DNA of 62,458 bases, the filler included, from Basidiobolus ranarum (Eukaryota), in NCBI GenBank assembly GCA_040143965.1. It is 22 parts of 22 records of this genome, joined end to end, with 100 filler letters (N's around TTAATTAATTAA, not from the genome) between each part and the next. Parts side by side here need not be neighbours in the genome. Positions count along the whole stretch, not along the records: positions 19,962 to 22,709 come from JASJQH010009887.1; 21 more parts are not named here. The stretch is one strand, 5' to 3'. The position numbers were made by a program, and so were the translations under genes. A model generated the notes under the pieces. It saw nothing but the letters and a program-made list of their open reading frames with translations. It was not told where the DNA came from and searched no databases. This document shows, piece after piece, positions 1 through 62,458 of this stretch. Numbering within the stretch: position 1 is the stretch's first letter; each line of letters starts with the position of its first letter.

Positions 1-1026
1 CATCTTTCACAATGCTCAGAGATTATAGGCCCTTGCTATACATTCTGGGTGTTCCCAATGGAGCACACCTGTGGTGAAATGATACCGCATGTGAAATTGT
101 CAGCATTACTGTATGCCAATCTGATTAACAATCTATCAGCAGAATCAGTGATGGATGTAATGCAATAGATTGAGGAGACTCCAGAGTATATTAACCTTCC
201 AACAAAGGGCTCTTTTCAATGTGCTCATGGGTTTTTGCATTGTTTAAGCACAATAACAGCAACAAAGCCCAGTCCAAGGACACAGAATAAGTACCTCTAT
301 AGTTTGGACTGATTTGTTGGTGTAGTAATCTGAGAGTATTTCTAGGAAAGCTTCATGAGAGACTTCTTAGTGAGATAAATCAAGATAAGCAGTATTATTA
401 ATTTAGCCATGGGGTAATCTATTCAAGTAATGACACATCTGCTTGTGGCAGGACATTTGTTGACTGCAAGTTGGGCATATATTGACTGAATTCATTATGG
501 AAATTTGGCAAAACCTAAAAGCTAATTCTCATTGTGAATGGTAACAAGAGTCAGCTTTTTGCCAAGTGTTAATGCTATTCAAAATTTTGGATGTTTAGCA
601 ATTTTTCCACCATTAGTTTGCTGGTAAAGCATATTGATGTTGTTAGGTTATGTCTGATCAGACACATATGTGCATATGTAGAGACTAAACACAACAAGAT
701 TCTTATATTTTTTGATTCTCATTATGGCTCAAATACAAAGCCAAAAATATCTAAATAAAGGCATGCATATTGATTTGAATTCCAACAGCAGTAAACCAAG
801 TAATTTGCCATTCAAAAATTGCTGGAAACTAAGAATGCATGCCAAACATGAGGAACAATATTTTAACATGTATATATATCATATAAATACCATCAAGAAA
901 CCACCATCACAACATCAAAATCCCTGGCGGAATGCAGGCCACCAATATTGTGATGGTTCTCTGCCAGTTTTGTGCTTTGGAAGGGAGGATTCAATCCGGA
1001 TCAAATTGATTTTATTTTTACTAGGG
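1..1026 (+). mobile_element. Degenerate CACTA/EnSpm-type DNA transposon: 3' part of transposase plus terminus (end A)
   Basis: Translates to HLSQCSEIIGPCYTFWVFPMEHTCG, matching the CACTA transposase C-terminal H..H....GP....W.FP.ER motif. Ends in TTTTTTTACTAGGG. Near-identical copies at 8561, 28710, 31513, 38780 and reversed at 30945 and 33780. Confidence 0.8.
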
Positions 1027-1189
1027 GTTCAAATATCTCAAAATCCGCTTAACTCCTATGATTTGATCAGATCCATAATTTTGAAGATATTGGCACATAA
1101 CTCCCATGGAATATGAAATATCTGGCTGAGTTCCAACCATCATATACATTAAATTACCAACCATGGATAGATAAGGAAATATCTGGCTA

Positions 1190-2125
1190 TCATTGAATCC
1201 AAAAAATCTGATTTGAGCAATTTTGGGTCAAGTTAAGATTTGTCTTCATTGGGATGGAGACTGGACGGCATTCTTCCATTTTAAAGTTCTTTAGTATATC
1301 TAGTATATACATGGACTGGTTTAAAGTTGTTGCTTTGGTAGTTCTATCAATTTTCATTTGGATTCCAAGATAGTATGTCAGTTCACCAAGATCAGTCATT
1401 TTGAATTCTGCCAATAGGCTTGATTTGGTTTTCTCCAAAGTGTTCAGGTCATTGGTTGCTATAATAAGGTCATCTTCATATAAGAATAATAAACTGGTTT
1501 TGTCTTATCTGCCCTATAGTAGATACTATAGTAAGCATTACTCTTTTGAAATTTGAATTGTTTCCAAAGAAGCATCTATCTTGCTATTTCAAGATCTTGG
1601 AGAATGTTTTAAGCTGTAGAGTGTTTTCTGCAGTCTTCAAGCTTTTTTGGGGATATCTGGGTCCACAAATCCATCTGCCTAGCTCATATAGAGCTGCTTA
1701 GCAAGCTCCCCACTCAAGAAAGCAGCTTTAACATCCATTTGAGGTATAATATTGTGATATTTAGCTGAAATTGTAAAATCAATTTAATTGAATTAAACTT
1801 TGCTACTGGAGCAAAAGTTTCTGCATAATCTATTCCTGGTATTTGAGCATAGCCATTGGCCACTAGTACAGCCTTGTACTATTCTATGCTGTCATCAGAG
1901 TTGTATTAAACTTTTTAACACCCATTCGCAGCCAATTGACTTTCTATCATTAGGTAAGTTGCTTAAAGTCCAAGTTTGAGTAGCAATCAAAGCCTGGTAC
2001 TCATCAGCCATTGCAGATCTCCAAAATTTTGTGTGATGGCCATTCAGGGCCTCTTTTACAGTTTGTGGTTCATAAATTTGAGCTACACAAGCATAGGCCC
2101 AATTTTAGGACTCATTAATAGAGTA
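1190..2125 (-). mobile_element. Ty1/Copia reverse transcriptase remnant (pseudogenised)
   Basis: FKMTDLGELTYYLGIQ and upstream [22 protein letters not shown] motifs; many stops and frameshifts. Confidence 0.9.
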
Positions 2126-2127
2126 AT

Positions 2128-2397
2128 TGTTGAAATTAGCATTGCCTAAACACCTATATAGTCATATACAGCTTAGTACTCAGTTATCTTATAATTCTCT
2201 AAGATAGTATCCATTATTCTTACTTGGAGTTGACTTAGAATACTTTTACCTACTTGAAAGTTCTCAGATATATAGATTCTTCAAGTTTGTGCTAGAAGCC
2301 CCACATTTGGCTTGCATGTTCCTGGGACCTTCCTTAACACATTCTACACATCAGTTTATCTACACCTTGACAAAACTATAAATGTCAACTTTTGATG
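2128..2397 (+). repeat. LTR-like repeat, family E (starts TGTTGAAATTAGCATTGCC)
   Basis: Copies at 5134-5376 (reverse), ~11238, ~36477 and ~39543. TG...CA-type ends with a TGTTGAA inverted terminal motif. The 3' end here is decayed, so the end coordinate is approximate. Confidence 0.7.
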
Positions 2398-2432
2398 CAA
2401 TAATTCAATCAGTGAAAACCACCAATTCCTCT

Positions 2433-2749
2433 TGTTGGAGGATCTTGACATAATGGGGGTAGACTTTGAGTATTAGAAACAACTTATGATAGTATGCTTT
2501 AGTTACTTTATTCTTAAGAATATATGGTGACTTATTTAGTAGAAAAGTAAATTAATTGTTTGAGATATTCAGGAGTTGGTGTAATAAGATATAACCAATA
2601 AGTGGGGGTAATAAGACATACTTGTTATATAGATATAGAGATACTCCTATTTAGAATATAGGGGCTATAGATACATTGCTTTCTGTTTCTGATATATGTA
2701 TCAAAACTAAAGTTAACTATGATGTTGAATAAAGATTAATTATCCAACA
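2433..2749 (-). repeat. Copia LTR, family C
   Basis: TGTTGG...CCAACA ends; reverse complement of the 3' LTR at 6691-7007; also at 46655-46969. Confidence 0.85.
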
Positions 2750-2755
2750 GAAATT

Positions 2756-2855
2756 NNNNNNNNNNNNNNNNNNNNNNNNNNNNNNNNNNNNNNNNNNNNT
2801 TAATTAATTAANNNNNNNNNNNNNNNNNNNNNNNNNNNNNNNNNNNNNNNNNNNN
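2756..2855. other. Artificial contig spacer (44 N + TTAATTAATTAA + 44 N), first of 21 identical spacers
   Basis: The same 100-bp spacer recurs every ~2.85 kb (5609, 8461, 11312, 14163, 17013, 19862, 22710, 25556, 28402, 31247, 34091, 36934, 39776, 42616, 45455, 48291, 51126, 53960, 56793, 59626). The 12-mer puts stops in all six frames, and contig lengths never increase along the window. Confidence 0.98.
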
Positions 2856-2921
2856 AATATACAATAGAGTCAAAAAGAAAAAGTTGCATGTAAATGCTTA
2901 AATTAGGAACCATGATTTTAT

Positions 2922-3500
2922 CTATACGGCAGGACAGCTGGAACACTTGCAGTCATCACCACAACAGCACTTGCCCTTCTTAGCATCGCATGATTCACAC
3001 TTGCAATCTTCGCCACAGCAGCATTTGCTTTCCTTGGCTTGCTCGCATTTGCAGTCAGCTCCGCATTCACACTTGTCACCACAGGTGCACTTGTTCTTCA
3101 CTTGCTCACATTTGCAGTCAGCTCCACATTCACACTTGTCGCCACAGGTGCAGTTGGTCTTCTTGGCTTTTTCGCATTTGCAGTCAGCTCCACATTCACA
3201 CTTGTCACCACAAGTGCAGTTGGTCTTCTTGACTTTTTCGCATTTGCAGTCGGCTCCACAGTCACACTTGTCACCACAGGTGCAAGTGGATTGCTTCTTT
3301 CCTTGGCAGTTGGTGCACTTGCAGTCACTTCCGCATTGGCAAGCTGGAACTTCAACAGTCTTGGCACACTCACACTTGACACAAGTGCAGTTATCCTTGC
3401 AAGAGCAAGATTGCTTCACTTCGACCTTTTGGCACTTGCATTGTTCGCACTGGCAGTTCTCACCACAGCAGCAGATCTTTACGGTTTGTTGAGAGGACAT
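2922..3500 (-). CDS. Very long modular metallothionein (192 aa, 54 Cys)
   Basis: Nine Cys clusters (CxC, CCC, CxxC), including four near-identical CTCGDKC(D/E)CGADCKC units. No aromatic residues or His. TATA-like TATATAAAAG ~60 bp upstream. Intronless ORF from ATG to stop. Confidence 0.9.
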   Translation of the reverse strand: MSSQQTVKICCCGENCQCEQCKCQKVEVKQSCSCKDNCTCVKCECAKTVEVPACQCGSDCKCTNCQGKKQSTCTCGDKCDCGADCKCEKVKKTNCTCGDKCECGADCKCEKAKKTNCTCGDKCECGADCKCEQVKNKCTCGDKCECGADCKCEQAKESKCCCGEDCKCESCDAKKGKCCCGDDCKCSSCPAV

Positions 3501-3981
3501 TGTTAAAAGTTAATTGAAAATTATTGAATGATAAAGGTACACGTATATGTGTGTCTCTTTTATATATCTTCATGCTAACTGTTATCATGCGTTCTGAATG
3601 CACTGGGGCGAATTTCTTCGTCATCAAAATAGAGCCAATAGCGTAAGTCACTCAGTTGATTTTAATTGATTAACCAATAAAACAGTGATGAAATGATATT
3701 CGCACCTTTCATTGGATAGAGTATTATCATTTAACTCTGAATGGTCAAGTTCTATCGGTTCAATAGATCTATTGTGGCGGGTGATTGCGTAAGCTCGCTG
3801 ATTTTGTCTCACATTCAACGGTTGGATATATATGGAATTTATGATAGCTCCTCTAAGATTAAACCAATTATGAATATGAAATACAATGTAATGATTTTTC
3901 AAGAATTTATTGTATAATTTCAATTGAATTTACAAATTTACGAAAGAGTAAGGATAACGATAACAAGAGCTTGTGACAATT

Positions 3982-4260
3982 CTAACAGTTACAAGTATCA
4001 CCACAATTACATTTGTCACCACAAGAGCATCCAGCACGTTTACAGGAAGCCTTCTTTCCGCCACAATTGGTACATTTACAATTTTCACCACAAGAGCAAG
4101 CAGGTACTTCGAATTTCTTGGCGCATTTACAATCAGCGCAGGTACAATTTTCCTTACAGCTACAGGTAAGTTTAGTCTCCACTTTCTTACAGTTACAATC
4201 GGCACATTGACAATTTTCGCCACAGCAGCAAAGTTTCTTGGTTTCTCCGATGGATGCCAT
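3982..4260 (-). CDS. Metallothionein (92 aa, 25 Cys), tandem paralog of 2922-3500
   Basis: Colinear with the first four Cys clusters of the long MT (CCCGENCQC...EVPAC.CG..CKCTNC.GKK); TATA-like TATATAAAG near 4335-4342. Confidence 0.9.
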   Translation of the reverse strand: MASIGETKKLCCCGENCQCADCNCKKVETKLTCSCKENCTCADCKCAKKFEVPACSCGENCKCTNCGGKKASCKRAGCSCGDKCNCGDTCNC

Positions 4261-5133
4261 ATTGTTCGTTAGAGTACTTGATGTATGAGGAGGACAAAGG
4301 TGAATGAATTTCTGAACTGTTGTACACTCTACTCTTTATATAGTTGAATTTCTGTCGACTTTATGTATTACTTGGACTAATGACTGGCTTGGTGCCTCTT
4401 CACCAATAGCAAAATTCACTTGATGATGTGGTGTATTATTCCCGTCTAAAGCCTATCCAATGGCAAAACTAACTCCAATCAGTGGATTGGACCATTCCTT
4501 ATGTGACGTGACATAACGAAGCACTCCTATGATTTGCTAAACATAGTAAGGGTTGATTTGCAGAAACAATCCAGTGAGGGGAAGAAGGGTTTCTTGATAA
4601 GTAACTAAGAATAGGGCGATATTGGAGTCAGGTGGTGATGATTGAATTAGAACCATCAATTGAAATTGGGGTATTATGGTTCTCAATACAATTAAAACCT
4701 AGACTACAACTAAAATATGTTTCATAGAATTCATGTCGCACTTTATCATGTGTATAGCATGGATACAGAGGATTAAATGATACGGAATATGTACACTGTG
4801 ATTGGAAAGGTACACAACGGTAGATAAATGAAATTGCATCTCATATATATTTTAATATTTACAGTCATGAATTGTAGTATTTGCACATGTATGATTTAGT
4901 TATCAGGCAAGTCCTAAGCTGTAGAAAGGATTGCTATTCTTGCGAGAACTATCATTTGGAAGCTCTTATAGTTACATACGTAGATATAGTGATAATAATA
5001 TTCAAAAACCTAGATCACATTCATTCCACCTCAATTCCTCTTATTATTTTATCAAAAACCTTGTTAACGTGAAAGTGTTGGAAGTGGTTTGGGGAACTAG
5101 AAGAATTGGCGGTTTTCACTTATTGATTTATTG

Positions 5134-5376
5134 AGTTGAAAGTTGACATTTATAGTTTTGTCAAGATATAAACAAACAAACGTGTAGAATGTGTTAAGGA
5201 AGATCCTAGGAACATGTGTGCTATGTTTGGGGCTTCTAGCATAAGTTAGCAAAATTCATTTATCTGAGAACTTGTAAGTAAATTCCTCCTGAGGTGATAT
5301 CGTAGTTTAATATAGAATAACTAAATACTAAGCTACATATGACTATACAGGAGCTTAGGCTGTGCTTACTTCAACA
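5134..5376 (-). repeat. LTR-like repeat family E, reverse copy
   Basis: Diverged reverse complement of 2128-2397; ends TTCAACA. Confidence 0.65.
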
Positions 5377-5708
5377 GTTAGCTCCATGTTAGATGTTCTC
5401 CCTGAGGTTCGAACTATTCAGGGTGAATTGAAAGTTCAAGTTAAAGCAACATATAATCTCTCCATTTTCAGTTCATTGACTTTGGTGAAATGTCCAATGA
5501 ACAAACATTGTGTCTACTAAGGTTATTATATAAAGTTCATATGTATATCTCTGGTATTTCCACGCTAGTAACCAGTTGCTTATTAGAATGTTTGATAACT
5601 TCAGGCCTNNNNNNNNNNNNNNNNNNNNNNNNNNNNNNNNNNNNNNNNNNNNTTAATTAATTAANNNNNNNNNNNNNNNNNNNNNNNNNNNNNNNNNNNN
5701 NNNNNNNN

Positions 5709-5964
5709 TTAGCGTTCATGTGGTAATTGTGTAAAATTTGAGTTACGTTTTTTGCACATGTGTTGATCCATAGTTCTCTGAGATTTTAGCCAACCATTTG
5801 CAACTATCTTGCAAGATCGTGAAACTTCACTCCTGAAACTGAAAAAATTGATTAAAATCAAATCTAACTTGACGTTTTTATGACAGTAAGTAAACGGTCA
5901 ACCCCAAATGGATCAAAATTGTGACGGTTTTCCTACAATAACAATCCTCAAATTTCTGTTAGGG
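5709..5964 (+). mobile_element. CACTA-type element, other terminus (end B), abutting a Copia pol fragment
   Basis: About 250 bp ending CAAATTTCTGTTAGGG; copies at 28502-28709, 30510-30772 and 31347-31512. Confidence 0.75.
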
Positions 5965-7007
5965 ATATTGGAATCATGAAACATATTCCTTAACATGTTG
6001 CAGTTGAAAGTCTCATGTATATGCAACAACTGGTACTAGGCCTGATATTGCTACAGCAGTAAGCATAGTGAGCAAATACATGGAAAATCCTGCAATGGAA
6101 CAATGGATAGCTGTGAAACAGATAATATGCTATCTGAAAGGAACAATACATGATGCAATTCAATTTAGTTAGCAGCACAACATGTCATTTATTTTGGAAG
6201 GATATGCTGATGCAGACTTGGCTAACAATACCAAAGACCATAAGTCCAGAACTGGACATGTGTTTAAGCTAGCAGGTGGGCCAATCAGCGCTATTAGCAA
6301 GAAACAACAAACTCTTCCATTATCAACTAAAGAAGCAGAATATATGGCAAGCTCTATGGCTGTTCAAGAAGCTATATAGCTAAGGAGTCTTCTCAAGGAA
6401 CTAAGATAAGATCAAGTTAATCCTACCCCAATACATCAAGATAGTATTAGTTGTATTCAGATCACCAAAAATCCTGAGCATCACTCAAGGATGAAACATA
6501 TTGACATAGGACATCATTTTATATGAGAGAAAGTTCAAGACAAAGAAGTGAACCTAATTTATTGTAATACCTAAAACATGTTTGCAGATATACTAACAAA
6601 ACCACTCAAAACTTCACGCTTTGAGAAGTTAACGGCAGGAATAGGCATTAGTGAATATAAGCACAATGCTGAATAAGAATTAAGGGAAGGTGTTGGATAT
6701 TTAATCTTTATTCAACATGATAGTTAACTTTAGTTATGCTACATATATCAGTAACAGAAAGTAATGTATATATAGCCTCTATATTTTAAATAGGAATATC
6801 TCTTTATCTATATAACAAGTATGTCTTATTACCACCACTTATCTATTATATCTTATTACAGAAACTTCTGAATATCTCAAACAATTGATTTACTTTTTTA
6901 CTATATAAGTCACCATATACTCTTAAGAAAAAAGTTACTAAAACACACTATCATAATTTGCTTATAATACTCAAAGTCTATCCCCATTATGTCAAGATCA
7001 TCCAACA
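5965..7007 (+). mobile_element. Copia 3' end: RT/RNase H remnant, polypurine tract and 3' LTR (6691-7007)
   Basis: EGYADADLA...SRTGHVF...LSTKEAEYMA and MKHIDIGHHFI motifs; AAGGGAAGG immediately precedes TGTTGG; LTR ends CCAACA. Confidence 0.93.
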
Positions 7008-7009
7008 CC

Positions 7010-7430
7010 TTTTATGCTATGTGGTTAGGGAAGTTATTTACTGACTTAGGATACATGCTAAAACATGCTACTCTTGTATTTGAAGATAATCAATGTTATG
7101 TTTCTTTAGCAAAAACCCGCATTTCATGCCACAACAAATCAAATAGATATTAGGTATCATTTTGTTAGAGAACCAATGGAGAATGATATAAATGAGCTTG
7201 TCTGTTGCCCTACTGGAGAAAAGATTGCTGACATTGTAAGCAAGCCTTAAGCTAAGCACAACTTATATTATTAGGATATAGGTTAAGTTGAAGAGAAATA
7301 CAAAAAAATTAGTTGAGTGGAAATGTTGTAAATAGATCAATAGCAGCACATTTTTTAATAGTTAGTTCAGTCATGTTCTGCTTATTTAGCACTCAATTCC
7401 GCCATTAAAAAATGTGTGATTAATGCTCAC
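7010..7430 (+). mobile_element. Second Copia family: RNase H remnant, PPT and start of LTR family D
   Basis: VFEDNQ...IDIRYHFVRE...CPTGEKIADI motifs; AGTTGAGTGGAAA then TGTTG; similar LTR sequence at ~25656, 27886-28236 (reverse) and 59726-59810 (reverse). Confidence 0.8.
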
Positions 7431-7519
7431 AGATATATCAAGCAGATCATTATTACCAATCTTACTGTAAATCAGTCTTGATATGCTGTAGAGTTATACA
7501 GACTTCTAGTAAAACTCCT

Positions 7520-8460
7520 ACCTGTCAGATATTATGCTGTAGTAATTTATTCCACCTAAACGTTTTGAGATAAATTTTGTACATTTATGAAAGATCTTGC
7601 CATTTGTATTACAGTCCTGTTAGCTGCTTTAACAACTTCATTTTGTCAAGGTGCATTGGGGGCAGTGGTCTCTTGCTTAATTTCATGAACATTGCAAAAG
7701 TGATTAAATAGTGTTGAAATAGATTCTCCTTCATCATCAGTTCTTATGTTCTTGTGCCTAGTTCCAGTTTCAGTCTCCACAAATGTTTTAAAATCTCTGA
7801 AGATAGAGAGAGCTTATTGATTTCTGTCCATTAAGTAGACCCATGTATATCTTGTATCATTTTCAAATAATATGATTACATATCTTTTTCTGCCTATAGA
7901 TAAATTTTGCAAAGGACCACACATATCTGAACAAATTAGATCCAATTTTTTGACAAATTTGATTAAACCAGAGTTCTTGAATGGCTGGCTAGCTTGTTTT
8001 CCATATATAACCCTTACAAATTTCCATTTTGGTTGAGAGGCTAATGTGATTTCCCAAAATCAGGCAAGTTTTGAGCACTTTGCTCAAATAATCAAATCTA
8101 ATACAGCTATATCTCTTGTGACATAATTGAATAGTTTCTTGGTTGAATTAACTTATATTTATACATAAACCTCCTGAATTATATGTAAGTTTGTATTAGT
8201 ACTGATCCTATTCTCCCAAAGCTAAATAATACCCACTTTGATCAGTGAAGGTGTATCCTAACTTATCAAGATTTTTAGCCCTTCTGAGGTAGCCTTGCAA
8301 ACAGATATTAAGTTCTTGGCAATATCTGGAACATGTAGTATATCATTAAAAGTACACACTTTCTCTGCAGAAGCTCTAATTAAACTGACTTGAATTGTTC
8401 CCATTCTAATGGCATCCAATGGACAGTTATCCCCCATGAGAACCTTTCTAATTGGGATTT
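7520..8460 (-). mobile_element. Copia protease/integrase remnant
   Basis: ILHVPDIAKNLISV, LDLICSDMCGP and IRTDDEGE motifs; frameshifted. Confidence 0.85.
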
Positions 8461-9491
8461 NNNNNNNNNNNNNNNNNNNNNNNNNNNNNNNNNNNNNNNN
8501 NNNNTTAATTAATTAANNNNNNNNNNNNNNNNNNNNNNNNNNNNNNNNNNNNNNNNNNNNTGCTGGTATTCAATACATTCCCTGCTGCATCTTTCACAAT
8601 GCTTAGAGATTATAGGCCCTTGCTATACATTCTGGGAGTTCCCAATGGAGCACACCTGTGGTGAAATGATGTTCCATGTGAAATTGTCAGCTTAACTGTA
8701 TGCTAATCTGTTTAACAATATATCAGCAAAATCAGTGATGGATGTAATGCAATGGGTTAAGGAGACTACAGAGTATATTAATCTGCTAACAAAGGGCTCT
8801 TTTCAATGTGCTCATTGGTTTTTGCATTGTTTGAGCACAATAACAGCAACAAAGCCTAACCCATGGACACAGGGTAAGTACCTATATAATTGGACTAATT
8901 TGCTTGTGTGATAATATGATGGTACTTTTAGGAAAGCTGCAAGACAGACTTCTTGGTGAGATAGATGGAGATACACATTATTATCATTTTAGTGATGGGG
9001 TAATCTATTAAAGCAATGACACATCTAGTTGTGGCAAGACATTTGTTGACTGCAAGTTGGTGATATATTGGCCAAATTCTTTATGGAAATTTGCCAAAAT
9101 CCAAGAGCTTATTCTCATTGTGAACAGTAACAAAAGTCAGCTATTTGCCAAGTGTCAGTGCTATTCAAAATTTCAGATGTTTAGCAATTTTTCCACCATT
9201 AGTTTGCTGGGAAAGCATATTGATGTTGGTGAGTTATGTCTAATCAGTCAAGTATATGCATATGTAGAGACTAAACACAATGAGATTCTTGTATTTTTTG
9301 ATTCTGATTATGGCAGGAATACAAAACCTAAAATATATAAATAAAGGCATGCATATTAATTTGAATCCCTACAGCAGTAAACCCAGTAATTTGCCATTTG
9401 AAAATTATTTTTTTGCATAAATTGCCAGATATTGAAAAATGCATGCCAAATTTGAGGATTACTATTTTAACATGTACAAATACCAACAAAA

Positions 9492-9772
9492 TGTTGAAAG
9501 TCTGGTGACTTGTGGTACAAGCAGTAACTCCCAAAGAGGAAAATATGGAGTATGGTGACTGCATCAAACACAAAGTCTAAGACCAATCAGTTGCTTGTAT
9601 AGCTGAAATGCCAAAGTACCATACATTGACAGACTAGGTTAAGGTTCCCTAGCAATATAGGCATAGCATACAAGGACTGGTAGCTCAGTGGTTAGAGCAC
9701 ATTGCTAGAGTGAAGGAGGCCACAGGTTCAAATCCTGGCCAGACCAATATTTCTCCCTAAATAATTTCAACA
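9492..9772. mobile_element. 281-bp solo-LTR-like insertion with 5-bp target-site duplication CAAAA
   Basis: Ends TGTTGAAA...TTTCAACA (perfect 8-bp inverted repeat); CAAAA at 9487-9491 and 9773-9777; absent from the other copies of the host CACTA sequence. Confidence 0.88.
9674..9746 (+). tRNA. tRNA-like sequence (probable pseudo-tRNA) inside the solo LTR; isotype unresolved
   Basis: 73 nt. Acceptor GGACTGG/CCAGACC (6/7 pairs), D arm GCTC/GAGC with A box TAGCTCAGTGG, T arm ACAGG-TTCAAAT-CCTGG with B box. Anticodon stem has only 3/5 pairs; loop CTAGAGT (AGA at the anticodon position) but no long variable arm. Confidence 0.7.
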
Positions 9773-9967
9773 CAAAATACAATCAAGAAACCATCATCAC
9801 ACCATCAAAATCCCTGGCAGAATGCAAGCCATCAATATTGTGATGGTTGTCTGACAGTTTTGCTATTTTGGAGGGTGGATGCAATCTGGATCAAATCAAT
9901 TTTATTTTTGTTAGGGTGTTCCTGGCCAGAATGCCTTGGCCAAATATAATGCCATCATAGTATACTA

Positions 9968-10147
9968 GACTTGTTCCATTGTGCCAGGATTTATTGGATC
10001 TTGGATCAAAGTATTAGAGTAAATGTTATTGAAATTGATCATGCCAGAGGGTGATGGATAGTGCCAAATTGTGCCGCATAAATTTTAGAATACTTTATCC
10101 AATATGATATATATAGCACAATCTGACACTATCACAGAGAACAAGTC
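9968..10147. mobile_element. MITE-like element with 9-bp TIR GACTTGTTC
   Basis: GACTTGTTC at 9968 and GAACAAGTC at 10139-10147; the same left end (TA-GACTTGTTCCAT) interrupts a Copia RT at 45276. Confidence 0.55.
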
Positions 10148-10290
10148 CAATGTAGCTAGATCCGGATTTAATCAATAGGTTAGTAATCAGTGGATGAGTC
10201 ATTACTTATCTGATCTATCAGTTTAAATATATATACAGCAGTATCTCCCCTAATATACTTCAGTCCAGTTTTTGTGAATATAAAACTAGC

Positions 10291-10824
10291 TGCCATGATT
10301 GTGATCTTGGCATTCTCATCCACCACAAATAGAATTTGTCTATTATTAGATTATGAAATCATATCTGCTCTGGCACCCTTTCTTGGCACTCTTGTGCTAG
10401 TTTAACCATGTTACCTCATATCAAAGTCACATTCTTTGGAACATTCTTTGTAACCTAAACAATCATAACATGCCTCAGATAGTTTACATGCACCAAGGCC
10501 TTCCTTAGAAGGTCACTGGATCATCCTTACTTTATCCCTCTTTGTATTGATCATGATGGTCCCCAACATCCCAACACTTGAACATGCCACAGTTAATTTC
10601 CTATTCAGTACATTATGTTTCATCCTGTAATATTTATATAAGCTCTCTGTTTTCCTTGATCAGACCTTGGTCAGATCAACACCAGTTATCAATAAAGGTT
10701 CTTGTTAATGTATCTTCCCTGTCCTGTCTTGTCTTTTCTTGCCTATAGTCTACACCCAAGTACTCCCCTGGCTTCTAGTCTATTGTCATTGCTTCCAGTC
10801 CTTGTCCATTTTCTTATTGTGACA
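10291..10824 (+). repeat. Gypsy LTR, family F
   Basis: TG...CTTATTGTGACA; homologous to the 3' LTR at 43844-44379 and the partial copy ending at 53588. Confidence 0.85.
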
Positions 10825-11411
10825 GTTTGATCAGACTATCTACACTTGCCTGTAGACCTCTCTTCATCCCTGTTCTCTAACCTTTCAACCCCCCAAGATT
10901 GGCTTCCCTCTTAATACCCATCTTTCCCAAACTTCCCTGCTGAGGCAAAGGTCCCTTCCACATTTGGATAGTTGCTCTAAGTGTATCCTTGTCTAGACAC
11001 TATTGGTTGAGGTTACAGTAGTTTTAGATCAAATAAGCTTTAGTACTAGATCAAGATCTAAGGACATTGATGCCAGCATATTCTTTTGTCAAGGTGCCAA
11101 TCATTTTTTCAACAGAAAGTTGCACATTGCATTGTGGTTATCATTCCTAGAGAAACTTGTGATTTAAAAACTTCCCCCTTGCAGCATAGTAAGTATTTTG
11201 TCTACACCAGCTCACACAATAAAAAATATCATGCATGTGTTGAAATTAGCATTGCCTAAACACCTATATAGTGATATATAGCTTAGTACTTAGTTATCTT
11301 ATAATTCACTANNNNNNNNNNNNNNNNNNNNNNNNNNNNNNNNNNNNNNNNNNNNTTAATTAATTAANNNNNNNNNNNNNNNNNNNNNNNNNNNNNNNNN
11401 NNNNNNNNNNN

Positions 11412-12950
11412 TGAATTTTCCACTGTATAGCTGAGTAAGTAGTATTGGAATGTAGTTGAATAGTAAGTGCATAGTGCCTAATGGGAAGCTATGGATCCAG
11501 CTGATCTTCTTTAGCAATAATATCTTGAGCTTATGACTAAAATCAAGTTTCATGTAAGTCTGACTATTTGGTGAATTGATATCAGTTATCATGCTGCAAT
11601 CTGACCGGGCTCTTGATAGTAAATTTATGGAGTTTAGCTTTGTATTTGAATGGTAATAAAGCTTCTGATGGATAGCATAGACTCCATTGATATGACAAAA
11701 TCTACAGCAAGATAGTGTATTGTGCCCACTAAAACCTCCACATTTACTGATGGCAGGAATGTCACCAATATATATAATGATATTAGCCCAATAAGATATC
11801 CACCCATCTGAACCCCATTATGTAACTGTTCAAACTCCACAATCAGTGGCTCCAAGAAGCTATTGATAAGCACTGGTGATTTAGGTCCAGACATGATGGA
11901 TAAAATCAGAATACTGTGACTCTTATATTGTTCAGAAGGTGGGAGGTCCAAGTTGATCAAAATTATGGGCCAGCAAGTCTTTCCAACATAATATTTGTTT
12001 GGCAAGAAACAATCCAGAGCCAATGAAAATGCATGATCACGCATATCCTCAAAGAAACCTTGACTTTTTGAGATTCTGGTAGTGATATCCATCATGTATA
12101 TTGGTAATACCATCAGCTTTATGGTTATTACTTTGGTATTGGACCAATGATCTCTATTTGGGTGATTTCATCAATACTTTAAGTCAGGGAATCAATGGTA
12201 TGTAAGCCAAATATGAACAATATATATCTGATTCAGTGCTTGCCAATTGTGTGTAAATAGTACATGACTTCAGGTTTTCAGATCACAGGTGAAAGCCAAA
12301 CAGCCATTTGGACATGTAGATAGTTTGATTACCCAAGGATTATAAGTCATAAAATTGACAGGTGTTTTCCCCTTGTATTAGGTTTGTGGCAAGCAACTGT
12401 TACCAATCAACTGTGATAAAAGTGTAAGAAAACCAATAAACACCTGGTTGCTAAGATTGAATTGTACTCTCCACTCCTTAATAATCAAAGCTGCTTCCTT
12501 TAATGTAAGTGTTATGAGTGGACTTATGCTTGCCAAAAATAAAGAGTCCATAACAAGACCATTGTCTTCTTCAACTTCTGATATACTACCATCAGTACTG
12601 GAATAACCAAGGTTAACATCTAGCAGCATGTCCTCAAAGTTGTCTGGACTTACTGGTTTGACCAAAATTGTTTCTCTATCTACATCATTCTGGTCATATA
12701 AAGGTGGTAACTTCACAATATCTGGACTTTTGGCAGCATTACTGAAGCTTTGATGCAAATGCAGTCAGTGGACTCAGTGGGCAAAACTAAAGTTGATTTT
12801 GTGCACTTATTACTGTTGATATTCACCTGGCTTTGTGCAGCTGGTGGCTTTCTATGGTGACTGTGCTTATGATTATTTTTACTGTGAAACCTCTGGCTTT
12901 CATATCACTAGAATTTGTGACTATAATAATAGGGCTTCTTAAAGCATTTG
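11412..12950 (-). pseudogene. CACTA/EnSpm (Tnp2/Transposase_21-like) transposase, N-terminal and catalytic part, decayed
   Basis: SLALDCF...CWPIILINLDLPPSEQYKSHSILILSIMSGPKSP..INSFLEPLIVE motif, preceded by CPNGCLAF; stops and frameshifts; second copy at 48399-49900. The 5' limit is approximate. Confidence 0.88.
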
Positions 12951-13173
12951 TGTTGTGGCCTGAGTAGAATAATGTGGAGAAAAGAACACCTCCTATGTAA
13001 GAGTGGTATTTTAGGTATAGCCAATCAATGTTATCAACTGACTCTGAAATGGTGTCATAGATGAATCATCAGGGGATTTACAAGATATTTCCAGTAATGG
13101 ATGGCAATTTTGATTTACTATAAGTTGTTTCTAAGCAATTTCATTACACCAAGCTTGCCATCTGAAAATTTCC

Positions 13174-14162
13174 ATGCCATTCAAAAAGCATTCAAAATCT
13201 AAGTCAAATTGGCTTCCAAGCCAAAGTCTGCTGGCATCACAGGAAAAAAACCAGCCAGAACAGAGGACTTAATTGATGAGCAGTCTAGCACTCCACTATC
13301 CACTTTGGAAGGCATTAACATGCTGAAAGTAACTCAAGTAATGATGAAGAATCAATCAATTAGCCAGATATGTTCCTTTCCAGCAACAGTGCAAGGGAAG
13401 AGATTGTAATCCCTCAATTATGGAGTAAATCATTAGTTGAGCAAAGTTCAACCAAAACACCATCAAGACCATCAACTTCCAAAATGTATACATTGCCCAC
13501 TATTGAACAACCCTCTGTAGAAAATTTGGATAGTATTATTACAAGGGAATTGCTGGCAGAACAACATAATGATTTGTATGCAATCATAAGTAAAACTATG
13601 AAGTTGCTATTCAGGCCATGACAAGCAATAACACCACAATATCACAATTAATGCAGCTTTTGGAAGCAACTAGTCAAAAGTTAGAGAGCCACTTAACAAA
13701 GATACAAGACCTTCAGAATGCTATACTTGAGCTACAGCAACATGCTGCCCCCTCCATCCATTCTCATACAGGATTTCAATCAATCCCACACCATACATAT
13801 GAATGTCACTGTGACAATCTAGTGGAGCAGAATACATGTCGGAGCATTAAGCCTACATTACAACTGGAAATTGCTGGCACACATGCAAATAGAAATATTA
13901 TAAGAAAACCTGCAAACCAAAAGACTCTGAATCTCAGAGCTTCCGTCAGTTTCTCTGATGATGAGTGGTTTAACATTTTTGAAGCTGTGCGGAATCATGC
14001 CCAAAATCACCTGGATTGAGCCAATTGTGGAAAAACCAAAAACAAGGTTTTACTCTGTCAGTTCTGACTTATTTCATGTGGCTTATCCTGGGTTTTTGCA
14101 AGCAAATGGCAACTGGGCTAGTATAGTCCTATTCATGAAACATCTCAAAAATGTATGCCATT
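13174..14162 (+). pseudogene. Divergent second ORF (ORF2) of the CACTA-type element, function unknown, decayed
   Basis: Head-to-head with the transposase in both contigs that span the region (also 50088-51125). Predicted coiled-coil segment and a DDEWFNI...HLDLS..WKNQ...YPGFLQANGNWAS block. Continues at 29759-30360 into end B. Confidence 0.7.
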
Positions 14163-14262
14163 NNNNNNNNNNNNNNNNNNNNNNNNNNNNNNNNNNNNNN
14201 NNNNNNTTAATTAATTAANNNNNNNNNNNNNNNNNNNNNNNNNNNNNNNNNNNNNNNNNNNN

Positions 14263-15173
14263 CATGGGTCAATTGTAGGCGCATCATTATTCTGAATTGC
14301 AACTCTATCTTGGAAGAATAGGGTGAATTCTCTGAATGGGCAGTCAGGATGAGAGTGTTGATCTTCCTCGGCATAAAAATCGTATCTCTTGGGACATCCT
14401 CCATTTAAAGGATAAGGATGAATATCCACATGTATACCATCTACAGTTGGTTTTCCTGTGGTCGGATCAGTCCAGAGAGAGCCTCTAGGTTCGACAATTA
14501 TGGCGCCGAATAATCCATGGACCACTGTTCCAGTTGGTGAGCCATCATAAGAACCACCATCAGAGATCAAGTAAGTACCTTCCCTCAAACAAGGCCATGT
14601 ATATTCTTTCTCTTGTCCTGAGTTGATTAAACTGGTAGGGTTTACTCCTACGGAAGTTCCGTCATTCTGGATGTCGTACCCATAAAGATAAGGGTGCATT
14701 CCGACCTCACGACCTTGAATGTTGTTTGTGAATTTGACATGAATTTTATCACCTTGATTACAACGTAGCACGAGTGGTTTCACTAGAGGATCCATAGGTA
14801 AAGCAGTAGAATTCTGACTCAAAAGTCCTAAAATGTTATCACGGTAATTGCTGAGATGTTCAAGATTCTCCTTCAAAGCAAACATGACACCATTGACATC
14901 AAAATCGCCCCATGAGTTCAGCACAATTGGCATCGGGATCGCGGAAACTTCATACAGACGAGTTTGAGGAACAAGTCTTTGCCGCATGTCCGACTTACCT
15001 CTGTTTCCGTTCCTTCTCGAGTCTCTACCTGTAGAACGAGAGCCGTTATTTTCGTAGGACGAGACACTGGGAAGTAATAAACTTAACATCAGTAATATCA
15101 GCAACAAGTAGACCAGAGAATGGAGCACTCGGCCCTGGTGCCGTTCACGCTTTGATGGCCTATTATTGAGCAT
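14263..15173 (-). CDS. MnxG-like large multicopper oxidase, N-terminal part (truncated by contig end)
   Basis: N-terminal hydrophobic signal/anchor, then YEVSAIPMPIVLNSWGDFDVNGVMFALKEN, PLVLRCNQGD, HGLFGAIIVEPRGSLWTDPTTG and FREFTLFFQD, matching my recollection of domain 1 of Bacillus MnxG-type oxidases. First ATG at 15173; TATATAAG near 15232-15239. Confidence 0.8.
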
Positions 15174-15920
15174 CGTTGAGTGACACCAGTATATACTTGA
15201 GCTGATGAGTTTTGTTTGTACCACATCTCATCTTATATACTACCTAAGAACCAGGATTTGTCAGAGAGTTGTGCACTTTGTAACTTGATGAAGAGAGGGA
15301 TTTTGGCTTCAAGAGTTTGAAAAAAAGCAGGCCATGCAGTTGGCATACAAATCCTTGCATGTTACTTGTGGTGATACATTCGAGTGCGTTAGTTTCAATA
15401 AATTCCTATATACTTCGATAGCGAGATGTTTTGGCCTGTAATCCGTGATGTGAAACTGGTTATTAAAAATTGTTACACAGTTTAGATACTTGTTTGATCG
15501 TATTGTAAATATAGATTAGCAGGTATAAATATTTGACACTTTGAATGTGGCAACTGGTTGGATTGTGATAAATACAAAGTTAATCAGAGACTCTAAGAAA
15601 GAGATTGATGCCTTGAACATAGTAAAATATCCACTATAAGCATTGCAGAAATAAAGATCAAAGAACTAGAAACACCAGTAATGATATAAAATGCCAACAT
15701 TAAGGGGTATTTCTATTCCATGCTACGGGGTTAGTAAAATGAACCCCCTAGATTGATGACATCCGCACCTGTTTATTTAAAGAGATTGCTTGAATTATAG
15801 GGTTGAGTATCAACATTACTTCTGTGGAATTTTCTGAAATAGATAAAGTCAATTCTCAAAATGTGAAATATGTTCAAGAAAAAGATCTAATTTTATTGTA
15901 AAATTCAGGATAGCAATTCA

Positions 15921-17012
15921 TTATTTGTGCACACGGAAAATACCCCAGCTCTCTAATAAGTACTCTGTATTTAACCATCCAGTTCTATATGCCCAGTCTC
16001 CAGTGCTATTGCTGGCTGTAAACTCATTTGCAATACTTGACCCAGGACCGATAGCATTGTTGACTGAGGAGACACCATGTTGCGGTGCCTTCAGCTGATC
16101 AATCCACGCATGACCATGGAGATGGAATGATTGTGGTCTTGATTTGTCCAAACCACTGACAACATATAGAATTTGTCGAACACCAGCAAGTGCATGGAAT
16201 ATTTCAGTCGAGGGGCGACTATTTTGCAACCAGCGAGTAGCAAATGCTGGTTGATTCCTATAGCTCATGGCTTTCAGTCCTGCGTCCTGGAAATTGACAC
16301 CAGCCTCACCTGGCACAGGAGTAGTAACGTTGGACAAAACTTGGAATGGGAAGCCAGTAGCATAAGGAATTGGTGTGTTGGCAGCGTTGTTTTGGAACAA
16401 GCGTAGGCCAGATTGCAATATCACCACTTTGTCCTGATAAAGTAATCGCCCACGACGTGCTTTACCACCGTAAACATTAGTGTGATAGTAAACATTGGAT
16501 TCAGCGCCAATCCAATTTTCTGGTACTTCATGTGCAGGCAGAATTACAAGAGCTCCAATCAATCCGTGGTGCTTATGATTGCGAATATCGGCATGATCTT
16601 GTAGTGGAAGAGCTCCTAAATGTTGATCTGCATACCAATTATAAACTCTTGTGCGTCCAGGAGCTACTGTAGAGTCTTCATTATAACCAATATTGGTACC
16701 ATCATCATATCTTACATCATGCTGTATGAGCGGACAATGCATAGATACTCTGCTAGAGACTCTACGATTTGGATCATCTACTGGAACAGGAACGGCAAAT
16801 GGTTCAGGAGCAAGGTGTTTGGGCAGCCCATTATGCAAATGAAGCTGAATACGCTCTCCAACTAGGCCTCGAATAATCAGTGGATCAACTTTGTTTCCTT
16901 TTACATTGAAGCATTCCCGGTTCTTTGGCTTGATGATCTTTGGTGACCGTGGCTCTTGATATCCTGTCAAGCAGTAAATCAAGCCATAAGGATCACTCCA
17001 TCCATCTGTATT
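15921..17012 (-). CDS. MnxG-like multicopper oxidase, C-terminal cupredoxin domains of an upstream tandem paralog (5' truncated)
   Basis: PLIIRGLVGE, RVSMH, DGTNIGYNEDSTVAPG, DHADIRNHKHHGLIGAL, SFHLHGHAW, GDWAYRTG...WGIFRV; open to the contig edge, no introns. Confidence 0.82.
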   Translation of the reverse strand, partial: NTDGWSDPYGLIYCLTGYQEPRSPKIIKPKNRECFNVKGNKVDPLIIRGLVGERIQLHLHNGLPKHLAPEPFAVPVPVDDPNRRVSSRVSMHCPLIQHDVRYDDGTNIGYNEDSTVAPGRTRVYNWYADQHLGALPLQDHADIRNHKHHGLIGALVILPAHEVPENWIGAESNVYYHTNVYGGKARRGRLLYQDKVVILQSGLRLFQNNAANTPIPYATGFPFQVLSNVTTPVPGEAGVNFQDAGLKAMSYRNQPAFATRWLQNSRPSTEIFHALAGVRQILYVVSGLDKSRPQSFHLHGHAWIDQLKAPQHGVSSVNNAIGPGSSIANEFTASNSTGDWAYRTGWLNTEYLLESWGIFRVHK

Positions 17013-19571
17013 NNNNNNNNNNNNNNNNNNNNNNNNNNNNNNNNNNNNNNNNNNNNTTAATTAATTAANNNNNNNNNNNNNNNNNNNNNNNNNNNNNNNN
17101 NNNNNNNNNNNNTAAAGGCCACCTTCTACTTGGTGAAGGATTATACAAACATCCACTACGCTCCTCAAGTATCTCTATTACCGGATCTTAGGGTTCCTGG
17201 CTCTTCAAGGAAAGCTCTTCAACTGAGGATTCTCAATTCTGCTTGATATCTGTGGAAATGCAACACGTTCTGCAGTGAATATAGTTTCATGGAGTAGTCA
17301 CGCTACTGCTGGACCTTTCTACTTCGGTTAATTGGGTTTTCATAGGCAGTGTAACCGTAATTTTATTCTGAATAAAGGATAAAGTTTATATATGTTTTGA
17401 AGTGATCTATTGCAATTGTCGATACCACTTATACGGAATGATATGTTGGTGCTGTTTTTACTGTGAGTTCTAACACAAAAGTGATTGGGCAAGCGTAGGT
17501 TTCTGAACATTGATGGGGAATATACAAAAACTCTATACCAGTAATCCGATGTGGATAATGCTCCAATTCTACTCTATTGACCCCAATAGTATTACAGGCA
17601 AGAGATACTCGGTTCACAGGGTCGTTCATAACTTTAACTAGAGTTAAGATGAGATAAATTGCCTCCTGTTTTGGTCTCATGCTGTTTAAGGAAATATTTT
17701 CAATTTTTATTTACTTTTCAGCCTAATTCAGGCGAGGTATGGAGCTCGATTATAAGACAACGCGTTTCAACAATATTCTTAGTTTGGCTGTAGCAGCAAC
17801 CATTGGGGGAAATCCAGTTGCTAATTCTCAAATGGACTTGCCTTGATTTGCTAAACTCGATACAACCAACATTCCACTCCAATATGGATAATACCAGTTC
17901 GATCTTGATATCAATCCCGATGTTGTATATTGATTCAACGGTGCCACAGTAGAAATTGGTACAATATGAATGCAGTCTTGGTGTAACTATCAGGCAAAAA
18001 TACCTTATATAAGCTGTCTTTCAATCTGTAGTTCAGTATACAAACATCCACTACACTCTGAAGTCATTATCCGACATCTCCGTTATTCAGTCTTTGACTT
18101 GCTAGGATCCCGAGGAAGGTTCTCTATAGGGGTAACCGGTTCAAAGTTCACTGCTCACCTTGTCTTTGAAAATTGCACGTATAGTTCAATCATGTAGCTT
18201 CAGGTGCAGCGAATTATTAACCGTACCCTGAAGAAGGTTCTCCGCTAAAGTATCTGGCTCAAAGTTCCCTGCTCACCTTGTTGTGGATGGAAATTGATCA
18301 CATTATGTAATCATAAAACTTCATGCAGCAAGGAGTTCAATCTGTGAACCTTTCAGCATCAACCAATGGAGTATTCATGAACCACCATTCGATGTGGCAG
18401 GAATCAATACTGAATAAAGGAATGTTTGACAAAATTCGGATTTCTATTCATATTTTTGGGTTTGAGTGTATTACGAGAGTTACTCTGAATTTCAGCGCAA
18501 CATTTAATCACCTATGCTAATAACTAGCAGTTGTGCTAGTATTGTTTTCACTTCATTAGCCTCATCATACTAAGGAAAAGGTATCTTGCAATACACTTAA
18601 GTTCATTGTAACCATTTAAAGTTTTGAGTTGTTTTCGCATACGTTTAAATCTAAGATTATGATGGATTTTAGCCATCTCCATTGTGTTTCCGTCTTCTCC
18701 CATTTCAAGCCTCAAATTTATCACCACAAATGTATGGTAATCTTCAATAAGATAAACGAACCATAGTATTATATCCAAATATGTAGGTTTATATAGGCTT
18801 TAATATCCGATGCGAATCGGTTTGTTCGAGTGCAGATCATTGATCGAAGGCAGAAATGATAGCTGCGCAACTGAGCCATCTTAAGCCAAATCGATTAATT
18901 AAATTTATCACTATGATCAGTAGTCACTATGAAATATTGGTGAAGGGAGTAGTCCGATTTTAGGTCTAAGAGTCGAATCCCATTTTAAAAGTATTCTTTT
19001 CAGACTTCGAAAATTAAGGAATACTAACCCTAACCCTACTAACTCAGCTGACGATATTTTGGAAAGAACAGAAGTAAACTACCATAAGAGAATCCTCTAC
19101 ATTATAAATCACTGAACAAAATACTAACTGAAATGTAATCCATATATGAATAGTTATAATTCGGACGTATTATGTACTTCTAAGGAATTTCTAATTGAGA
19201 GAGAAAGTCGTGATTTCATGACGCAAATGTCAAAGATATACCCCATTAGTAGCGACCGCTGGGAGTAAATACTCATGGGCTTGAACATAGCTATAACCCG
19301 ACTTTCAAGGTCCCAGAGGATACTATTAAAGGAACGTGGTTTTCATAAACCAACTAGGGAAAATACTAGTCCCAAGGACCCATTAAAAATGGAAAAAGTA
19401 ATTTTCGCCCGCATAAATGATCACTTGTGGACTCGATTTAGGCATTGGCGGTCATGTTTGAAACACTCTTGATTGAGTGAAGAAAGTACTTGTCTCTGTA
19501 ATGTATATAAGGTACAACTTGAGTGTTCTAATCTTCATATTCTAAGTATCAGTTAAACACCTTCAACTACA

Positions 19572-19861
19572 ATGCTTTTCTTTCAAAAATTCATCTTGAT
19601 CGGCACTGCCACCATTTCTCTGCTTATGCCAACTATCGCTGCTCCTAATGGACGCAATCAGCCTGAACTCACTGCTAACCCAGAGTATGTGGAGTTGTAC
19701 AAGAAGGCTAAAGCATGTGGTGACAGCTTTCCAGCTACTTTACAGAGTGTTCCCACAGGCATGGAGGAAAGATTCAAGGAATGTGTCAAAATATTGGAAG
19801 AGTTCATTGTTAGCTCACATCAGCCAGACAACTCAGTGGAAAAGCGAGGTGTTGACGGTAG
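19572..19861 (+). CDS. Secreted protein of unknown function, 3' truncated
   Basis: Signal-peptide-like N-terminus (MLFFQKFILIGTATISLLMPTIAAP), two Cys, a Kex2-type EKR just before the contig end; TATATAAG at 19504. Confidence 0.7.
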
Positions 19862-20646
19862 NNNNNNNNNNNNNNNNNNNNNNNNNNNNNNNNNNNNNNN
19901 NNNNNTTAATTAATTAANNNNNNNNNNNNNNNNNNNNNNNNNNNNNNNNNNNNNNNNNNNNAAACCAAATCTATACTTCTTGCTGCTCATAGAATTACTC
20001 CAAGAATAAACTACAAGCGTGAGATTTTAAAGATTATTCTATCAGCCTGAACATCAATTTTAGTCTTCTCATACATGCTGTAGCCTTGTCATTTCCTTTG
20101 TAGATTAATGATGAATTGCTAATGAAAACTAGTTAAGACAACCTTTGATCCAGATTTCTCAAGCTTCCTTTCGTTATTTATTAATTTTTATCAATAACAT
20201 CACAAAGAACAAGGGAATTACTTTAATATTGAGAGAAAACTGTTATTTCGATTCAAATTAAGCTAGATACCAAATGCCAGTTTACCTTCGGATGGATGGT
20301 AAATGGATTCATAGTGAATGTAGTAGAGTTGCCTTTGGTACTTGATGTAACCCTTAATGAATATGGTGGCTTAGTAACAAGAGATTATTGGTTGTTAGCA
20401 CATTAAGGTAATCTTTACTATTAGAATCAACTTACTGACGAATTGAATAATGAACTGTATTGAGATATCTTAAAAATCATATGAAATTACGAATCTTCAT
20501 CACTTTTGACGTTATACTGGGTGGCTTGGCTTTCAAGTATAACACTGTATAAGCCACATCTTGGTTATATAAGCGTTCAACTAAACCTCCATATTCTCAT
20601 ATTCGATTACCTTTACGAATACACATAAAAACAGCAAACCTTTAAC

Positions 20647-21594
20647 ATGGTTCATAACCATCAATCTGGAAACCACAGTCAGCAAAATCACTCCCTTTCG
20701 GGCCATGGCAGTCAACAGGAGAGGGAAGAACGCGAAAATCAATACAAGAGAGGATTAGCCGGGAGACGTGGACAACAAAATAATGTTCGCTCTCGCTATG
20801 GCCGTCAATACGAAGAAGATGAGCAAGAGGAGGAATACGAGAGAGGTTTGAATGGCAGACGTGGACAACAGAACTACCCTCGTTCTCGTTATGGTCGTCA
20901 GTATGAAGAAGATGACCAGGAAGAAGAGTATGAGAGAGGTTTGAATGGAAGACATGGTCAACAAAACTATCCTAGCTCTCGCTATGGTCGTCAGTACGAA
21001 GAGGACGAGCAAGAAGATGAGTATGAGAGAGGCTTAAACGGAAGACGTGGTCAGCAAAACTATCCTCGCTCTCGCTATGGTCGTCAGTACGAAGAAGATG
21101 AGTACGAGAGAGGTTTGAATGGCAGACGTGACCAACAGAACTATCCTCGCTCTCGTTATGGCCGTCAGTATGAGGAAGACGAATACGAGAGGGGCTTGAA
21201 CGAAAGACGTGGTCAACAAAACTATCCTCGCTCTCGTTATGGCCGTCAGTATGAGGAAGATGAGTACGAAAGAGGCTGGAACAGCAGACGTGGTCAACAA
21301 AACTATCCTCGCTCTCGCTATGGTCGTCAGTATGAAGATGAGCAAGAAGATGAATATGAGAGAGGCTTAAATGGAAGACGTGGTCAACAAAACTACCCTC
21401 GCTCTCGTTATGGTCGTCAGTACGAGGAGGACGAGCAAGATGATGAATATGAGAGAGGTTTGAATGGAAGGCATGGTCAACAGAACTATCCTCGCTCTCG
21501 TTATGGTCGCCAATACGAAGATGAGCAAGACAGCCAATACGAAAGAGGTTTGAATGGCAGACGTGGTCAGCAAAACCATTCCCGAGGACTTTGA
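20647..21594 (+). CDS. Tandem-repeat, low-complexity protein (315 aa; 9 full + 1 partial repeats of YERGLNGRRGQQNYPRSRYGRQYEEDE[QEDE])
   Basis: Complete ORF; TATATAAG at 20566; AACATGG start context; AATAAA near 21668; repeat units differ mainly at third codon positions. Confidence 0.88.
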   Translation: MVHNHQSGNHSQQNHSLSGHGSQQEREERENQYKRGLAGRRGQQNNVRSRYGRQYEEDEQEEEYERGLNGRRGQQNYPRSRYGRQYEEDDQEEEYERGLNGRHGQQNYPSSRYGRQYEEDEQEDEYERGLNGRRGQQNYPRSRYGRQYEEDEYERGLNGRRDQQNYPRSRYGRQYEEDEYERGLNERRGQQNYPRSRYGRQYEEDEYERGWNSRRGQQNYPRSRYGRQYEDEQEDEYERGLNGRRGQQNYPRSRYGRQYEEDEQDDEYERGLNGRHGQQNYPRSRYGRQYEDEQDSQYERGLNGRRGQQNHSRGL

Positions 21595-22809
21595 TATGGA
21601 TAACCTGATAGTTACAATTTAAAAAATTCCTGATTGAAGTGTTTGTTATCAGTGATATTCAAATTAAAATAAATCCATTTGTGTCCGAAGTCCAGTCATT
21701 TTTGATATTGTTGAAACAAAATATACTGTAATTAGTTGGTGGCTATCTATCGCAGATTTTGCATATACACAAAGCTTCTCTTACTATCCACACTGGCCAT
21801 ATAGTACCTTTCTATGCCGTTACCACAGCATAGAATCCAAGGATCAGGACAAAACTAAAGGTATCACAGATCGTCCATCAATCAACAATATACGTAATTA
21901 CAAAACCACCCAAATTTTATCTGAATAATTCGAAGCATTAGTTGCTTCGTGGATTTTCATAGATTTTTAAAGTAAATTAACCCTAAACCTAAACGAATAT
22001 CCAGTATTGAATTGGTTGTCATATCCAAATGAAACACTAGTGAGGAAGTTATCCAAATGAAATAATAGTAATCAAGCCCACCATCTGCAGTATTTTAGTC
22101 GGATTACTAGGATGTCTGTTAAATTCTTGATCTCACATTTGAAGTATTCTTCCTGAAACAGTTTCTAATTCAAGTCCTAATACAGCAAGGATTCCAGCTA
22201 CGAATCTAGTTCGTAATTCGATTTCCGATCTAGGTACGTATCGAGTTCTTGATTCAGTGAAGTGTACAGCTTTCCAAAATATGTCGTACCACATACCACA
22301 TACCACATACCGCATACCACATTGTACCATAAAGTTAACTCTCGTTCTTATCTGATTTTCAAGAAACAAATCCGAATTATCAGATGATCCAAGAGTAACC
22401 AACCTCATAATAGTTTAGAAAAATCACTATCGGTTAAATTGGTTCTAAACAAGATTTCTCCTTCGGAGATTGTATTGGGTAGTAATTAGATTTGTTATGC
22501 TAACCCGAGATCTCTTTTCATGACTCTTACATCACGGACACGAATGGATGAAGAGTATTAATTGGATCAAGAGCAACTTGGAAAATCCCCATCCTTCTCA
22601 TCCAAATATGCACGAGTTTCCTTCTGAAAATCCAGGTGAAAATATATCCTTGGTCAAAGTTGATGATATATTATAGTGATTGTTGAAGTTGCCATGGTTC
22701 CACTGAAATNNNNNNNNNNNNNNNNNNNNNNNNNNNNNNNNNNNNNNNNNNNNTTAATTAATTAANNNNNNNNNNNNNNNNNNNNNNNNNNNNNNNNNNN
22801 NNNNNNNNN

Positions 22810-25554
22810 TGAAATGAGGATGTGACTTTCGTCTTCTGCAATTGTTGCCTTAAAAAAAACCATATTTCCACAAAAAGGGAGCGGATAATACTTCATCCCA
22901 ATTTTGAAATTGTTTTCTATGATACACCGGACTTTTGCCAATACTTCGCTTTTGTCATACTTATCAGCACTGTAGCCAGGAATATTTAAATAATTAATCA
23001 GTTGCTCCATGTTGGGTAGTTTTTTCAGACGAGTATAGTCTATAGGGCTATCCATTAAAGCTAGTAGTGCGACGATTTCATTTTGTTGTTGAAGTAGTAT
23101 CGCAATGCAATGAGCGATACTACCACCAAAGGACCATCCTAGCAGATAGTATGGCCCAGTCGGTTGGATTTTACGAATCTGATCGAGGTAGTCTAAAGCC
23201 ATCGCTTCAATTGTCTCAGGAAGTGGCTCATTATCATTAAATCCACGGGCTTGCAAACCATAAATAGGTTGTTTTGAGCCTAAATGCTTAGATAAGCTAA
23301 TATAACTCCAACTCAGGCCGATGACGGGATGTATGCAAAATAGTGGAGGACGATTATCGTTTACTTGAATAGGAAGCAAAACATCGAACTGGTTACTTTC
23401 GTCATCATGCTTCACCTGTATCATTTCTGCCAATTCTACTAGAGATGGTGCTTCCAAAAGAACCCTCAAGCCTACATTCTTGCCCAACCTTTCGCGAATA
23501 TGGCTAATCATCCGCACAGCAAGGAGTGAATGACCACCAAGTTCCGAGAAGTTATCATGGCGACTCACCCGCTCTAGGCCTAGCAAATCAGACCAGATTT
23601 TTGCTAACATTATCTCAATTTCACCTTTTGGGGCTTCATACGCTTTGTGAGCAAAAGACTCTATATCCGGTGGTGGCAGTGCCCGGCGGTTGAGTTTACA
23701 ACTGGAGGTTAATGGCAAGGCATCCATGCGTACAAAGGCGGTCGGCAGCATGTACTCGGGTACTTTCAATGCCAAATAGGAGCGTAATATACGGGTAAGG
23801 TACTCTTCTTGTGCTGCTACAACATATGCGACCAGTCGTTTGTCACCTTCATCACCCAGGGCAAGAACCGCTGCCTCTCTTACCTGTGGGTGCTCAACAA
23901 GATGCGCCTCAATCTCCTCAAGCTCGATTCGATGACCGCGTATTTTGACCTGAGAGTCATTACGGCCTAGAAACTCTATATTCCCATTTGGTAGGTGGCG
24001 AGCCAGGTCTCCTGTCTTATACATGCGTGACCCAATATCTTTGGTGAATGGATCCTGAGAAAAGCGTTCAGCAGTCAGCTCAGGTCGGTTCAGATAGCCA
24101 CGCGCTACACCTACTCCACCAACATACAGTTCACCTATGGCCCCCAATGGGACGGGATGGCCGTACGGATCCAGTATATAGATACGAGTGTTTGATATTG
24201 GTTGGCCCATGGTAACAACACCATTGCTTATCTCAGGTGAGCAACGCCATGTGGTAGACCAGATGCTAGTTTCAGTTGTGCCGTATGCATTGAAAACAAC
24301 ACCATGTTTGAGTAGAGACTCAAGTAATGCTGCTCTGGGTGCTTCGCCTGTCAAAAGCAATGTCAAAGGATTACTTAAAGTAGGTAAATCATTACCATTT
24401 TGAAGTAGAGCTGGAGAGAACACTGCATGAGTGATTGCATATTTTTCCATATAATTCCACAATTCATATCTATTAAGACGGACAATATTTGAGGGTATAT
24501 ATAAACTTGCACCAGATCCTAAGGCTCCAAAGATCTCAGAAATACTCACGTCGAAACCAAAAGTGGCGAATTGTAGGAGTCGACTTGATGCATTTACTCC
24601 GCAACAAGATATTTGATCTTGAATGAGATTCACAATGCCTCGATGCTCCAGCATCACACCTTTTGGAATGCCAGTAGAACCAGAGGTATAGATCACGTAG
24701 GCGAGATGACGTGAGGTCAGTCCAATTACATGAGGATTACTTGAAGATGAATCCAGTAACATATTTGGATCAAGCACTGTCAGTTGGGCTAGAGTTGACT
24801 CACCTAATGCAGCGCGTCCAATTTCATCAGCCAGCATGACAGAAGGTGCGGCATCTTTAAGAATGCGCCCCAGTCGCTCTAGTGGGAGCGTTGGATCAAG
24901 AGGTACATTGACACCGCCTGCCTTCAAGATTGCCAGCAGTCCTACCACCATTTCAAGTGATCGTCCCACACAGATTGCTACAGGCTCATCAGGTCGAACA
25001 CCTAGCTCAATAAGCTGATGCGCGAGACGGTTAGCGTGAGCATTCAACTCGGCATAACTTAAAATCTGATCTTCGTATACGACAGCAATGGCTTCCGGTG
25101 TACGTACAACCTTTTCCTCAAAGAGTTGATGAATACACTTGTGTTCAGGATATGGCATATCGGTATCATTCCATTGCATTAGCAACTGTTGCCTCTCCTC
25201 AGGGGTAATTATGTCTATACCAGTGACATGCTTTGATGGGTTTGTTGTGAGAGTATCGAAGAGAGCTAAAATACGATTTTGATGTAATATTAAATCATTA
25301 GCTGTATAAAGCTCTGGGTTTGCCGCAAAGTCAATTCTAAGAGGATCATCTTTAGACCCAATATATATAGTGATAGTCAGATCATCAATAGGACCTGTAA
25401 GGAGGTTATGTACTGTCGACAAATGTTGCCCAAAATACACGCTGTGGTCAAATGGCACAAAGCTAATTGTAGGACCAAATAAGTGTTGATTTTTCCTGAG
25501 ACGAGGATCTCGTTTTAGCTCCTCGCTCCGATAGCTTTGGTGTTTTAATCCGCA
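22810..25554 (-). CDS. Bacterial-type NRPS terminal module: C (starter-like, partial)-A-PCP-TE, truncated at both ends
   Basis: LSYAELN, YVIYTSGSTGIPKG, GELYVGGVGVARGYLNRPELT, YKTGDL, QVKIRGHRIEL; PCP LGGHSLL; TE GWSFGG; intronless over 2.7 kb. Confidence 0.95.
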
Positions 25555-25959
25555 TNNNNNNNNNNNNNNNNNNNNNNNNNNNNNNNNNNNNNNNNNNNNT
25601 TAATTAATTAANNNNNNNNNNNNNNNNNNNNNNNNNNNNNNNNNNNNNNNNNNNNATTATGTGGTATTTAGTTTATTCATAATCTGATTACTTAGCACTA
25701 AATTCTGCCATTCAAAAGTTGTGTGTTTATTGCTTCCATTGAAAGAAATGTCAATTAGTTCACTTTTAACAAATTTCATTTTTTCTCTAAACAGCTCCTA
25801 CTCATCTCAAATTTTTGCCCCTGCATTACAGACATGACTGTTATGATATAAGCATTGTACAATAGTCCTATTTCATAGTAAACCATAACTAGGACATATG
25901 CATTTCCATATAACTCCAGTGTCTAGGTCTCATGAAAAATTTCTCATTTGGTGAAAAAG

Positions 25960-27885
25960 GTTTAGACCTTTAATGATGCCAAAACAAGATGTACTTTGGT
26001 ATTCTTTCCCAAACCAGAATCTATAGCCTTACCAATCTTCAAGAGCTACAAAGCAATTGTAGAGGGGGAATCAGCATACAGAATATCGATACTCCAGAGT
26101 GATAATGATGCAGAATGCTGCTCAAAAGATTTGGCCTGTTTTTATTCTAAACATGGAATTTTGCAGCAAACTACTGTATCATACACTTCACAGCAAAATA
26201 GAGTCACAGAATGTGCTCATAGGACCATGGTTGAGATGGCAAGATCAATGTTATATGATCAAAAGTCAGAGTATCAATTTTGGGTGGATTTTGCCACCAC
26301 AGCCATCTTTATCAAAAACAGATTCCAAACAAGATTGCTACAAATTTCTACACCATTTGAAGTCCTATATAGATCAAAGCAAGTGTGTAACATCTCAGGA
26401 TCTATAGTTGCAAAGCATATTGCCTAATTCCAGCTCAAATATGCTTCAAATAGGTACCCAAAGGCAGCAAATGCATATTTCCTAGCTCAGTGATGGATCT
26501 ATGGCCTACAAACTGTTTCATTCCAAAAATCAGACATTTATTAGGCACAGAGATGTGATATTTGCCAAAAAAGCAATTTTTTTACCTCAAATCACAGTTC
26601 TTGATCCAGGGAACTCAATCAGCAAAGTGCAGGAAATGTTTGACAAAATTCTAGCTGCAACTGAGCCCTGTTCAACTAAAAATCTAGCCCCAATGACAAC
26701 CAATCAAGATTCAGAAACATGATGATATTCCGGAGAGAGGAATAAGCCAGGAAAAAGGGGAATACTTGCAATGATGATATTTGAAGAGTTTTGCTCACTG
26801 TAGGACAATACATCATGGGTTTTAGGTCCTATACAATCAGGAACAAAGCCATTATGTTGCAAATGGGTCTAAAAAGACAAGAACTAGGCAGATGCAACAT
26901 TAGAATGGTACAAAGCAAGATTAGTTACAAAAGAATACTTGCAGACTCCAGGGGTTATTTTGAATAAATATTTTGCTCCAGTAGCTACATTTAGCTCCAT
27001 TAGAGCAATCCAGGCACTCTCAGCAATTGGTAGCATTGATTTAAATCAAATGGATGTAAAAACAACCTTTCTGAATGCATATCTAGAACAGATCTAAGTG
27101 GACTAACTGGATTGATTTGTTGACTTGCAACATGCTGATATGGTCTTTGAACTGCTATATTGCTACATGAACTTGAGAAAGCACCCAGGCCATTGTATAA
27201 CAAGATAGATATCTGATTGAAGTCACTGGAACATCAAAAAAGCACAGCAGATTACAGTATTTGAATCAAAATGACCAGAAACAGGATCCTTATTTTGGCA
27301 TTGTAAGTTGATGACTTGATCATAGCTACAAAAATCTTTAAGTACTTGCTCAGACAAAAATCAACTAATGTCCTAATTTCAGATGACTGCTATGGGTCAA
27401 TTAAGACATTTCCTTGGAATCTAAATCAAGAGAGATAAACCCAATCAAAGAATTCTTCCAAGTAAGTCTAGAAACATGGTAGACATCTCCAAGTCCTTCA
27501 ACATGCAAGCTTGTATTAACATCAATGCATCCCAATGTGAAACTAATCAAAATTTCATACAATTAGGCCCATATTGACTCAAATCAAAGTCAGGAGTTCC
27601 CTTGTCAATGCATGGTGGGTAGTTTAATGTATGCAATAGTTGTATCATGTCCAGACAATGCTGTGGCAGTGGGAACTCTCAGCCAATATCTCAAAACTAG
27701 GATCTTAGCACAAAAATGCAGTAGAGCAAACATTCAGGTACTTGAGAGGAACTTTAGATCAAGTTCTGGGATACTCTGGCACTCCTGTTAAAACAAAGTT
27801 TTGATGGCAAAAGTGATACAGACTGGGGAAGAAGCCCTGATGATAGAAGATCAACAACTGAGTACACTTTTCTCTATGGTCATGG
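25960..27885 (+). mobile_element. Copia integrase-RT-RNase H remnant
   Basis: LQSDNDAE, YTSQQNRVTECAHRTMVEMARSML, YKARLV, QMDVKTTFL and DTDWG...DRRSTT motifs; heavily disrupted. Confidence 0.9.
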
Positions 27886-28401
27886 TGATGAAAATGTTTA
27901 GGGGATTTGGAAGTGTTTTAGACAAGATTGGGATATGTCAATTAGACACTTAAGTCTTATTGAATTAAACATGTCCTACTTGTAGTTTATTTTAAAATAT
28001 GACTATTGGATGTGCATAGATCACAACAAACATGCCTGTGAAGCATGTGTTAATATACAAAGTAATTTGGAGAAGTTCTGAGAAAATAGTGAAACTGGTA
28101 AAAGTCATCAAATTGATATTTCTATCAATTAGAGCTATAAACACAAATTTTTGAATGGTAGAATAGGGTGCTAAATAATCAAAATATGAATAAACCTACT
28201 TCTAAATACTAAGTTGCTATTGACCCAATCTGAGCATTCCTACTCAACTAAATATTTTGTATTTCTCTTAAACCTTATCGATATTTTAACAATTCAAAAT
28301 TGTGCTTTAGGTAAAGGTTTGGTCAAGATGTCACAATCGTTTCTTTAGTAGGGCAATAGACAAGTGCAATTTTATCATTCTCTATTGTTCCTCTAACAAA
28401 C
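27886..28401 (-). mobile_element. Copia 3' LTR family D (~27886-28236) with PPT and RNase H end, opposite orientation
   Basis: Reverse complement resembles 7170-7430 (FVRGTIEND...CPT...DILTKP, then AGTTGAGTAGGAA). Confidence 0.7.
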
Positions 28402-28501
28402 NNNNNNNNNNNNNNNNNNNNNNNNNNNNNNNNNNNNNNNNNNNNTTAATTAATTAANNNNNNNNNNNNNNNNNNNNNNNNNNNNNNNNNNNNNNNNNNN
28501 N

Positions 28502-31246
28502 CATGTGTTGATCCATAGTTCTCTGAGATTTTAGCCAATCATTTGCAACTATTTTGCAAGATCTTGAAATTTCACTCCTGAAACTGAAAAAATTGATTAA
28601 AATCAAATCTAAGTTGACAATTTTATGATGGTAAGTAAATGGTCAATTCCATATGGATTAAAATTGTGATGGTTTTCCTATGATAATAATCCTCAAATTT
28701 CTGTTAGGGCAAATATTTTGTAATTGGATATGAAAAACTCTATTACAGGTTTAAAGAAGATAGACCAAATCTATGCCAGCTTTCAATACATTCCCTGCTA
28801 CATCTTTCACAATGCTCAGAGATTATAGGCCCTTGCTATACATTCTGGGAGTTCCCAATGGAGTGCACCTGCGGTGAAATGATGTTCTGTGTGAAATTGT
28901 CAGTTTTACTGTATGCTAATCTGATTAACAATGTGTCAACAAAGTTAGTGATGGATGTAATGTAATGGGATAAGGAGACTCCAGAGTATATTAACCTGCC
29001 AACAAAGGGCTCCTTTCAATGTACTCATGGGTTTTTGCATTGTTTGAGCACAAGAACAGCAACAAAGCCCAATCCATGGACACAGAGTAGGTACCTCTAT
29101 AATTGGACTCATTTGCTTGTGCAATATTCTGATGGTATTTTTGGGAAAGCTGCAAGTCAGACTTCTTGGTGAGATAGATCAAAAATACGCAGTATTATTG
29201 TTTTAGCCATGAGGTAATCTATTCAATCAATGACACATCTACTTGTGGCAGGACATTTGTTGACTGCAAGTCAGGGATATACTGGCTGAATTCTATATGG
29301 AAATTTGCCAAAATCCAACAGCTTATTCTAATCATGAATGGTAACAAGAGTCGGCTCTTTGCCAAGTGTCAGTGCTATTCAAAATTTCAGATGTTTAGCA
29401 AGTTTTCCACCATTGATTTGCTGGTAAAGCATATTGATATTGTTGAGTTATGTCTAATTAGTCAATTATGTGAATATGTAGAGACTAAACACAATAAGAT
29501 TTTTGTATTTTTTGATACACATTATGGCTGGAATATAAAGCCTAAAATATCTAAATAAAGGCATGCATATTAATTCAAATTCCTATAGCAATAAACCCAG
29601 TAATTTGCCATTTGTAAATCATATTTTTGCAAAACTTGCTGTATATTGAATAACACATGCCAAATTTGAGGATCAATATTTTAACATGTATGAATACCAT
29701 CAAAATACCCTCAAGAAACCGCCGTCACACCATAAAGTTGATTTTATTATTGTTAGGGTGATGAGTGATTTAACATTTTTGAAACTGTGCAGAATCTAGC
29801 CCAAAATCACCTGGATTTGAGCCCATTGTGGAAAAACCAAAAATCAGGTGTTATTCTGAAGGTTCTTGACTTATTTTATGTGAATTATCCCGGGTTTTTG
29901 GAAACAAATGGCAATTGGGCTAGTATAGGCCTATTCATGAAACATCTCCAAAAATGTATGGAAGCATTGACTTGGAAAAGAAAGAAAAGCAGCTAAAGAA
30001 GTACTCAAGGAGCAGGAAGTTAGTAAACCCAAAGGAAAAGCAAAGGAGCCAGTGAGTTTAGGCTATACCATCCCACTTACTGAACTCTTCATATGATTAC
30101 AAAGATCTGCATTTCCAGAGTCAGATATACTTGTAAAAAAGCTTAATTTTGCCATGGAATCAGGTACACCAAGTAGAAGAGTGCTAAATTTGCAAGTTTA
30201 TCCAACACCTGGCACCTTTCAATAAGCCCAAACACTAGTAAATAAAACTCATGGCTCTCCAACCTCAACTGGTACTTTTCTGAGTGTTGAAATTAGCCCC
30301 AAAGTTAAAGGGAAGCAAAAGCCACATAAACACCAGAAAACACCATCAATAGTGTAGCTGGAAGAATGTTGATTCAGCAACATTAATACAATAGTGGGCT
30401 TTGATGGAAATACTGATACAAACTTGTGTTGGATATGAGCTAGACCTTAGGTACAAAGAACTAAATAGAAATATTCAAGAGAATATATCAAAGAAACTAG
30501 GAGTTTCAAAGGTGACAAATTAGCATTCAAATGATAAATGTGTAAAATTGTGTTATGTTTTTTGCACATGGGTTGATCCATAGTTTGCTGAGATTTTAGC
30601 CCATCATGTGCAACTTTTTTGAAAGATCTTGAAATTTCACTCCAGATACTGAAAAATTGATTAAAATCAAATCTAACTTGAAAATTTTATGATTGTAAGT
30701 AAATGGTCAATCCAAAGTGGTTTAAAATTGTGATGTTTCCCTACAATAACAATCCTCAAATTTCTGTTAGGGCACTGATTTTGCTGCTACATTATTAATC
30801 AGATTAGCATATGGTAATACTGATTATTTCACATAGAGCATCATTTCACCACAGTTGTGCTCGGTTGGAAGTTCCCAGAATGTATAGCAAGGGCCTATAA
30901 TCTCTGAGCATAGTGAAAGATGAGCAGGTAATGCATTGAATGCTCCCTAACAAAAATAAAATTGATTTGATCCGGATTGGATTCACCCTCCAAAATAGCA
31001 AAACTGTCAGAGAACTGTCACAACATTGATGGCCTGCATTCTGCCAGGGATTTTGATGATGTGACGGCAGTTTCTTGACGGTATCTTAGCAGTATTCATA
31101 CATGTTAAAATATTGATCCTCAAATTTGGCATGCATTATTCAATATCCAGCATTTTTTGCAAAAATATAATTTTCGAATGGCAAATTACTGGGTTTACTG
31201 CTGTAGGAATTCAAATTAATATGCATGCCTTTATTGAGATATTTTA
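28502..31246. mobile_element. Nest of CACTA-type element fragments (end B / transposase + end A / ORF2 + end B / reversed transposase / reversed end A)
   Basis: TGTTAGGG termini at 28709, 29758 and 30772, and CCCTAACA at 30945, each joined directly to internal sequence of another copy. Confidence 0.82.
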
Positions 31247-31346
31247 NNNNNNNNNNNNNNNNNNNNNNNNNNNNNNNNNNNNNNNNNNNNTTAATTAATT
31301 AANNNNNNNNNNNNNNNNNNNNNNNNNNNNNNNNNNNNNNNNNNNN

Positions 31347-34090
31347 GTTCTCTGAGATTGTAGACAATCATGTGCAACTCCTGAACCTGAAAAAATTGAT
31401 TAAATTTAAATACAAATTGTAGATTTTGTAATAATAAGTAAACATTCAATCCAAAATTGATCAAAAGTGTGACAGCTTTGTGACAATGGCAATACTCAAA
31501 TTTCTTTTGGGGATATTCTTATGGCATTAATTCACATTGGCAGATCTCAGGCAGATGCAGCAACTATGCAAAGATTTTGTAATTGAATATGAAGAATTGG
31601 ATCACAGATTTAAAGAAGCTAAGTTGAATCTATGCCAGACTTCAATACATTTCTTGCTGTATCTCTCACAATTCTGAGGGATTATAGGCCCTTGTTATAC
31701 ATTCTTTGTAAGCTTTGCATTGTTCAAGCACCCTATGCAAAATATGGGAATGAATACCAGAGGAAAACCAGAGAAAACACAAATATAGCAGTAGTACCAC
31801 CATAAGAAGATGGGAGGAAAAAAAGACTGGTAGAGAAACCATAAGAGAATCATTGCCATACCAGCATAATACCATTATAAAACAGTAGGAAAATAGGATG
31901 TAATGTAAATCTAAATTTTTTTTGTTAGGGACACAGTAACAACAACAAAACCTAATCCATGGACTCAGAGCAAGTACAACTATCTTTTGGACAATTTTGC
32001 TCATTTCATAATTTGACAGTTTTTCTGATGAAGCTGCAAGACTGACTACAGGGTGAAATAAATCTTAACTCACAATATTGCTGTTTTAGCCATGGAGTAA
32101 TCTGTTCATATAGTGACACAGCTACTTGTGGGAGGACATTTGTTAACTATAAGTTGGGGATATTTTGGCTGAATTCTTTTTGGAAATTGGCCAAAATACA
32201 ACAGTGTATAAAAAGAGTCAGCAATTTGCCAAGTGTTAGTGATACTGTATATCTCAGATGTTTGGCAAATTTTCCCCATTAGTTTGCTGGTAAAGTGTAT
32301 GATGTTGTTGAGTTTTGACTGATCAGTCAAGTGTGTGCATATGTAGAGGCTAAACACCACATGATTCTTGTGTTCTTTGATTCTCACTGTAGCTGGAATA
32401 CAAAGCCTAAAATATCTAAAATGGGTTTTGTGTGAAAATTGTTGGAAATATAATAATGCATGCCAAATATGCAGATCAATATTTCACTTTGTGAGATTAC
32501 TATCATAATGCTGTTAATAAGATGGCATTTCACCATCAAAATGTCTGGCAAAATGCAAGTAACCAATTTTGTGATGGTTCTCATATGCTCTTATGCTCCA
32601 GAAAGGTGGATCTAATTTATATGGAATTGACTTTATTTTTGTTAGGGGTCAACAAGTGACCAATTGCAATTAAGCAGGCATATTTCCAATACTTCAATGC
32701 TTCCCCACAACACTCACTATGGCAAAGTTACTATACTTGTTGTATTGCTCAAAACATGTGCATTTTGATAATAAAATGTTCTGCACATATCTACACAGAT
32801 ATGACATAATGTAGTATTTCATACAAATGAATTGCATTGGAAATTCCCAAAAAGTAAAGTATGGTTTCACCACTTTCAGACACCCTGATAAGTTGAGCAA
32901 AGCATGAGCAGAATACTGGCAGAGTTTGGTTTGTTCACATTTGTTTCTATAAAGCAACCTTCAAACTCTCCAACAAACTGCTCATAATGCTGTGAATCTG
33001 GCACAAATTACCAGTGGTTAATAAATATTATAAAGTAATAAGAGTTATGATCATAGTCATACATATTGAAGTATTGATCTTCTAATTTGGCATATATTAT
33101 TTGATTTCTTGCAATGATTGGAAAAAGCTAATCTTTGGAAGGCAAATTAGTGGGTTTAATGCTATTAGAATTCAAATTCAAATGCATCCCTTTAGTTAAA
33201 ATTTTTGGCTCTGTTTTCTAGCAATAATGAGAATCAAAAAAAAACAATCTTGTTATACTAGATCTTTACAAATGCGCACAGTTGACTGAAGAGACTAAGC
33301 ACAGCAACATCAATATGTGTTACTAGCAAACTACTGTTAGAAAAATTGATAAACTTTGGAAATTTAGACCAGCACTTACACTTGGCAAACAGCTAACTCT
33401 TGTTATCATTAACAATATAAATAAGCTCCTGTATTTTGGATATATTTTGGTGAAGAATTCGGCCAAAACATCCCAAAATTACAGTCAATAAATGTCATGC
33501 CACAAGTAGAAGTGTCATTGCTTGAATAGATTACCTCATGGACAAAATAGTAATGTTGTGTATTGTGATTTACTTCAATCACTGATTTTACTGGATTTTT
33601 CCTGCAGTTGCAAATCTTTGCATAATTACTGTAGCTGCCTGAGATATGCCAATGTGAGTTGATGCCATAAGAATCTATTAATAATGTACTTAAACAACTA
33701 CCAATCTTGTCAGTACTAATTAGGCAGATTTCTTTTCAAGATTCCACTTAAACATATATAAATCCAATACTTCCAGTCTCCCTAACAAAAGTAAAATCCA
33801 TTTGATCCAGATCATATCCACCCTCCAAAAGAGTAAAACCATCAGAGAACCGTCACAATATTGGTGGCTTGCATTCTGCCAGGGACTTTGATGGTGCGGT
33901 GGTGGTTTCTTGATGGTATTCTGATTGTATTCATACATGTTAAAATATTGATCCTCAAATTTGGCATGAGTTTTTCAATATCCAGCAATTTTTGCAAAAT
34001 ATAATTTTCAAATGGCAAATTACTAGGTTTACTGCTGTAGGAATTTGAATTAATATGCATGCCTTTATTTGGATATTTTAGGCTTTGTAT
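31347..34090. mobile_element. Second nest of CACTA-type fragments, including a more diverged subfamily
   Basis: End B to ~31512; transposase plus end A to 32647; reversed SAHALLNLSGCLKVVKPYFTFWEFPM at ~32830-32930; reversed copy ~33060-33680; CCCTAACA terminus at 33780. Confidence 0.78.
31731..31930. mobile_element. 200-bp non-autonomous element (MITE) with CCC...GGG ends, inserted in a transposase copy
   Basis: Starts CCCTATGCAAAA and ends TTTTGTTAGGG; splits the consensus TTGAGCA/CAATAAC; flanks GCA/ACA may be a decayed 3-bp TSD. Confidence 0.6.
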
Positions 34091-34190
34091 NNNNNNNNNN
34101 NNNNNNNNNNNNNNNNNNNNNNNNNNNNNNNNNNTTAATTAATTAANNNNNNNNNNNNNNNNNNNNNNNNNNNNNNNNNNNNNNNNNNNN

Positions 34191-34919
34191 GCAAACTCTG
34201 TTTTTGTAGATTTCTGATAAAACCTTACCATTACCCAGTATTATCAAGTAGACATTTAACAACAGTTGGACAGTTTGTAAAGAATTCACTACATGTTGAG
34301 CCCAGCGACCATAAACTCGATAACTGATATCACTGTAGTTGCGTACTGGATGTTTGTATGAATCCAGATTCATGAACATTGTCCAAAGTTGCCAGCCGGT
34401 GTAAGCGGCCGCCACTCCCATAAAGAAAAACATCAAGACACCAGTGACGTAGCCAAGTTGAGAAAATGCCCATGGGGCGGAACTTGGACCAAGAATATCT
34501 GTAGTGATCAGATAAAACACTGCTTGCCAAGATGCAGAACGTAAGGCGCGTTCTGCTTGCATTCTATCTCCATCCAAATCCCATTCAGGAAACTGGGGCA
34601 TCGTGTCTTCGGTGTCGATATTGGTATCCGTCTCAGGATTTTCATTTTCTACTTCTTTACCCGAACCACCGTTGAGTTTGGAGCGTAGTTGGCTAAATTT
34701 AGTGTTAGTTTTATTTCCTGCCTTATTATTCACTCTGTCTATTTGTCGCTTGACATCCCCCCAGTAAAGATAAGCCTCTAGGGGGATTTCACCCTCAGAG
34801 CCGAAAGGAACCACTGATGATCTTTTTGCATGCTTCTCATCACCAGGTTGTAGATTTTCGTGATGCAAACGAGGATCAGCTCCGTCTAAAGAAAAACCAG
34901 CAGGTGCTGTGTACGCCAT
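34191..34919 (-). CDS. Amino-acid permease (AAAP/Aa_trans family), 3' truncated
   Basis: RALRSASWQAVFYLITTDILGPSSAPWAFSQLGY motif typical of fungal Aa_trans proteins, followed by TM helices; alternative start at 34934. Confidence 0.88.
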
Positions 34920-37033
34920 AATATTGAGATACATAAGATGACTGGAGGCCTTTTATATTCACTGATTAGTCTTGGGGCTCCTAAAATGGAATTGCTATCT
35001 AATGAATTCTAGAAATGGTAACAGATGCAGCTGACCATAGATAAGGCACTTACTAAAAAGAACGTAGTAGTTGATAAGTCCGAAAATTCTTGTAAAGGCT
35101 AAATAGATAAGAATAATCCGTGAGTGAGACTAATATCGAAATCCATGAAACATTTGTCCTTCCTAATATGGACCTATAAGAATATCAGGCACATGATCCC
35201 AGTTTCCTCTCGTACTGATTGTGCTCTAATCTGGCAACTCTTAGGTCATGAATAGTAAACCGGATATCGTGTTGCTATTTGTGACATTTCCAGAATTTTA
35301 TTCGATTTTATTTTTTGAAATTGTTTCAATTTGAAGAGTGCACGGGATCTGACGCTATCCGATATGCAGGCACAACTTTTATGAGATTCTGAATTAGGCT
35401 AGTTTGTAGCGTTGCTCCAGTAATCGGCCTCTCGAAAATTTTCCAGACCGACAAATCCCGAGTTAAACAAATTAGTCATTTCGAAAATATGCTAATTGAT
35501 CAAGTTAGTAAGTGATTATTACTAACCAGACTTTTAACTGGTGATTATCAGTTACACCCAAGGTATAGTATTACATATTTTGCTAAAGAAATATGAGGTT
35601 TCACTATACTCAGGGGACTTGATAGTTTTTATTGTTATTGTTGTATATTGTGAGATAAAGTAGTACAAGATTACACTTGCTGGCTGTTACATCTTTTTTG
35701 TCTACAAGAAAATTAGCATTGATTCTTGTCATTTAGTTCAGTGATAGTAGGATGCTTCTCTCATTGGAACAACTCGTATTGGCAAATGATATACTGCCAG
35801 TATATACATGGTGAATTAACAAGTCATTCACTTATTATTTAGGGACCATATATGCTTGACACCTCGGATTATGAAATGTAAATATTATTTGACTCTCATT
35901 TTTGAATGATTAGGGAGTATGTTACAATACGGATACACTTCCACTGTTTTTACAAATGCCATAGCCTGTTTCTGAGGCCCAGGGTATCTGCTATATTGTT
36001 TGTACTTCTATAAAAATATTCCTGATGCTATTATATATATGTGCTAAGTCAGTCCCTAATGTTCCTATATCAAAATTATAGCATAGCATAACATGATTCC
36101 AAGTAAGAAGAATACTTGTTTGAGAGCCTTATGACTTTCAGGGATACTTATTAATCTGGAACATCAGCTTCCACATATATTCAAAAAATGGGCAAAAGCT
36201 ACCTTGGATGTATCCCTAGGTTGCCAAAAGACAATGCAAAATCTTTGACATGCTTTAAATGCTTCCAAAAGTTTTACTCTATTGCCATCTCAGGATTGAG
36301 TAAAAAAATATCTCAGTATTCACTCTGAATGGATTGAGGGATAAATATAAGCACAATACACATATCTGGATTCAAGTTCTATTATACTGACAGATTAGTA
36401 AAGTTAATTCTGAATATAACTTTTGCTATTGGCAACTCATTAAATATAACCTATAGCAGCTATTGAGGGGCCATCTGATGAAATTAGCATTGCCTAAGCA
36501 CCTTTATAGTCACATATAGCTTAGTAATTAGAGGGATGAAAAGCACTAAGTGGTGTGGACTTAGGGGGGGATGAAAAGCACCAGATGGTGTAATATTTAT
36601 TTATCAATTTACACAAAGTCAATAAATAAATTAGCCAAGTTAGAATATAATTTTCAAAGTTAAAGTCAAGAAGTTGACAAAGCTAGTTTCCTAGTAAGCT
36701 CAACCTAAGAGTATTCCAGATAGGATGGAGCTAAGTGCAGAGAAATCCAGATGGGATGGGGCATAAGTAGAGTTTTCCAGAGTGGATAGAGCTAAAAATA
36801 GAGTGCTCCTAGTGAGCTAGGCCTGAGAGTTGCTAGTAGTAAGAAGTTGCTGAGAGTTGAGATTCAAGAGGTGGGAGGGTGCCTTTAGGTCCTTCCCAAG
36901 TAAGTACAAGCAGAGTGAGAATAGTATAGAAGANNNNNNNNNNNNNNNNNNNNNNNNNNNNNNNNNNNNNNNNNNNNTTAATTAATTAANNNNNNNNNNN
37001 NNNNNNNNNNNNNNNNNNNNNNNNNNNNNNNNN

Positions 37034-37301
37034 CGAGATAGAAAAGGTTTTCCGACCTTTGGTGAAAAACTCACTATTTATTGCGAACAGTGACTTCAGC
37101 CCCGAAGAAGGAGATCAATGGGTGAAGGAAGGCAAAGCTGACGCGATAGCCTATGCAAGACCTTATTTAGCAAACCCTGATTTTGCTGAACGATTGTTTC
37201 AAGGAAAAGAATTATCCCAACTTACTGATATGTCAACTTTATACTTGACTAAGGATGGTGATAAGAGTATAGGTTACTCTGATTACCCCAAAGCCACTTA
37301 A
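37034..37301 (+). CDS. Old Yellow Enzyme / NADH:flavin oxidoreductase, C-terminal fragment
   Basis: GKADAIAYARPYLANPDF..RL...TLY...GYSDYP C-terminal signature. Confidence 0.88.
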
Positions 37302-37389
37302 ATCAAAATAAACAACGGGAATATTTATTCTATAGCAAGTGTACCGATATTTCCTAAATATACCGTATTGCTCAATTTTTGACTGAGAA

Positions 37390-38578
37390 AGAAAGCTCCT
37401 TTCCCTCCAAGCCAAATTATCAATAGCAATGTAACCCATGGCGCCTCTAGTTTCTACAGTACCACTACCGATGTATGGTAAAATCACGCGCTTCTTGCAT
37501 TTAAAAAGTGGGTGATCAACAGGTAGAGGTTCTGGTGTAGCTACATCTAAACCAACCCCACCAACTAGATTTTCCTCTAGAGCGCGTACCAAGTCATCCT
37601 GTTGGACTATATCTCCTCTGGCAGTATTAACAAAAATAACGTTACTTTTCATCTTTTTAAACGCATCGTAGTTGAATATTTCGCGAGTGTCTTCGGTCAA
37701 TGCACAACATACTATAAGCACATCCGATTCTTTTAATAAAGTATCAAAATCGGTAAATTCAGCGTTTAACTTTGACGCTTGTTCTTTACGCTCATGGCGG
37801 CCGGTATACAAAACATGAGAGATTCCGAGTGCTTTCAAACAAATCGCTGATGCTTCCCCAATACATCCAAGACCTACCACTCCTAACGTTTTATTAGTCA
37901 TTGGACACCAAGTAACCAAGAAGTATCCCCATTTTTCCAAATCCCGTTTCTCGCAGCATCAACGCCTTCTGAAAATCAACGTTCAGCGAGTAATACCAGA
38001 GAAGCTGTTATATCAGCTGTGGAATCAGTCAGCACGTGTTGCTGACTTTAACCTTATATTTGTTACAGATAGGAACATCGATATGATCGTAACCAACACT
38101 AAAAGTTGAAGCCACCTGCTCCAACGAACAAAGTTAGCAAAAAAATCTTTGAAAAAAGTGCTTGTGAAATTCTACTTTTAGGTGAGAACCTAAATAGCAA
38201 ACGCCCATTTAAAACACTTTCTGTAAAAAATATCACACAAAAAGTACTTACCAGCGGCTTGAAGAACTTCTTTATCAATTTTTTCAGTGCCCTTGCAAAT
38301 AATACCGTCCATGTCTGGGCAACACTTTAGGATTGATATTCTTATTAGGTAGCACATGTCAAAAGTTGGTACCGTTAACCTGTTGGAGGAGATCTTCACG
38401 AGCTTTAGGTGTCTCCCACTGAGTAATATGCAGCCTAACTCTATTGTTGGTTTCACATTTCTACTGTAGCATAACCAGAATGTGTACCTTACATTTCTTG
38501 TTGCTCTAGCTTTCTCTGAGCTTCTTCAGGAAACATGTGGGTCACCAGCACATGATATTTCTTTTGATTATTGATCAT
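37390..38578 (-). pseudogene. Glyoxylate/hydroxypyruvate reductase-like D-2-hydroxyacid dehydrogenase, intron-containing, probably pseudogenised
   Basis: KTLGVVGLGCIG, FVNTARG, GLDVATPEPLP; N-terminal exon MINNQKKYHVLVTHMFPEE; catalytic His motif LPHIGS reads LPYIGS; apparent frameshifts near 37940-38060 and at the 3' end. Confidence 0.8.
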
Positions 38579-38779
38579 AGTCTGATAGGTATGAGTACTT
38601 GTAGGATAACTGAGGTTTCATATTTCACCAGGACTCCCATCAATATCCACTCATCTAGGCATTTATTCAAATGCAAAGACTGGAAGTGTTGTATCTGTAT
38701 ATATTCAAGTGCAATTTTAAAATGATTCCTGCCTGATAAGTATTGGCAACATTGGGAGTTGTTTGTCAATAGTGTTAAT

Positions 38780-39775
38780 ATATTCTTATGACATCAAGTC
38801 ACATTGTCAGATCTCAGGCAGATACAGCAACTGAGCAAAGATTTTCTAAATGGATATGAAAAACTTTGTTACAGGTTTAAAGAAGATAGACTGAATCTAT
38901 GCCAGTATTCAATGCATTCCCTGCTGCATCTTTCACAATGCATAGAGATTATAGGCCCTTGCTATACATTCTGAGAGTTCCCAATGGAGTGCACCTGCAG
39001 TGAAATGATGCTCTATGTGAAATTGTCAGTATTACTGTATGCTAATCTGATTAACAATGTATCAGCAAAATCAGTGATGGATGTAATGCCATGGGTTAAG
39101 GAGACTCCAGATTATATTAACCTTGCAACAAAGGGCACCTTTAATGTGCTCATAGGTCTTTGCATTGTTTGAGCACCATAACAGCAACATAGCCCAATCC
39201 ACGGACACAGAGTAAGTACTACTATATTTTGGACTAATTTTTTATGTAATAATTTGATGGAGTTTTTAGGAAAGCTGCAAGACAGACTTCTTAGTGAGAT
39301 AGATCAAGATATGCAGTATTATTGTTTTGGCCATGGGATAATCTATTCAAGCAATGACACATCTACTTGTGGCAGGACATTGGTTGATTGCAATTTAGGG
39401 ATATATTGGCTGAATTCTTTACAGAAATTTGCCAAAATCCAAGAGCTTATTCTCATTGCAAACAGTAACAAGAGTCAGCTATTTTGCAAGTGGCAGAGCT
39501 ATTCAAAATTTCAGATGTTTAGCAATTTTTTCACCATTAGTTTGTTGAAATTAGCATTGCTTAAGCACCTATATAGTCATATATACCTTAGTACTTAGTT
39601 ATCTTATAACTCACTAAGATATTATCAATTATTCTCAATCAGAATTTACTTAGAATATTTTTAACAACTTAGAAGTTCTCAGATATATAGATTTTTCAAA
39701 CTTGTGCTAGAAGCCCCAAACTTTGCACAAATGTTCCTGGGACCTTCCTTAACATATTCTACATGTTAGTTTGTT
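38780..39775 (+). mobile_element. CACTA-type transposase 3' fragment interrupted at ~39543 by LTR family E
   Basis: Homologous to 8561-9200, then an abrupt switch to TGTTGAAATTAGCATTGC. Confidence 0.8.
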
Positions 39776-39875
39776 NNNNNNNNNNNNNNNNNNNNNNNNN
39801 NNNNNNNNNNNNNNNNNNNTTAATTAATTAANNNNNNNNNNNNNNNNNNNNNNNNNNNNNNNNNNNNNNNNNNNN

Positions 39876-40072
39876 GTACCAGTGAGTTTGTCCCACATCC
39901 AATGCTTGGGAGCATTGAGACGCTTCAAGTGCTTCTTTGGTCCGCGAGCCTAAAGACATGATCAAAAGTATTACTAACAATCCTAGAATCTGTCTATCTA
40001 CTCAATATCTACATATCATCCATCCATTAACATTATTCTTAATTCATACGGAATTTGACAAATACATACCAT
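39876..40072 (-). CDS. RPS4: 40S ribosomal protein S4 (eS4), 5' end: ATG-only coding exon 40072-40070, intron 40069-39950, exon 2 from 39949 to contig end
   Basis: M|ARGPKKHLKRLNAPKHWMWDKLTG; GTATGT donor and TTTAG acceptor. Not in the ORF track. Confidence 0.92.
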
Positions 40073-42715
40073 TATGGACAAATCTAATAAAGAACCAAGG
40101 GAAAAGGAGAGATCGATTTGGCCAAGTGAAGACTTTTAAGCGTGCATACTGATTCAGACGGAATCTCGCATTTCATTGGTCCATTCTGCTTTTTTCAAGA
40201 TTTGATTAACTAGCGAATTATGTTAGTTTCTAGATCAGCTACGTTATTCTCAATAATGGTTTCTAGTATATATTGACCTCGTAGCTTGAGTATTTATTAA
40301 CGATCTCAACAACATAGAGTTGACCTGCCAACGGAGGGATATCCTTGAGAATGAGTGGCTGTTGAAAGTTTTTATTTATTATTGGAACTATTTATATTTT
40401 CCATATCTATATTTTGGTGGTTTGTGAGTTACTTATTATCAAACTTCTGTCAAGAGGCGAGAACGCTCCGTGTCATATCGATGATTATTTCCCGTAGTAA
40501 GCTGTGTTAAATTACTGATCTGTGTACACATAAAAAAATTCCTGATAAAAGCGAGGATACATCCTGAGATACTGCAGACTCTAGTATTTGAGCTTGTAGA
40601 TAGTGCAAAGGAATTAGAGTACGAAATCAAGCTTAAAAAGGATCTGAAAATAGTTGATCGCAAGTTCATGATACAATGCTTTCATCACCGTCAGTTGCGA
40701 ACCAGGCATACAAAACAACATGATGGCCGAGGTTTTACGAGATACGGAGGTCTATCTTCTTGAGATAGGGAAATGGAAGAGTGTAAGTAAGGTCTTGGTT
40801 GAGGCCTACGATACGAAATCCATATCCACGAACCAGGAGGTTACTAAATACTAAGGTTTTTAGCATGTGTCGAAATTGTGACTATTGTTGCTTAATAGAT
40901 AGGACAGAAGGAAGGATTAGAAGTTATTCACTTAATATGGGAATAGAGACGCATCCGATATTAAATCCTGTCTTAAAAGCACAGAGCTCTTTATCTGATA
41001 GCAACCCAGAAGATAGCTGAGGTGCTTTGAAAGCTAGTGATGTATTATCCTAAAGGAATGGGATGAAACTTGAGTATACATGCCTAAAAAGATTCTATAG
41101 AACTACGGCATATTACTCGTTACAGATTTTGCCGCAAGGTAAGAAGTACACTTTTCAGTAAGCTTTTTAGGAGCAGACAGTTAACAGGGGATTCATTAGT
41201 TTCTCAGTATTGTTTCATTTAGACCGTTGTACTAACATTTGTAGTTACAATTTTTAATAATAATAAGTGTATCAAAAGTCAATACATCAAGGTTGCATTT
41301 TATGTCTTCCTAGGGAACAACTAAGAAACTGAACCGTAGAGACATTTGCTCCTTAGTTTGTTTAAACTATATCAGTCCGAATTAGTAAAAGAATGTCTGT
41401 CTACGGTCAAAAAAAGCGGTCATATTCCTGCCTCTATAAACATAAATTACTCATTGAAATCTAATTAGATATACATTAACTGATATCTATTTATCATTCA
41501 ACACACTCGGTAATATGTATTACATTGTACCTCTGTATTATTAACAAAGGGTTGCCAGAACTGATACTATTTCACCACTAAGTTTACCCATCATATACCA
41601 TTTATGAACAGAATTTCTTTGCCAAAGCATTACAATCCAATAGCAATCTATACAATCTAATTAACGCACTAAGGATGCTAGCAGATGAGAATACATTGAT
41701 TTCTTGATTCATCACTAGCTGCATGCAAGTGGACTATTATCCATGTAACAATGGCTGACAGCAACAATACTTAGCCCAAATCCAACGTAAATCACAAGTC
41801 ATCATCACCAAAATAAGCAAGCTGATCACATTTCTAATTGTGACTTTGCATCAATTTCCAATCTCCACCAATAGCTATTGTTACATCCACTACTCGAACT
41901 GCCTCATTGGACCAGGCGCAATTATGCTAAGTGTAACAGTTCGTTTTCCTGCTACTTGACTCTTTACAGCCTTCCTCCTCCTCTTTGTCTTTGTTAATGG
42001 GGGTTGAAAGAAAGACAACGCACATCCGCAGAATATACATACACTCAATGAAGCGTGCCAGATGTGTATTCAATATCCTGGAAGATCTGTGATCTATCAT
42101 TGCTCTTCTTTGGAGCAGGAAATTCTCACATCCGACACAAAGACTAGAGGTTCCATCTGAAAACTGTTTAATACTTTCTATTTGATAATTCAAGTTTAGT
42201 GAATTGATAAACCTGAAATTTCACATCCAGTGTTTTTGTTTCCAAGTCTGAGTTTGACTCGAAATTACAGAAGGATAGAAACCCATTGGATTTGGGGCTA
42301 AGGATGCTCGGATTTTTTTTACTCAACTGGGACCTGGATTCACCTCTCAACATTAACACCTCCTCCCCAGCCATCTTGAATTATACAAGTGTGTCGATTG
42401 TGATATCAAATAGATGGGAAAGGTCCTTAATCTATCAACATCTGAAATCCCAAGGGTTCCCATTGACCTAATCCCACTCTTTAGAACATACACACCATAA
42501 CATTAAATACATGGACATTAAAGCCCACATGACTGAATAGTGGTCATTCTCAATGAGAAACATCGTCTTTCTCAGCTTTTACTTACCCAGTCCATATATC
42601 CTAGGGTATTCGTACNNNNNNNNNNNNNNNNNNNNNNNNNNNNNNNNNNNNNNNNNNNNTTAATTAATTAANNNNNNNNNNNNNNNNNNNNNNNNNNNNN
42701 NNNNNNNNNNNNNNN

Positions 42716-44379
42716 TCCTACAGCCTCTTCCAATTCCTGATCAGCAGTGGAAATCCATATCCCTGGATTTCATAACTGATCTATCCTTGTCTGCCAAATA
42801 TGATTCAATTCTGGTAATTGTTGACCATCTAACAAAGATGGCCCACTTTGTGCCCTGCAACAAGTCAATTGATGCAAAACAAACAGCAGAATTGGTAACT
42901 CAAAACATCTTCCACCTACATGGCCTCCCTGAAACTATCATCTCTGACCAAGGACCTTAGTTTGCTTCCAAATTCTGGAAAAGTCTCCTCCATACCTGGG
43001 GTATCTATGCCAATCTCTCCACTGCCTTCCACCCCCAATCTGATGGCCAAACAGAAAGAGTCAATCAAGTTTTGGTACAATATTTGCAATGCACTATCAA
43101 CTATAATCAGGATAATTGGAAACAACTTTTACCTCTTGCTGAATTTGCTAACAACAACTCTTATTATACCTCAACAAAACAAACTCCCTTCTTTGCAATT
43201 ATGGATTCCATCCTTGTTTAACAATTCACCCACCATGCAAACTACCTTGCCCTGCTGCCTTGGACCATGCCACTTATCTTAAGCACATTCATAAACAACT
43301 TATATCTGAGTTTGAGCATGCTCAATCCCTATACAAGAACTTTGCTGATAAGAAAAGAAAGCCAAGCCCAGATTTCAAGCCAGGAGATTATGATTTGCTA
43401 CTTCAGAAAAATATCAAAACCACTAGACCTTGTGATAAACTTGATCATAAAAGAATGGTACCTTTGAAGATTATTAAGAAAATCAATTCAGTAGCCTTTT
43501 GCCTTGAACTCCTAGCCATTTCAAAGTCGACAATGTATTCCATGTGTCTCTCTTAGAGCCACATGTCAGAAACACCTTCCAGGGCCAATACATTGGCCAA
43601 TTCCAAGCAATCCAAGTGGAAGAACACCCTGAATATGAAGTTAGCAAAATCCTAGATTCCAGAATTTATGGAGATAAGTTGCAATATTTAGTGGACTGAA
43701 AAGGATACTCAACAAATGATCAATCATGGGAGCCAGCAACAAATCTTTTCAATTCCAAGGAACTTTGCCAGGAGTTTCATGAAGCCTACCTGGAAAAACC
43801 TGGCCCTATGATGTCTAGATGCCATCACTAAAGAAGGGGATACTGTCATGATCCTAATCTTGGCATACTGATTTACTACAAATAGAACTCTTCTATTTTT
43901 AGATTGTGACATCATATCTGCAGTGCCATCCCTTCTTGCCATTCTTGTGTTAGTTCATCCAGATTACCTTATATTGAAGTCAGGTTGTAGGGAACATTCC
44001 AAGAAACCTAACCAATCATGTCATCCCACACATAGTGCATTTCCGCCAGGACCCTCCATGGAAGGCCACTTGATCATCCTGACATCACCCTTACATCATC
44101 CCTCTTTGTATTGGTTCTTGTAGTCCCCAACACCACAACTCTTGAAGTTGCCATAGTATATTCCCTTTTCAGTATATTATGTTTCACCTTGCAATATCTA
44201 TATAAGCCCCATGTATTCCTAAATCAGACCTCAGTCTGATCAATGCTAGTTATCAATAAAGATTCTTGCCAAAGTATCTACCTTGTCCAGTCTTGTCTTA
44301 TGCTGTACACTCAAGTACTCTCCTGCTTTCTAGCCTCTTGTGGTTGTTCCCTGTCCTTGTCAAGTTCCTTATTGTGACA
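42716..44379 (+). mobile_element. Ty3/Gypsy chromovirus 3' end: integrase, chromodomain, PPT and 3' LTR (43844-44379)
   Basis: LQPLPIP..WKSISLDFITDL, HGLPETIISDQG, STAFHPQSDGQTERVNQ; chromodomain EYEVSKILDSR...YLVD*KGY...SWEP; AAGAAGGGGA before TG; stops present. Confidence 0.95.
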
Positions 44380-45275
44380 TGCATAATGCTCAGATCCGAG
44401 GTTTTGCATATGTTGTCTGACTACTGCCACTGCAAAAGAGATATCTGGCCAGGTTCTGGTTGTAGCATATATTGAACTGCCTATCATAAGTTGATAAGGG
44501 AACTCAGGGCTTTCAAATGACAAATTTTGAGCCATATTTGGATGATTTTCATCGTTGTTGATGGGATTTTTGACTAGTTTCACACCTGGATCCATGGAAG
44601 TTGCCACTGGCTTACAATTCTCTATGCAATAACATCTGAGAATGTCTGAGATGTATTAAAAATCATTCAGAGTAATAGATTTGCTCAATATATCTGTAAG
44701 GATCTGCACACCCAAAAATTACATTAGTTCACCTAAATTGGTCATCTTGAATTGGACTGATAGATCTTTTTTGATGTTCCTGAGACCTTCATCATTATTG
44801 GTAGCTAAAATCAGACCTTCTACATACAAAGCAAGTGTCACCTTGCTGTCCTTATCAGTCTTAAACTAGATCTCAAAATCCGCCACACTCTTTTGGAAAT
44901 CAAGTGATTCCTAGTATGTGGCTACTTAGTGTACCAGGCCCTGGGTGAGTCTTTAATTCCATAAAGTGACTTTCGTAGCTTACACATATACTCAGGGTGC
45001 TCAGGATCCACAAAACCATCTGGTTAATCCAAGCAGATTTAACGTCCATTTATTGGATTTTTAAGCAATGTTTTGCTGCCACTGCTAGTACAATTCTGAT
45101 GGAATTAAACTTTGCTACTGGAGCAAATGTTTTATTACAGTCCACTCCTTCCATTGGAGAGTATTCTTTAGCCACAAGTCTGGCTTGATATCTTTCTACA
45201 GATCCATCAGCTTGCTCTTTAACCGTAAACACCCATTTGCATTGAATTGATATTTGGTCATCAGGTAACTTAATA
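44380..45275 (-). mobile_element. Copia RT remnant flanking the Gypsy LTR
   Basis: DGSVERYQARLVAKEY...[12 protein letters not shown] and PYQLMIGSSIYA..TWPDISFAV motifs. Confidence 0.9.
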
Positions 45276-45669
45276 GACTTGTTCCATCAGACCAGGTCAG
45301 ATCGTTCAGCTTGATCCAGCCTGCTAGTACACCATCTGGCGCAATCTGTCAATTACCATGGCTGGGTCCTATAACACTCGATCAGACACTATAAGGAACA
45401 ATATGGCACTATCCCACCACAATCGGACACGATGATTTTTTTGGAGATATCGTGNNNNNNNNNNNNNNNNNNNNNNNNNNNNNNNNNNNNNNNNNNNNTT
45501 AATTAATTAANNNNNNNNNNNNNNNNNNNNNNNNNNNNNNNNNNNNNNNNNNNNATTAAGGATGTAGTGGCAGGTGCACTGTGATTCTGTGGCACAACTA
45601 CTTCAGAATATTTAACTATCACAATACTCAACTCTCTGCTATAGGAAATTACTATGTGCAATATCAACC

Positions 45670-46270
45670 CCCCCCCAATGGATAGTTCTCCTATAGCCCC
45701 AAGTGGTACTGGTAGAGCTTGCCTGTTAAGTAACAATATTCAAGCAGACTCTTTCCCAATGAATGTGCTTACCATATTTTGAAGCAAAGTTGAATTGGTT
45801 GCCTCTCCAGTTTATACCAATGATGTTGGTTGGCTTAAGCTTGGCAACACATCCCTATTTTGCTAAAGAGCTGGTGGCAATATTGCATTTGTTGCCCCAT
45901 TTCTTTCCAAGTAGTTCCAAAGTCACTTGTAATCTAGACAAATAATATTAGTCCCACAGAATAAGCTCAAAAGATATATTGGTACCACAACTTGTGGTTA
46001 ATGCAGATTGGCAGATACTAGTGACAGTGTTAGAGCAATCCAATGTGGAATGGTATCAGCTGAATTGGTATTCATTATTGACTTTGCCAAATAGTAGTTG
46101 TCAACATAAATGAAAGCAAGATGGCTTTTTTTCTGAAAAGACAATACAAACTTTATCAATATACCTATAACTAGATTGAGGCTCTCTGTCATTCTTATGT
46201 ATATAGTTATGTCTATACATGGAACAGCTTGGACTTTATGTGACATATGAAGTGCTGCTTATTTATTAGT
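45670..46270 (-). pseudogene. Heavily decayed NRPS adenylation-domain paralog of 22810-25554
   Basis: NIICLDYK*LWNYLERNGATNAILPPAL*QNRDVLPSLSQPTSLV*TGEA aligns by eye to NIVRLNRYELWNYMEKYAITHAVFSPALLQNGNDLPTLSNPLTLLLTGEA; PVPLGAIGELSIGG matches PVPLGAIGELYVGG; internal deletions and stops. Confidence 0.8.
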
Positions 46271-46654
46271 CAATTGGTAATAATTTACATTCATTTTTTT
46301 AGCAGTTATTATAATTATACAAACCTATCACACAACAGTTGTATTGTCAAAAATTACTTTACATAATGGTAAGTTTAATAGTTGTGGGAAGATTCTCTGT
46401 AAAGGTTAGTACCCAAATGAACAAAATCAAGGTTGAAAAGTTTATTGAATAACTTTTACTAGCAAACATAATTTGATCAAAGCAGTTCATTTTTTGCCAC
46501 TAAGTTGCAAGTTGTAATGCCCATTCCAGCAAATCCATTATCAACCACCTTACCCTACTCCATTTTGCCCAAAATAACTAGTAAAACTTTATTTTTTCAT
46601 CTCATTTACCACCAGTAAATGGACATTCCCCTCTGCCATCAAGCAGTAGGATAT

Positions 46655-46969
46655 TGTTGGAGGATCTTGATATAATGGTGGTAGACTTTGAAGATTAGAG
46701 GCAACTTATGATAGTGCTATAGTTACTTTATTCTTAAGAGAATATAGTGACTTACATAGTAGAGAAGAAAATCAATTGTTTGAGATATTCAGGAGTTTAT
46801 GTAATAAGACACAATAGATTAGTGGGGGTAATAAGACATACTTGTTATATAGATACAGAGATATTCCTATTTTGAATATAGAGGCTATAGATAAGTTGCC
46901 CTCTGTTTCTGATATATGTATCATAGCTAAAGTTAACCAAGATCTGGAATAACAATTAATTATCCAACA
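46655..46969 (-). mobile_element. Solo Copia LTR (family C) with 5-bp TSD GATAT
   Basis: TGTTGG...CCAACA; GATAT at 46650-46654 and 46970-46974. Confidence 0.92.
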
Positions 46970-48398
46970 GATATCCTGGCAGTCCTTGTCTTTTTTAACT
47001 ATCAACAGTGTCCACACTCCAACTTTGGCATTAAATGGCAAAATCAATCTTTGACTACATAGCAATGAGGAAATGAACTTAATACTAAACTCTCCAATTG
47101 TTTGGTGACCCTTTTCACTTCAGTTAGCACTTAACTAGCCCTATTGCAAAGGAAGAATATTATAGTGTACTTCCCAATTGATGCAAACTAATTAATAAGC
47201 ATATGATTATGTAGTGATTTCTGATCTGTTTGGTGTCTTACTTCATCACTGTCTTCACCTATTTCATGGATCCTTGCTTTTGTTGTTGGCTGAATATATC
47301 AAGATTTTCAATTCTTCTCTTGGGCAAGATACTGCTAGTTATGAGAGATTATGCAGTGAAATACCTGTTGGTTGGACAAACTTTCCTCTCATGTGTGATG
47401 CAATATCCTCTGAATTCTGCTTTACCAAGGCCAGAATTGTTATGAATGGACTTTGGCATCTAAGATCTCCAATGCTATGAATGTTACACATATATTCCTT
47501 GCATATCATATCAAAGTGGAACTGCTGAAAGCTAGATTGCTACTTTTATATATAAATTAATAGAAAGGCAGTGATCAAGAAGTGGCTTGCCAGACCTTCT
47601 TCAAGTGCACTACCCACTGGAATTCCATCTGACATGAGCCTATTGCATTTGACTTTAGTTTGCAAACACTTGAAGCAGAAAAGCCTGTAATAGCTCACAT
47701 AGACTACCAACTACATCTTTGATATGATTATTGCTTTACTATTGTCTTTCTTAAAGCCTACAAACCTGGCTTTTATTCCATTATCCATATTATTTTCCTG
47801 CCTTGCTTCCTTTTATAGCTATTTATACCTACAAACACTATATCTACATCTTTAATGCTGGAATACATTGCTAGGTGAGTCAATCAAGGATATGATCCAA
47901 AACTTTGACTGTGTACTAGGAGGTTATTGTCCAAATTCTCACTTAATTTGGACTACAATATAACTAACACATGAACACTAAATCTACATCCATAAAACTT
48001 GAATACATTGATAGCTGAGTCAATGAAGATATGATCCTATACTTTCACTGCATTTTAGGATGTTGTTTTCTAACTTTGTACTCTATATGCATAAGGATAT
48101 AAGCCAAGTAGTTACATACAAGCTGATGTTTTTATCCCCCAAATGATTGAACTATCTCATATAGTAAGCTGAAAGCCATGATTTTTGATGCACATGCTTC
48201 TTATGCACTAATTGCATAGGTTATGCAAGCATAAGTGTTACTGTAAAATTATGAACCTATTTAGGCAGGATTACTAGGAAATAATGTATANNNNNNNNNN
48301 NNNNNNNNNNNNNNNNNNNNNNNNNNNNNNNNNNTTAATTAATTAANNNNNNNNNNNNNNNNNNNNNNNNNNNNNNNNNNNNNNNNNNNNTGTTAGGG

Positions 48399-51125
48399 GA
48401 TAGGAGTCCTTGTAAAATATGATGGCATCTTGACATTTTCAAGCATTCTCCAAATCAATTAAAACTTTGATGACATCCTGAATGGCTCATTTATATTGAA
48501 TTTTTACTATATAGCTGAGTAAGTAGTATCAGAATATTGTTGAATAGTCTGTGCATAGTGCCTAATGGGAAGCTCTGGCTCCAGCTGATCCCCTTTGGCG
48601 ATATAAACTTAGGCTTACAAAATCTACAGCAACATGGTGCATTGGGCCTGCAAAAACCTCCAAGTTTAATGATGGCATTAGTGTCACCAATACATACAAT
48701 GATATTAGCTTTGATAAACTATTCACTCATCTGAGCCCCATTAAATAACTATTCAGATTCCACAATCAAAGGCTCCAAGAAGCAATCTATTAGTACTAGT
48801 AATTTAGGTCCAGATATGATGGATAGCATCAAAACATTATGATTCTTATACTATTCAGAAGGAGGAAGATTCAAGTTAATTAAATTTTTTAGCCAGCAAG
48901 CCTTTCCAATTGTATATTTGTTTAGTGAGAAACCATTCAGAGCCAATGCATGATTGTATGTGTTCTCAAAGAAACCTTAACTTTTCAGATTCTGGCAGGG
49001 ATATCCACCAAGTGTATTGGTAATAACATCAACTTTATGGTGAGTACTATGGTATTGGATCAATAATCTATATTAGAGTGATTTCATCAAAACTTTAAGA
49101 CAGGGAATCAATGGTATGAAAGCCAAATATGGACAATATTTACCTGATTCAGTGATTGCCAATTGTGTGCAAACAGTACATGATTTCAGGTTTTTCAGAT
49201 CACCGGTGAAAGCCAAACAACCATCTTGATATAAAGGTAGTTTTATTACTGACAGATTATAAGTCATATAATTGACAAGTGTTTTCCCCTTGTACCAGGT
49301 CTGTGGCAAGCAACATTTGTCATTCAATTGTGGTAAAAGTGTAAGAAAAACAATAAACACCAGGTTGTTAAGATTGAATTGAACTCTCCACTCCTCAATA
49401 ATCAAAGCTGCTTCCTTTACTGTAAGTGTTATGAGTGGACTAATGTTTGCCAATAACAAAGAGTCCAAAACAAAACTGTTGTCTTCTTCTTCAACTTCTG
49501 ATATACTGCCATCAGTGCTGGAATAAACAAGGTCAACATCTGACAGCATGTGCCCAACATTGTCTGGTCTTACTGGTTTGATCAAAGTTGCGTTTCTACC
49601 TAAATCATTCTGGTCATAAAACTGTGGTAACTCCATGGCATCTTGACTTTTGGCAGTGTTACCAAAACTTTGAGGCAAAGCACAGCCAGTGGACTCAGTG
49701 AGTAAAACTAAAGTTGTTTTTGTGCACTTATTACAGTTGATATTCTGCTGGCTTGGTGCAGCTGATGGCTTTGTGCAGTGACTGTGCTTGTGATGCCTTT
49801 TTGAAGCCCCTGTCTTTCATAGCACAAGAATTTGTGACAATATTAGCAGGATCTTTAAACATCTGTGTTGCAGTATGACAAGGATATTGTAGAAAAAGAA
49901 CACCTCCTATGTAGGGGTGGTATTTCAGGTATAGCCTATCAAAATTATCAGCTGATTCTGAGATGGTGCCACAGAGGAGTTTTCAGGGGATTTACAAGAT
50001 ATTTCTGGTAATAGATGGCAAGTTTGGTTTATTATAAGCTGTTTCTCAGCAATTTCACTACACAAAGTTTACCATCTGAAAATTTCATTGCCATTTAAAA
50101 GAATTCAAAAGCAAAATCAAAATTGGCTTTCAAGCAAAAGCCTGCTGGTGCAAAAGGAAAAAAACTAGCAAGAACAGAGGGCTTCATTGATGAGCAGTCT
50201 AGCAATCCACTATATACTCTGGAAGGCATTAACATGCCAGAAACATACTGAAGTAATGATGAAGCATTGACCAATTTACCTGATGTGTTCCTTTCTAGCA
50301 ATAGTTCAAGTGATGGGATTGTAATCCCCCAATTACGTAGTAATTGAATAGTTGAGCAAAGTTTAACAGAAACACCATCAAGACCATCAACCTCCAAAAT
50401 GGCTACTTTGCCAACTATTGGGCAACCCTCTGTAGAAGAGTTGGACAGAATTATTGTAACAACAAACTACAGGCAAACACTTTAATAATTTGTATGTAAT
50501 CATAAGTAAAAGCTACAAATTTGCTATACAGACCATGACAAGCAATAATGCTGCAGTATTGCAATCAATGCAGCATTTGAAAGCAACTAGTCAGCAGTTA
50601 GAAAGTAACTCAATGATGATATAAGATCTTCTGAATGCTGTACTTGAGCTACAGTGACATTCTGCACCCACCATCAGTTCTCATATAGGATTTTGATCAA
50701 TCCCACACCATACATATGAATGTCACCATGACAATCTAGCAGAGCAGAATATGTGTTGGACCATTAAGCCTACACAACGACCCAAAATTGCTTGGGCACA
50801 TGAAAGTAGAAATCTCATAGGAAAACCGGCAAACCAAAAGACTCTGAATGTCAGAGCTGCCGTCACTTGCTCTGATGATGAGTGGTTTAACATTTTGGAA
50901 ACTGTGCGGAATCTTGCCCGAAATCACCTGGATTTGAGTCAATCGTGGAAAAACCAAAAACCAGGCGTTACTCTGAAGGTTCTTGACTTATTTCATGTGG
51001 CTTATCCTGGGTTTTTGCAAGCAAATGGCAATTGGGCTAGTATAGGCCTATTCATGAAACATCTCAAAAATGTACGCAATTATCGACTTGGAAAAGAAAG
51101 AAAAGCAGCTAAAGAAGTACTGAAG
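48399..51125. mobile_element. Second copy of the CACTA-type core: transposase (minus, ~48399-49900) and divergent ORF2 (plus, ~50088-51125)
   Basis: Colinear with 11412-14162; the contig starts with a TGTTAGGG terminus, probably of another inserted copy. Confidence 0.87.
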
Positions 51126-51225
51126 NNNNNNNNNNNNNNNNNNNNNNNNNNNNNNNNNNNNNNNNNNNNTTAATTAATTAANNNNNNNNNNNNNNNNNNN
51201 NNNNNNNNNNNNNNNNNNNNNNNNN

Positions 51226-51920
51226 TTGCCCTTCAGAGGTGGCCCTACATACAGATATAAAATTTTTAGCAATATCTGGAACATGTAGTACATCCTTAAA
51301 AGTATATACTTTCTCTTCAGAGGCTCCAGTTAAATTGACTTGAATTGTTCCCAATTCAACAGCATCCAATGTGTGGTCATCTCCCATGAACACCTTTCCA
51401 ATTGGAATTTATTCATAGTTCACAAACCTATGTTTTTCATTTGTGAAGTGTTGGGAAGCTCCAGAATCAATATACCACATCTTAGAATCCTTGTTGGTAG
51501 CCATAGATAGAGCAGAAATGAACAAGTGATCTTCTGTTGTTACCATATTTCCAGATTCAGTATGTTTTTCTTCCTTTGGAATTCTTTTAAAGAAATCTTT
51601 GCTTAAATGGCCAGTTCCTTTACAGTAATCACAGAATATGTCACTTTTCTTCTTAAAGTGCCTTTGACCTTTATAGGAAGGTTTCCCATGGCCTGTTACT
51701 GCATTTTCCTAACTCTTTTGGTTGAGTCCTCATTTGTGTAAATCTTGATCCAGAAGTATGCCAAGTATATAATTTAATGTCAAATTTTCAATTCTTGATT
51801 CTAGTGCCATTACTAGGCTCTGAAACTCATGTGGCAGGCTATTCAGGACTCTAACTATGATATCTCAACCAGTGGTAGGTACTCCAATGCATTCCATTTC
51901 ATCTACTAAAACAATGACTT
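51226..51920 (-). mobile_element. Copia gag/protease remnant
   Basis: Decayed zinc knuckle CDYCKGTGHLSKDF, WYIDSGASQHF protease motif, VLHVPDIAKNFISV. Confidence 0.9.
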
Positions 51921-53269
51921 ATATATCCCAATCAAATTGATTTTATTTTTGTTAGAATAGAAAGAAGTTTTCTGGAGCTAACAAGGAAGAGAATGTGCAT
52001 ATATTAATGCTTGATTGCTTTCTAGCAAGTGGTTTACAATAACAAGTCTCATTGTGCTTAGATGTCAAAAATTGATTATAGAATTGCTATGGCATCAGCA
52101 GTAATCATGAATTTTGTAGAATTTAATAAAGTTTTGTAATTAATGTATGTGCAAGCAATAAGTTCCTATCAGTGATTAGATCCAATCATGTGGCTAATTT
52201 GAGAGGCTAAAGATGGTTTTCTTAAAAACCTTTGTTTTCCCATAAGCCTATGTTACAGACATGACTGCTTTGTGACTTATCTGAAGCTAGCATCATAACT
52301 TTGCAATCATAGTGCTTCATAGTTCTTTAGAATCTTGTAGCTTACTGTTTACCTATCCTAAGATTTGTACCTGATGAGATAGTATTAATGCTGCTTGTAA
52401 TGATAGAATTGTTGCTTCTTTACGTCGCTCTTTTGTACATTTTTCTTATTTCAAGTAATGCTATTGATTCAAATGCTGCAACAGGTAGATGCACTCCAAT
52501 TGATCTGGCTAGAAAGAAATAATTGACTATGTCAAACACCTTTAACCAGGTATATGAATCAGTATATTTAATAAATAGTAGTCATAGGTCAATAGGCCAA
52601 AGAGTATACACTCTAGATACTATATTAAAAGATAAATGATTTCAATATTTGAAGATCTTGTGGCACCATATTGTATGAGCTTAGATTAGCTTTCAGCCAT
52701 TCCAAAACTCATTGCTTTGAGTAGATCAGGATCATTGGATGGAGCAAAGCAATAGTGTATTTATCAAGCTACTCTGACAGCATGCAATAGCTCAGGCAAC
52801 AAAAAGCAGATAACTCATTCATTGTCACTTTAACATATGATGTTGAAAATCCAATAGGTGGTTGAATGTTTGGATAAAAAGTGGCCAGATATCTAGCAAA
52901 ATTGCCATGAATTACCTATTCATTAATAGACATTTTTTACAACTCTTACCCTGGGTTCCTCAGGGTCAATTGTCATTGGGAAACTATTGATATCTGTATG
53001 AAGCATGTGTGGAATGCCATGTATTGCCAATGAAGACAGCTCTCTGGGCAAGATAAGTCAGCAATTACCTATCAGTGTAAGATTCACTCTACCTTGAAAA
53101 AACTTCATCTGGAGTGCACATATGGAACTGTAAGCTATTTTAATCTGCTAATAAAACGTTACAGGAAATATATTGATCTTCACACCATTAATCAAACCAT
53201 GTAACTCTTATCAGAATATATATGATCTATATATTCAAAAGTGAGTACTTTGTCTTGTGAAGATCTCTC

Positions 53270-53588
53270 ATGGAAGCTCACCTGTCATCCTCAAATAACT
53301 CCCTTTGTATTGGCCCTTGAAGTTGCCAACACCTCAAGACATGAAATTGCCACAATATGTCCATTATTAAGCACATTATGCTTCACTATGCAATATCCAT
53401 ATGAGCTCCCTATTTTCCTTGATCAGACTTCAGTCTGATCATTGCCAGTTATAAATAATGATTCTTGCCCAAGTATCTTCCATGTCCAGTCTTGTCTTGT
53501 CTGGCCTTGTGGTCTACACCCTAATATCCTCCTGCTTTCTAGCCTCTTGTCCCTACTTCTAGTCCTTGTCTAGCACCTTATTGTGACA
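53270..53588 (+). repeat. Partial Gypsy LTR, family F (3' half)
   Basis: Similar to 44060-44379 and ends CTTATTGTGACA; start coordinate approximate. Confidence 0.75.
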
Positions 53589-54059
53589 AGATGAATGGTC
53601 CAGTAGAATGATAAATTGGCAGGTTGCAAAACAGTTTTTCCAAATTGCAAATCAGTTTTCATGCCAATTTGTGATTGGATTGCAACTGCCAATTGAATTT
53701 GAGTCAATCTTGTGTTGATTTCTATCCAGGATTTAAACTTGCAACTTTTATCAGGTTATGTGCATATTGTAATCAATATTATTCAAATATCTCTCAAAAT
53801 CAATTTTTCTAGCTTGTTTCTTTACAATGTTCCAAAAAGATTACATGTCTTGAGCATATATCTTGGATGTAAAGCAATATATCTTGAGTGATATATATAA
53901 GACCATTGATTGTCTGAGAAATGCTACTATTGGTTAAAGTAAGCAGCCACCATGAAAGTNNNNNNNNNNNNNNNNNNNNNNNNNNNNNNNNNNNNNNNNN
54001 NNNTTAATTAATTAANNNNNNNNNNNNNNNNNNNNNNNNNNNNNNNNNNNNNNNNNNNN

Positions 54060-54374
54060 GTGACATCGTCAAACATTGGCTTGGAGGCTGTCCATGCAAG
54101 GGAGAATTCATATGACTATGATATTGCCTTGTTGGACATTCACATGCCGATAATGGACGGGGTCGAAGCTGGTCGTATGATGCGAGAGAAACTATGTTTT
54201 GAGGGACAAATTATTGCACTCACTGCCAATACCACCTCGGAGTATCGCCAGGCCTGTATTGATGCAGGATTTGATGCCTTTGCTCCAAAACCTATTGAAG
54301 AAAAGAAACTACTAAACATCATGATGCAAAATAATGGCAAACCATTTGGCAGCACTAAGTTTCAGGGAATTTGA
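54060..54374 (+). CDS. C-terminal receiver domain, likely of a hybrid histidine kinase (5' truncated)
   Basis: YDIALLDIHMPIMDG, IIALTA and CIDAGFDAFAPKPI motifs. Confidence 0.9.
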   Translation: MTSSNIGLEAVHARENSYDYDIALLDIHMPIMDGVEAGRMMREKLCFEGQIIALTANTTSEYRQACIDAGFDAFAPKPIEEKKLLNIMMQNNGKPFGSTKFQGI

Positions 54375-55512
54375 TTAAGTATTGTGGTTAACTCTATCAG
54401 TTTTGTGACATTTCTTAATCTAACAGTGTACATATTTCAACTATCATTATTATTAATTTGACCCTGTTCATTTCACTTTTTAGCTCACTACTACATTTTA
54501 TATAGGTAAATGTCAGTGTATGCCATATTCCAGACTGACTTGCAAAACAAATGCTTCAGCATCGTCACATTGTTTAATAAAGGATAACGAATGACAATAT
54601 GCATAGAGTTGTGTGTTCAGAAATAATCGCTAGTTTCAATCAAACCTTCAAGGATCGAGTCGTCGCACAACCCAATTATGGTCCAGTGTTTAGAATTGGA
54701 CCTAAATGAGCAAAATCCAAATCAAACCTCAGACCGGGCTTTCAATACGAAGCATATCTTGGGTGAGAAAATTGTAAAGTATATATAGGTATGGTTAGAA
54801 TCCTATTTGTCACGGGCTGCTCCAACATTCTGAATAGTGGGTTCTGTTGCTTTTCAATATAGATTTAGTTTGATTAATCTTACACGGAATCACCACCTCT
54901 TTGTGCAGATGAATGGAAATATGTTTATATATATAAATAGATAATCCAATTAACATAGATAGATTTGGGATTTTGCGATGTTTTCGACTCTAAAGGCAAT
55001 CATTTAATCTACCTAAATTAGGTGTAATTGGCAACCCTTTCATTGAACCCTTCCAAGTGAGAATTCGGCACCTCTATATTTGTTGCTAGTAAGTTTAGAT
55101 AGTGTCAATGGGTGCTACTGTTTGTTGCACACCGCAACGTACTAATATAACCTATTTCAAGAATCTATGTGCACCCTTATTGTTGGCTTGCTTAAACCTT
55201 AATAATCTGAATCAAATGAACCAAAGACCAATGACAACAACGAGCGACAAACCGTTGTGGTGGCTAAACCCCATTTGGAAGGACTACAAACACAGGAGGA
55301 AGAGCAGCCTCTGAGCTTCATTCAGTCCATCGAAAACTCGATTCGTATATTGCCAGCACATTACTAATTAGACTTCGTGCAATGCATCTAGTTGATCGCA
55401 TGATCTAGTGTTTTCCATTTTGCTAGATATATAATATGAGCGAGATTGTTTGAGATACGTTTTGAAATTTTGAACTGAGCTATTACCCAATGTCAAACTT
55501 TGATTTTGATTA

Positions 55513-56792
55513 ATGGAAATACCGCCTATAACACGAAAGAGCTCCAATGGGGCTACATTTTTCGACATTTTAAATAACGATGAGATACTGGATGAGAAGA
55601 CTGGTGGAAGTTATAATGAACCTCACAGTGCGAGTGATACTTTAAAGAGAATACGTTCTTGCCGACATCGAAAAATCTTCTTCATTTGCCTGGCCTGGCT
55701 TATTGTTATCATAGCTCTTAGTAGTGTATTATTCCATTACTCATTGCAGCGAGACCGAAATCAGATTCAAAATCAGTTTAATATGAACTGTCTACAAAAC
55801 ACCAACTTGCTGAAGACTGCTTTGTCCCAACTTATTGACGAATTGAATAACCACGTTTATTTCGTGAGTTCTATCAAGCAAGATATGACTTTCGAAATGT
55901 TTTCCACTTTTTCTAAATACGCTACAAAAGATAGCTTGGACTACTCATTAGCATGGGTAATTTATTTTCATTTATCAGCAACTCTGCTAGTATTGACTTT
56001 TTCGTATTAAGGAACCGCAAGTCAAGCAGAGTGAGAGGGCGGCCTGGGAAGAAATCAACAACTTGCGCATATCAAATCATCCATCAACAACCAACAATTC
56101 TGATCAGTCTCAACTCGTATACTACCCGATACTTTATGGAATCGATTATAATGACGATTATATCGGTATCTATAGTCACTACCTTCATTTCCATACTAAA
56201 AGCAACTAACACACTCTCTTAGGAATCGATATTTTACGCGCTGATCAAACGGGCACCGTTCAAAAGGCTTTGGGGACATTAAAAACCGCAGTCTCGCCGA
56301 TAAGACCATTTCCCATCACAAATGTAAATGGATTCAGTATTTATTTGCCAGTATTGCGAGACCATAACATAACTGACAAAGGTGAATACGATATTATCAA
56401 GAACAATGACACCTTACTACACGAAAATGTCCTAGGATTGATCAGTATTAGCATAAGGATTGATACTGTACTGAAAAATACTACTCGTCTTTTTGATGGA
56501 ACCATTATTCGACTAGTTGATAATACTGATAATGGCAGCGTCATCTACAGTGAGGTAGAAGGCAATTCTGTCTCCAAAGATATTAGCGTATCTTCACAAA
56601 AGGTACCATTTGGTGATAGAGAATGGGAAATTATGTGCTACTCATCTAAAGCATCCCACTTCTTAAGTAAAACCCAAAACCTTCTTTTCTTCGCGATCAT
56701 TCTCTGCATTCTCTTCTCCACCACTCTGCTATTTGTCTTGACGAAGAAGTATTACTCTGCCAAAGAACTGATTTCTCGAGGTAGCAAAATGC
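55513..56792 (+). CDS. CHASE-domain membrane sensor, likely N-terminus of a hybrid histidine kinase; exons 55513-55956, 56012-56165 and 56223 to contig end
   Basis: TM1 (IFFICLAWLIVIIALSSVLF), spliced LAW|EPQVKQSERAAWE, YYPILY, G|IDIL...KAL.T...AVSP, GFSIYLPV, FGDREWEI, then TM2. Two GT-AG introns restore one frame. The kinase domain itself is beyond the contig end. Confidence 0.82.
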
Positions 56793-56892
56793 NNNNNNNN
56801 NNNNNNNNNNNNNNNNNNNNNNNNNNNNNNNNNNNNTTAATTAATTAANNNNNNNNNNNNNNNNNNNNNNNNNNNNNNNNNNNNNNNNNNNN

Positions 56893-57716
56893 CTCAAAAC
56901 AATTCCTCCAGCACTGTTGCGGATGGTGTTGTAGCGGATTGTAGCCTTACTGGACTTGACAGAAATGATTTCTGGGTCACCATCACATGATTCAAATAGG
57001 TTGTATTGAACATTGGCACCGGCTTCGGGGCCATTAGGGAAATTTGGATGAGTATTTCCTAATGCGATAGCTTCACCACCATTGTCGGAGGCAGGAATAA
57101 GGTCATGGAAGTAAGAACGATCAATTTGCAAGTTGGTAGCAATAGGGACTGTCTTGGAGGCTCCATTGGAAGCCATGATAATTGGTGAACCCTGGCCTCG
57201 CTTTGGTCCAAATTCACAACGATCAATACGAACTGAATCTGAAGTAGATTTGACTACAAGCCAATCGTGATTTTTTCCATCGGTGGGATCTCTAATCTTG
57301 AATGAAGATCTTGTGATACGGCAACTCTGGCAACCTTCAATTTCAATTCGTTGACCTGAGCCACTGAAGGTGAAGCCATCAAGCACTACATACGAATTGT
57401 CCCTGAATTTGAAATCTTTGGTGAGAACAGCCTTACCAGTATTCTTAGCACGGATCACAATTGGTGCTTTCTGAGTTCCTTTAGCATTACGAATGTCACC
57501 AAGAGCACTATAGTCACCATCGTTTAGAATGAAACATGAACCAGGTTTAGCCTTTCCGAGTTTAGCGACAAGGTCCTTAACATTGCCTATTGGTAGTGTT
57601 TGGACGCATGATGGAAGTGGGTCATTCAGGATGTCACTTTTGGGGATGGCAGCATTGGCAGTGAAGAAGACTGTCGCAAGTACGGTGCTTGCAAGGAGGG
57701 TAGATAGATGAACCAT
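56893..57716 (-). CDS. Secreted polysaccharide lyase family 6 (alginate lyase/chondroitinase B-like beta-helix), 3' truncated
   Basis: Signal peptide; AKPGSCFILNDGDY, GTQKAPIVIRA, NGGEAI.LG and NLFESCDGDPEIISVKS..ATIRYNT motifs; intronless. Confidence 0.88.
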
Positions 57717-59725
57717 AATGAATATGGTTTATGAGAAGAGGCATGTATGGCTATTTATGTGGGTTATTAGGTGGCTGTTTGCTGATTGTACAAGGTCAGA
57801 ATGATGTATTGTGCTCAAACAACCCAATGAAAAAGAAAATGGATCCAGAGACTTGTACAGGTACTACTATAGCAAACTTCCATACACCTAAACCTTATTA
57901 ACTAAAGCTCATGATTTCTTTTCACAGTGACCGAGATTATATAGGTACTTATTTTGGGCTGATATTCTGCAGTTGGAATAGGTGAATACAGTTTACACAA
58001 TTGATTTGATTACAGGGGTGTAACGTAACTGAGTAGAACTGTTAGCACAATACAAGTTGAAGATCCTTGGTAATCTTAGAGTAACGGCATATCTTGAATA
58101 CCATCACTACAATGTAAAGAGTTGAACTACTCTGCGCATGAACAATCTTTGTTTCCCAAATTGTAAAGATTGCAGTGATTTTCCATATAGAAGGATCAGC
58201 CATGTTAATGGAAAATTTGAGCTGATTTCACACGTTGCCTATAACGCTTGTTACACGGCAAAATCGTCATCATTGATGCCAATGAAAGTTGGGGGAAAAT
58301 CAAAACAAATATCCGAAATAGGACAACTATTTCAAGTGCCGGGTTCAAGTATTTCATTTAGATAATCATAGAGACAAAGTAAAATAGGGCCTTAGCACAT
58401 CAAAATCCGATTAAAAACAATTATTGAATGCAATAATGAGTGATGTTATCAATTGATTGGTAACAAAAGAATTACGTAAATAGTAATTGTGATTCTAGTT
58501 ATAAACACTCAGTCTATGAAGCATATATATTACTGCAGGTAATGATGCAGCTTAAAGGGGGAAACTTGGGCCAACATCCTTGGGGGTTAATAGATTACCC
58601 ATGATAGGGAGTTTAGTTTATGTTTATTGGTACCAATACCAGGTTTGCTATGAAGCGTATAGATAACATCAACTAAATCGCATGATGTAATATTCATCCC
58701 AACAAAGTTAATATATCCATTTGAGTGTTGTCTCACAAGCTTAATTATCTAGAATTCACAGAGCATCTGGCCTAAGTATGTAGTAAACGCCTTCTACCAT
58801 GACATAGCATATCTCTGCTACTTTTTATGTTCAAGAGAATGATAATATGAACTAAGTGTTTGTATATTCTGCACATCGTTGCCAATGATCATTTATCATA
58901 TGATCTCACAGTCAATCTGTACTACCCTAAGGTTTGCTCGAGGCTATTACTCAAGTCTATGGGGTACAGTTACATTTCCTCCAAAACCTGTTGCTTCATA
59001 AGTTACTGTTCCGTGGACATCTTTCTTATGGACTCCTCTACCTGAATATATTCATATAGCGACTTGGCTTGTATGAGGATAGACTCAGTCTACGCGTCAA
59101 CTTCTACACTCCCGCCTAAGTAAAAAGAAATAGTGGAGACTGAGACTTTTATTTGCTGTGCTTCCTTCTCGCGTTACGCAACTTGGTTCTGTGGTCATTT
59201 GCACCTCTATGGTCTGTGAATATTTAGGTCTCACGAAACTCATAGTCCGCTTTTTCCACCAATTCATCCTCTATGTATCCAGTTTTGCTTTTATTTCTTC
59301 TTTCTTTGGCAAATGACCCTTTATTCATGTATGCCCAAGTTACACACTCCTATATTCTTAGCGCTTGCACAAGCCACTTTGTATTCAGCCCTCTCGAATG
59401 GAGAGCACAATCTATTTAATACTCCGATCGTCTAGCTATTAGGTTGTATTGTAATTGGCATCCTATTTAGCCTTGAAAGATTCTACTGTTTCCACGGCTA
59501 TAACAATACTATTTAACTCTAGCAGAATGTTGGCCATCTTTACTACTAGATATTCTTCCAATGGGCTAGGTAAGTATGGTGTTTACACGCACTAGACTCT
59601 GCCGGTTCTGTACGCGGTAATTCATNNNNNNNNNNNNNNNNNNNNNNNNNNNNNNNNNNNNNNNNNNNNTTAATTAATTAANNNNNNNNNNNNNNNNNNN
59701 NNNNNNNNNNNNNNNNNNNNNNNNN

Positions 59726-62458
59726 TGAGTGACAGAATTGAGTACTAAATAATCAGAATATGAATAAACCAACTACTAAATAATGAGTTGCTATTTACCT
59801 AATTTCAACATTCCCATTCAACTTTTTATTTTGGATTTCTCTTAAACTTAACTAATATGTTAGTATTCTAATTGCGCTTTAGCTAAAGGTTTAGTTAAGT
59901 TGTCAGCAATTATTTCTTCAGTAGGGCAAACAATTAGTTCAATTGTATCATTCTCCATTGCTTCTGTAACAGAATGATGCCTAATATCTATATGCTTTGC
60001 TCTAGCATGAAATATGGGGTTTTTAGCTAATTATATAGAACTATGATTATCTTCAAATACAGTAATAGGATGTTTTTGCATGTATCCTAAGTCTGTAAAT
60101 AACTTCCTTAACCCCATAGCTTCTTGTGTAGTATAAGATGCAGCCATATACACTGCTTTGTAGTGGAAAGTGCTACGGTTTGTTGCTACTTACTCTTCCA
60201 AGTTATGGCTCCATTACCATAGAAAAAAGGATACCCAGTTGTTGAACTACTATCACCAATATTTCTTCCCCAGTCTGTATCACTGTAGCCTTCAAAATTT
60301 TGTGCATCAGGAGTGGCAGAGTATTCCCAAACCAGATCTACAGGTCCTCTCCAATATCTGATTATTCATTTTACTGCATTTTTTGCTCAGATCATGTTTT
60401 TTTGAGATATTGGCTGACAGCTCTCACTGCCTCAGCAATATCTGGACATGTTCCAACCATTGTAAACATTAAACTACCCACCATGGATAAGGGAACTCTT
60501 AGCTTGGATTCTAATCATTTGTGGTCAAATTGTATGAAATTTTGACTAATTTCACCTTGGGAACCATTTGTGTTGATACAGACTTGCTATTCTCCATGTT
60601 TAAGCATTTTAGGATAGCTCAGATGAATCTGGACTGATTCAGCTTGATTTTCTGATTGTGTTTATTGCTTGTAATTTGGATTTGAATAACTTAATTCACC
60701 CATATCCGTCATCTGAAATTGGTTTGATAAGCTACCTTTTGTCTGATTAAGTGCTTCTAGATCATTTGTGGCATATAGATTAAGTCATTCACATATAGTG
60801 CTAAGATTAAGATCCTATTTCCAGTTGCTTTAATGTAAATACTGTGATCTACTGTGCATTTTTGAGATTCTAGAGATTCCAAGTAGGTATCTATCTTGTC
60901 TTACCATCCCCTGGGTGCTTGCTTAAGTCCATGCAGCAATTTTGCAGTTTACAGACCATATCAGTGTGTTATAGGTCTTTGAATCCATCATGTTGCTCCA
61001 TATAGATATCTTCTAGATTTCCACTCAGCAAGGCTGTTTTTACATTCATTTGATGTAAATCAAATTTATGGACAGCCAAAAGTGCCAGGATTGATTTAAT
61101 GGTGTTAAACTCAGCTACTGGAGCAAAGGTTGCATTAAAATCAACTCCTGGTGTCTGTGAATAACCTTTGGCAACTAATCTTACTTTGTACCTTTCTATG
61201 GTTCTATCAGCTTGGCATTTGACTTTGTAGACTCATTTGCACCCTATTGGCTTTCTCCCTGCTAGTAGAGGACTCAAAACCTATGTTTTGTTGTCCTGTA
61301 GTGGAGAAAGCTCATCATACATTGTTTTTTCCCATAATTCTGTTTCTGGACATTCCAGAGCTTGATCTAGAGGCTGTGGCTCATTAAAGAATGCTGCATA
61401 AGCATATATGTCATCATTGGAAGTGTGCTACCAGGTTCCTGGCCTATTTCTCCTTCTGGATAATCATCTAGGTCCTGAATCATCTGCTGATGTATTTGGG
61501 ACTAGAATATGATTTTAATAGGGCTCAGATATAGCTGCAAATTCAGCAGAAACTTCATGAATAGTGCTGATTATGTTTTCAGGATCAAGAGCTGTGATTT
61601 GAGGTGCAAAACTTGCTCTTTCATTGAAAATCACATCTCCAGACTTAATTAACTTCTGGTTTTTGGTATCAAACAGTGTATAGGCCCTAGATCCATAACA
61701 GTAACCAGAAAATATGCATTTTCTGCTTTTGGGATCTGATTTGGAGTTATTTTGAGCTGGAATTAGTCAATATGCTGTACAACCAAAGTTTGTAAGATGA
61801 TCACACTTGGTTTTAATCCATTTGGGGTTTCAAATGGAGTAGAATTTTTTAGCTATCTTGTTGGGCATCTGTTTTTGATATAGACTGAATTGAAGACAGA
61901 TTGAGCCCAATATTGGTTATGTAACTTTTGATCATGTAACATTGAGCTTGCCATCTCCACTATGTTCCTATTAGGATGTTCTTATGGTCCTTTTACCATG
62001 TTCTGGAACTACAATTTGCTGTGGAGTATATGACAGAGCAGTTTGTCACTTATTTCCATGTTTAGAACAAAAAAACTAGTAAAGTCTTTTGAGCAGTATT
62101 CTCCACCATTAGCACTCCTTAATGCCCTTTTTTTTGTGCTGATTCTTTCTCTACCATTGCTTTGTAGTGCTTGAATGTAGATGAGGCTGCGGATTTTGAT
62201 TTGAGAGAGAATACCTAAGTATTTCTTGTTTTGTCATCAATAAAGGTCATAGAGTACCTTTCCCAACTAGTGAGATGTTCTTCATTGGCTCACATGGGTC
62301 AGAATGAATGAGGACAAATATCTGAGTGGATGTGATCTCTCCTGTGCTTGAAGATAGCTGTCAGTGATGTCTTCCATATATGCAACCTTCACACAGATCC
62401 AACATAGTGACATTTTCAATTTCTAAGCCTTAAACAAGCTGCTTTCAGACCATTTGGG
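59726..62458 (-). mobile_element. Copia pol (integrase-RT-RNase H) with PPT and start of LTR family D, decayed
   Basis: VEMASSMLHDQKL, YKVRLVAKGYSQTPGVDFNATFAPVA, LHQMNVKTALL, FHARAKHIDIRHH motifs; many stops. Confidence 0.93.

Follow-up and report, generated by a model that had tools for sequence, protein, structure and literature searches.

Head-to-tail partial copies of a MnxG-like multicopper oxidase gene, probably of old bacterial descent, in the fungus Basidiobolus ranarum

We report parts of two MnxG-like multicopper oxidase genes in Basidiobolus ranarum and consider it highly probable that they descend from an old bacterial oxidase of early fungi, which would have come from outside Bacillota, been duplicated head-to-tail in Basidiobolus and received an added leader. 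The genes lie in a 62,458-nt stretch of DNA (hereafter, the window) made up of 22 contigs of 2755 to 2733 bases each, joined by artificial N44-TTAATTAATTAA-N44 linkers. Positions 14263-17012 are exactly one whole contig of 2,750 bp, whose minus strand, when translated, gives the 3' end of one gene (gene A), a spacer and the 5' end of a second gene (gene B), both genes being truncated by the contig ends (Table 1). The ~676 codons in between, where the catalytic copper ligands are encoded, are missing from this contig; tblastn with five Basidiobolus proteins against the whole window gave matches on it alone, and domains 2-4 were not found. The first-pass annotation had described two same-strand, intronless genes ~750 bp apart, one supplying the N-terminal domain and the other the C-terminal domains. 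Two minus-strand frames separated by 747 nt are indeed present, but the absence of introns applies only to the parts that the contig contains, and the proposed division of domains does not hold: both are genes of ~1,340 codons, each interrupted by a contig end, and the apparent N/C split is thus an artefact of both genes being cut. The motifs quoted there (SMH, RNHKHHG, FHLHGH, HGLFGAIIVEPRGSLWTDP and FREFTLFFQD) were all found in translations of the contig.

Table 1. Features of the MnxG-like contig and its flanking linkers (positions along the window)
Feature	Position	Strand	Remarks
Artificial linker (N44 + TTAATTAATTAA + N44)	17013..17112	.	upstream contig end
Gene A, last 363 codons	15924..17012	-	translation; cupredoxin domains 5-6 of a ~1,340-aa MnxG-like oxidase
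SMH, gene A	16737..16745	-	domain-5 remnant of first HxH copper motif; single His
RNHKHHG, gene A	16563..16583	-	conserved domain-5 His motif
FHLHGH, gene A	16110..16127	-	domain-6 HxH-type motif
Gene A stop TAA	15921..15923	-	translation; read 15923-15921
AATAAA	15892..15897	-	possible poly(A) signal; 24 nt past gene A stop
Spacer	15174..15920	-	747 nt, 66% A+T
TATATAAG, TATA-like element	15232..15239	-	read 15239-15232; 66 nt upstream of gene B ATG
Gene B, first 303 codons	14265..15173	-	translation; ATG at 15173
Gene B leader, residues 1-39	15057..15173	-	basic n-region, hydrophobic core, then SVSS/Y
Gene B domain 1 core, residues 72-255	14409..14960	-	aligned to MnxG residues 3-176
HGLFGAIIVEPRGSLWTDP motif, gene B	14463..14519	-	translation
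FREFTLFFQD motif, gene B	14307..14336	-	translation
Artificial linker	14163..14262	.	downstream contig end

Gene A is free of internal stops, keeps 46 of the 46 family-invariant and 13 of the 15 near-invariant columns, and aligns without gaps to residues 979-1341 of B. ranarum K7432_009757 (82.6% identity), of which it is the sister in our tree (99/98). The two histidines of its RNHKHHG motif, H1124 and H1127 in B. ranarum protein numbering, are invariant in alignment A1. In its domain 6, a glutamine replaces the type-1 histidine before FHLHGH, and no HCH motif follows. A second AATAAA lies past the gene at 15777-15772 (minus strand), and both copies could have arisen by chance in DNA that is 66% A+T. 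Gene B encodes the leader, then a basic linker rich in Ser and Arg, cupredoxin domain 1 and the beginning of domain 2; it matches residues 1-302 of the same B. ranarum protein at 77% identity with one gap and belongs to the same subfamily (97/98). The spacer has no ATG-started ORF of at least 60 aa on either strand, and no AGGAGG or GGAGG occurs in it. The TATA box reported for the downstream copy is present as TATATAAG.

Several lines of evidence place both pieces in the MnxG-like family. Pfam Cu-oxidase_3 scored above its curated cut-off of 21 bits in each (25.9 bits for gene A, 22.4 for gene B), which assigns them to the multicopper oxidase superfamily; Cu-oxidase_2 stayed under its own (14.7 vs 20.4 bits). 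In phmmer searches of the PDB, the top match of both was chain A of entry 9bxa, MnxG of Bacillus sp. PL-12, the spore-exosporium Mn(II) oxidase in its MnxG-MnxE3F3 complex: residues 72-255 of gene B matched chain positions 3-176 (E 2.5e-47) and residues 35-363 of the gene A piece matched positions 871-1205 (E 3.7e-54). The next matches were two-domain laccases at E ~3e-6 and 9e-6; of the 54 and 8 distinct PDB sequences listed with an E no higher than 1, none was a fungal laccase or Fet3 chain. Each piece is colinear with MnxG and with complete Basidiobolus proteins; the contig holds domain 1 with the start of domain 2, and domains 5-6, while orthologues of 1,336-1,342 aa have all six domains, and the complete Basidiobolus proteins can be aligned over their whole length with bacterial MnxG-type members of 1,226-1,230 aa. 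The NCBIfam model for manganese-oxidizing multicopper oxidase MnxG (NF041487; 1,894 positions), presumably built on the Pseudomonas type, gave 21.4 and 39.8 bits against a cut-off of 3,100, which fragments cannot reach. A three-domain fungal laccase or Fet3 was considered and ruled out by the PDB matches and by the size of the close relatives, all ~1,200-1,600 aa. A ceruloplasmin-type protein was likewise discarded, as ceruloplasmin, hephaestin and factor VIII gave no significant PDB match (best, a factor VIII chimera at E 0.79). The first-pass annotation had assigned the genes to the MnxG type rather than to laccases or Fet3 and had proposed a homology search as a check; run here against the PDB, that search put MnxG far ahead.

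The closest relatives are ~1,340-aa proteins of B. ranarum and B. meristosporus at 64-83% identity. The DNA of the window is best explained as that of a species near to, though distinct from, the B. ranarum that supplied these database proteins. For the N-terminal piece, the best five of the 38 matches were Basidiobolus proteins at 63-77% identity and the next was at 38%; a search of 1.84 billion cluster representatives returned one at 671 bits, followed by one at 256. After Basidiobolus, the nearest relatives are those of chytrids (Fimicolochytrium, Powellomyces, Spizellomyces, Rhizophlyctis and Borealophlyctis), and among the best 120 matches to the chytrid protein P0049, 13 bore fungal names, seven of them chytrid and six Basidiobolus. 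A metagenome scan with the Basidiobolus alignment and the patterns NGEEQHH and NRWWIDD matched 371 stretches, none of them a relative, and the ESM Atlas look-alikes of P0042 and P0003 were bacterial clusters only, which adds no evidence. That the genes reside in a fungus, as had been proposed, agrees with a vertically inherited glyoxylate reductase gene elsewhere in the window, on a different contig, which shares 90% identity with B. ranarum and 74% with B. meristosporus. Besides the oxidase contig, the window also has one with a piece of an NRPS, of a kind described in passages of PMC7466969.

The overwhelmingly bacterial membership of the family and the lack of introns in both pieces would fit a contig that is a bacterial contaminant of the fungal assembly. 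We find this exceedingly improbable, since the best bacterial identity is ~38%, as against 77-83% to B. ranarum, and since orthologues occur in two Basidiobolus assemblies made independently, on contigs of 11-83 kb, and in chytrids, where the contigs reach 1.47 Mb. Moreover, the gene B leader has no counterpart in any of the 15 bacterial relatives examined, the A+T-rich spacer is devoid of a Shine-Dalgarno-like GGAGG, and the GC3 values of the two pieces (0.33 and 0.39) are host-like, four other coding stretches of the window having 0.33-0.39.

Phylogenetic analyses united the fungal proteins. A quick 63-row tree (LG+G4) joined 13 of 13 fungal rows in one clade (SH-aLRT 100), as did a careful 29-row tree (LG+C20) for 10 of 10 (100/99), the latter omitting 31 bacterial rows and three truncated or gapped fungal ones (B. 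ranarum 013123, S. punctatus 09220 and F. jonesii 603527). The sister of this clade is a mixed group of Actinomycetota, Cyanobacteria and Myxococcota, not Bacillus or the gut Clostridia (100/99). In AU tests, for which the groups were chosen after inspection of the tree, forcing Basidiobolus together with Bacillota was 114 lnL worse (p-AU 1e-9) and placing it with the sister bacteria to the exclusion of the chytrids gave a delta lnL of 109; both arrangements were rejected. The single fungal clade, its sister outside Bacillota and the rejection of these alternatives together argue for an old acquisition common to early-diverging fungi. As the family tree has no known root, the nesting of fungi within bacteria rests on the wider bacterial spread of the family (421 prokaryote loci; 1,891 scored relatives). 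Hence, of the earlier suggestion that the oxidase was horizontally acquired and duplicated, both bacterial descent and duplication are retained, but the gene is not private to Basidiobolus, as chytrids fall in the same clade (100/99). The label of a Bacillus MnxG type has to be given up, since the fungal clade groups with non-Bacillota bacteria and the Bacillota grouping carries the likelihood penalty given above.

Our first idea, a recent transfer from gut Clostridia, was dropped because the trees, the chytrid relatives and the AU test spoke against it. Put more broadly, a Bacillus- or Clostridia-type MnxG would have passed recently from gut Firmicutes into Basidiobolus alone, a scenario suggested by the best 80 prokaryote loci, which, judged by their record titles, were Bacillota in 80 of 80 cases, mostly gut Clostridia, at 31-38% identity, and by passages of PMC7466969 that attribute 2-5% of Basidiobolus genes to bacteria, many of them to Firmicutes. 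However, those 80 loci were ranked against the query, with two peptide patterns and one genome per species, and do not show the donor, whereas the trees join the fungal clade to non-Bacillota, the AU test rejects the Bacillota grouping, chytrids sit within the same clade and GC3 equals that of host genes; we therefore regard such a transfer as very unlikely. Under the old acquisition that we favor, the simplest history would be one bacterium-to-fungus transfer from a donor lineage outside Bacillota, after which the gene was passed on by descent, lost from most fungi and duplicated repeatedly in Basidiobolus; the fungal branch is found in this genus and in chytrids of soil and dung (Spizellomycetales, Rhizophlyctidales). 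The data would fit a transfer between fungi equally well.

As read from one short assembled contig, genes A and B are neighbouring copies in head-to-tail order. It might be objected that there is no tandem pair and that the assembler misjoined or permuted either a gene present once or a pair of unlinked copies: both contig ends lie inside a gene, the two pieces do not overlap and are nearest to the same B. ranarum gene, and fragmentation of the assembly is high, with ~2.75 kb for each of the 22 contigs in the window. Such an error seems improbable to us, because a contig running from a 3' end through a spacer to a 5' end requires that junction in the reads, and a junction of this kind implies head-to-tail copies. 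Breaks inside near-identical repeat bodies are, moreover, the expected outcome of tandem duplication. Paralogues are also several per genome, with at least four in B. ranarum and three in B. meristosporus; two of the latter (380874 and 409940) are each listed on a contig of 83,466 bp, and the two F. jonesii copies each on one of 459,799 bp. Either of the tandem copies could be broken beyond the contig ends, their catalytic ligands being known from relatives only.

The long hydrophobic leader noted earlier for the downstream copy is borne out by its core, LVYLLLILLMLSLLL (residues 20-34; 15116-15072), with a mean Kyte-Doolittle hydropathy of 3.1 in a 15-residue window. A hydropathy of at least 2.0 within the first 70 residues was reached by eight of 13 fungal relatives vs none of 15 bacterial ones (maximum 1.76), two of the 13 fungal gene models lacking a leader. 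Judged from its sequence, the leader of gene B is of eukaryotic type and was gained in the fungal copies, where it would act as either a signal peptide or a signal anchor. Since the fungal copies carry this N-terminal hydrophobic leader, the protein is predicted to enter the secretory pathway, which is where eukaryotic copper oxidases get their copper.

The copper-binding motifs of domains 2-3 (HxxHxH, HCHxxxHxxxxM, HxH and HDH), with the type-1 ligands (His, Cys, His, Met) of domain 2 and the eight trinuclear-cluster histidines of domains 2 and 3, are kept in 12 of the 13 fungal proteins. The histidine motifs listed by the first-pass annotation lie in domains 5-6, where no member, whether fungal or bacterial, has a complete copper centre. 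We postulate that the type-1 copper of domain 2 would take single electrons from an extracellular substrate, that a Cys-His bridge would hand them on to a trinuclear copper cluster between domains 2 and 3, and that this cluster would reduce O2 to water. The best guess by homology, and a tentative one, is that the substrate is a metal ion, Mn(II) first; the other candidates are Fe(II), Cu(I) and phenolic precursors of walls or pigments. Oxidation of Mn(II) by the fungal enzymes is plausible by analogy, as the sole biochemically studied relative is a Mn oxidase, and the six-domain architecture and the family-invariant histidines of domains 5-6 are kept. It is nevertheless as likely as not that the enzyme has a different job. 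It may be a ferroxidase, a cuprous oxidase or a phenol oxidase involved in cross-linking or pigmenting the walls of spores or zygospores, a role played in bacteria by spore-coat copper oxidases. Multicopper oxidases are generally known to be promiscuous, and the fungal clade, only 30-38% identical to Bacillus-type MnxG, belongs to a separate subclade of predicted oxidases. Fungal Mn oxidation has been ascribed, in passages of PMC10252929, to superoxide, Mn peroxidase and laccase-like enzymes, and the MnxE/MnxF ring, through which MnO2 leaves Bacillus Mnx according to part of PMC13689576, is without a visible counterpart here. Neither mnxE nor mnxF lies beside gene B, where the spacer has no ORF of the size given above and the upstream gene is another oxidase copy; both of the two Clostridia loci inspected likewise lacked a same-strand pair of small ORFs directly upstream. 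We speculate, while holding it rather unlikely in this full form, that early fungi captured the oxidase a single time, around or ahead of the divergence of chytrids and zygomycete lines, and that a few lineages of soil, dung and gut (Basidiobolus, Spizellomycetales, Rhizophlyctidales) retained and amplified it as a secreted or surface-anchored enzyme that turns Mn(II) directly into Mn oxide, working without MnxE/MnxF. If true, no earlier MnxG-type metal oxidase would be known from a eukaryote, and fungi would have a route of Mn biomineralisation distinct from those through superoxide, Mn peroxidase and laccase.

Among known systems, Bacillus MnxG (9bxa) is the only strong solved relative and shares with the fungal proteins a colinear layout of six cupredoxin domains, bacterial types having ~1,226 aa, as well as type-1 and trinuclear ligands in domains 2-3 and a domain 6 without a type-1 site. 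The same ligand placement and the lack of a domain-6 type-1 site are described for prokaryotic proteins in passages of PMC3600357. Unlike Bacillus MnxG, to which they are ~30-38% identical and from whose subclade they differ, the fungal proteins add a leader and linker of ~70 residues, a Cys-containing insert in domain 1 and a linker of ~50 residues before domain 5; they also have a eukaryotic host, a predicted secretory route and no adjoining MnxE/MnxF genes. The MnxG-like proteins of Actinomycetota, Cyanobacteria, Myxococcota, Bacteroidota and Acidobacteriota form the sister clade (34-40% identity to P0049) and share with the fungi features that are absent from Bacillota, e.g., RQKxGLY after the HDH motif, but they begin at the first cupredoxin strand and have no hydrophobic leader. 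The JGI name "manganese oxidase" on some bacterial rows is automatic, and these bacterial proteins add no functional information. Ceruloplasmin, hephaestin and factor VIII resemble the fungal proteins in being extracellular and in having six cupredoxin domains in one chain, whereas their sequences show no significant match and their trinuclear cluster lies between domains 1 and 6, not 2 and 3, with type-1 sites in domains 2, 4 and 6 (PMC3600357, in part; also textbook knowledge). Fungal laccases and Fet3 (CAZy AA1) are likewise copper oxidases that are secreted or sit at the surface and receive their copper in the secretory pathway, but they have three domains and a different descent.

Bacterial descent is also shared with other genes of the same genus, reported in part of Tabima et al. 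(2020; PMC7466969), where transfers from gut bacteria into Basidiobolus are stressed; the MnxG-like family, in contrast, is older and common to chytrids. The main text of that paper has no occurrence of copper, cupredoxin, oxidase, manganese or laccase, and its supplementary tables may list B. meristosporus 380874, 409940 or 374135 as HGT candidates, as may the supplements of PMC11291939. In our literature search, no paper was found that describes fungal MnxG-like members, in line with the earlier remark that no characterised fungal member is known. MnxG-type enzymes are the best understood ones of bacterial manganese biomineralisation and are treated as prokaryotic in passages of PMC3600357. 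The fungal branch bears on whether the large subunit works without the MnxE/MnxF cap and on the enzymatic oxidation of Mn or another metal by early-diverging fungi. If it goes back to one old transfer, it could serve to mark early branchings among fungi, among them the debated placement of Basidiobolus. It also tempers the view that recent exchange in the gut is the source of all bacterial-like Basidiobolus genes. The window contributes two truncated copies only, while full-length relatives are already public under the name "hypothetical protein".

In the window, N occurs in 42 blocks of exactly 44, paired around the 12-mer TTAATTAATTAA; the stretch is therefore a set of 22 separate contigs, sorted by size from 2,755 to 2,733 bases and stitched together by artificial N44-TTAATTAATTAA-N44 linkers. 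Apparent linkage across any linker is artificial, and nothing beyond 14263-17012, which is exactly one whole contig of 2,750 bases, is physically joined to that contig. All motifs quoted in the first-pass annotation were found on it, as were the two same-strand genes reported there to lie about 750 bp apart (genes A and B; see the table); the spacer between them measures 747 nt. Gene A corresponds to residues 979-1341 of K7432_009757, a 1,341-residue B. ranarum protein (hereafter 009757), with 82.6% identity and 0 gaps, and gene B to residues 1-302 of the same protein with 77% identity and 1 gap. Rather than one gene supplying the N-terminal and the other the C-terminal domains, as had been proposed, both are cut copies of one protein type of about 1,340 residues; judging from their alignment positions on 009757, each gene has about 676 further codons off the contig. 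A tblastn search with five Basidiobolus proteins found no further oxidase piece in the whole window. Since the alignments to 009757 are nearly gapless, the gene parts present have no introns, and the earlier description of the genes as intronless holds to that extent, the remaining codons being off the contig. The spacer contains no ATG-started ORF of at least 60 aa and no GGAGG; AATAAA and TATATAAG do occur within it, the latter matching the TATA box previously assigned to the downstream gene, but both could be chance occurrences in such A+T-rich DNA.

Features of the oxidase contig (window coordinates) and copper ligands of the protein family (B. ranarum residue numbering)
Feature	Position	Strand	Basis
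Linker, N44-TTAATTAATTAA-N44	14163-14262		
Linker, N44-TTAATTAATTAA-N44	17013-17112		
Gene A, 363 codons from contig end	17012 to stop	-	open frame
TAA stop of gene A	15923-15921	-	translation
Spacer between genes A and B, 747 nt, 66% A+T	15920-15174	-	composition
AATAAA, 24 nt past gene A stop	15897-15892	-	motif scan
TATATAAG, 66 nt ahead of gene B ATG	15239-15232	-	motif scan
Gene B, 303 codons open to contig end	ATG at 15173	-	translation
Ligands His384, His387, His389	domains 2-3 region		family alignment
Ligands His437-Cys438-His439, His443, Met448	domains 2-3 region		family alignment
Ligands His648, His650	domains 2-3 region		family alignment
Ligands His694, His696	domains 2-3 region		family alignment

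When both translations were compared with all PDB chains, the top match of each was Bacillus MnxG (9bxa_A, 1,227 aa): residues 72-255 of the gene B translation (N piece) aligned to chain residues 3-176 (E 2.5e-47) and residues 35-363 of the gene A translation (C piece) to 871-1205 (E 3.7e-54). Bacterial two-domain laccases came second (about 3e-6 and 9e-6), the best eukaryotic six-domain match was a factor VIII chimera (E 0.79), and no fungal laccase, Fet3 or ceruloplasmin was among the matches of either piece, in agreement with the earlier assignment to MnxG-like proteins rather than ordinary fungal oxidases. Both pieces also scored above the cut-off of Pfam Cu-oxidase_3, while with the equivalog model for MnxG in NCBIfam (1,894 positions), which we take to be of the Pseudomonas type, they scored only 21-40 bits, the cut-off being 3,100.

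The canonical copper ligands, located by family alignment, lie in domains 2 and 3 and are preserved in 12 of the 13 fungal proteins. The exception, F. jonesii 603527 (P0049, EV422DRAFT_603527), shows an alignment gap where domain 3 should have its HDH motif, and carries an unusual hydrophobic insertion close to residue 53; both probably reflect a gene-model error, not a real loss. The His motifs singled out previously are present in gene A, but SMH, RNHKHHG and FHLHGH belong to domains 5 and 6, which have neither the HCH type-1 motif nor full HxH pairs in any member, bacterial ones included. The lack of a type-1 motif agrees, as regards domain 6, with PMC3600357, according to which the domain-6 mononuclear site is absent from prokaryotic six-domain proteins. 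All 46 invariant family columns and 13 of the 15 near-invariant ones are preserved in gene A, which is therefore under constraint, and the conserved residues of domains 5-6 may serve further metal binding.

The long hydrophobic leader noted earlier for the downstream copy was confirmed: the gene B product opens with 19 residues of basic character, followed by a 15-residue hydrophobic core (mean hydropathy 3.1), SVSS/Y and a Ser/Arg-rich linker up to residue 72, where likeness to MnxG starts (at MnxG residue 3). A 15-residue window with a hydropathy of at least 2.0 within the first 70 residues was found in 8 of 13 fungal relatives, including F. jonesii 603527, in which it lies at position 53 and not at the N-terminus; three others have weaker signal-like starts, and in the two without one the N-terminus is unusual or truncated. 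Of the 15 bacterial relatives, none reached 2.0 (maximum 1.76), their chains beginning directly at the first strand. Thus, entry into the secretory pathway, as predicted from leader hydropathy, was gained by the fungal branch, through a leader that may be either a cleavable signal peptide or an anchor.

Could the contig derive from a bacterial contaminant? Among the 38 significant longer proteins matching the N piece, the top five were from B. ranarum and B. meristosporus CBS 931.73 (63-77% identity), whereas the sixth reached only 38%; for the C piece, searched against 1.84 billion cluster representatives, a single B. ranarum protein scored 671 bits and the next 256. Four other coding stretches in the window have a GC3 of 0.33-0.39, the same as the oxidase pieces (0.33 and 0.39). 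Because of these top matches, the host-equal GC3 and the Basidiobolus-like character of other contigs, the genes look like Basidiobolus residents rather than contaminants, in an assembly that comes from a Basidiobolus closely related to B. ranarum. On one of those other contigs, a glyoxylate reductase exon (37239-37958, minus strand) can be aligned along about 70% of its ORF with B. ranarum (90% identity) and B. meristosporus (74%), ahead of Mucoromycota at about 55-62%; where the ORF extends further, it probably reads through into intron or flanking sequence.

Relatives were revealed at 421 prokaryote loci by a scan in which each species was represented by one genome. Judged from names, the best 80 (L001-L080) were all from Bacillota and mostly from gut Clostridia; full-length MnxG-type genes are common in such strict anaerobes (Lachnospiraceae, Oscillospiraceae), where an O2-reducing enzyme is odd and might be a spore-coat component. 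The recent transfer from gut Clostridia suggested by these 80 loci was not borne out by our first tree, which placed the four Basidiobolus proteins together with two of the chytrid Fimicolochytrium jonesii, away from Clostridia. With an F. jonesii query, 13 of the best 120 matches carried fungal names, every other name being bacterial; further fungal relatives came from Powellomyces hirtus, Spizellomyces punctatus, Borealophlyctis nickersoniae and Rhizophlyctis rosea (two proteins), along with two additional Basidiobolus paralogues, and several chytrid copies sit on contigs of 0.46-1.47 Mb. All 13 fungal rows formed a single clade in a quick 63-row tree (LG+G4, 1,243 columns; SH-aLRT 100), as did all 10 in a careful 29-row search (LG+C20 mixture model, 969 columns; ultrafast bootstrap/SH-aLRT 100/99). 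In the latter, a divergent F. jonesii paralogue branched first, followed by chytrids as sister to Basidiobolus; the sister of the fungal clade (100/99) was a mixture of Actinomycetota, Cyanobacteria, Myxococcota, Bacteroidota and Acidobacteriota, and Bacillus, Paenibacillus and Clostridia formed a separate clade. Constraining Basidiobolus with Bacillota cost 114 log-likelihood units (p-AU 1e-9), and constraining it with the sister bacteria, chytrids excluded, cost 109, both groups having been named after the tree was seen. Hence, on these trees the fungal branch is of long standing in fungi and falls outside the Bacillus type, contrary to the initial classification. The horizontal acquisition proposed at the same time fits the bacterial family and its wide bacterial spread, but as an event old in fungi and common to chytrids. 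As the tree has no fixed root, the case for a bacterial donor is drawn from the much broader spread of the family among bacteria. One old transfer into fungi followed by many losses is the simplest history, with transfer between fungi a possible alternative.

Within Basidiobolus, whose genomes hold several paralogues each, gene A is sister to 009757 (99/98) and gene B falls in the same subfamily (97/98), with 77.5% identity to 009757 and 75.2% to the partial 009995. The contig thus carries two copies in tandem, both truncated, from a fungal branch of the MnxG-like oxidases that bears a leader. The tandem duplication claimed earlier is favored by the tail of gene A being followed by the head of gene B on one strand; against it, both copies are truncated and one short contig is the basis of the reading. 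In a short-read assembly, however, tandem duplication would be expected to leave contig breaks within the bodies of near-identical repeats. Moreover, B. meristosporus 380874 and 409940 are both listed on an 83,466-bp contig and two F. jonesii copies on a 459,799-bp contig, which suggests linked copies from shared contig listing rather than from seen adjacency. The two B. meristosporus proteins (P0005/P0007), 85% identical overall, share an identical long stretch before and into domain 5 (alignment columns 1101-1200), which points to recent duplication or gene conversion between linked copies.

Homology, the architecture and conserved ligands of relatives, and the leader are what is shown, and the mechanism that we consider most likely builds on them. 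The protein would be loaded with copper in the secretory pathway and then exposed outside the cell; single electrons would pass from the substrate to the type-1 copper of domain 2, and the trinuclear cluster between domains 2 and 3 would reduce O2 to water. Mn(II) is our tentative and rather doubtful guess for the substrate, favored because, of all relatives, only the Bacillus spore enzyme, a Mn oxidase, has been studied. In Bacillus MnxG, according to PMC13689576, the MnxE3F3 ring serves as a cap and Mn is oxidized along a tunnel. Since the spacer between genes A and B holds no E/F-like gene, and neither of the two Clostridia loci inspected (L061, L002) has a same-strand small-gene pair directly upstream, such a cap may not be universal.

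Our literature search found no paper describing fungal MnxG-like proteins, although supplementary HGT tables may list such genes, and no such protein appears in the accessible parts of PMC7466969, PMC11291939, PMC7036934, PMC7594830, 10.1101/2025.03.31.646025, PMC12592215 and PMC10252929. Full-length fungal relatives are already public, as uncharacterised entries.

Elsewhere in the window, the contig at 22810-25554 (minus strand) is a single open frame over its whole length (915 codons, 2.7 kb without an intron) and encodes an NRPS piece comprising the tail of a condensation domain plus AMP-binding, PP-binding and thioesterase domains, of the bacterial-like type reported for Basidiobolus. With its match to Chondroitinase B and a right-handed beta-helix (E 1.8e-21), an ORF at 56895-57728 (minus strand) resembles polysaccharide lyase genes, and it too may be of bacterial descent. 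A Tnp2-family transposase piece at 11634-12167 (minus strand; Pfam Transposase_21, E 6.5e-11) is a remnant of a eukaryotic DNA transposon, and another contig carries an amino-acid transporter.

Follow-up and report, generated by a model that had tools for sequence, protein, structure and literature searches.

A dispersed Basidiobolus ranarum family of Arg/Tyr-rich tandem-repeat proteins, predicted to be disordered, with a promoter element in common

The intronless ORF at 20647..21594 (plus strand) of the Basidiobolus ranarum DNA analysed here is a real gene, confirmed by purifying selection on its product, a protein rich in Arg, Glu, Gln, Gly and Tyr that lacks a signal peptide and is predicted to be disordered. 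It belongs to an unannotated, multi-copy family with its own cis-element, akin to the disordered repeat proteins that resemble hydrophilins or form condensates. As it lacks a secretion signal, the protein is probably bulk intracellular material and not a source of hormone-like peptides, and we put at roughly 0.5 the probability that it is an uncleaved intracellular polyampholyte, assembling through Tyr/Arg contacts, that serves as a nitrogen store or protectant of spores. The DNA analysed (the window) is a stretch of 62,458 nucleotides made of 22 unrelated contigs of about 2.75 kb each, joined by N/TTAATTAATTAA linkers. Since the contig that carries the gene (G000:C9887; 19962..22709) has an artificial linker on both sides, the neighbours of the gene in the window are not its genomic neighbours; an NRPS module (A-PCP-TE domains; 22762-25599, minus strand), which lies on the next, unrelated contig, was rejected as a neighbour for this reason.

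Other contigs of the window carry, on the minus strand, a very long (about 190 aa) metallothionein-like Cys-rich repeat ORF with a 66-nt tandem unit (2922-3509), matched weakly and below the cut-off by a plant PEC metallothionein family; a multicopper-oxidase-like gene in two long open frames (14263-17012); and a chondroitinase B-like beta-helix protein whose N-terminus is signal-like (56893-57728), a bacterial-type family in a fungus. On the plus strand, a small secreted protein that has a KR site is represented by its start alone (19572-19861), being cut off by the contig end, and has no Pfam match. Elsewhere in the genome we observed a two-domain globin, a bacterial-like globin fused to a protoglobin (L174:1-1056; G000:C783), and a secreted Cys-framed protein with an 11-residue Ser/Thr/Lys tandem repeat (L149:215-1759; G000:C357).

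The product of the ORF has 315 residues (38.8 kDa), of which 18% are Arg, 16% Glu, 13% Gln, 13% Gly (12.7%) and 11% Tyr, with a single Lys (Arg:Lys 57:1), a net charge of -7 and a GRAVY of -2.48. A polar His/Gln/Ser/Asn segment (residues 1-32; 20647..20742), which varies among paralogs and is never hydrophobic, precedes nine complete repeat units of 31, 31, 31, 27, 27, 27, 30, 31 and 30 residues (20743..21537), each made of a conserved 24-residue Arg/Tyr/Gly/Gln core and an acidic linker. The sequence-only reading had counted ten units of 27-31 residues; the tenth is a truncated unit of 18 residues, followed by the stop codon (21538..21594). The GRR and SRYGR motifs on which that reading had drawn are present in six and nine copies, RR occurs in 8 of the 10 units, and the protein contains 35 RG/GR and 9 YG dipeptides. 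By sequence match, an AATAAA at 21668..21673 (plus strand) is a possible polyadenylation signal.

When the nine 24-codon cores are compared, variable columns number 20 at third codon positions, 6 at first and 6 at second positions, and pN/pS within the gene is 0.097, or 0.063 when the first unit is left out. In a six-frame test the frame of the ORF gave a pN/pS of 0.108 and no stops, its antisense shadow gave 0.188 with 31 stops, and the remaining four frames gave 1.5-2.0; an antisense or other coding frame was thus rejected, by its stops or its high ratio. It is the combination of a low ratio and zero stops, found in the ORF frame alone, that places the protein under selection, as had been proposed from conserved protein sequence with varying synonymous sites. 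Between genes, with one core taken from each of 13, pN/pS is 0.26. The units of one gene differ at 13.9 positions per 72 nt and those of different genes at 19.8, a pattern consistent with homogenisation of the repeats under purifying selection while the genes themselves undergo birth-and-death turnover.

Genes with the unit type of the window copy (type A, units of about 31 residues) account for 70 tblastn matches on 47 contigs of the genome, which is a lower bound. A rough scripted census found 26 of 49 contigs with frames open as far as assembled (several of these being halves ended by contig ends), 21 broken and 2 without a core. Two further types, B (units of about 20 residues, 7 contigs) and C (Met-containing units of about 19 residues, 3 contigs), were missed by tblastn and found through the promoter motif described below. 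The A and C types align with 40% identity, many gaps and an E value of 6e-5, so that their common descent is likely on the alignment, and one B gene retains an A-type YERGLNGR stretch near its N-terminus; what the three types have in common is composition rather than one core. The copies are dispersed, each among different unrelated neighbours. A genome duplication was rejected as the cause of the copy number, since it explains a doubling and not about 57 contigs. The proteasome alpha-subunit genes of this genome (L101-L109) are paired, at about 70-74% identity, which suggests that the genome was duplicated long ago. An ORF with SpvB and FG-GAP Pfam matches (L089:7921-9999; G000:C22), about 2 kb away from a dead copy of the family, resembles the B component of bacterial toxin complexes, and a B-type gene is divergent from a gene for a P-type cation ATPase, PMR1-like as judged by eye (L179; G000:C44:26200-32000), with two sites of the promoter motif in their common region.

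The sequence-only reading had held that a match to a known family would remove the novelty of the protein, and none emerged from Pfam, protein, profile, PDB or metagenome searches. Pfam returned no family for the ORF and, for eight B-type proteins, only five weak single-member hits; word-seeded searches among proteins of near length only returned 0 of 8000, 0 of 5349 and 1 of 8000, the last a B. ranarum fragment; and a profile run against 1.84 billion representatives returned five hits, namely three short B. ranarum models and two unrelated repeats. The metagenome searches gave 218 and 142 pattern matches, none of them confirmed, the PDB sequence search no match, and ESM features no usable hit. 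An exact look-up in a collection of 15 billion sequences found none of 11 repeat proteins (nine A-type, two B-type). The only real homologues found, P0001-P0003 and P0007, are short gene models under the name Basidiobolus ranarum, possibly from this same genome and so uninformative on distribution, and in public protein sets the family is represented by these four fragments only. A fasciclin of this genome matches a B. ranarum protein record (P0008) exactly. As the intact repeat genes are unannotated, absence from the protein sets of other species is weak evidence of lineage restriction. The open-licence literature yielded no description of the repeat family or of its promoter element.

Upstream of the gene, a TATA box (TATATAA; 20566..20572, plus strand) is followed by no ATG or acceptor-like splice signal up to the start codon. 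The sequence-only reading had noted before it an inverted repeat, GTGGCTT...AAGCCAC, and both arms are present, at 20521 and 20551. Taken by itself, the window sequence gives little reason to heed them: 44 inverted pairs of at least 7 nt occur in the 739 nt upstream, which is chance level, and the window promoter is equalled in folding by 36 of 200 shuffles (z -0.93). The repeat is meaningful only because it is conserved across paralogs, in which the spacer diverges but neither the 7-mers nor the TATA box are lost. The pattern GTGGCTT-N16-36-AAGCCAC-N7-10-TATA occurs in 27 rows on 24 contigs, against none for the reversed control; 23 of these contigs belong to the family and the remaining match is at a contig end. 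The 23 paired promoters have spacers of 19-34 nt and, in every case, a gap of 7-8 nt to the TATA box; in 14 of them the bases next to the arms are not complementary. A hairpin or cruciform was rejected on account of the folding score, the variable spacer, the non-complementary flanks and the mostly direct orientation of the site partners in B-type genes. The inverted repeat is better read, from this conservation, as two copies of a putative transcription-factor site, GGTGGCTTRG: an upstream site (GGTGGCTTGG; 20520..20529, plus strand), 126 nt 5' of the ATG, and a TATA-proximal, inverted site (GTGGCTTAT on the minus strand; 20549..20557), 8 nt 5' of the TATA box. A third, distal copy (GGTGGCTTAG; 20365..20374, plus strand) had gone unmentioned.

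The consensus, (T)GGTGGCTTRG, derives from 29 sites. An inverted proximal copy is typical of A-type genes, and the site is found in all five B-type genes for which a 5' end is available, the nearest copy at -108 to -133 from the ATG. A third copy, about 190-250 nt before the TATA-proximal site, is found in 6 of 27 family promoters, including that of the window gene, where composition predicts 0.07; the six are related copies. In the dead copy on C22, both the upstream site and the TATA box have decayed. No closely spaced direct pair of sites occurs in the genome. A single site with a TATA box occurs 62 times, against 22 in the control, and the excess is mostly family; 18 non-family loci of this kind, when inspected, had no clear common theme. 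Six further pair matches that share a 49-51-nt element were set aside as non-regulatory, since the two inspected (C1479, C4852) are located within or beside a transposon-like frame.

The lack of a signal peptide, already apparent in the first reading, holds for the family: none of the ten members tested by hydropathy has a hydrophobic N-terminus, the best 12-residue values being -1.4 to -1.9, against +2.2 and +2.4 in two secreted controls. Nor does the window gene have an upstream ATG with a splice donor, or an acceptor before the repeats; the hydrophobic short ORFs at 20296 and 20481, considered as an upstream signal exon, were rejected because they are 5' of the TATA box, terminate in stops and lack a donor. 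In 20 of 23 promoters the start Met is found 79-92 nt 3' of the TATA box. These observations bear on an earlier proposal, that of a secreted precursor processed by Kex2 to release amidated, RYamide-like peptides. According to Umemura 2020 (PMC7329392), KEPs have an ER signal peptide and at least three repeats of at least 8 residues between KR, KK, RK or RR, and both the Zoopagomycota and Basidiobolus are rich in them. The window copy, with its tandem units and RR in so many of them, agrees with the repeat-and-dibasic part of this definition and in this resembles ustiloxin-type precursors too. However, the defining signal peptide is absent, so the repeat protein is not a KEP, and the KEP detection filter of that paper cannot list signal-less proteins. 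Cut sites are not conserved either: over 107 cores, a set that includes truncated terminal units, GRR is present in 46, any dibasic pair in 76, KR in 9 and RYGR in only 54, and the FGR forms would yield no RYamide. An RYamide-type precursor would combine a secretory route with a conserved Tyr-Gly-Arg amidation signal, and the family has neither. Unlike the KEPs and ustiloxin-type precursors, it also has no DUF3328 neighbour. We regard release of amidated peptides through Kex2 as scarcely credible.

A cytosolic precursor, cut by proteases other than Kex2 into bioactive linear or cyclic peptides, would evade the argument from secretion. Signal-less precursors are known among the cyclic peptides of fungi and plants, the conserved cores of the family are separated by variable acidic linkers and encoded in many gene copies, and the open frame of a cytosolic C1B peptidase follows one sampled promoter-type site at a distance of about 460 nt. 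The same 107 cores, however, contain no invariant cut site, no leader is conserved across the paralogs compared, and the three unit types are alike in composition and not in one core. Moreover, the sequence-only reading had suggested looking around the gene for DUF3328 oxidases or peptidases, and neither adjoins any copy in 13 neighbourhood stretches; for DUF3328 this also leaves a dikaritin RiPP without its expected partner. The scan took in ORFs of at least 105 residues on 12 contigs, so that short exons or small contigs could hide one, and together with other motif loci it comprised 111 ORFs (a list of 116, minus 8 repeat-frame ORFs, plus 3), among which no DUF3328, peptidase or tyrosinase was found. 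A cytosolic precursor is, on balance, very improbable.

In its bulk properties the family is uniform. Fourteen proteins measured have a GRAVY of -2.07 to -2.60, 9-21% Gly, 12-17% aromatic residues and a net charge per residue between -0.05 and +0.03, and nitrogen makes up 20.0-21.5% of their mass (20.6% in the window protein), against 16.9% in one control protein. Neutrality extends to single units, 72 of 88 in type A, 22 of 27 in type B and 8 of 11 in type C having a net charge of -1 to +1. AlphaFold2 models have a pLDDT of 37.4 (A-type) and 42.0 (B-type) and no secondary structure. ESM Atlas models, by contrast, align to solenoid-like models with TM scores of up to 0.78 and 0.75, and with a tightly conserved core rich in Gln, Asn and Tyr they might be taken as evidence of a beta-solenoid or functional amyloid with a structural role, formed through folding or polymerisation of the repeats; the pLDDT of these models is, however, just 0.52-0.53, 39% of residues are charged and there is no hydrophobic 12-residue window, and we consider such a fold very unlikely.

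Two kinds of known protein resemble the family in its predicted disorder. Hydrophilins are defined, in PMC11277543, by more than 6% Gly and a hydrophilicity index above 1.0, and all 14 proteins exceed both values when the index is read as negative Kyte-Doolittle. With hydrophilins and LEA-like proteins, as described there, the family has in common its Gly content, extreme hydrophilicity, disorder and intracellular nature without a signal peptide; it differs in having no LEA or other Pfam match and in consisting of long Arg/Tyr-rich tandem polyampholytes, with scarcely any Lys, Ala or Thr, in dozens of copies. The second likeness is to the N-terminal region of Ddx4, which, according to Nott et al. 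2015 (PMC4352761), has charge blocks of 8-10 residues with RG/FG motifs and concentrates single-stranded DNA. The repeat proteins likewise combine disorder with alternating basic and acidic blocks, and with RG/GR and aromatic-Gly motifs inside the basic ones, but they are stand-alone, strictly periodic and non-homologous, use Tyr and not Phe, and lack a helicase domain. The precedent, together with the conserved R-S-R at core positions 16-18 (93, 93 and 92 of 107) and the abundance of RG/GR, could speak for scaffolds, under the control of Arg methylation or RSR-motif phosphorylation, of a nuage-like condensate that holds RNA or DNA, for instance to store the mRNA or ribosomes of dormant cells. 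We find this rather unlikely, as net charge is zero to slightly negative, Pfam searches revealed no RNA-binding domain, and dozens of copies suggest bulk supply over a regulatory scaffold.

Whether charge blocks drive self-association can be addressed by calculation. In each of the 13 A-type proteins, local blockiness (kappa) is higher than in any of 100 shuffles, which does not hold for the C-type one. SCD, a measure of long-range charge decoration, is however less negative than the shuffle mean in all 14 proteins, and the critical temperature given by RPA, a salt-free calculation of electrostatics only, without cation-pi contacts, was equalled by 4, 10, 8 and 9 of 15 shuffles for four proteins; in this calculation the family also departs from the Ddx4 model. 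Given that the order of charges brings no computed gain, self-association, if any, would probably proceed via Tyr/Phe-Arg contacts. At core position 19, 57 of 107 residues are Tyr and 34 Phe, an exchange as expected of aromatic stickers. The first hypothesis of the sequence-only reading, a disordered, self-coacervating or nitrogen-rich storage protein, for example in spores, is therefore upheld as to predicted disorder, nitrogen content and near-zero net charge, whereas coacervation through charge blocks finds no support in these calculations.

In the genome as a whole, the 10-mer site occurs 467 times, against 138 for the reversed control. Fifty-six of the first 100 sites listed were inspected, all of the TTAG form and with A-type genes and earlier-seen loci excluded; of the first 40, 11 are inside ORFs and 3 precede B-type genes, and the 56 include two upstream of signal-less fasciclin genes and one upstream of a perilipin gene, with at least two sites at 7 loci. 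Sites near TATA boxes are not enriched overall (12 of 55 against 300 of 1680), which makes a wider regulon a lead only, and the cases that suggest one are anecdotal. The fasciclin genes (L183:626-2422, G000:C491; L116, G000:C25) have no evident signal peptide and two GTGGCTT sites each before a TATA box; the second FAS1 domain of the C491 protein contains a 266-residue insert with YGRGRR-type repeats and near-zero charge (24% Arg, 30% Asp/Glu, 20% Gly). The perilipin gene (L170:921-1550; G000:C636) has two GTGGCTTAG sites upstream. In two paralogous genes for small single-C2-domain proteins (L079, G000:C100; L080, G000:C8724) GGTGGCTTAG is kept exactly 7 nt before TATAAAA, and in each of two genes for paralogous secreted proteins with a His after the signal peptide, LPMO-like by eye (L057, G000:C2283; L058, G000:C12128), AAGCCAC is found 9 nt before TATAAAT.

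As to the factor itself, Rpn4 acts through PACE, the proteasome element of proteasome subunit promoters, and was rejected because GTGGCTTRG is present in none of 12 proteasome alpha-subunit upstream regions. The site comes nearer to the Crz1/CrzA response element (CDRE), the consensus of which is given as GNGGC(G/T)CA in PMC3704241 and PMC3233502: it has the GGTGGCT core of the yeast FKS2 element and the AGCCAC of the Aspergillus fumigatus pmcA element cited there. It continues with TRG, however, where that consensus needs CA, so that a plain CDRE in the form these sources give was rejected. The calcipressin promoter of this genome contains a canonical CDRE match and not the family site.

The fasciclins raise the alternative of an extracellular glue or coat, in which the repeat proteins would coacervate together with the putatively co-regulated fasciclins, for example as the beak adhesive of the capilliconidium, after release by rupture of the cell or wall without passage through the ER. 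Reflectins and mussel foot protein 3 are disordered, self-assembling repeat materials rich in Tyr, Arg and Gly, mussel foot protein 3 being secreted and cationic. The composition of the family recalls them, its own self-assembly being only proposed, and no search revealed a sequence relationship. Basidiobolaceae produce capilliconidia, and in Drechslerosporium the beak is covered with adhesive, as stated in PMC13370150. Two fasciclin genes carry the site and one encodes the Arg/Asp/Gly-rich insert. Nevertheless, all ten repeat proteins tested and the C491 fasciclin lack a signal peptide, Tyr often gives way to Phe, from which DOPA cannot be formed, and no tyrosinase was found among the ORFs scanned; a glue is quite unlikely.

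Thus we return to the intracellular polyampholyte, for which the following course of events may be envisaged. The window gene would be one active copy of a large, dispersed Basidiobolus family in birth-and-death turnover, and we infer that one transcription factor, binding two or three GGTGGCTTRG sites by the TATA box, turns the family on jointly, at a high level and at a specific stage. The product would remain in the cytoplasm or nucleus, unfolded and uncut into peptides. Each unit brings 4-6 arginines, a similar number of acidic residues and 3-4 aromatics, a composition expected to make the chains neutral, highly soluble when dilute and mutually sticky, via Tyr/Phe-Arg contacts, when abundant. 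In spores or resting cells they would form a bulk deposit or gel, a store of arginine and glutamine nitrogen and a protection against drying, to be degraded at germination. Some observations run against this reading. A pure nitrogen store would need neither 12-17% of costly aromatics nor tight conservation; the order of charges gives no computed advantage; and the codon bias of A-type genes is only intermediate (-0.06 to +0.02, against 0.17-0.23 in the ribosomal training genes and -0.16 to +0.07 in other test genes).

Cyanophycin is a bacterial, non-ribosomal nitrogen polymer of Arg and Asp. The repeat proteins resemble it in having about one arginine per acidic residue and in being nitrogen-rich and neutral; they are, in contrast, gene-encoded and contain aromatic residues, and the analogy is no more than that. 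A bolder version, which we hold to be doubtful, is a gene-encoded counterpart of cyanophycin, in which the dozens of charge-neutral Arg/Tyr repeat genes and a signal-less fasciclin scaffold, whose low-complexity insert is comparable, driven by one factor, would build a dedicated condensate, either a spore nitrogen granule or a capilliconidial glue.

In any event, a multi-copy family under selection, with its own promoter element, is almost missing from public protein sets, and since standard annotation missed its intact genes, similar systems may hide in other early-diverging fungi. The GGTGGCTTRG element would offer a direct route to a regulator of development or stress in a genus whose gene regulation is little known, and the three natural unit types are a ready series for the rules of Tyr/Arg stickers and charge neutrality. 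If the proteins are a spore reserve or protectant, an early-diverging fungus would have provided a defined example of a storage or condensate protein; should they prove to be a glue, the capilliconidial adhesive would have been identified.
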